From positions 1 to 28,774 of the IMG/VR virus record IMGVR_UViG_3300037479_000205: a DNA stretch of 28,774 nt. One strand, written 5' to 3'. Shown piece by piece: positions 1 through 28,774 of this stretch; the stretch's first letter is position 1; each line of letters opens with the position of its first letter. The position numbers and the translations under genes are program-made. Source of the stretch: a virus (Duplodnaviria > Caudoviricetes). The notes under the pieces were generated by a model. The model was not told the origin of the DNA. It worked only from the letters and a program-made list of their open reading frames with translations, and searched no databases.

Positions 1-2
1 TC

Positions 3-272
3 TGCCCTGATGCGCTCGATGATTCGACCAGCGCTTCGGCGACGGTGCTGAAGATTCTCGACGCGAACACGGGCGCTAGAATGAAGTCATGGAGCATCAG
101 AGCGATCGCTAAAAAGGTGCACCCACGCGGAGCGACTATGGACCTGCACTCTGCGATCTATAAACTCGTGAAGGCCGGCGTGATCGACTTTACCGGGAAG
201 AAGTGGGGGCGCTTGTACGCGAGGAAGAGCAACTCTCTCCCGACAGGCACGCCAAAGGAGCCTAAGGAGTGA
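3..272 (+). CDS. 5'-truncated hypothetical protein, possible winged-helix C-terminus
   Basis: Frame is open from base 3. 'LHSAIYKLVKAGVIDFTGKKWGRLY' looks like a wHTH recognition helix plus wing. Confidence 0.5.
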   Translation, partial: CPDALDDSTSASATVLKILDANTGARMKSWSIRAIAKKVHPRGATMDLHSAIYKLVKAGVIDFTGKKWGRLYARKSNSLPTGTPKEPKE

Positions 273-342
273 AGACGGACGAAGATAGAAGATCACAAGC
301 TGACCGCGGTAGACCGCATCCGGACATGGACGCCAAGCTGTC

Positions 343-371
343 TTTAGACCCGGTCTAATCTGTGGTACACT
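343..371 (+). promoter_or_regulatory. Putative sigma70-type promoter overlapped by a palindromic operator
   Basis: TTTAGA (343-348), 17 nt spacer, TACACT (366-371) with extended -10 TG at 363-364. Perfect inverted repeat TTAGACC-C-GGTCTAA at 344-358. ATG at 381. Confidence 0.55.
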
Positions 372-380
372 GCTCCGCGG

Positions 381-629
381 ATGCCCGATCCGGCGAGCGG
401 ACAAGCGAAGCGGTGGCGACACAACCTCGAGGCCGAGCTCCGCCCTCTTCGCCACGCGGTACATGCGCTCCGCTCCCGAGGACTGACGCTCGCGGGTGAG
501 CTTCGCGAGGCGATCCGAGACCGCGTGCGCACACTGCAACATGAGCACAACGGGGGACAGCCGTTCCCGGCCGAGGACGGCGAACTGCCGGCGGGGCGAC
601 CGCGGGCGAAGAAGGATCAGGCGCGATGA
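381..629 (+). CDS. Small DNA-binding protein, probable ribbon-helix-helix (resembles pCXC100-type ParB C-terminal domain)
   Basis: 'TLAGELREAIRDRVRTLQHEHNGGQPFP..GELPAGRP' matches my recollection of that family's pattern (helix, then NGGxPF...LPxGRP). ATGA overlap with next gene. Confidence 0.5.
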   Translation: MPDPASGQAKRWRHNLEAELRPLRHAVHALRSRGLTLAGELREAIRDRVRTLQHEHNGGQPFPAEDGELPAGRPRAKKDQAR

Positions 630-1066
630 CCGAGAAGCCGACCAAAAAGGTCGGGCGTAAGCTGAAGCTCGACACTATCCCCGGACTGACGAAGGCGCTG
701 TGTAAGCTCATCCGCGAGGGCATGCCGATCAAGTACGCCTGTGACCTCGTTGGGCTCGATCAGTCGACCCTCAATCGTTACATCGAGCGTGCAGAGGAAG
801 AGCCCGAATTCCGCGCATTCCGCGAGGCAATCACACGCGCACGGGCATCGAAGGTGCGGCGCCTCCTGAAGAAGATAGAATCGGCGAGCGCGATCCCGAG
901 CATGGTGACGTGCGCGCTGAAAGGACTCGGCTGTTTCTATGACGTTCGCTGCCGAAAAACGGAGGGCTTGAGCGATGGGGCAAAGCACGGATGCAAAAAT
1001 CTTCTTCGGATTCCCGATCGAAGGTGGCGAAGACGGAACGGCGTTTTGGGAGAATCCGGGCGCTGA
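626..1066 (+). CDS. HTH protein resembling a terminase small subunit N-terminus; C-terminus probably degenerate
   Basis: 'GRKLKL..LCKLIREGMPIKYACDLVGLDQSTLNRYIERAEEEPEFRAFREAITRARA' is a TerS-like HTH plus helix. Last 92 nt overlap the next gene. Confidence 0.55.
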   Translation: MTEKPTKKVGRKLKLDTIPGLTKALCKLIREGMPIKYACDLVGLDQSTLNRYIERAEEEPEFRAFREAITRARASKVRRLLKKIESASAIPSMVTCALKGLGCFYDVRCRKTEGLSDGAKHGCKNLLRIPDRRWRRRNGVLGESGR

Positions 1067-1415
1067 GGCCAAAGACTGGGAGGAGTTCGTCGCTGCGAAG
1101 CTTGGCGTGAAGTCGCCTACCGCCGAATACTCCGAAGAAACAAAGCCGGCCTATCATGCGTACTGGGATGCGAAACGCGAGGCGATCGCGAAGCTCGACG
1201 TGGAAGTGGTCGAGCATTGCTCGGGTGATCATCCGCTTTATGCACTCGCCGTGAAGACGACCTACACGCGAGTTTGCCGCGGCGACATAGAGACGTTTCA
1301 GCCCGACCACTTCTACTGGAAAGAAGAGTGGTTCACAAAGTTGCGCGCCTTCTGTGAATTGGTCGGTCTCGAATACAAAGAGCCTGCATGGTGTGTTTGT
1401 TCCTATTGGAACTGA
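975..1415 (+). CDS. Hypothetical phage protein (acidic, Trp/Tyr-rich)
   Basis: GGAGG upstream of ATG; globular-looking composition. Confidence 0.75.
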   Translation: MGQSTDAKIFFGFPIEGGEDGTAFWENPGAEAKDWEEFVAAKLGVKSPTAEYSEETKPAYHAYWDAKREAIAKLDVEVVEHCSGDHPLYALAVKTTYTRVCRGDIETFQPDHFYWKEEWFTKLRAFCELVGLEYKEPAWCVCSYWN

Positions 1416-1427
1416 GGATCAACATCG

Positions 1428-1889
1428 ATGTCTTTGAAAGCAACCGACGCGAAAACAGAAGCTGACGAATGGACCATCGAGATGGAGTCGAAGAAGTTCG
1501 GTCCGCACGTCACGGTGACCCGCGGTGGCTACATCACGCTGGAGATCGGCGGCGCTTCGCCCGTAGGCGTTCAGTCGTGGGAGTTCTGCGACGATCCGCC
1601 CACGCGAGAGCAAGCGCTGGCAATCGGTGAGGCTACGGCGGCATGGCTCGCCGCTCTTCCGAGAGCGAACACCGCGCGCGCCACAGCCAGCTCTGCTCCG
1701 GACGGCTTCGAGGTGTTGGCCGGCGAACGAAATCTGCACTGCGAAGAAAACCGCGCGCACGGCGAGATCATCGGTTCAATGATGCAGTGTCAGGAGTGCA
1801 TGTTGATTATGTGTCCTGCCTGCGCGCTGAACCATTACACGTCTGACCATCCGCACGACCCGCCAAAACCTCGAGATCAGCAACGATGA
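1428..1889 (+). CDS. Hypothetical protein with C-terminal Cys/His zinc finger (B-box-like)
   Basis: GAGGA upstream; C-x5-H-x9-C-x2-C-x4-C-x2-C-x3-H-x4-H. Confidence 0.65.
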   Translation: MSLKATDAKTEADEWTIEMESKKFGPHVTVTRGGYITLEIGGASPVGVQSWEFCDDPPTREQALAIGEATAAWLAALPRANTARATASSAPDGFEVLAGERNLHCEENRAHGEIIGSMMQCQECMLIMCPACALNHYTSDHPHDPPKPRDQQR

Positions 1890-2041
1890 AAACGCCTTCA
1901 GCAACTCAGAACAAGAGCGCGAGTGAATACGACTGCGGGAAGTGTGGCGCGTGCTGCGAGGCTCCGAGAGCAGGTCCGCATGCTGACGCAGAGATTGCTT
2001 GTGCTAAAGCATGGGTGGCTCAGCGTCCGCGCCGCTCTTGA
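1886..2041 (+). pseudogene. 51-aa ORF with CxxCxxCC (YkgJ-like) N-terminal motif, apparently truncated; absent from the ORF track
   Basis: ATGA overlap with the preceding stop. Translates MKTPSATQNKSASEYDCGKCGACCEAPRAG...RRS*. Lacks the later Cys cluster of full YkgJ-family proteins. Confidence 0.5.
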
Positions 2042-2132
2042 GGCGGAGAGCCTAGCCGTCGAAGACTTCGATCCATCGAAGGAGACTTGGCGCGAGTGGG
2101 CGGAGCGTCGTGAGAGATCTTGGAAAAAATAG
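1923..2132 (+). CDS. Hypothetical protein or 3' gene remnant
   Basis: Helical charged ORF overlapping the YkgJ-like fragment in another frame; start uncertain. Confidence 0.3.
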   Translation: MNTTAGSVARAARLREQVRMLTQRLLVLKHGWLSVRAALEAESLAVEDFDPSKETWREWAERRERSWKK

Positions 2133-2230
2133 CAGCCTATGTGGGCTAAGTTGATGATTTGATTTCAGTTGTACGATTATCTTGAAAACGATTACGTAGC
2201 CGAGGGCGACGACCCATAAACGCCGGTGAT
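2133..2230 (+). promoter_or_regulatory. AT-rich intergenic region, probable promoter of the XRE gene
   Basis: Visibly AT-rich. TTGATG/TTGATT and TACGAT-like hexamers; direct repeat ACGATTA at 2173-2179 and 2188-2194. Exact boxes not resolved. Confidence 0.35.
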
Positions 2231-3109
2231 GTGTCAGCGCCGATCGATAAAAGGCGTGACTTCCCCTTTGAGTTCCCCGCACGTGGTTTGCTACTATCTC
2301 AGGCGTTGGAAGCCTGCGACACGCGACGCGACCCGCTGGAATCCATGCTCGCCGAAGCCGCGGCGCAGAAGGCGATCGCCGAGACATTGCGCCCGCTGGC
2401 TCCGGGCGCGCGCCTGAAGGTGCTGTCGTCGGCTTCGCGGGCTTTTCTCGACGAGCCGGACGATCTCCCGCTGGACTTCCCGACACGGCTACGGACCTAC
2501 CGTCTCGCCCGCGGTCTCGGGCAAACCGACCTCGCGCGTATCGCGGGCGTGTCTCACTCGGTCATCAGCGTCTATGAGCTTGGACGCGCGCGCCCGTCAC
2601 GGCCAACCCTGGATCGTCTTACCGCAGCGCTCGGCGTAGATGCCGAGACCCTGGCGATCGATCGCGAGTCCTGCTCCGAGGTGCCTGTCTCGCCGTACGC
2701 TCGCCCGCAGGTCGAGACGGTCGATGATGCGCCGGCGTCGCAACCCAACACCAAACCTATGCGCCCAAAGCGCGAGCCTCGTGGAGGCGCCGGCACACCC
2801 AAGACGCCGCGGACGATCGCCATTGACCAGACCGTCGCGCTCGCGATCGTCCGCGGCGAAATCACCAACCGCGTCGTTGTCGCCTTCACCGGTCTCAGCC
2901 ACAAGGGCGCCGACAAGCGGATCCAGTTCTCCGCCAAGGCCGGGCGCATCGAGCGTGTGCGCAACGGGGTGTATGTTGCCGCTGCCTCGGAGTACCAGCG
3001 CCTAGGGCTCGACGCTTCGAAGCAGGGTCACAGCGACCCGACGCGGAAGGTGTCTGCGCTGGCCGAGCGGCTGAAGGAACTCCGCGAAGCCGAGGAGAGC
3101 CGCAAATGA
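2231..3109 (+). CDS. XRE/Cro-C1 family HTH regulator with N- and C-terminal extensions
   Basis: 'RLRTYRLARGLGQTDLARIAGVSHSVISVYELGRARPSRPTLDRLTAALGV' is a canonical XRE HTH. C-terminal 'KAGRIERVRNGVY' is wHTH-like. Confidence 0.85.
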   Translation: MSAPIDKRRDFPFEFPARGLLLSQALEACDTRRDPLESMLAEAAAQKAIAETLRPLAPGARLKVLSSASRAFLDEPDDLPLDFPTRLRTYRLARGLGQTDLARIAGVSHSVISVYELGRARPSRPTLDRLTAALGVDAETLAIDRESCSEVPVSPYARPQVETVDDAPASQPNTKPMRPKREPRGGAGTPKTPRTIAIDQTVALAIVRGEITNRVVVAFTGLSHKGADKRIQFSAKAGRIERVRNGVYVAAASEYQRLGLDASKQGHSDPTRKVSALAERLKELREAEESRK

Positions 3110-3309
3110 GGACAACGATCTCCCTGTTCCTGCTCGCGCTCGTGTTGTGTGCTGTGGCTTTATGCTGGCGACCGGTCGAGACACCTCTGCCGACCAAGGA
3201 GCGGATCGCATGGCTTGAGGCGCAACTGCGGGAGACGGAGCCCTGGGCGCGGCAACTTGAGCAATGCAGCTTGCAGGAGCAGTCGACGCTGCGAAAGGCG
3301 GCGCGATGA
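3106..3309 (+). CDS. Small protein with N-terminal hydrophobic (membrane/signal) segment
   Basis: ATGA overlaps at both ends; 'ISLFLLALVLCAVALCW'. Confidence 0.6.
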   Translation: MRTTISLFLLALVLCAVALCWRPVETPLPTKERIAWLEAQLRETEPWARQLEQCSLQEQSTLRKAAR

Positions 3310-3665
3310 TTTCGAGAGAAGACCTGGATCGCGCTTGGGATGCGGTCGTAGTTGAGTGTCGTGCGAACGGGCGCGACATCGTAGGCGAAGCGGCGGAGGC
3401 CATGCGGACGCAGTGGGAGCGCAGCCTGATGCTTTACGGTCAGGCTTACGTGGACGTCGAAGTTGGCGAGATATTCGACGCGACCCGCATGCGTGCTTGC
3501 GATCGCTGGGTGGCTACGTCGATAACCGACGCATCCACTGAGTCACAGCCGAAAACGAAGTTGCCTCAGGCGTTTGATGCGAGCCTGCATGCGCGCGGTG
3601 AAACGCTCGAGACAGTCATTCGAATGTGCGAGTGGCCGCGAGCGGTCGTTGGAGCGTGGGCATGA
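3306..3665 (+). CDS. Hypothetical protein
   Basis: ATG 3306 overlaps the previous stop; ATGA-coupled to the HNH gene. Confidence 0.6.
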   Translation: MISREDLDRAWDAVVVECRANGRDIVGEAAEAMRTQWERSLMLYGQAYVDVEVGEIFDATRMRACDRWVATSITDASTESQPKTKLPQAFDASLHARGETLETVIRMCEWPRAVVGAWA

Positions 3666-4117
3666 CCAAGCGGACACTCGCCGAGCGCATCCAAAAGCAC
3701 ACGCGGCGCGACGGCGTGGCACCTCCCGGCCTCTTTGGCCCGTGCTGGGTGTGGACCGGCGCGCTCGACAAAGACGGCTACGGCCAGGTGTCGGTGCAGG
3801 GGAAGACCAAACAGGCGCACTGGGCGTCGTACGAGAACGAGCGCGGTCCGGTGAAGGACGGGTTGGAACTCGACCACAAATGCGAGAACCGCCCGTGCGT
3901 GAACCCGGCGCACCTGCAAGAGGTCACGCACGAAGAGAACGTGCGGCTGATCGGCGAACGCGAGCGGGCGAGGAAGCGCGAGGCAGTCGCGGCGTCAATC
4001 GACGAGACGGAGGCGCGGATCATGCGTGTGCTGCGGATTGACCCGGCGAAGTGCGAGGGCTTCCGGCTCGACGACCTGAGGCCGCAGCTGGACCGGATGA
4101 TGAGGGCCTACGAATGA
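3662..4117 (+). CDS. HNH endonuclease (HNH_3-type)
   Basis: 'CWVWTGALDKDGYG...AH..SY....GP...GLELDHKCENRPCVNPAHLQEVTHEENV'; start taken at the ATGA overlap. Confidence 0.92.
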   Translation: MTKRTLAERIQKHTRRDGVAPPGLFGPCWVWTGALDKDGYGQVSVQGKTKQAHWASYENERGPVKDGLELDHKCENRPCVNPAHLQEVTHEENVRLIGERERARKREAVAASIDETEARIMRVLRIDPAKCEGFRLDDLRPQLDRMMRAYE

Positions 4118-4362
4118 ACACGAATCGGCGCAATGCGGATCGGCTGCGCAAGAGCGCGGAGAGCGCGCATCTCGATGACCTCGTACGTGAGGCTGCGCGG
4201 GGCCGGGCCATCCGATCGGAGATCAGGCAGACGCTCGACGACGGCTCTGAATCGATCGACCTGCTGTTCGACGACGGCACGAAAGAGGCGTTCGTCGTGT
4301 CGCCGGAGGATCTGCGAACGGCTGGCAATCGCGCGCTGCGTGGCGCCGGAGACGGACGATGA
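4114..4362 (+). CDS. Hypothetical protein
   Basis: ATGA coupling at both ends. Confidence 0.6.
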   Translation: MNTNRRNADRLRKSAESAHLDDLVREAARGRAIRSEIRQTLDDGSESIDLLFDDGTKEAFVVSPEDLRTAGNRALRGAGDGR

Positions 4363-4631
4363 CCAAGGCCATACGCGCGCTCTGGATCGGTGCTCCGTTC
4401 GACGGCGAGGTGATCGAAGTCGACGAAGGCGTCTCTCAGATCAGGAAGGGCGGCGCGCTTGCGACGATGCGTATCGCCGTGCCTGCCGCCTGGGACCCGG
4501 ATCGGCGCGCCGGTGTCGCGTTCTCGGTTTATGAGCCGACACCGGACAGCGTGCGTCCGATGCTGGAACGATGCCGTTCGGCTGACTGCATCCATCCGAG
4601 CTGGGAGGGCCACGCGCAAAAACCTGCATGA
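4359..4631 (+). CDS. Hypothetical protein
   Basis: ATGA coupling at both ends; 'IGAPFDGEVIEV' resembles a GGPxDG-type phage motif. Confidence 0.6.
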   Translation: MTKAIRALWIGAPFDGEVIEVDEGVSQIRKGGALATMRIAVPAAWDPDRRAGVAFSVYEPTPDSVRPMLERCRSADCIHPSWEGHAQKPA

Positions 4632-5044
4632 CGAAGCGCAAGCCAAAGTCGAAGTTGAAGAAGCGTGGCCCGAAGCCGATGCCGTTGGATTACGACATGA
4701 TCGAACGGCTGGCGCAGCGGTTCTCCACTGTTGAGGACATTGAATCGATTCTCGACCTCGGCGAAGGGACGCTTCGAAAGCGCATGCCGAAAGACCCAAA
4801 ACTTTCCGGCGCGATAAAAAGAGGCACCGGTATCGGGCGCGGATGTCTCCGGGCGCGGCAATACGCGAGCGCGATGGAAGGCAACGTCACCATGCAGATT
4901 TGGCTCGGCAAAAACGAGCTAGGCCAATCCGACAAGACGGAGACGCGCTTGACCGGCAAAGACGGCGGGCCGGTGCAGGTCCAAAACACGTGGCTTGATC
5001 TCGTGAAGTCTGCGCACGCGAAGAAGACAGCCGGAGAGAAGTGA
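4628..5044 (+). CDS. terS: Terminase small subunit
   Basis: HTH, 'GNVTMQIWLGKNELGQSDK', 'LTGKDGGPV'; overlaps the terL start. Confidence 0.85.
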   Translation: MTKRKPKSKLKKRGPKPMPLDYDMIERLAQRFSTVEDIESILDLGEGTLRKRMPKDPKLSGAIKRGTGIGRGCLRARQYASAMEGNVTMQIWLGKNELGQSDKTETRLTGKDGGPVQVQNTWLDLVKSAHAKKTAGEK

Positions 5045-6525
5045 ACTGCAAGTCCAGCGCGGCGCGGAAGCAAGAAGACGCCAACTATGATCTGGTCCTC
5101 TGCGACCGCGCGGTGACCAATCCCGAGTGGTGGGTTCGCGAGGTTCTCGGTGATGACCCCTGGCAAAAGCAGGTCGAGATCATTGAGTCGGTTCGCGACA
5201 ACCCAGAGACAGCCGTGCGCTCGTGCCACGGCGCGGGAAAGAGCTTCATCGCTTCTCGTTGCGCGCTTTGGTTCCTCTACAACCACCCGGACAGCGTAGT
5301 TATCACTACAGCGCCAGGTCGCCGGCAGGTGCGCGGTATTCTGTGGAAAGAGATCCGCTCCGCGCATCGTAAAGCAAAGGTGCCACTTGGTGGGCGCGTG
5401 CTCACGCAAGAACTTGAGCTTTCCGAGGAGTGGTTCGCGTGGGGCTTCACAGCGCCCGAGTATGATCCGGACCGCTTCCAAGGCTTCCACGCCGAGCACA
5501 TCCTGGTGATCGTCGATGAAGCGTCCGGCGTCTCACCGGTCATCTTCGACGAAGGTGTTTCGTCTGTGCTGTCGTCGAGTGGATCGCGCTTGCTGATGAT
5601 CGGCAATCCGACGAATCCCAACGGCGAGTTCGCGAAGGCGTTCAAAGATCCGAACGTCAAAAAGATCGCGATCAGCGCGTTCGACACGCCGAACTTTACG
5701 GCGTTCGGCATCACCCAGAAGGACATCGAGAACGACACGTGGCGCGCGAAGATCACCGGGCCGCTTCCGAATCCGAGACTCGTTGAGCCCGCATGGGTGG
5801 CGAAGCGGTGGGCGCGGTGGGGGAGAAGCGTCACGTCGCCGAACTATGCGGCCCGCGTACTCGGACTCTTTCCGGACATCTCGCCGGACACGCTTCTCCC
5901 GTTGCATTGGATCGAGGCCGCACAACAGCGTGACCTCGCTCCACGAGACGGCGATCCAAACAACCTTGGCGTCGACGTGGCGCGCTTCGGTGCGGACGAA
6001 ACGGTGATCATGCATCGCCACGGCCCTCGCTTCCGCGTCGTCTTCGGCGCGCACGGTCTCTCCACGGCGGCAACAACCGGGCATGTGTGTGCGTGGAGAA
6101 TGAAGACCGGAGCGACGACATCGCACGTGGACGACGCGGGGATCGGCGGCGCTGTGACCGATCAACTCAACGCCGTGAACGAGCCGGTCACACCGATCAA
6201 CGTCGGCGAGACGAAGACCGTCACGGAGCCCGATCGGTTCATCAACCTCAAGGCGGAGCTTTATTGGCGCCTGCGCGAAATGTTTGAGCGCGGGGAGATC
6301 GACATCGATCCCGCGGACGAAGAACTCGCCTCGCAGCTATCGACGATCAAATACTTCTACGATAACAAAGGTCGCATCGGCATCGAACGCAAAGAGGATG
6401 CGAAGAAGCGCGGGCTACCGAGCCCTGATCGCGCCGACGCGTTGATGCTCGCGGCGGCAACGGATCTTACCGCTGCGGAGCGAGAAGAGAACGAGCAGCG
6501 TATGCGCGCGATGGGAGCGTGGTGA
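5041..6525 (+). CDS. terL: Terminase large subunit
   Basis: Walker A 'SCHGAGKS', Walker B 'LVIVDEASG', coupling motif 'IGNP', nuclease motifs 'GVDVARFGAD' and 'SPDRADAL'. Confidence 0.97.
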   Translation: MNCKSSAARKQEDANYDLVLCDRAVTNPEWWVREVLGDDPWQKQVEIIESVRDNPETAVRSCHGAGKSFIASRCALWFLYNHPDSVVITTAPGRRQVRGILWKEIRSAHRKAKVPLGGRVLTQELELSEEWFAWGFTAPEYDPDRFQGFHAEHILVIVDEASGVSPVIFDEGVSSVLSSSGSRLLMIGNPTNPNGEFAKAFKDPNVKKIAISAFDTPNFTAFGITQKDIENDTWRAKITGPLPNPRLVEPAWVAKRWARWGRSVTSPNYAARVLGLFPDISPDTLLPLHWIEAAQQRDLAPRDGDPNNLGVDVARFGADETVIMHRHGPRFRVVFGAHGLSTAATTGHVCAWRMKTGATTSHVDDAGIGGAVTDQLNAVNEPVTPINVGETKTVTEPDRFINLKAELYWRLREMFERGEIDIDPADEELASQLSTIKYFYDNKGRIGIERKEDAKKRGLPSPDRADALMLAAATDLTAAEREENEQRMRAMGAW

Positions 6526-6881
6526 TGAATCCAGAAGACGTGAAACTATCAATCAACGGTCAGCCGATCGAAGGCTACGCGAGCAGCCACACGCTCTACG
6601 TCAACGTGCCACTACGCGAGCGCATCGTCGACATGCTCAACGCGCTCCATCTACTCGACCCCGAGGCGCTCCAGCGCATCATGGATACTCGCGTGGAGAT
6701 CAACGAGCGGCTCGCTGCCGATGGGGTTTGGCCAGTCGCAGGTGGGATCAACACGTCGGGCAAGGCCACGCTCGGGCCGCTCGGTATAATTCAGGGCGTG
6801 CTGAAGCTCGACGATCCGAAGGCAGAACCGATCGGAGCGGTTTACAGCGACGACCTCTCGAAGCTGTTGGGATTCAAATGA
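6525..6881 (+). CDS. Hypothetical protein with N-terminal tail-tube-like peptide
   Basis: TGATG overlap with terL. 'MNPEDVKLSINGQPIEGYASSHTLYVNV' aligns without gaps to the tube N-terminus. Confidence 0.7.
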   Translation: MNPEDVKLSINGQPIEGYASSHTLYVNVPLRERIVDMLNALHLLDPEALQRIMDTRVEINERLAADGVWPVAGGINTSGKATLGPLGIIQGVLKLDDPKAEPIGAVYSDDLSKLLGFK

Positions 6882-7162
6882 TCGACACCGACGAAATAGC
6901 GCGCAAGAAGAGCGAAGCGATCAACGCTCTGCTGTGGGATCTCGGCGGCACGACGTCGCTCGGTGGAAGCGTTGTTCAGATCATAGAACAGACGTACGGA
7001 TTGCCGGACAGCGTGGTCTCGCGAACGCACATGATGGGCGAGTTCCACTGGCGTCTCGGCTTCGTCGAAGTACGGACCCACGCCACGGGCTTCGAGATAG
7101 TGACCGATCGCCAGCAGGTCTTGCTGTTGCCGGCATCGAGCCCAACGACGGAGGCGAAATGA
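6878..7162 (+). CDS. Hypothetical protein
   Basis: ATGA coupling at both ends. Confidence 0.6.
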   Translation: MIDTDEIARKKSEAINALLWDLGGTTSLGGSVVQIIEQTYGLPDSVVSRTHMMGEFHWRLGFVEVRTHATGFEIVTDRQQVLLLPASSPTTEAK

Positions 7163-7416
7163 TCACGCGACGACGATTCTTCGGAGTGCTCGCAGCGCCG
7201 TTCGTGGCTGGTCTCGGCCTCGCGGCGACCAAGCGGCCGATCGTGTACGACGTGATGAACGTACGCGTCTTCTTTGGTGGCCAAGAGATCACAGGATTCG
7301 TCTCAAGTGAGACGATCGAGATCGACTATACTGCGGTGGGATCGAGGTACCCTATCAAGCACTACACCAGCAACGAGGAACTGATCGCTATTGTGTCCAG
7401 CCGCGGAGTATACTGA
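7159..7416 (+). CDS. Small protein with twin-arginine-like signal followed by tail-tube-like peptide
   Basis: GGAGG SD; 'MITRRRFFGVLAAPFVAGLGLAA', then 'VYDVMNVRVFFGGQEITGFVSSETIEIDY'. Confidence 0.7.
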   Translation: MITRRRFFGVLAAPFVAGLGLAATKRPIVYDVMNVRVFFGGQEITGFVSSETIEIDYTAVGSRYPIKHYTSNEELIAIVSSRGVY

Positions 7417-7420
7417 CGCG

Positions 7421-7753
7421 ATGTCGATGCGTGACGCCATCGAACGAATGTACGAGAAGATCCACGCCGACCTCGTACGGTTTGGTCCGCAGCGTTGCTG
7501 GTGTGGAGAGGGGGCCGAATTTCGCGTGGAGTTGTGGTCAAATGCGGACGCGCTGCCAGGTGAGCCGCCGCCGTGTCTCGAACATCGCGAGTTCATTTGC
7601 TTCCAACATTACAGCGAAGGCGTTTCGGAGATGCGCGTCGACGCGCATCTCCGAAAACAGAAGAACGATCGTGCCTGGAAGGCGCACTACGACGTCATCA
7701 CGCAAAGAGACCGCATAGCCATTCGGGAGTTGCTCGATCCGCCGGACGCCTAA
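7421..7753 (+). CDS. Hypothetical protein, possible metal-binding (CxC...CxxH...CxxH)
   Basis: 'CWC', 'CLEH', 'CFQH'; fills the gap before portal. Confidence 0.6.
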   Translation: MSMRDAIERMYEKIHADLVRFGPQRCWCGEGAEFRVELWSNADALPGEPPPCLEHREFICFQHYSEGVSEMRVDAHLRKQKNDRAWKAHYDVITQRDRIAIRELLDPPDA

Positions 7754-7759
7754 CCACAG

Positions 7760-7782
7760 ACACAGGGGAACTAGCAGCAACA
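7760..7782 (+). promoter_or_regulatory. Conserved motif copy 1 (putative late promoter), upstream of portal
   Basis: ACACAGGGGAA-CTAGCAG-CAACA, 10 nt before GTG 7793. Confidence 0.7.
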
Positions 7783-7792
7783 CGCTCCGCGC

Positions 7793-9922
7793 GTGACGGA
7801 TACGCCTGTCCAGAGCGCACCGACCAACGGCCACGCCGCCGGCCTCGACATGGGCACCGTGCTCGCGTTCGCGCAGGCCCTGGCGCCGATGCTCTCGCAG
7901 CGCGCGGACGGCTGGAGCAACATCGTCAACGGACTCGGGCAAGCGAACAAGGACGCCCGGCTCCAAACGAAATATTGCGCGCGCGCGCCGATCGACCAGC
8001 AGACGATCGAGAACCTCTACGAGCAGGACGACATCTTCCCGTTGATCGTCGACCGGATCCCCGAGCACGGCACCCGGCGCTGGATTCGCATCACCGGCGC
8101 GACCGACAAGAGCGGGCGCCCAGCGAAGGACTTCTCGCGCCAAGCGCTGGAGAGCCTCGAAGAGATCGACGCGCAGTCCAAAGTCTTCGACCTGTGGCGC
8201 CTCCATCGCCTCTACGGCGGCGCAGCGATGGTGCTGGGGATCGACGACGGCGCCGGCGATCGGCTCGAACGCCCCGTCAACATGAACGCGGTGAAGGCGC
8301 TGCGCTTCATCAACGTGGTCAACCGCTGGGAGATCACACCCAGCTCGACGCTGGACCGCGACCCGACGTCGCCGACGTACCGCCAACCCGAGACGTACAC
8401 GCTCAACAGCAGCGCGAAGATCATCCACAGTAGCCGCATTATCCGGCTCGATCGCACGATGGTAGCCTCGGACACGTCGACCCGCGGCGTCGACGGTTGG
8501 GACCTTCCGGTGCTCGAGCGCGTCTGGGAGCCGCTCCGTCAATTCGGCTCGCTCTACGGTTGGACCGAGTCGATCTTCCAGGACCTGGTGCAGGGTGTCG
8601 TCACGCTCAAAGGGCTCGCTAACATGCTCTCGCAGCCCGGCGGCAGCGGCGACAAGATCGTGCTGACGCGGCTGCAGACGATGTCGCTGGTGCGCTCGAT
8701 GCTCAACATGATCGTTCTCGACGAGGGCGAGACGTACGAGCGGCGCAACCAAGTCCCGATGGGGCTTTCCGACATCATCATCAGGATCATGGACCGGCTC
8801 GCGGCGGCAGCGGAGATGCCGTTGTCGATCCTGTTCGGACAACCGCCCACCGGCCTCAGCACCGACGACCAGAGCGGGCGACGCGCCTTCTACGACTCGG
8901 TTGCGAACAAGCAGCGGCGGCTCTTGCGGCGACTGATCACGTACCTACTCCAACTGTTGATCGCAGCCAGCGAGGGGCCGTTCAAAGGGAAAGAGCCCGA
9001 GCAGTGGGCGATTGAATTTCTGCCGCTCGAAGAACCCAACGAGAAAGAGAACGCCGATCAGCGCGCGGTGGATTCTCAGACCGAGGAGCGGCTCGTGGGC
9101 CTCGGCATCGTCTTGCCGATGGAGGTTCGCGGTAAGTACCTCAATGATCCGAACTGCCCTTGGCCTCTGGACGCCACGCTGGAGCCAGATGCCCAGCAGC
9201 CCGATCCCGCTGAGGACGAAGTTGCAGCCGAAGAGATGGGTTTGCGCAATGGTGGAGCCGATCCAGAGGAGCGCGAGGACGCGTTCGATCCAAATCAACC
9301 ACGCGACGAACTAGGGCGTTGGGGGGAGGGCGGCGGACATGGTTCCAGACCGCTGAAATTCGACGGTCGCTCGGCGCACAATCCGGAGGCGTCGCGCTAT
9401 TCGGATCCCGAGGATGAGTTTAACTATAATCAGTTCGATCGTGAGCCGCACCTCTCCTCTGCTGTCGTTCGCGAACTCGAGGACGGCCCCCAAACCGACG
9501 ACCCTATTTTTGATGCTCTCAAAAAAGAAGATAAGATGATCGCCAAGATAAAACGCGATTACAAAAGCGTGGGCGAAGAGCCACCTGACATTCAAGATAA
9601 TGCGGTGATTCGCGGAGCAATATTTTCGATTCAGCAAGGAGAGTACTCCGACGAAGCGATTAATAGTGCGACGGAGATACTACGGGCCACCAAAGGCCGG
9701 AGCATTTGGGCTTGGAAAGCACTCGACGCTTACGTTGATCTGGCGCTCGCCGAGCTCGAGTACGACGACGAAGCGCTCGACGGCAAACGTAAGGAGCACC
9801 GAGATTATAAGAAGTTGGCTCTGTCGCTCGCAAAGAAAAAGGCCAAGCTAGAAGCGAAATACAATAGACCCGAAGGATCTCGCTGGAGCGAGAAGACCAT
9901 CAGAGAACCAACCGGTCGATAG
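7793..9922 (+). CDS. Portal protein (DUF1073-type) with ~215-aa C-terminal extension
   Basis: 'RLYGGAAMV', 'IHSSRIIR', 'AAAAEMPLSILFGQPPTGLSTDD...RRAFYDSV'; position after terL. Confidence 0.92.
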   Translation: MTDTPVQSAPTNGHAAGLDMGTVLAFAQALAPMLSQRADGWSNIVNGLGQANKDARLQTKYCARAPIDQQTIENLYEQDDIFPLIVDRIPEHGTRRWIRITGATDKSGRPAKDFSRQALESLEEIDAQSKVFDLWRLHRLYGGAAMVLGIDDGAGDRLERPVNMNAVKALRFINVVNRWEITPSSTLDRDPTSPTYRQPETYTLNSSAKIIHSSRIIRLDRTMVASDTSTRGVDGWDLPVLERVWEPLRQFGSLYGWTESIFQDLVQGVVTLKGLANMLSQPGGSGDKIVLTRLQTMSLVRSMLNMIVLDEGETYERRNQVPMGLSDIIIRIMDRLAAAAEMPLSILFGQPPTGLSTDDQSGRRAFYDSVANKQRRLLRRLITYLLQLLIAASEGPFKGKEPEQWAIEFLPLEEPNEKENADQRAVDSQTEERLVGLGIVLPMEVRGKYLNDPNCPWPLDATLEPDAQQPDPAEDEVAAEEMGLRNGGADPEEREDAFDPNQPRDELGRWGEGGGHGSRPLKFDGRSAHNPEASRYSDPEDEFNYNQFDREPHLSSAVVRELEDGPQTDDPIFDALKKEDKMIAKIKRDYKSVGEEPPDIQDNAVIRGAIFSIQQGEYSDEAINSATEILRATKGRSIWAWKALDAYVDLALAELEYDDEALDGKRKEHRDYKKLALSLAKKKAKLEAKYNRPEGSRWSEKTIREPTGR

Positions 9923-9926
9923 AAAC

Positions 9927-11435
9927 ATGGTGCTCGCCACGCAACCAGCACCGATCGTCGTTATCGATCGCGAGAGCTTTCGCCAAGCCGTGCGCGCGCA
10001 ACACCGCGCCGGAAGGTTGAAACACCTCCGCCGACCTCCAGCAGCACATGTGCCGCGTTTGCTCGAGCGCGAATACTACAAGGCGCTCACTCGTGTGCTC
10101 GATGATTTGCTCGCGCATGTGCGCCGGGTTGTGCTCCCGCGCCTTCCGGGGATCGTAGCCAGCGCGCCAGCGGAGCTTCGCGGGGACGCTGAGGGCACAT
10201 ATGCACAGAGGCGCGATCAATTCGACGATCAGGTCCAATCGCTGATTGGCGAGGTCAAGATCCAGTTCTTGGCGCAGACCAAGTCGGCGGTGAAGATCGC
10301 CGCGCGATCAACGGCGCGCAAAGTCGCAGAGGCGCAGGACCGCGACCATAAGCGCGCAGTGCAGTCGGTGCTCGGCGTGCGGCCAGAGCTTGAGGAGCCG
10401 TGGCTACAGCCAGTGATCGACAATTTCATCAGCACGAATGCGCGCCTGATCGAAGACCTCAGCGAGAACGCGCTCGACGGTGTCGCTCGACGCATCGGCG
10501 ATGGTGTGCGTTCGGGGCTCGGCAGCGAATCGATCGCCGAACAAATCGTCGACGACCTCGACCGTGCTGGCGAGTCGATCACGCTGAACCGCGCGCGCCT
10601 GATCGCTGAAGACCAGGTTGGCAGCCTGTACGGCGATCTTGCGCGCGTGCGGAATCAAAAGCTCGGGATCAACCGCTACACATGGAGCACATCTCTCGAC
10701 GAACGTGTGCGCCCAACGCATCGCGAGCGCGAAGGCGAGACGTTCCACTACGACGAACCGATCGAGCCGCAGCTTCGCGCTAAAGGGCTCGACGTCGACA
10801 ATATCGATGGGCACCCAGGAAAACCGATCCGCTGCAGGTGCGTCGGCATCCCAGTCTTCGGCGATTTGCTCGAAGGCGCGCCGGAGGTGATGGATCCGCG
10901 CGAAGAACAGCGCTCCCGCCCGACGCCACGCCTCGTCCAACCGCAGCACGAACTGCGTCCAGCGGCGGATGAGCCGCGTCCGGTCGTTACGACTAAGACC
11001 ATCAGCGTGACGCTGGGAGATCGCGCTCTGGAGTTCAAGCGCGATCGCATTTCGAAGGACGCGCGCCAAAAATTGATCCTGGTGAGAGTCGCAGATCTGG
11101 ATCGCGCCTGGGAGCGCGACGCTGGATTTTACATCCAGCGCGGCGGAGGCGGTGCTGAGATCGAAGGTAGGCGCGCCGGCTTCGAACGCTTTCTGGAGAC
11201 GCTCGCCGAATCCGGCGAGGCGATCGAAGCTCCGCGCATCGATTTCAACGAGGCGCTAGGACGCGTGTCGTTCGGCAACGGCCGCCACAGGTTCTCGGTG
11301 CTCCGTGACATGGGCCTGACCGAGATACCCGTCGCTGTGGATGCCGACGAAGTGGATGCAGTCGCGCGTGCGTTCGCTAGGCCACGGCGCCGATCAATTT
11401 ACACGGGGGAAGTGTCGGCAACAGAACTCCCATAG
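9927..11435 (+). CDS. MuF/SPP1 gp7-like minor head protein with C-terminal ParB/Srx-like domain
   Basis: 'RARLIAEDQ', 'YTWSTSLDERVRPTH', 'HPGKPIRCRC'; C-terminal 'FGNGRHRFSVLRDMGLTEIPV'. Confidence 0.92.
   Translation: MVLATQPAPIVVIDRESFRQAVRAQHRAGRLKHLRRPPAAHVPRLLEREYYKALTRVLDDLLAHVRRVVLPRLPGIVASAPAELRGDAEGTYAQRRDQFDDQVQSLIGEVKIQFLAQTKSAVKIAARSTARKVAEAQDRDHKRAVQSVLGVRPELEEPWLQPVIDNFISTNARLIEDLSENALDGVARRIGDGVRSGLGSESIAEQIVDDLDRAGESITLNRARLIAEDQVGSLYGDLARVRNQKLGINRYTWSTSLDERVRPTHREREGETFHYDEPIEPQLRAKGLDVDNIDGHPGKPIRCRCVGIPVFGDLLEGAPEVMDPREEQRSRPTPRLVQPQHELRPAADEPRPVVTTKTISVTLGDRALEFKRDRISKDARQKLILVRVADLDRAWERDAGFYIQRGGGGAEIEGRRAGFERFLETLAESGEAIEAPRIDFNEALGRVSFGNGRHRFSVLRDMGLTEIPVAVDADEVDAVARAFARPRRRSIYTGEVSATELP
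11401..11423 (+). promoter_or_regulatory. Conserved motif copy 2 (putative late promoter), upstream of protease/capsid genes
   Basis: ACACGGGGGAA-GTGTCGG-CAACA, 15 nt before GTG 11439, inside the last MuF codons. Confidence 0.7.
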
Positions 11436-11438
11436 TTC

Positions 11439-12719
11439 GTGGGTCTCCCGAGCTACACGGCGGTCCGATTCGACAGCGCAGAGTCCGGCGAGGGCCAGGC
11501 CGTGCGTCGATACGACCGCGGCGAGCTCAAGAGCCCGACGAAGACGCCCGAAGGATTCATCCGTGCCGAGGGGTTCGTCGCGCGCGCCGGCGTGTTCCGC
11601 TACCAGCGCGCCGACGGAACCCCGTTCACCGAGCTCAGGCACCCCGACGAAGTCTTTCATCCGGAAGCGATCGCGAGCTTCGCTCTGGTCCCGCTGACGC
11701 TCGAGCACCCACCGAAAAACCTCCTCCCTGGGATCGTGCGTGACTATCAGGTCGGCTCAGTCGGGCAGCCGCGCAGAGACGGTGATCGACTTCGAACCGA
11801 CATCCTGATCACCGACCCGAAGGCGATCTCTGCGGCGGAGTCCGGGGTGACCGGTCTCAGCGGCGGATACGACACGCTGGTCTTTCCGGTCGCCGGCACG
11901 TGGACCGACGAGAACGGGCGCGAGCATCGCTTCGACAGTTACCAGACGCGTATCCGCGGCAACCACGTTGCGCAGACCGAATCACCGCGTCTTGGGACCG
12001 ACATCCGCATGCGCATGGACAGCACGGACGCTGTTCAGCGCGACGAAATCGAATCGCCGGCTTTGGCCGGCACAGGCGCGCAGCCGCGCGCGGGAGCAGC
12101 AATGGCCAAGATCAAGATTGGCGAAGTCGAGCACGAGGTCCCCGAAGCGGTGGCTTCGGCCTATCAACAACTCCAAGGGCGTGCGGACGCCGCAGAGAAG
12201 GCGCCTCGCCAAGATGCGGACGTCGCTGCGCTGAATCGCAAGATCGATCAGATGCAGGGCGCGCTCGATGCCGCAACCGCCGACCTCAAATCGCGCCAAG
12301 ACGCCGAGAAGCAGGCGAAGGTGCGAGCGACCGAGGAAGCGGCGATCGCTAGCAAAGCCGAAATCGTTGTCAAGGCAGCAGCGGTGCTCAAGCGGCCGAT
12401 CGCTGACCTCGCGCGCATGGACAGCAACACGCTCATGCGTGAGGTCGTGAAGGCCGAGTCGCCGGACACGCCGATCGACGGCAAGAGCGACGAGTACGTC
12501 GCTGGCATCTTCCAGCACGTCACATCGCGCATCGATTCGTCGAAGGCGATGGGCGACGCGCTGAACGCGTCGAAGGACAAGACGCAGCAGGAGGCGCAGC
12601 GCCGCGCCGACGCCGCGAAGCAGAGCGGCGGCAACGTCGCCAAAGAGGCGCGCACCAAAATGCTCAAAGAGGCGGAAAGCGCCTGGAAGACGGCCCCGGC
12701 TTCAACGCCGGCGAGCTGA
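11439..12719 (+). CDS. Prohead protease/scaffold fusion (DUF2213-type)
   Basis: 'RYDRGEL...TPEGFI', 'ELRHPDEVF', 'PLTLEHP', 'LSGGY', 'QTRIRGNHVA'; Ala-rich coiled-coil C-terminal half. Confidence 0.9.
   Translation: MGLPSYTAVRFDSAESGEGQAVRRYDRGELKSPTKTPEGFIRAEGFVARAGVFRYQRADGTPFTELRHPDEVFHPEAIASFALVPLTLEHPPKNLLPGIVRDYQVGSVGQPRRDGDRLRTDILITDPKAISAAESGVTGLSGGYDTLVFPVAGTWTDENGREHRFDSYQTRIRGNHVAQTESPRLGTDIRMRMDSTDAVQRDEIESPALAGTGAQPRAGAAMAKIKIGEVEHEVPEAVASAYQQLQGRADAAEKAPRQDADVAALNRKIDQMQGALDAATADLKSRQDAEKQAKVRATEEAAIASKAEIVVKAAAVLKRPIADLARMDSNTLMREVVKAESPDTPIDGKSDEYVAGIFQHVTSRIDSSKAMGDALNASKDKTQQEAQRRADAAKQSGGNVAKEARTKMLKEAESAWKTAPASTPAS
12102..12719 (+). CDS. Putative nested in-frame scaffolding protein (205 aa)
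   Basis: In-frame ATG preceded by GGAG (12093-12096) exactly where the coiled-coil region starts. Confidence 0.55.
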   Translation: MAKIKIGEVEHEVPEAVASAYQQLQGRADAAEKAPRQDADVAALNRKIDQMQGALDAATADLKSRQDAEKQAKVRATEEAAIASKAEIVVKAAAVLKRPIADLARMDSNTLMREVVKAESPDTPIDGKSDEYVAGIFQHVTSRIDSSKAMGDALNASKDKTQQEAQRRADAAKQSGGNVAKEARTKMLKEAESAWKTAPASTPAS

Positions 12720-12742
12720 GGAACGGGAAGAGGTAGCGAGAA

Positions 12743-13822
12743 ATGTCGCTTCAGCAGTCCTACAGCAACCCGGCGATCGGCATGCCCGGTCAACTGGTCG
12801 GCATCAACAACGCGAGCCACGACATTGGCTCGTACATCAACGACCTCGGGTCGGCGAAGCAGATCCACGACGTCACGATTACCGCCGCGGACAGCACGGC
12901 GTATCTGTTCACGATCAACGGGATTCCGGTGACGTACACGTCCGACGCGTCGGCCACGGTCGCCGAGATTCGCGACGGACTGATCGAAGCTGGTCGCGCA
13001 ACGCTCGCGCTTCAAGACGTCGTCGTATTTCAGCCGTTCGGCTCGTTGCTGCGAATCATCGCGGCGACCGCTGGGACCGGGTTCACGTACGCGGACTCGG
13101 ACTCGAACCTCTCGGGCTCGGCGACGGTCGCAAACGTCGCGCAGACCCCGATCAAGTTCGGCCGCGCGGTGGTGAAGCGCACCGGATCGGGCACGACCGA
13201 TCAGAGCGTTCGCCTCCCCTTCGCTCCGACCGCGCAGGTCACCACGGTGACCGTCACGGCGGCGACGAACTCGAAGGTCTACAGTTTCATAATCCTCACC
13301 GGCGGGTATTCGTACCAGATCGACTACACGTCGGATGGTTCGGCGACGACTGCGGAGATCTCGGCTGGGCTCACCGCTCGAGTCAACGCGCTCAACATCC
13401 CGATCACTGCGGCCGACACCACGGACGAGTTCACGCTTACCGCGGATGTTCCGGGTACGCCGTTCACCGTCGCGGAGGTCGATTCTGAGCTCACGGTTGC
13501 GGAGACGACGGCGAACGTGCCGCTGCTCTTCGTCGGAGTCGCTGCGCGCCACCACAACGTCGTGAGCACGACCGATGCGGCCGAAGGACAGGTCGCCCCG
13601 CTCAAGGCGTTCTCGGTGATCGAATCCGGGCATGTCTACGTCGAGGTCGAAGAGGCGGTCGCCTGGGGCGATGACGCTTACTTCCGACACACCGCGACGG
13701 GGACCGAAGAGGTCGGGACGTGGCGCAACGACGCCGACGGAACCGACTGCGAACAAGTCATCGGAGCGAAGTTCCGCTCTTCGACTTCGGGTGCCGGGAT
13801 CGCGGTGCTCGAGCTTCCGTAA
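12743..13822 (+). CDS. Capsid decoration/cement protein with two inserted repeat modules
   Basis: Lies between scaffold and capsid. N-term 'QQSYSNPAIGMPGQL', 'IKFGRAVV', C-term 'GHVYVEVEEAVAWGDDAYFR...GAKF...GIAVLEL'. Confidence 0.8.
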   Translation: MSLQQSYSNPAIGMPGQLVGINNASHDIGSYINDLGSAKQIHDVTITAADSTAYLFTINGIPVTYTSDASATVAEIRDGLIEAGRATLALQDVVVFQPFGSLLRIIAATAGTGFTYADSDSNLSGSATVANVAQTPIKFGRAVVKRTGSGTTDQSVRLPFAPTAQVTTVTVTAATNSKVYSFIILTGGYSYQIDYTSDGSATTAEISAGLTARVNALNIPITAADTTDEFTLTADVPGTPFTVAEVDSELTVAETTANVPLLFVGVAARHHNVVSTTDAAEGQVAPLKAFSVIESGHVYVEVEEAVAWGDDAYFRHTATGTEEVGTWRNDADGTDCEQVIGAKFRSSTSGAGIAVLELP

Positions 13823-13857
13823 GGTCAGGCTGGCCGAAAGGACAAAGGACGAAATCA

Positions 13858-14814
13858 ATGAGTCTCGAACGATTGGACAGCATGATCGAAGCGATGGCCC
13901 CGGCGCCGGAGCGCCGTTATGACGCTGCGCTCGCGCCGAGCATGTTCGTGCAGAACGAGCTTCAGCAGGTCATGGCTCGGACCTACGACCAGAAATATCC
14001 TGCGCTCGACGCGCTCAACCATGCGCCGCTCGCGACGGGCATCGCTCAGGGAGCGATGTCTTGGGCATTCGATTCGGGAGAGATCGCCGGTCAGGCCGAG
14101 TGGATCGGCCCGAACCCGACGCGCGTTCCGGGAGTGGAGATCGGCAAGCGACGGCACACGTTCCCGATCGCGGCGATGGGCGTCGGCTTCAACTACACGG
14201 TGCAGGAGCTCGCGAGCGCGATGTACATGGGCGTCCCGCTGAGCCAGCGCAAGGCTGACGCTGCTCGACGGCAGGCGAAGCAATTCGAGCACAACATCGT
14301 GTTGCTCGGTGACGCCGCGCTCGGGATCGCCGGCCTCTACAACAACACGGCCGTCCCGCTGGTGAACGTGCCGAATGGGGACTGGCTCGGCGCCGCGACT
14401 GGCGATGAGATCGCGGAGGATGTGTCCTTCCTGGCGGATCGTCCGTGGCTGACGACGAACCAGGTCGAGCAGGTCGACACGATGCTGTTTCCGCCGTCGC
14501 TGCTTCGCAAAATGCAGACGACGCGGATGGGCTCGGTCGATTCGACCACCGTGATGCAGTTCGTCCAGAACGTGAATCCGCACATCACGACTTGGGGATG
14601 GCAGCGCGATCTCGAGACCGCTGGAACGAGCGGCGGCAAGCGAATCCTCGCGTATCGGAAGAGCCCGGACGAAGTCGTCACGGTGATCCCGATGTATTTC
14701 ACGTTCCTGGATCCGCAGCCCGAAGGGTTCGCGGTTTCGGTGCCTGGCTGGCAGACGCTCGGCGGCACCGTCTTCTTTTATCCGCGCTCCGCCGTCTACG
14801 GCGAAGGCATGTGA
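13858..14814 (+). CDS. Major capsid protein (HK97 fold, DUF2184-type)
   Basis: Start after AAGGA. 'ELQQVMARTYDQKYP', 'GFNYTVQELASA', 'GDAALGIAGLYN', 'GGTVFFYPRSAVYGEGM'. Confidence 0.93.
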   Translation: MSLERLDSMIEAMAPAPERRYDAALAPSMFVQNELQQVMARTYDQKYPALDALNHAPLATGIAQGAMSWAFDSGEIAGQAEWIGPNPTRVPGVEIGKRRHTFPIAAMGVGFNYTVQELASAMYMGVPLSQRKADAARRQAKQFEHNIVLLGDAALGIAGLYNNTAVPLVNVPNGDWLGAATGDEIAEDVSFLADRPWLTTNQVEQVDTMLFPPSLLRKMQTTRMGSVDSTTVMQFVQNVNPHITTWGWQRDLETAGTSGGKRILAYRKSPDEVVTVIPMYFTFLDPQPEGFAVSVPGWQTLGGTVFFYPRSAVYGEGM

Positions 14815-14841
14815 TCTCAGCGATCAGACGAAGGGAGCATC

Positions 14842-15327
14842 ATGGGTCAGGTCTTTGTCGAAGCTCGCCGCGAATATGTCGATAGCCTGAAGATCGACGG
14901 GCAAGTCATTCCGATCCGGTTCATGCCGGGCATCAACCCCGTCGATGAGGCGATCGTCGAGGAGTTGAAGAAGAAGGGAGCGCGCGGAAAGCGTAGGTCC
15001 AACTTCGCCAAGGCGATGGAGTCGCAACACGATCCGCTCGGACGCAAAGACCAACCGGTGCAACCGCCGCTCCTCCGCATCCTGCGACCCTCGGAGGCGC
15101 AGGCTAAGTCGGATGGGCGCGCGCTGCTCGATTACGAGCTCTACCCCAACGCTCCGTTGCAGATCGCGACTGAGAAGCAGGCGGAGACCGGCAACACCGA
15201 GGCAGCGATCGCTTCCGCGAAGTACGCGCAGGCTGTGGCTGAGGCGCGTGAGCGCATCCCGGCGAGCGAAGTTGAGGGCGCCGAGGTTCTAGCGGCGAAA
15301 GAAGAGCCCAAGAGCAAGCGCAAGTAG
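14842..15327 (+). CDS. Hypothetical protein following capsid gene
   Basis: GGGAG SD; 'FMPGINPVD'; position. Confidence 0.7.
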   Translation: MGQVFVEARREYVDSLKIDGQVIPIRFMPGINPVDEAIVEELKKKGARGKRRSNFAKAMESQHDPLGRKDQPVQPPLLRILRPSEAQAKSDGRALLDYELYPNAPLQIATEKQAETGNTEAAIASAKYAQAVAEARERIPASEVEGAEVLAAKEEPKSKRK

Positions 15328-15348
15328 CGCGAAGGGGGATCAACGCCG

Positions 15349-15723
15349 GTGGCGATGACGCTCGCACAGTTTAGGACGCGGTACCAGCAATTCGCCGACA
15401 CGACCGCGTACCCGGACGACCTGATGGACATGGTCCTTCAGGAGGCGTCGCGCCAGATCAACGACGACTTCTTCGGCGACGTCGCGGACGATGCACACGG
15501 ATATCTTTCCGCGCACATCGCGACCAATTCGATCAACGACGGTGCGGCGAGCGGCGCGGTTGCATCGGGAATCTCGAGCGTCACGGCTGGCAGCGCTTCG
15601 ATCTCGTACGCGAGCGTGAGTGCTGCAGCGGCTTCGGCGTTGAGCGAGCTCGACTCGACAGCTTTCGGCAAAGCGTACAACCGCATCGTGCATCGGCACG
15701 GCGGCATCCGGGCGGTGGTCTGA
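15349..15723 (+). CDS. Head-tail adaptor (DUF4054-type)
   Basis: 'LAQFRTRYQQF', 'YLSAH', 'SSVTAGSASISY', 'LDSTAFGKAY'. Confidence 0.85.
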   Translation: MAMTLAQFRTRYQQFADTTAYPDDLMDMVLQEASRQINDDFFGDVADDAHGYLSAHIATNSINDGAASGAVASGISSVTAGSASISYASVSAAAASALSELDSTAFGKAYNRIVHRHGGIRAVV

Positions 15724-16241
15724 TGCGCGCCGATTTCGCCGTAAAGATCGACCCTGCGTACGCACGCATCATGCGCGAGCTGCGCGCAGCGAAGGGCGCA
15801 TACGTCACCGTCGGTGTTCAGGGCGCGGATGCGAATATCGGTGCCAGCGAAGATCTCAACCTCGCGGCGATCGCGACCGTGAACGAGTTTGGCACCAAGG
15901 ACGGCCGAATCCCCCCTCGCCCGTTCATGCGGAACGCCTGGGACAAGAATCAGGAAGCGCTGCGTGTCGTGCAGCGGAAGGCACTCGAGCAAGTCGTGGA
16001 CGGCAAGAGGACGGCGGCGGATGGGCTCGCGCTTATCGGTGCGTGGTTTCAGGCAGCGGTCCAGAATGAGATCGCGAGCAATACGCCTCCGCCCAACGCT
16101 CCGCGCACGATCGAGATGAAGGGATCGAGTCGGACGCTGATCGACACCGGTCGCTTGCGCCAAGGCATCACATACGCCGTGCACATGAGCGGTCGCGACG
16201 ACAGCGGAGACAACGTCACAGTCACAGAGGAGGCCGCGTAG
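15723..16241 (+). CDS. Neck / tail-completion (virion morphogenesis) protein
   Basis: 'NEFGT..IPPRPF', 'PPNAPRTIEMKGSSRTLIDTGRLRQGITY'. Confidence 0.88.
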   Translation: MRADFAVKIDPAYARIMRELRAAKGAYVTVGVQGADANIGASEDLNLAAIATVNEFGTKDGRIPPRPFMRNAWDKNQEALRVVQRKALEQVVDGKRTAADGLALIGAWFQAAVQNEIASNTPPPNAPRTIEMKGSSRTLIDTGRLRQGITYAVHMSGRDDSGDNVTVTEEAA

Positions 16242-16621
16242 TGCCGAATCCGTTCGCCGCGATTGGTGCAGTGGTTGTTGCGCACTTGGGCGCGCCGACG
16301 GCGATCTCCGTCTCGCGTGCGTCCGGCTCGTATTCGTCGGCCACCGGCAACTGGACACCTGGCGCGGCCACGGTTTTCACCGCCGATGCGCACGTGCAAC
16401 CGGCGACGCCGAAAGATCTCCGGATGCTTCCGGAGAACGAGCGCACGATCGAATCAATCGCCATCTACACCGTAGACGGCCTTCGGACCTCTGACGTTTC
16501 GACCGGGCAGATGGCCGACGTGGTGACGTGGAGCGGACGCACGTGGCGTGTGCGCGCGGTCGAATCTTGGACCGCGCAAGCGGGATACGCCAAAGCGATC
16601 GCCCAGCGGGAGCAATCATGA
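16241..16621 (+). CDS. Head closure protein
   Basis: 'HVQPATPKDLRMLPENER', 'ADVVTWSGRTWRV'; position. Confidence 0.8.
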   Translation: MPNPFAAIGAVVVAHLGAPTAISVSRASGSYSSATGNWTPGAATVFTADAHVQPATPKDLRMLPENERTIESIAIYTVDGLRTSDVSTGQMADVVTWSGRTWRVRAVESWTAQAGYAKAIAQREQS

Positions 16622-16761
16622 GGCACTACGTTTCAGTGGATCCCGACCCATATCCAACAGCCGCTCTCGTCGCTCTTGTCGACGTTGGACCAGAACCGCT
16701 CAACTATAGTTTCCGACCAAATACGCACTCCATGAACAATATCATCAAAGGAGCAGCGTAA
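16618..16761 (+). CDS. 47-aa orphan ORF inserted in the neck cluster
   Basis: ATGA overlap. MRHYVSVDPDPYPTAALVALVDVGPEPLNYSFRPNTHSMNNIIKGAA*. More AT-rich than its neighbours. Confidence 0.4.
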   Translation: MRHYVSVDPDPYPTAALVALVDVGPEPLNYSFRPNTHSMNNIIKGAA

Positions 16762-16763
16762 AT

Positions 16764-17528
16764 ATGCCATTCCGCTACTACCCAGAGGACTGGGAAGATC
16801 TCAAACAAGCGGTCTTCGACTTCGCGCGCGGACGAGTCACGGACGACGCGATCGCCGTCGTGTGGTCGAAACAGGACGCGCCATCTCCGCCGCCGCCATT
16901 CGTGCGGCTCGACATCGTTACAGCGCCGGTGAACGACGGCATGGCCGAGCACCGGAACGAGTTGGCGATCCAGGTGACCGCGGCGATCGCGCTAGCCACG
17001 TACACGGTCACGATCAACGATGTCGATTTCACGTTCATCGCCGACGCATCCCCGACCCTGGTCGAGATTCGCGACGGGTTGATCGCATCGATCAACGCTG
17101 GCGGCGAACCCGTCACCGCGAGCGCTATCGTTTCGGATGCGTTGGTTCTGGTGCGCGATGCTGGCGCCGAAGAGCCAGAACTCGAGGTCGGTGCGAACCT
17201 GGCGATCAAGATCGCCGACACGACCTACATCGATGCGCTGACCACGTTCAGCGTGGAGGTGCTCGCGCCTGATGACGTGGCGATGACGTTGTCGAAAGCG
17301 ATCGAGTTTGGGCTCGACGATCCGGTGTCACAGGAGGCGCTGCACGCGTCGGGCTGGTCGACGTCTTCAGTCGAGGGACCTCGCACGCTCGACGCTGTGT
17401 TCGGGTCCCGCTGGGAGAAGCGCACGGGCTTCGACATGCGTTTGCGATGCCGTCAGCGGTCGGTGGCGATCATCGATTATGTCGAAACCGCAGGAATGGG
17501 CACGGGGATCGTGTCGACGTTCGAATAG
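16764..17528 (+). CDS. Tail terminator / neck protein with one inserted repeat module
   Basis: 'VVWSKQDAPSPPPPFVRL', 'WEKRTGFDMRL', 'IDYVET'; immediately before sheath. Confidence 0.8.
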   Translation: MPFRYYPEDWEDLKQAVFDFARGRVTDDAIAVVWSKQDAPSPPPPFVRLDIVTAPVNDGMAEHRNELAIQVTAAIALATYTVTINDVDFTFIADASPTLVEIRDGLIASINAGGEPVTASAIVSDALVLVRDAGAEEPELEVGANLAIKIADTTYIDALTTFSVEVLAPDDVAMTLSKAIEFGLDDPVSQEALHASGWSTSSVEGPRTLDAVFGSRWEKRTGFDMRLRCRQRSVAIIDYVETAGMGTGIVSTFE

Positions 17529-17537
17529 GAGATTGAG

Positions 17538-19205
17538 ATGCCGAGCGAGCTCGATGATGTCGTAGTCCTTCAGATCACCCGCGACACCAGCGCTCTATCA
17601 CAGGCTGGATTCGGCACGCCGTTGATTCTTCCGGCGAGCGTTCCGGCGAGCTTCACCGAGCGATTGCGCTACTACACCGCCGCCGCCGACATGCTTGATG
17701 ACGGGTTCACCACATCAGACATGGCGTACGTCCAGGCGCGCGCGATCATGTCGCAGAGCCCGCACCCGGAGCGATTCGCCGTCGGACGGCGCGCAACCGC
17801 TGTTGCGCAATTCCAACTCTTCGTTGTCCCAGCGACGCCGGACAACAGCACGTTGTATCGGATCGTGATCAACGGAACGAATTGCGACTACACGACGGAT
17901 GCGTCAGCGACGCAGGCGGAGCTTCGGGACGGGCTGATCGCCGCCATCAACGCGGCCGTGGGTGAGGTCGTGACTGCAACGACGAGCACCAACGATGTGT
18001 TGGTCACCTCGGATGTGGCGGGTATTCCGTTCACATATTCGATCGCCACCGGCCCGACGACGCCGCTGACGCTGCCGGCGCAGACGCAACTCTTCGTCAT
18101 CCCGGCGATGGTCGACAACTCTTCGATCTACACGGTGCGCATCAACGGGACTCCGTGCTCGTACACGACGGATGCGTCAGCGACGCAGGCGGAGCTTCGG
18201 GACGGGCTGATCGCGATCATCAACACCAACGTCGGCAGCGCGGTCACCGCGACCGCGAGCACGAACGACGTGCTTGTCACTGCCGACGTGGCGGGTACGA
18301 ATTTCACCTTCGAGATCGTCGACACCAGCACCACGAACGACGTCACGCTCGGCGCGTCCACCGGTGCGCGCCCGAACGTAGGTATCCCTGAAGATCTCGC
18401 GGCGATCGAGGACTACCAGCCCGATTGGTATTGCCTGCTGATCACGCAGCGCGATCGCAACCACATCATGACGACTGCGGCAGAGATCGAGGCGATGACC
18501 AAGATCTTCATCGCGCAAAGCGACGACGCTGCGATCCTGGCCACGCCGTACAACGCGAGCGACACGGACACTGACGTTGCATCGGAGCTTCACGCGCTCG
18601 GCTACGACCGCACCGCGCTCGTCTATCACCCCGACGACACCGAGGCGCTCGATGCGGCTGTGGTGGGTATCTGCCTGCCGCCGAACGCGGGATCGATCAC
18701 CTGGAAGTTCAAGTCGCCGAGCGGTATCGACGCTACGCAACTCACTACGACCGAATTGACGAACCTCCGTTCGAAGTCGGCAAACGGCTTCAGGAACGTT
18801 GCTGGCGTGTCGATCTTCTACGAGGGGACGATGGTCTCCGGCGAATTCATCGACATCATGCACGGGACCGACGCTTGGGCAGCGGACGCGCAAGCGAGCA
18901 TGTTCGATTTCCTCCGGCGCGCGCCAAAGGTTCCCTTCACGCAGAAGGGGCTCAACGCTGGCAAGGCGCCGATCGAAGCATCGCTCGAGCGGTTCGTGCG
19001 TACGGGCCTGTTCGCCGGTTCGCTGACGCTGGCGAACGGCGACGAGCAAGTGCCCGGCTATGTCGTGACTGCGCCGAACATCGCGAACATTTCGGCCAAC
19101 GATCGCGCGACACGTGCGATCCCGGCGAGCGAGCCCTATCGAATCACCGCGCCGTACGCGGGCGCTGTCCACAAGGTCAGGATGGACGCGGTGCTGTCCG
19201 TCTGA
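17538..19205 (+). CDS. Tail sheath protein (DUF3383-type) with tandem inserted modules
   Basis: 'QAGFGTPLI', 'SQSPHP', 'GSITWKFK', 'EGTMVSGEFIDIMHGTD', 'KVPFTQKG', 'AGAVHKV'. Confidence 0.93.
   Translation: MPSELDDVVVLQITRDTSALSQAGFGTPLILPASVPASFTERLRYYTAAADMLDDGFTTSDMAYVQARAIMSQSPHPERFAVGRRATAVAQFQLFVVPATPDNSTLYRIVINGTNCDYTTDASATQAELRDGLIAAINAAVGEVVTATTSTNDVLVTSDVAGIPFTYSIATGPTTPLTLPAQTQLFVIPAMVDNSSIYTVRINGTPCSYTTDASATQAELRDGLIAIINTNVGSAVTATASTNDVLVTADVAGTNFTFEIVDTSTTNDVTLGASTGARPNVGIPEDLAAIEDYQPDWYCLLITQRDRNHIMTTAAEIEAMTKIFIAQSDDAAILATPYNASDTDTDVASELHALGYDRTALVYHPDDTEALDAAVVGICLPPNAGSITWKFKSPSGIDATQLTTTELTNLRSKSANGFRNVAGVSIFYEGTMVSGEFIDIMHGTDAWAADAQASMFDFLRRAPKVPFTQKGLNAGKAPIEASLERFVRTGLFAGSLTLANGDEQVPGYVVTAPNIANISANDRATRAIPASEPYRITAPYAGAVHKVRMDAVLSV
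17818..17854 (+). repeat. 37-bp exact repeat shared with window end (28738-28774)
   Basis: TCTTCGTTGTCCCAGCGACGCCGGACAACAGCACGTT at both positions. Confidence 0.95.
17889..17941 (+). repeat. 53-bp exact direct repeat, copy 1 (within sheath)
   Basis: TACACGACGGATGCGTCAGCGACGCAGGCGGAGCTTCGGGACGGGCTGATCGC, identical at 18162-18214 (offset 273 nt = 91 codons). Confidence 0.95.
18162..18214 (+). repeat. 53-bp exact direct repeat, copy 2 (within sheath)
   Basis: Identical to 17889-17941. Confidence 0.95.
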
Positions 19206-19221
19206 TCGAAAGGAGTGACCT

Positions 19222-19662
19222 GTGCCCGGAACTGTCCAAACATTCGATCCCAAGCTTCTGGTCGTCATGGTGCATGGCGTACTGATCGACGGGTACGCGC
19301 CCGACACCTTCGTCAACATCGAGTACGACTCCGACCTGTGGACCAAACTGATCGGCGCTGACGGCCAAGGCGCCTGGGCGAAGAGCAACGACCTGAGCGC
19401 CACCGTTACGCTCAGGCTCATGCCCGGCTCACTCTCGAACGCTTGGCTGCAGAGCCGCTTGTCCGCAGACATGGCGCTCAACGTCGGCTTCGGGCCAATC
19501 TCGATCACCGATCCATCGACGCTGACGTCGCACAACGGGCTGAGCTCGCGGATCATGAAACCGCCGACGAAAGTCTACGCAGGCACCGTCGAGGCATTGG
19601 AGTGGCAGATCGGCGTGCTGGAACTGATCCCGGTGCATGGTGCTGCGCCGGCGTTCGCGTGA
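19222..19662 (+). CDS. Tail tube protein (DUF3277-type)
   Basis: AAGGAG SD. 'TFDPK..VVMVHG..IDGYAPDTFVNIEY', 'GADGQG', 'TLRLMPGSLSNAWL'. Follows sheath. Confidence 0.9.
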   Translation: MPGTVQTFDPKLLVVMVHGVLIDGYAPDTFVNIEYDSDLWTKLIGADGQGAWAKSNDLSATVTLRLMPGSLSNAWLQSRLSADMALNVGFGPISITDPSTLTSHNGLSSRIMKPPTKVYAGTVEALEWQIGVLELIPVHGAAPAFA

Positions 19663-19670
19663 GGTCTTGA

Positions 19671-20108
19671 ATGGCCGTAAATATAACCCACGAATTCAGC
19701 GACAGCGCCGGCGCAAAGTGGATGCTCAATCGCTTGGCCGCCACCGAAGGGCTCCGCATTCTGACGCAGATCGCCGGTATTATCGGCGAGGGCGCCGGGC
19801 ATGTGGGCACCGGAATCAGCGGCGAGGAAATAAAGGACGACTCGATCGCCAAGGCGATCGGCGCGATCGCGACGAATATCTCGAAGCCAGGCACGGTGGA
19901 CCTGATCAAGACGCTGCTCGGCGGTCTCCGGAAAGACGGCGTGGTGGTGAATTTTGATCTCGAATTCGCCGGCAAATACAAATTGCTGCTGCTGGAGTTG
20001 GTGCCCTGGGCACTGAAGGTGAATTTCGCCGATTTTTTAGAAGGAAACGCGGTCCTGTCCGCTATCTCCGCGAAGATGAAGTCGCTGACGCCCGCGAAAG
20101 CAACATAG
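19671..20108 (+). CDS. Tail assembly chaperone
   Basis: Between tube and TMP; 'FDLEFAGKY...WALKVNFADF'. Confidence 0.85.
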   Translation: MAVNITHEFSDSAGAKWMLNRLAATEGLRILTQIAGIIGEGAGHVGTGISGEEIKDDSIAKAIGAIATNISKPGTVDLIKTLLGGLRKDGVVVNFDLEFAGKYKLLLLELVPWALKVNFADFLEGNAVLSAISAKMKSLTPAKAT

Positions 20109-20251
20109 ACTGGAGGATCTACGCGGTGGTGTTGGCAGGCAAGGCGTCGCTGAGAGATCTCCAGGAATGGCACGATCTGAGCGACCTCGCCGACCTGCAT
20201 GAACTGATCGAATTCGAGGCCAAGATTAAAGCGAAGCCACCGCGGCCATGA
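20033..20251 (+). CDS. -1 frameshift extension of tail assembly chaperone (gpGT-like); absent from the ORF track
   Basis: Slippery T TTT TTA at 20033-20039 in the correct phase. The -1 frame is open to TGA 20249-20251 and encodes ...IDWRIYAVVLAGKASLRDLQEWHDLSDLADLHELIEFE... Confidence 0.85.
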   Translation, partial: FFRRKRGPVRYLREDEVADARESNIDWRIYAVVLAGKASLRDLQEWHDLSDLADLHELIEFEAKIKAKPPRP

Positions 20252-20279
20252 GCGCGCGCGGGGCACGAGAGGACCCGCG

Positions 20280-21983
20280 GTGCTCATCCGATCCTTAGTC
20301 ACCCGGTTAGGATTCGACCTCGACGAAACCGGGGCGAAGGCTGCCGAGAAGCAATTCTCAGGGCTGATTCAGGGCGCGGCGTCTCTCGTTGCGCTGGTGA
20401 CTGCTGCCGGCGCGGCGATCGTCGCAATGGTCAAGAGTGCCTCAGATCTCGGAGACCGCGCGGCCAAGACCGGCACGAAGCTCGGTATCACCGCTGAGGA
20501 GGTGCAGGAGCTTTCGTACGCTGCGGACAACGCTGGCGTCGAATTCGGCCAACTCGCTGCTGGCCTGAAGCACATGCAGCGCAACGCCGACGAGGCCAAG
20601 CGCGGAAGCAAAGAGGCTGCTGCTGGGTTTGGGCTCGTCGGCGTCAGAGTGCGTGATGCGAGCGGCGCGGTGAAGCCTACGATCACGCTGTTCCAGGAGG
20701 TCGCAGACAAGATCAAGGACGTACAAGACCCAGCGCGACGTACGGCGATCGCGATGCGCATCTTCGGCAAGTCGGGCCAGGAATTGATCCCGTTGTTGAA
20801 TGAGGGTGCTGCAGGCATCGAGGCGATGCGGCGACGTGCGCATCTGCTCGGCGCGGTCATGGATAATCAGACTGCAGCCGCGGCGGAGGATCTGGACGAT
20901 GCGTTCACGGACCTCGGACTGATCGTCAAAGGCGTCGGGCTGCAATTCGCGATCGCGTTCATGCCGACCGTGAAGGAGGTGATCGATCTGCTCGTGCAGA
21001 ACGACGACCTGATCAAACGAATCGTCAAAACGGTGGGCAAATGGACGAAGGCGATCGCATCGCTCCTGTCGGGTTTGCTGAAGTTAGGTAAGTTCTACGA
21101 CGAGCACCATGTCTTTCTGAAGACTTTTGCGGTCACGACGCTGACTCTGCTGATCTTCAAGTATCGCGCACTCGGTTTTGCTGCCGTGAAAGCCGCCGCT
21201 GCTGCAACGCTGGCGTGGATCAAGGCCGCGGCTCCGCTATTGGCAATCCTGGCCATTGCCGCGCTGATCGCGCTCGCCGTTGAGGACGTCTATTATTTTG
21301 TAACTGGCGGACAGTCGGCGATCGGCAACCTCCGCAACGCGTTTCTGGAGGAGGCACGTAAGCCAAACGCGCATTGGATCGTCAAAACGATCGCCGCTAT
21401 CATAGACGCGATCGGGTCGGCGATCGAAGCCGTTGACTTCTTCTTCAAAGGCTTTTTTGAGGAGGCCGGAGAGATCGGCGGCATTGGCAATGCCCTGATC
21501 GAAAACCTCAAATACGCGATCAAATGGTGGGCTAATGCGGTCCTTGGGCTCGGCAAGAGCCTGGTCGACACGCTAATCAACGCATTCAAAGAAGTTATCA
21601 ACTCCTGGATCAATCAGTGGATGGCGTTCGGGAGGTTGATTGAAAAGGCACTCCCCGAGCCACTTCGTGTGTTGCTGCGCGGGGCGAGCATGCGGATCGA
21701 ACAATTCCTGCGGAGCGATGATCGCGTCGGTCTGCGCAACGTCGGCCAGCGAATTCAGGAGTCGCTCGGGTTCCCGGAAGCGCCCCGTGTGCCGCTGGTG
21801 ACCAGCTCCGCCGGCGGGTCAGAAACGTCAATCGTGGTCGAAGGGGCGAAGGTGGATGTTTCGGTGACGAGCAACGGGACCGTATCGCCACAGGCGATCG
21901 GAGGAGCAGCGGCGACCGGCGTGAATCAGGCTATGCAGCGTGCGGGGAGTGAGATCGCCTCGCGATTCCGAGGGAAGCACTAA
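20280..21983 (+). CDS. Tape measure protein
   Basis: 'IRSLVTRLGFDLD', 'IFGKSGQELIPLLNEG'; Ala-rich helical with hydrophobic segments. Confidence 0.92.
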   Translation: MLIRSLVTRLGFDLDETGAKAAEKQFSGLIQGAASLVALVTAAGAAIVAMVKSASDLGDRAAKTGTKLGITAEEVQELSYAADNAGVEFGQLAAGLKHMQRNADEAKRGSKEAAAGFGLVGVRVRDASGAVKPTITLFQEVADKIKDVQDPARRTAIAMRIFGKSGQELIPLLNEGAAGIEAMRRRAHLLGAVMDNQTAAAAEDLDDAFTDLGLIVKGVGLQFAIAFMPTVKEVIDLLVQNDDLIKRIVKTVGKWTKAIASLLSGLLKLGKFYDEHHVFLKTFAVTTLTLLIFKYRALGFAAVKAAAAATLAWIKAAAPLLAILAIAALIALAVEDVYYFVTGGQSAIGNLRNAFLEEARKPNAHWIVKTIAAIIDAIGSAIEAVDFFFKGFFEEAGEIGGIGNALIENLKYAIKWWANAVLGLGKSLVDTLINAFKEVINSWINQWMAFGRLIEKALPEPLRVLLRGASMRIEQFLRSDDRVGLRNVGQRIQESLGFPEAPRVPLVTSSAGGSETSIVVEGAKVDVSVTSNGTVSPQAIGGAAATGVNQAMQRAGSEIASRFRGKH

Positions 21984-22582
21984 TGGTCCTGGTCTTTCGG
22001 CCAAGCATCGGTCCGGTCGAGCTCTCCGTGAGCCTTTCGGAGACGCACACGCATTCTTCCTCCGTGTCTGAGCATCCGATCGAGTCGGGAAGCCTGATCG
22101 CAGACCACGTGCAATCCAACGGGTTCACGCTGCAGATGGAAGCGATCATCGCCACCGCGCAATCAACGACGACGGATATCGTTTCGAGCGCGGCATCGGC
22201 TTACGCGACGCTGCTCGAAATATACGAGCAGCGAGAGGCGATCACCGTGGTCACCGGCCTCAAGGTGTACCGGAGCATGGTGATCACGGAGTTTCGTGTC
22301 TCGCGCGACCGGAACACGGGATCGCTCCTCAGCTTCAGCGCCGAGCTGCGCGAGATCCGAGTCGCGGCCGCTCAAGTCGTAACCGTTGCGACGGGTGTTC
22401 TCGGGAACGGGACATCGAAGCTGGGCGAGAAAGGGACCAAAACAGCGGACGAAAAAGCCACGGCGTCAGCGCGCGGAAGTATCGCAGGCAAACATATATT
22501 CACGCAGGACCGTTCCAAGGCACTCGCCGGCGGGCTCAATAAACTAGGCACGATAGGGAGCGCGCTGAATATTATTCCATGA
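21983..22582 (+). CDS. Baseplate / tail tube initiator (Dit-like) protein
   Basis: 'SETH....VSEHPIESGSLIADHV', 'VVTGLKVYRSMVI', 'FSAELREIRV'. Confidence 0.85.
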   Translation: MVLVFRPSIGPVELSVSLSETHTHSSSVSEHPIESGSLIADHVQSNGFTLQMEAIIATAQSTTTDIVSSAASAYATLLEIYEQREAITVVTGLKVYRSMVITEFRVSRDRNTGSLLSFSAELREIRVAAAQVVTVATGVLGNGTSKLGEKGTKTADEKATASARGSIAGKHIFTQDRSKALAGGLNKLGTIGSALNIIP

Positions 22583-22591
22583 GGTGCAGAC

Positions 22592-22933
22592 GTGGCTGCT
22601 CTTGAGATACCGCTATCGCAGACACTCACAGACTACACGGAGCGCATCGATCTCGACGGCGTTGTTTACGAATTTCGATTCCGATGGAATCCGCGCGCTG
22701 AAGCATGGTTCGTCGATATCTCCGACGCGGATGGTGAGCCGCTGGTCTTCGGTCGCAAGGTCACAGTGGACACGCTGCTGACGCAGCAACACAAGCACGT
22801 CGATGGGATCGCGCAAGGGCAGTTGACGGCGTTCGACACGACGAATCGACGGATCGATCCCGAGCAAGAGGATTTCGGGACGCGCGTGCTGCTCCTGTAC
22901 TTCGACATCACGGAGACATTCGAGGCCGAATGA
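22592..22933 (+). CDS. Baseplate plug-like small protein
   Basis: 'LDGVVYEFRFRWNPRAEAWFVDISDADGEPL', 'DFGTRVLLLY'. Confidence 0.8.
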   Translation: MAALEIPLSQTLTDYTERIDLDGVVYEFRFRWNPRAEAWFVDISDADGEPLVFGRKVTVDTLLTQQHKHVDGIAQGQLTAFDTTNRRIDPEQEDFGTRVLLLYFDITETFEAE

Positions 22934-23796
22934 GCCTGTTCGATCGCCGCGTTGTGCTCACTGTTGGAACGCGTCGCATCGAAGGCGATCGCATCGAGGC
23001 CGGAGTGCGCGTGCACGGGCTGCGGATTCAATTCAAGGTTACGCAATCGCTTGCAGCGGAAAGCAACACCGCAGACGCCACCGTCTACAATCTCAACGAG
23101 GCGAGCCAAGGAGCGCTCAGCCTGGCGCTCAAGCCGCAATTTATTATCGAAGCCGGGTACATCGATACGGCTGGGGCGCTCTTCTCAGGCGTCGCTGAGC
23201 GCATCACGCACCAGCGCATGCTGCCAGGGTTCTCTACGAGCATTAGCGCCACGGACGGAGCAACCGAAGGGCGACGCATAATAAACGGCGTGCTCGCTCC
23301 GCGCGCCACTGTAGCGCAGGTGCTCGAGTTGATCGCGACGGCGATGCAGGTCAACGCAACGCGTGCGATCGCCCAGGCGAAGTCAGGGAAATTCGATCGG
23401 CAGATCGCCTCGTTCTTCAACGGCTACACGATCTGCGGAACCGGCAAGGTCGAGCTCGACAAACTTACGCGCGCTCTGGGTGTACGGTGGACGATCGTCA
23501 ATGGGGAGTTGCTCCTGCTTGGTCCCGACGATGCCACGCAGGAAGAGGCCATTGTGCTCTCGGAGGACTCTGGGTTGATCCGAGCACCTACGCGTCACTA
23601 CGACAGCAAGCGTCCTCGGAAGCTCCTATATTCGGTGATCTCGCTGCTCCAACCGAAACTCAAGCCGGGGCGTCGTGTGCAACTCGACTCACGATCTGCG
23701 CGCGGAGCATTTCGCGTCGAACAATCCGAACACGGCGGAGATACGCATGGCGCGGAGTGGTACTCGACGGCGATCATTGCGGAGGTGAAATCGTGA
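22930..23796 (+). CDS. Baseplate hub protein
   Basis: 'LRIQFKV', 'NTA..TVYNL', 'IEAGY', 'WTIVNGEL', 'SGLI..P', 'HGGDTHGAEWYS'. Confidence 0.88.
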   Translation: MSLFDRRVVLTVGTRRIEGDRIEAGVRVHGLRIQFKVTQSLAAESNTADATVYNLNEASQGALSLALKPQFIIEAGYIDTAGALFSGVAERITHQRMLPGFSTSISATDGATEGRRIINGVLAPRATVAQVLELIATAMQVNATRAIAQAKSGKFDRQIASFFNGYTICGTGKVELDKLTRALGVRWTIVNGELLLLGPDDATQEEAIVLSEDSGLIRAPTRHYDSKRPRKLLYSVISLLQPKLKPGRRVQLDSRSARGAFRVEQSEHGGDTHGAEWYSTAIIAEVKS

Positions 23797-24542
23797 CCAC
23801 ACCGATCGACGCGATCGCTGATGCGGCCAGGCCCCCAGGCGAGGATATATCGAACGACATCGTCCGTCTGATACTCGACGCGATCGAAGGACGCCTATTT
23901 GACGTGCACACGGGCCTGCCCGCGACGGTTGTCAGCTTCGATCCCACCAAGCAGAGCGCCGACGTGCAACCGCTATTGCGTCGAGTCATGGTCGACGAAA
24001 ATGAGTCACCGGTGACGGTCACGATTCCGGTGATCACTAACGTGCCGATCCAATATCCGAGCGGCGCAGGCTGGTCGATCACGTGGCCGCTGGCGGTCGG
24101 CGACATCGTCTATTTGCACTTCGCTGAGCGCAGCATTGACGACTGGCTCGAAGCACCACCAGGCTCCTTGGTGACGCCTACGCAGGCCAGAAAGTTTGAT
24201 CTCTCCGATGCGGTCGTCCTCGCCGGGATCCGCCCGCGCACGCTTCCGCTACCGAACATCAGCCCAACGAATCTTCGGATCGCGAACGAGACCGGGACAG
24301 TCGTGCTCGAATTGAGTGCAAACTCGATCCACGTCCAAGCGCCAACGGTGGCGCTTGATGCAGGGGGGACGGCCGACTCCCCGATCCCGCGCGGAGCGGA
24401 CCTCCAGACGTTTCTCGAAGCTCTGCGCACGTGGCTGTCGACGCTATCCCTCCCGGTTTCAGGAGCCACTGCCGGCCCGCCGGCGGCACCACCTCCGGTA
24501 ATTCCGGCTACGCTGCTGAGCACGGCGGCGACGGTTCGCTGA
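23793..24542 (+). CDS. Central baseplate spike (Gp138/gpV-like, N-terminal OB fold)
   Basis: GTG after GGAGG overlapping the hub stop. 'HTGLPATVVSFD', 'PLAVGD.V.L.FAERSIDDW', 'RKFDLSDAV'. Confidence 0.88.
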   Translation: MTTPIDAIADAARPPGEDISNDIVRLILDAIEGRLFDVHTGLPATVVSFDPTKQSADVQPLLRRVMVDENESPVTVTIPVITNVPIQYPSGAGWSITWPLAVGDIVYLHFAERSIDDWLEAPPGSLVTPTQARKFDLSDAVVLAGIRPRTLPLPNISPTNLRIANETGTVVLELSANSIHVQAPTVALDAGGTADSPIPRGADLQTFLEALRTWLSTLSLPVSGATAGPPAAPPPVIPATLLSTAATVR

Positions 24543-24564
24543 CACAGGGGAAGTAGCGCCAACA
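24542..24564 (+). promoter_or_regulatory. Conserved motif copy 3 (putative late promoter), upstream of baseplate wedge genes
   Basis: ACACAGGGGAA-GTAGCGC-CAACA, 13 nt before TTG 24578. Confidence 0.7.
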
Positions 24565-24577
24565 GGATCCGAGCAGG

Positions 24578-24934
24578 TTGACGCTCGGCCCAGACCTTTT
24601 TCTCGATCGGACGACGGGCGACCTGGCGATCGAAGGCGGAGACCTCGTGCTCGCAGCCGACCTCGCGCAGGCGATCAGCATTCGTCTGAAGTGGTTTCGC
24701 AACGAGTATTTCTTGAACACATCGATCGGTGTCCCGTACTACGATCAGATTTTCGTCAAGGCGCCGCGGCTCGACCAGATCGCCGCGCTCTACCGCGACG
24801 AGATCGCACGAACGCCCGGTGTGACCAAGGTGCTCACCGTCGACGTCTCGCTCAACAACTCGACGCGAGAGCTCAAGGTGACCTGGAGGGCCGAGGGCGC
24901 GGACGGAGTCGTCGCCGGCGTGGTGGAGGTCTGA
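24578..24934 (+). CDS. Baseplate wedge / sheath initiator (gp25-like)
   Basis: 'AQAISIRLKWFRNEYFLNTSIGVPYYDQIF', 'TPGVTKV'. Confidence 0.85.
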   Translation: MTLGPDLFLDRTTGDLAIEGGDLVLAADLAQAISIRLKWFRNEYFLNTSIGVPYYDQIFVKAPRLDQIAALYRDEIARTPGVTKVLTVDVSLNNSTRELKVTWRAEGADGVVAGVVEV

Positions 24935-24935
24935 C

Positions 24936-26096
24936 GTGCCGCACGGCCTCACTCCAGAAGGATTCAATCCCAAGACGCTCGACGAGTGCCGCGAGGAGAT
25001 CGGCGCAGAGTTGCGCGCGCGCTTCGGGCAAAATATCCAACTCACCGAACAATCAATTTTCGGGCAGCTCCGCGATATTTTTGCGGAACGAGAGTCGCTG
25101 ATCTGGGCTGAGGCGCAACACGTCTATTCGTCGGCCTATCCGGACAGCGCAGAGGGCGCCGCGCTCGACGATCTGGTCGCTCTCGCTGCGGTGGAACGCA
25201 GCGCAGCCACATATTCGGAGGTTACGCTCACGCTCGGCGGCACGAACGGGACGGTCATCCCGATCAACAGCGTCTCCGCCGATGAAGCCGGGGAGCGCTG
25301 GGTGCACCAAGCGGCGGCGACGATCAGCGGCGGCACAGCAACGGTCGCCGCGCGCCCTGAGCGCACCGGGCCGGTCGCTGCTCTTGCAGGAACGATCACT
25401 GAGATTGTCACGCCTGTATCCGGGTGGACGTCGGTGACGAACGCACTCGATGCCGACACGGGCAACGACGTGCAGAGTGATGCATCGCTCCGCGAGGTCT
25501 TTGGGCTCACCATGCGCGCCGGCGGCGGATCAGCGGCCGAGGCGATCCGCGCTTCGATCCTGCGGCTGGATGGAGTCACGGAATGCGTGATCATCGAAAA
25601 CGAATCCGCGATCGATGACAGCGACGGCCGCCCGGGAAAGAGCTTCGAGACGGTCATCCGTGGCGGCGACGACCAAGACATCGTCGATACGATCTGGTTC
25701 GGTAAGCCAGCGGGGATCGAGACCTACGGATCGGACTCAGGCACCGCCACGGATGCTGTCGGCGACCCGCATACGATCAATTTCTCACGACCCACCGAGC
25801 GCAACGTCTGGATCAAATTGGACGTCGAATATGAGGCCGGCGTGCTCGATGCGCGCCGGGACGAGATCGAGGCGGAGGCGCTCGCCGCCATTCTCGAGTA
25901 CGGCGAAACTTTCACGATCGGCAGAGACGTAGTTCCGTTCAAAATTATTCAGCGAATCGATAGCGACGGCATCGAGCAGCTATCTCTGTTCGCCGGATTT
26001 GCCGCGAACCCAATCTCTGAGGAACCACTCACGATCGCACTCACCGAGCTGGCCATTTTCGACTCCAGCCGGGTGACTTTCAACAGGCTCAACTAA
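24936..26096 (+). CDS. Baseplate J / gp47-like protein
   Basis: 'GLTPEGF', 'PDSAEGAALD', 'TPVSGWTSVTN', 'KPAGIETYG', 'INFSRP'. Confidence 0.92.
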   Translation: MPHGLTPEGFNPKTLDECREEIGAELRARFGQNIQLTEQSIFGQLRDIFAERESLIWAEAQHVYSSAYPDSAEGAALDDLVALAAVERSAATYSEVTLTLGGTNGTVIPINSVSADEAGERWVHQAAATISGGTATVAARPERTGPVAALAGTITEIVTPVSGWTSVTNALDADTGNDVQSDASLREVFGLTMRAGGGSAAEAIRASILRLDGVTECVIIENESAIDDSDGRPGKSFETVIRGGDDQDIVDTIWFGKPAGIETYGSDSGTATDAVGDPHTINFSRPTERNVWIKLDVEYEAGVLDARRDEIEAEALAAILEYGETFTIGRDVVPFKIIQRIDSDGIEQLSLFAGFAANPISEEPLTIALTELAIFDSSRVTFNRLN

Positions 26097-27094
26097 TGGC
26101 GAACCTCAACAAAGATGGATGGACCGGTCCGAACCAAGTCACATTCTCGTCTGCTTCGGATCAAGCGGTCCAATATCGCGAGAAGGGTTTCGGGATCATC
26201 GACGATATGCGCTCGGTGGGTTGGACATCCGGGCGCTCGAGCAACGGTACCAACGCCGGGGCCGGGACCGACTTTGCCACCGGCCGAATCGAAGACGCAG
26301 ACGACATTGTTTTCGGCACCGAAGCCTCGCAGGCGCATTCGTGGGTCGAGATGATTCCGCCCAGCGGCAAGGGCAACCCGGCAATGGGCACTGCCTTCCG
26401 CGTCTTCCTCAATTTTAACAACTCCAACGCCGACACGACGCCGCAGAACGTCGATATTTACCTGGCCGTCGGATCATATAGCGGCGGATCGACGACGACG
26501 CGCGCGACGATCACTGGTGTGGAGCTTTCGGTTCTCGCACACAACATGATCCCTTGGACCGCAGCGCTCGCCGGCTCCATGTGCTCCTGGACCACCGAAG
26601 ACGGCGACGTCTATTTCGCATCAAAGGCGAACGGGGATTCTTTCTTCCGATCGTTGATGTGGATCCGGGACGATCCCGAGAATGCGCTGGGCGAATTCAC
26701 ACTCACACTATTCGCGATCTCCAATGCGACCGCGGATATCGTGACCGCTGCCTCGCTGCAGACGACGTCGGCGCACCGCGCATTCCTTTCCGACGGTAGC
26801 GGTGCGGTCTCAGCGACGTCCGGACAGTGCATCGCGTTCGCGTTGTCGGCTCTGACGAGCGGACAGGAAGCCACTACGTCGCGGGTGCCGATGCGCGATG
26901 TCGAGCTCTGGAACAATGCTGCTGCGGCAGCAGGTCGCGACTTCGGTGCGCTCGTCGACGTGCGCGGGTGCCCGGCGAACACGGGATGGAACCACGAGGA
27001 TGTTGACGCGACGGTCGATAACTCGAACCAATGGCCGATGATCCACCGGACGATCGGTGACCTCGCAATGCCAGGGGACGCGGCGATCACATGA
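26096..27094 (+). CDS. Hypothetical protein (probable beta-rich virion protein) between baseplate wedge genes
   Basis: TAATG/ATGA coupling on both sides; Gly/Ser/Thr/Asn-rich; no recognisable motif. Confidence 0.65.
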   Translation: MANLNKDGWTGPNQVTFSSASDQAVQYREKGFGIIDDMRSVGWTSGRSSNGTNAGAGTDFATGRIEDADDIVFGTEASQAHSWVEMIPPSGKGNPAMGTAFRVFLNFNNSNADTTPQNVDIYLAVGSYSGGSTTTRATITGVELSVLAHNMIPWTAALAGSMCSWTTEDGDVYFASKANGDSFFRSLMWIRDDPENALGEFTLTLFAISNATADIVTAASLQTTSAHRAFLSDGSGAVSATSGQCIAFALSALTSGQEATTSRVPMRDVELWNNAAAAAGRDFGALVDVRGCPANTGWNHEDVDATVDNSNQWPMIHRTIGDLAMPGDAAIT

Positions 27095-28401
27095 GCATCG
27101 CGATCTCATATCGCGCAACTAACCGCGACGCCTATAACCGGTTCTCGCCGTTATTTGACGACGTCACCGGGTTTACTTCTCCGCTGTCGATCTCTGCCGC
27201 TGCGATCGACTCGACCACAGTGCGCATCACATTCAGTCGAGAGGTTCCCAACAACGAAGCACTCCGCTGCGCGAGCACCTATCACATCGCCCGCAGCGAC
27301 AACGACGCGCCGCTGGTGGTGCATTCGGTGACGCCGAGCAGCAGTGTCGATCCGATCTCCGTTGACGTTGAGGTTGATGAACAGCAAGACGCTATCGAGT
27401 ACACGGCATCGATCGATGTGATTGGTGAGCCGCTTCCGCTCTCGGACACGTTCGTCGGCATTGGCGTCGCTCCTGAAGTCGTGAGCGCGTTTGCGGAGAC
27501 CACGAGACGGGTGCGTGTCGTGTTCTCGGAGCCGATGGACGCGGCTTCAGGGATCGCGGACTCAGCGAGTTACACGATCACCGCCGACGTAGGCTCGGCC
27601 GCGCGCACGGTGGTGTCAGTCTCGCTCGAGCCAGCGGTGAGCCCGACGTATGTGCTGCTGGTGCTTGACGGCGATCTGACCGTTGGCACCGACAATTACA
27701 ACGTCGCGGTCGACACCACGGTCACGGATGCCGCGGGAAATGAGCTCGACGCCGCAGCCGACGATGCCGATTTCGACGGCACACACGCCGACCCTCTTAC
27801 GGACCACTGCGAGGAGGCGAAGGCTCGGCTGGCTTACCAGCATCGCGGACAAGAGCGGATCGAGGATCTGATCTGCGTGTTCGCTGAGCGGATGCAGGCG
27901 CCCGATCAGGCACTGATCGACACGCGTTCATTCCGGTCGATCGACACGGCGTTCGGTGAGCAACTGGATCGCATCGGTGCGATCATAGGAATTACACGCA
28001 AGGGGCTCGACGACGAAGAATACCGCATTCGGCTGCGTGCCAAAGCGCAGGTGATTCGGAGCCGCGGGCGCCCGGATGAGTTGCTGAATATTCTGACGAC
28101 GCTCGACGACGGCTTCACCGCGAGCGAAGGCGGCAACATAACGCTTGTGGAATCGTTCCCGGCGACGGTGATTCTGAATGGCACCCTGGTACCGTCCGGA
28201 GATGTCGAACGTGGCGCAGAATTCGCGCAGTCGTATTTGCGACCAGCGAAACCAGCTGGAGTGAGGCTCATTCACGAATTCTGGGAGACCGATATCCCGC
28301 TGCTTTTGATGCGTGAAATCGGCGATCCGCAGGTGCCTCTCGCGAATGCGATGAGTGAGCTTCCGAATACTCTTCGCGGACATATGAAAGAGGCTTGGTA
28401 A
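27091..28401 (+). CDS. Baseplate wedge protein (DUF2612/gpI-like) with N-terminal Ig-like domains
   Basis: C-term 'IDTAFGEQLDRIGAIIG..R.GLDDEEYRIRLRAK', 'KPAGV'. N-term 'VRITFSREV' and 'VRVVFSEPMD...VTDAAGN'. Confidence 0.85.
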   Translation: MSIAISYRATNRDAYNRFSPLFDDVTGFTSPLSISAAAIDSTTVRITFSREVPNNEALRCASTYHIARSDNDAPLVVHSVTPSSSVDPISVDVEVDEQQDAIEYTASIDVIGEPLPLSDTFVGIGVAPEVVSAFAETTRRVRVVFSEPMDAASGIADSASYTITADVGSAARTVVSVSLEPAVSPTYVLLVLDGDLTVGTDNYNVAVDTTVTDAAGNELDAAADDADFDGTHADPLTDHCEEAKARLAYQHRGQERIEDLICVFAERMQAPDQALIDTRSFRSIDTAFGEQLDRIGAIIGITRKGLDDEEYRIRLRAKAQVIRSRGRPDELLNILTTLDDGFTASEGGNITLVESFPATVILNGTLVPSGDVERGAEFAQSYLRPAKPAGVRLIHEFWETDIPLLLMREIGDPQVPLANAMSELPNTLRGHMKEAW

Positions 28402-28774
28402 TGGCTGACCGACCAGCACAACTGCCGCGATGGGCAGACAACGGGGGCGACGTAACGGAGCCTTCGGAGGATCAGAAGGACGTTGGTTGGGACGATCCGC
28501 AGAGTCTCTTCCGAGAGTATCTCAACTATCTCTTCCTGACGATCTATCAATGGTTGGCATGGCTGCACCAGGTCACGCGCCGCACGTCATATTTCTCGGA
28601 CGATCAGGCGCTACCGGTCGGCACAACTCCGGCGATCGGCGCAGGATTGTCGATCGCGCCTGGAAGCTTCTCTGGTGCGGCGTTCGTCGATGGTTATGAG
28701 ATCGCGCTGACGACGGGGCCAAATCAGCAGACGCAGATCTTCGTTGTCCCAGCGACGCCGGACAACAGCACGTT
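28401..28774 (+). CDS. Tail fibre N-terminus (3'-truncated); absent from the ORF track
   Basis: TAATG overlap. MADRPAQLPRWADNGGDVTEPSEDQKDVGW...EYLNYLFLTIYQWLAWL...QQTQIFVVPATPDNST, open to the window end. Confidence 0.8.
   Translation, partial: MADRPAQLPRWADNGGDVTEPSEDQKDVGWDDPQSLFREYLNYLFLTIYQWLAWLHQVTRRTSYFSDDQALPVGTTPAIGAGLSIAPGSFSGAAFVDGYEIALTTGPNQQTQIFVVPATPDNST
28738..28774 (+). repeat. 37-bp exact repeat of sheath sequence 17818-17854, running off the window end
   Basis: Direct comparison; read in the same frame (FVVPATPDNST) in both genes. Confidence 0.95.

Follow-up and report, generated by a model that had tools for sequence, protein, structure and literature searches.

Profile comparison confirms, more weakly for gene A, that two small genes of a contractile-tailed phage, here called A and B, each carry ~30 residues homologous to the N-terminus of the contractile-tail tube proteins of family PF11681/phrog_280. 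We tentatively read A and B as late accessory genes with an old, diverged tube N-segment, kept by selection as a putative bait that would occupy a host tube sensor without triggering it (rough probability 0.4). The window, that is, the whole stretch of DNA analysed, is a virus record of 28,774 bases, which profile searches identify as the late region of the phage, with terminase, portal, capsid, sheath, tube, chaperone, tape measure and baseplate genes. The features that bear on the argument are the following.

5041..6525, plus strand: terminase large subunit (phrog_2, E 2.5e-38); its stop overlaps the start of gene A (TGATG)
6525..6881, plus strand: gene A, 118 aa; tube N-terminal piece joined to a phrog_21281 domain
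6525..6608, plus strand: tube-like piece of gene A, residues 1-28 against tube residues 8-35; the weaker match
6621..6875, plus strand: phrog_21281 domain of gene A (PHROGs profile)
6878..7162, plus strand: gene C, 94 aa; matches no family at E<0.1 and shows no tube likeness; overlaps the stop of A and the start of B (ATGA)
7159..7416, plus strand: gene B, 85 aa; a tube N-terminal piece between a hydrophobic, twin-arginine-like leader and a tail of 27 residues
7159..7230, plus strand: twin-arginine-like leader of gene B, its first 24 residues; RRxFF, then a hydrophobic stretch
7243..7329, plus strand: tube-like piece of gene B, residues 29-57 against tube residues 7-35
7421..7753, plus strand: gene D, about 110 aa; no assigned family; last gene of the insert
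7793..9922, plus strand: portal protein (PF06381, E 7e-68)
19222..19662, plus strand: tail tube protein (PF11681/phrog_280/NF047581), flanked by sheath and tail assembly chaperone

The gap between terminase and portal is filled by four small genes in the order A, C, B, D, with overlaps at terminase/A, A/C and C/B. GGAGG precedes the ATG of gene B, and GC3 is similar to that of the surrounding genes (0.74 in A, 0.71 in B). A scan of positions 6000-8000, confined for promoters to the sigma-70 consensus, found neither a promoter-like site (0 sites) nor a plus-strand terminator; the insert is probably read as part of the late transcript. Genes A and B stand outside the genomic setting of the tube gene, which lies between sheath and chaperone, and their placement between terL and portal, ~12 kb from the tube gene, is as the earlier note had it.

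Some other genes of the window are of note. At 626-1066 there is a second terminase-small-subunit-like gene, of which residues 3-87 match the first 90 of the 166 positions of phrog_4102 (E 6e-13) before other sequence follows; the small subunit adjoining terL (4628-5044) is phrog_309, and the gene at 626-1066 may be one more incomplete copy of a packaging protein, or else a disrupted gene. A module of ~80 residues is common to the cement protein (twice), the tail terminator (once) and the sheath (twice), encoded at 12743-13822, 16764-17528 and 17538-19205, with E-values of 1e-7 to 1e-9 within the window. The portal ORF (709 aa) extends about 200 residues beyond its Pfam match as an acidic, low-complexity C-terminal extension (9293-9922), and an HNH endonuclease lies upstream of the terminase genes, at 3626-4117.

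The tube protein itself, of 146 aa, matches PF11681 (KPP10 Orf10, 'DUF3277' in record annotations), phrog_280 (E 7e-30) and NF047581, and at least 526 of 50,697 cultured phage records match it. A profile of 56 tube sequences matches solved tail tube chains at E 1e-33. The model of the window's tube (pLDDT 89.7) has strands at 14-17, 20-22 and 31-35, then a hairpin at 40-44/50-54, and superposes on the tubes of Sf14, Bas63, Pam3 and PhiTE with a TM of about 0.8. In PhiTE, whose tube belongs to the same family, the N-terminus carries an extension of 18 residues that is wrapped over the hairpin of the next ring, according to the accessible part of PMC11972413; a YDP motif lies inside that extension, at residues 13-15. 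Two short PHROG families, phrog_37137 (87 positions; a weak match to tube residues 7-46) and phrog_13903 (118 positions), weakly match the N-terminal region of the tube only, and may hold further tube pieces.

What is the evidence that the pieces in A and B derive from such a tube? Relative to tube positions 19240-19326, 7 of 29 residues are identical in gene B (7243-7329) and 6 of 28 in gene A (6525-6608), and both genes carry G-Q-x-I-x-G-[YF]-x-S-S-x-T; our recount agrees with the earlier note on each of these figures. Profile searches against tube families, which that note had proposed as a check, did find matches. Gene B finds its best match among 38,880 PHROG families in phrog_280, to which the tube itself belongs (E 0.025, over profile positions 5-34); in NCBIfam its sole match is NF047581 (E 0.006, model positions 1-29). 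phrog_280 is also the only match on the N-terminus of gene A (E 0.42 for the whole protein, 0.036 for residues 1-30), which has no NCBIfam match. Against the alignment of 56 tubes, hhalign gave P 2.6e-6 and 89% for B, P 2.9e-5 and 74% for A. A profile of 26 foreign tubes, excluding the window's tube and its closest (77%) relative, scored gene B at 18.7 bits and gene A at 13.1 bits. None of 5000 shuffles reached the score of B and none of 5000 that of A (shuffle maxima 7.4 and 9.3), and the control gene C had its own score reached by 2603 of 5000. With this profile B and A are the top two non-tube matches among 3497 six-frame segments; in a larger search, of 31,427 segments with a 127-sequence profile, B was found at E 0.003 and A only at E 0.09.

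A chance likeness of a generic strand-turn-strand motif is largely ruled out for gene B by the shuffles and by the tube family being its top match in two independent libraries, PHROGs and NCBIfam. The same explanation, which concerns mainly gene A, can draw on the failure of pairwise BLASTP to detect the tube likeness of either gene, on the E of 0.09 in the larger search and on the empty NCBIfam result; with no shuffle of either gene reaching its score, and both pieces lying in the same register at the same end of the profile, we consider it quite improbable. On these comparisons we regard tube homology as solid for gene B and probable for gene A. The pieces align without gaps and span the N-arm and the first three strands, ending at tube residue 33-36, before the ring-stacking hairpin; they are without the hairpin, the helix and the C-terminal strands and thus fall short of the full beta-sandwich. 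Each has lost one near-invariant tube position (N for D9 in A, V for P10 in B), and the piece of gene A begins after the tube's aromatic residue. In the ESM Atlas features gene A had no match, and the top matches of gene B (0.85-0.88, to viral clusters) are leads only.

The pieces are old copies, or were acquired from a related phage. In register, DNA identity is 38/87 between tube and B, 38/84 between tube and A and 35/84 between A and B (42-45%). The phage's own tube ranks 16th of 28 tubes as a match for either piece, and 122nd and 107th of 129 in a larger set whose make-up is skewed by the motif with which it was gathered. The low DNA identity, and the fact that the own tube is not the closest match, led us to reject a recent duplication of the own tube gene. 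That protein likeness is kept despite low DNA identity points to selection at the protein level. The view that the pieces are fused to unrelated sequence holds in so far as their partners are foreign to the tube, but the remainder of gene A can be assigned: its residues 33-117 match phrog_21281 (E 1e-10), a domain that bears different, unrelated N-termini in Tunturi_5 gp132 and in a Yersinia phage.

The earlier note had named two outcomes that would speak against a tube origin, a lack of tube-profile matches and a lack of conserved homologues. The first did not come about; no whole-length homologue came up in the searches made, yet the design recurs in four other sequences (P0016, P0015, L058 and L070). 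Word-index protein searches returned only A and B themselves, tblastn of gene B had no match better than E 4 in cultured phages, and no loci related by tube were found in viral or genome contigs; a terminase search found three distant loci. Searching 1.84 billion proteins with a profile made of B, the N-terminus of A and two tube N-termini gave 11 matches, namely B, six long proteins, two tube proteins, P0015 and P0016. The six long proteins match through several stretches, and the one inspected is a simple repeat. P0016 (62 aa), which comes from an unrelated sample, repeats the leader-linker-tube-piece layout of gene B (hhalign 95%), and P0015 has a tube piece at 24-57 followed by an unrelated tail; both sit on short contigs.

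A scan of IMG/VR DNA with the tube N-terminal motif gave about 380 matches, and the 120 listed comprise 107 full tubes, 5 cut by contig ends, 2 apparently broken tube genes, 2 low-scoring chance matches, 2 weak ones (L144 and L106, excluded from the piece count) and 2 clear fusions, L058 and L070. Both fusions lie in regions of small non-structural genes. On each of their contigs a complete tube gene of this family is found as well, at distances of 14 and 28 kb, and the pieces share 8/24 and 9/24 residues and 36/72 and 34/72 bases with it; this co-occurrence is to be set against the at least 526 of 50,697 cultured phage records that match the window's tube. All six pieces, those of A, B, P0015, P0016, L058 and L070, stop at about tube residue 30-36, before the hairpin. 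In gene A and L070 the piece is the N-terminus of the protein; the piece searches were built on the N-terminal motif, and the start points are biased accordingly. The SS after G[YF]x, rare in full tubes (1/53), is absent from L058 and L070, and that of P0016 is not independent, the profile having included A and B. A DNA pattern of leader plus tube motif gave 19 matches in IMG/VR, all chance on inspection, and 169 sequences of other loci (flanks up to 10 kb, many shorter) showed no further tube piece in the neighbourhood of a full tube gene. A hairpin-motif scan returned no fusion among the 120 matches listed, of which 98 were accepted as full tubes, a further 15 proved full on inspection and 7 were truncated at the end of a contig or locus; the difference from the 2/120 of the N-terminal motif, likewise among the matches listed, is not significant.

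The leader of gene B has a twin-arginine motif and a hydrophobic region: RRxFF is followed by a 15-residue hydrophobic stretch and then KR, with a mean hydropathy of 2.05 over residues 7-21. In these traits it resembles the Tat signal peptides of TIGR01409 and PF10518, neither of which matches gene B at E<=1; TIGR01409 matches 4 of 5 other leader ORFs, 1 of them above cutoff. In contrast to Tat substrates, the cargo of gene B is a short piece unlikely to fold alone (Atlas model pLDDT 0.36). The leader may take B out of the cytoplasm.

Gene B belongs to a wider set of genes in which such leaders are joined to pieces of virion proteins. A scan for leaders of the B type gave 100 loci, reduced to 61 distinct in-frame ORFs, 54 of them of at least 35 aa; six near-duplicates were dropped, and the other 48 were compared with PHROGs. 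Nine of the 48 have partial matches to head, packaging or tail families at E<0.1, and two of the nine (L207 and L254) may be other kinds of gene. In the controls, from 39 loci with flanks, such matches occur in 5/78 small neighbours and 0/39 antisense ORFs (Fisher p 0.042 and 0.004), where three connector genes of full length and a terminase small subunit that is probably genuine are left out of the 5/78. The excess over neighbours is thus marginal (p 0.042) and the E-values weak, and with the probable terminase small subunit counted the comparison becomes 9/48 against 6/78. The remaining 39 of 48 leader ORFs are without a head or tail match, and the tails behind the leader are very heterogeneous.

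Three leader ORFs were compared with their own genomes. L224 matches a 347-aa gene (E 0.002) and L191 a 306-aa gene (E 7e-5); L213 has no match in its own 80%-complete contig. The target of L191 is a capsid protein by Pfam (E 7e-11), and that of L224, which we take to be a capsid protein as well, weakly matches the same model (E 0.066). A terminase or portal gene lies on the same strand within 4 kb of 13 of 39 leader genes, a raw count, and two leader genes lie between terminase and portal, as gene B does. Twin-arginine-like leaders were also seen on a terminase piece (L268:3-338, minus strand, E 5e-4), on a capsid N-terminal piece (L191:3748-4035, minus strand) and on coat-protein pieces (L193, L214), and the same kind of leader precedes a conserved family of 135-145 aa in L197, L199, L229, L238 and L243, for which the three members tested have no PHROG match.

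What could be the role of such pieces? We rank the putative bait first partly because the proteins copied across the class are those that sensors watch. In the accessible part of PMC13581612, STAND sensors are described as detecting capsid, portal, terminase and tube, apparently as monomers; Avs16 is modelled on the tube hairpin, and Avs sensors read whole folds over large interfaces. The accessible part of PMC10973363 lists tube residues 9, 13, 23, 27, 30 and 32 among the contacts of the DSR2-tube complex, in which the tube is that of a siphophage and of another family, and has DSAD1 blocking DSR2 by occupying the tube pocket. Genes A and B would be produced at the same time as the tube, and a piece of 30 residues, too small to polymerise or to show a sensor the whole fold, could bind without activating. 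The leader of gene B would tether the piece or route it to the membrane, and gene A would use a small carrier domain in place of a leader. Selection is favoured by a likeness that survives in the protein but no longer in the DNA, by the fusion of the piece to different partners within one operon, and by the recurrence of the layout elsewhere. The bait reading is weakened by the missing hairpin, by the whole folds and large interfaces on which Avs sensors rely, by the loss of D or P, by the failure to find orthologues and by the possible export of B. If the leader is a genuine export signal, B would be placed away from cytoplasmic sensors, which argues against a bait, and the rank of the own tube, 16th of 28, is odd for a decoy of the phage's own trigger. 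The sensor-decoy idea put forward in the earlier note survives, then, with the qualification that the pieces are without the hairpin on which Avs16 is modelled and that the leader of B may leave the cytoplasm. The accessible parts of PMC11263360, PMC13338283 and PMC13728456 make no mention of tube fragments.

Close behind the bait comes the possibility that A and B are recycled modules with no mimic role. The third idea of the earlier note, reshuffled gene debris, keeps some probability, since both genes are singletons. The gap between terminase and portal would then be a shuffling hot spot where leaders, carriers and bits of virion genes are joined, and the tube piece would persist as a peptide that is tolerated or of some general use or, in gene A, as the captured start of a gene. 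Both genes are singletons, phrog_21281 carries other, unrelated N-termini in two cultured phages, the leaders have heterogeneous tails with 39 of 48 lacking a head or tail match, the piece stands at the protein N-terminus in A and L070, and near-invariant positions have been lost, all of which agrees with recycling. It is less easily reconciled with two intact, in-frame and differently fused copies in one genome whose DNA likeness is gone, with the repetition of the leader-plus-piece layout in an unrelated sample or with the similar end points of all six pieces.

We find it unlikely that the piece binds the tube itself, as a free N-arm covering the hairpin of unassembled monomers and thereby hiding the sensed surface or pacing polymerisation. 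The contact is a real one in PhiTE, where the extension wraps the hairpin of the adjacent ring (PMC11972413, accessible part), and the same hairpin is the modelled contact of Avs16 (PMC13581612, accessible part); however, gene A begins only past the aromatic residue and replaces the invariant D by N, gene B is without the P, the pieces are less like their own tube than like many foreign tubes, and a protein that bound this tube would run the risk of poisoning the assembly of the phage's own tails. Dominant-negative inhibition of the tail assembly of competing phages is the least likely reading and the weakest of the three ideas in the earlier note: the pieces are nearer to the family consensus than to the own tube, and prophage tail-assembly blockers exist in Tai and Tab (accessible parts of PMC11364771 and PMC10884400), but overlapping start and stop codons tie A and B to the late genes of the phage, and the scan of 6000-8000 gave neither a sigma-70-like promoter nor a plus-strand terminator, so that they would be silent in the lysogen and active during the building of its own tails.

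Returning to the bait, bacterial sensors detect most of the core virion proteins, which are hard for phages to change, and a response of phages in the form of short pieces homologous to those proteins would be a cheap and general counter-defence. More doubtful than the bait itself is its generalisation, in which tailed phages would keep a swappable library of short virion-interface pieces on leaders or carriers as late anti-sensor baits or masks, the members being the ring-clamping arm of the tube here and capsid and terminase pieces elsewhere. If true, the pieces would mark the surfaces read by sensors or by assembly partners. A and B offer a direct test, since a single operon here joins the same 30-residue tube segment to two different partners. 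Should the pieces be neutral, they would still document the birth of phage accessory genes from scraps of virion genes.

How do A and B compare with known systems? In a search mostly outside the subscription literature we found no published description of accessory genes built from tube or capsid pieces. The PF11681/phrog_280/NF047581 tubes of PhiTE, Sf14, Bas63 and Pam3 align ungapped, over the N-arm and three strands, to residues 29-57 of B and 1-28 of A; unlike those tubes, the pieces are fused to foreign sequence, have no hairpin and lie 12 kb from the sheath-tube pair. Morons are accessory genes between core phage genes. With them and with the Tai and Tab blockers, as far as accessible descriptions go, A and B share the character of accessory genes, of a phage or prophage, with a bearing on tail assembly or a place between core genes; they differ in being built of pieces of virion proteins and, as the sigma-70 consensus scan suggests, may differ in having no promoter or terminator of their own. 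The nearest known kind appears to be a tube-mimicking inhibitor, DSAD1 of SPbeta, which acts on the tube-sensing NADase DSR2. A DSAD1-type match to A or B is absent from Pfam and NCBIfam, and the two are likened by description: DSAD1 is a tested DSR2 binder described as mimicking the tube in the pocket, whereas A and B are tube-homologous pieces, and what they have in common on the bait reading is that of a small phage protein proposed as a mimic of the tube.
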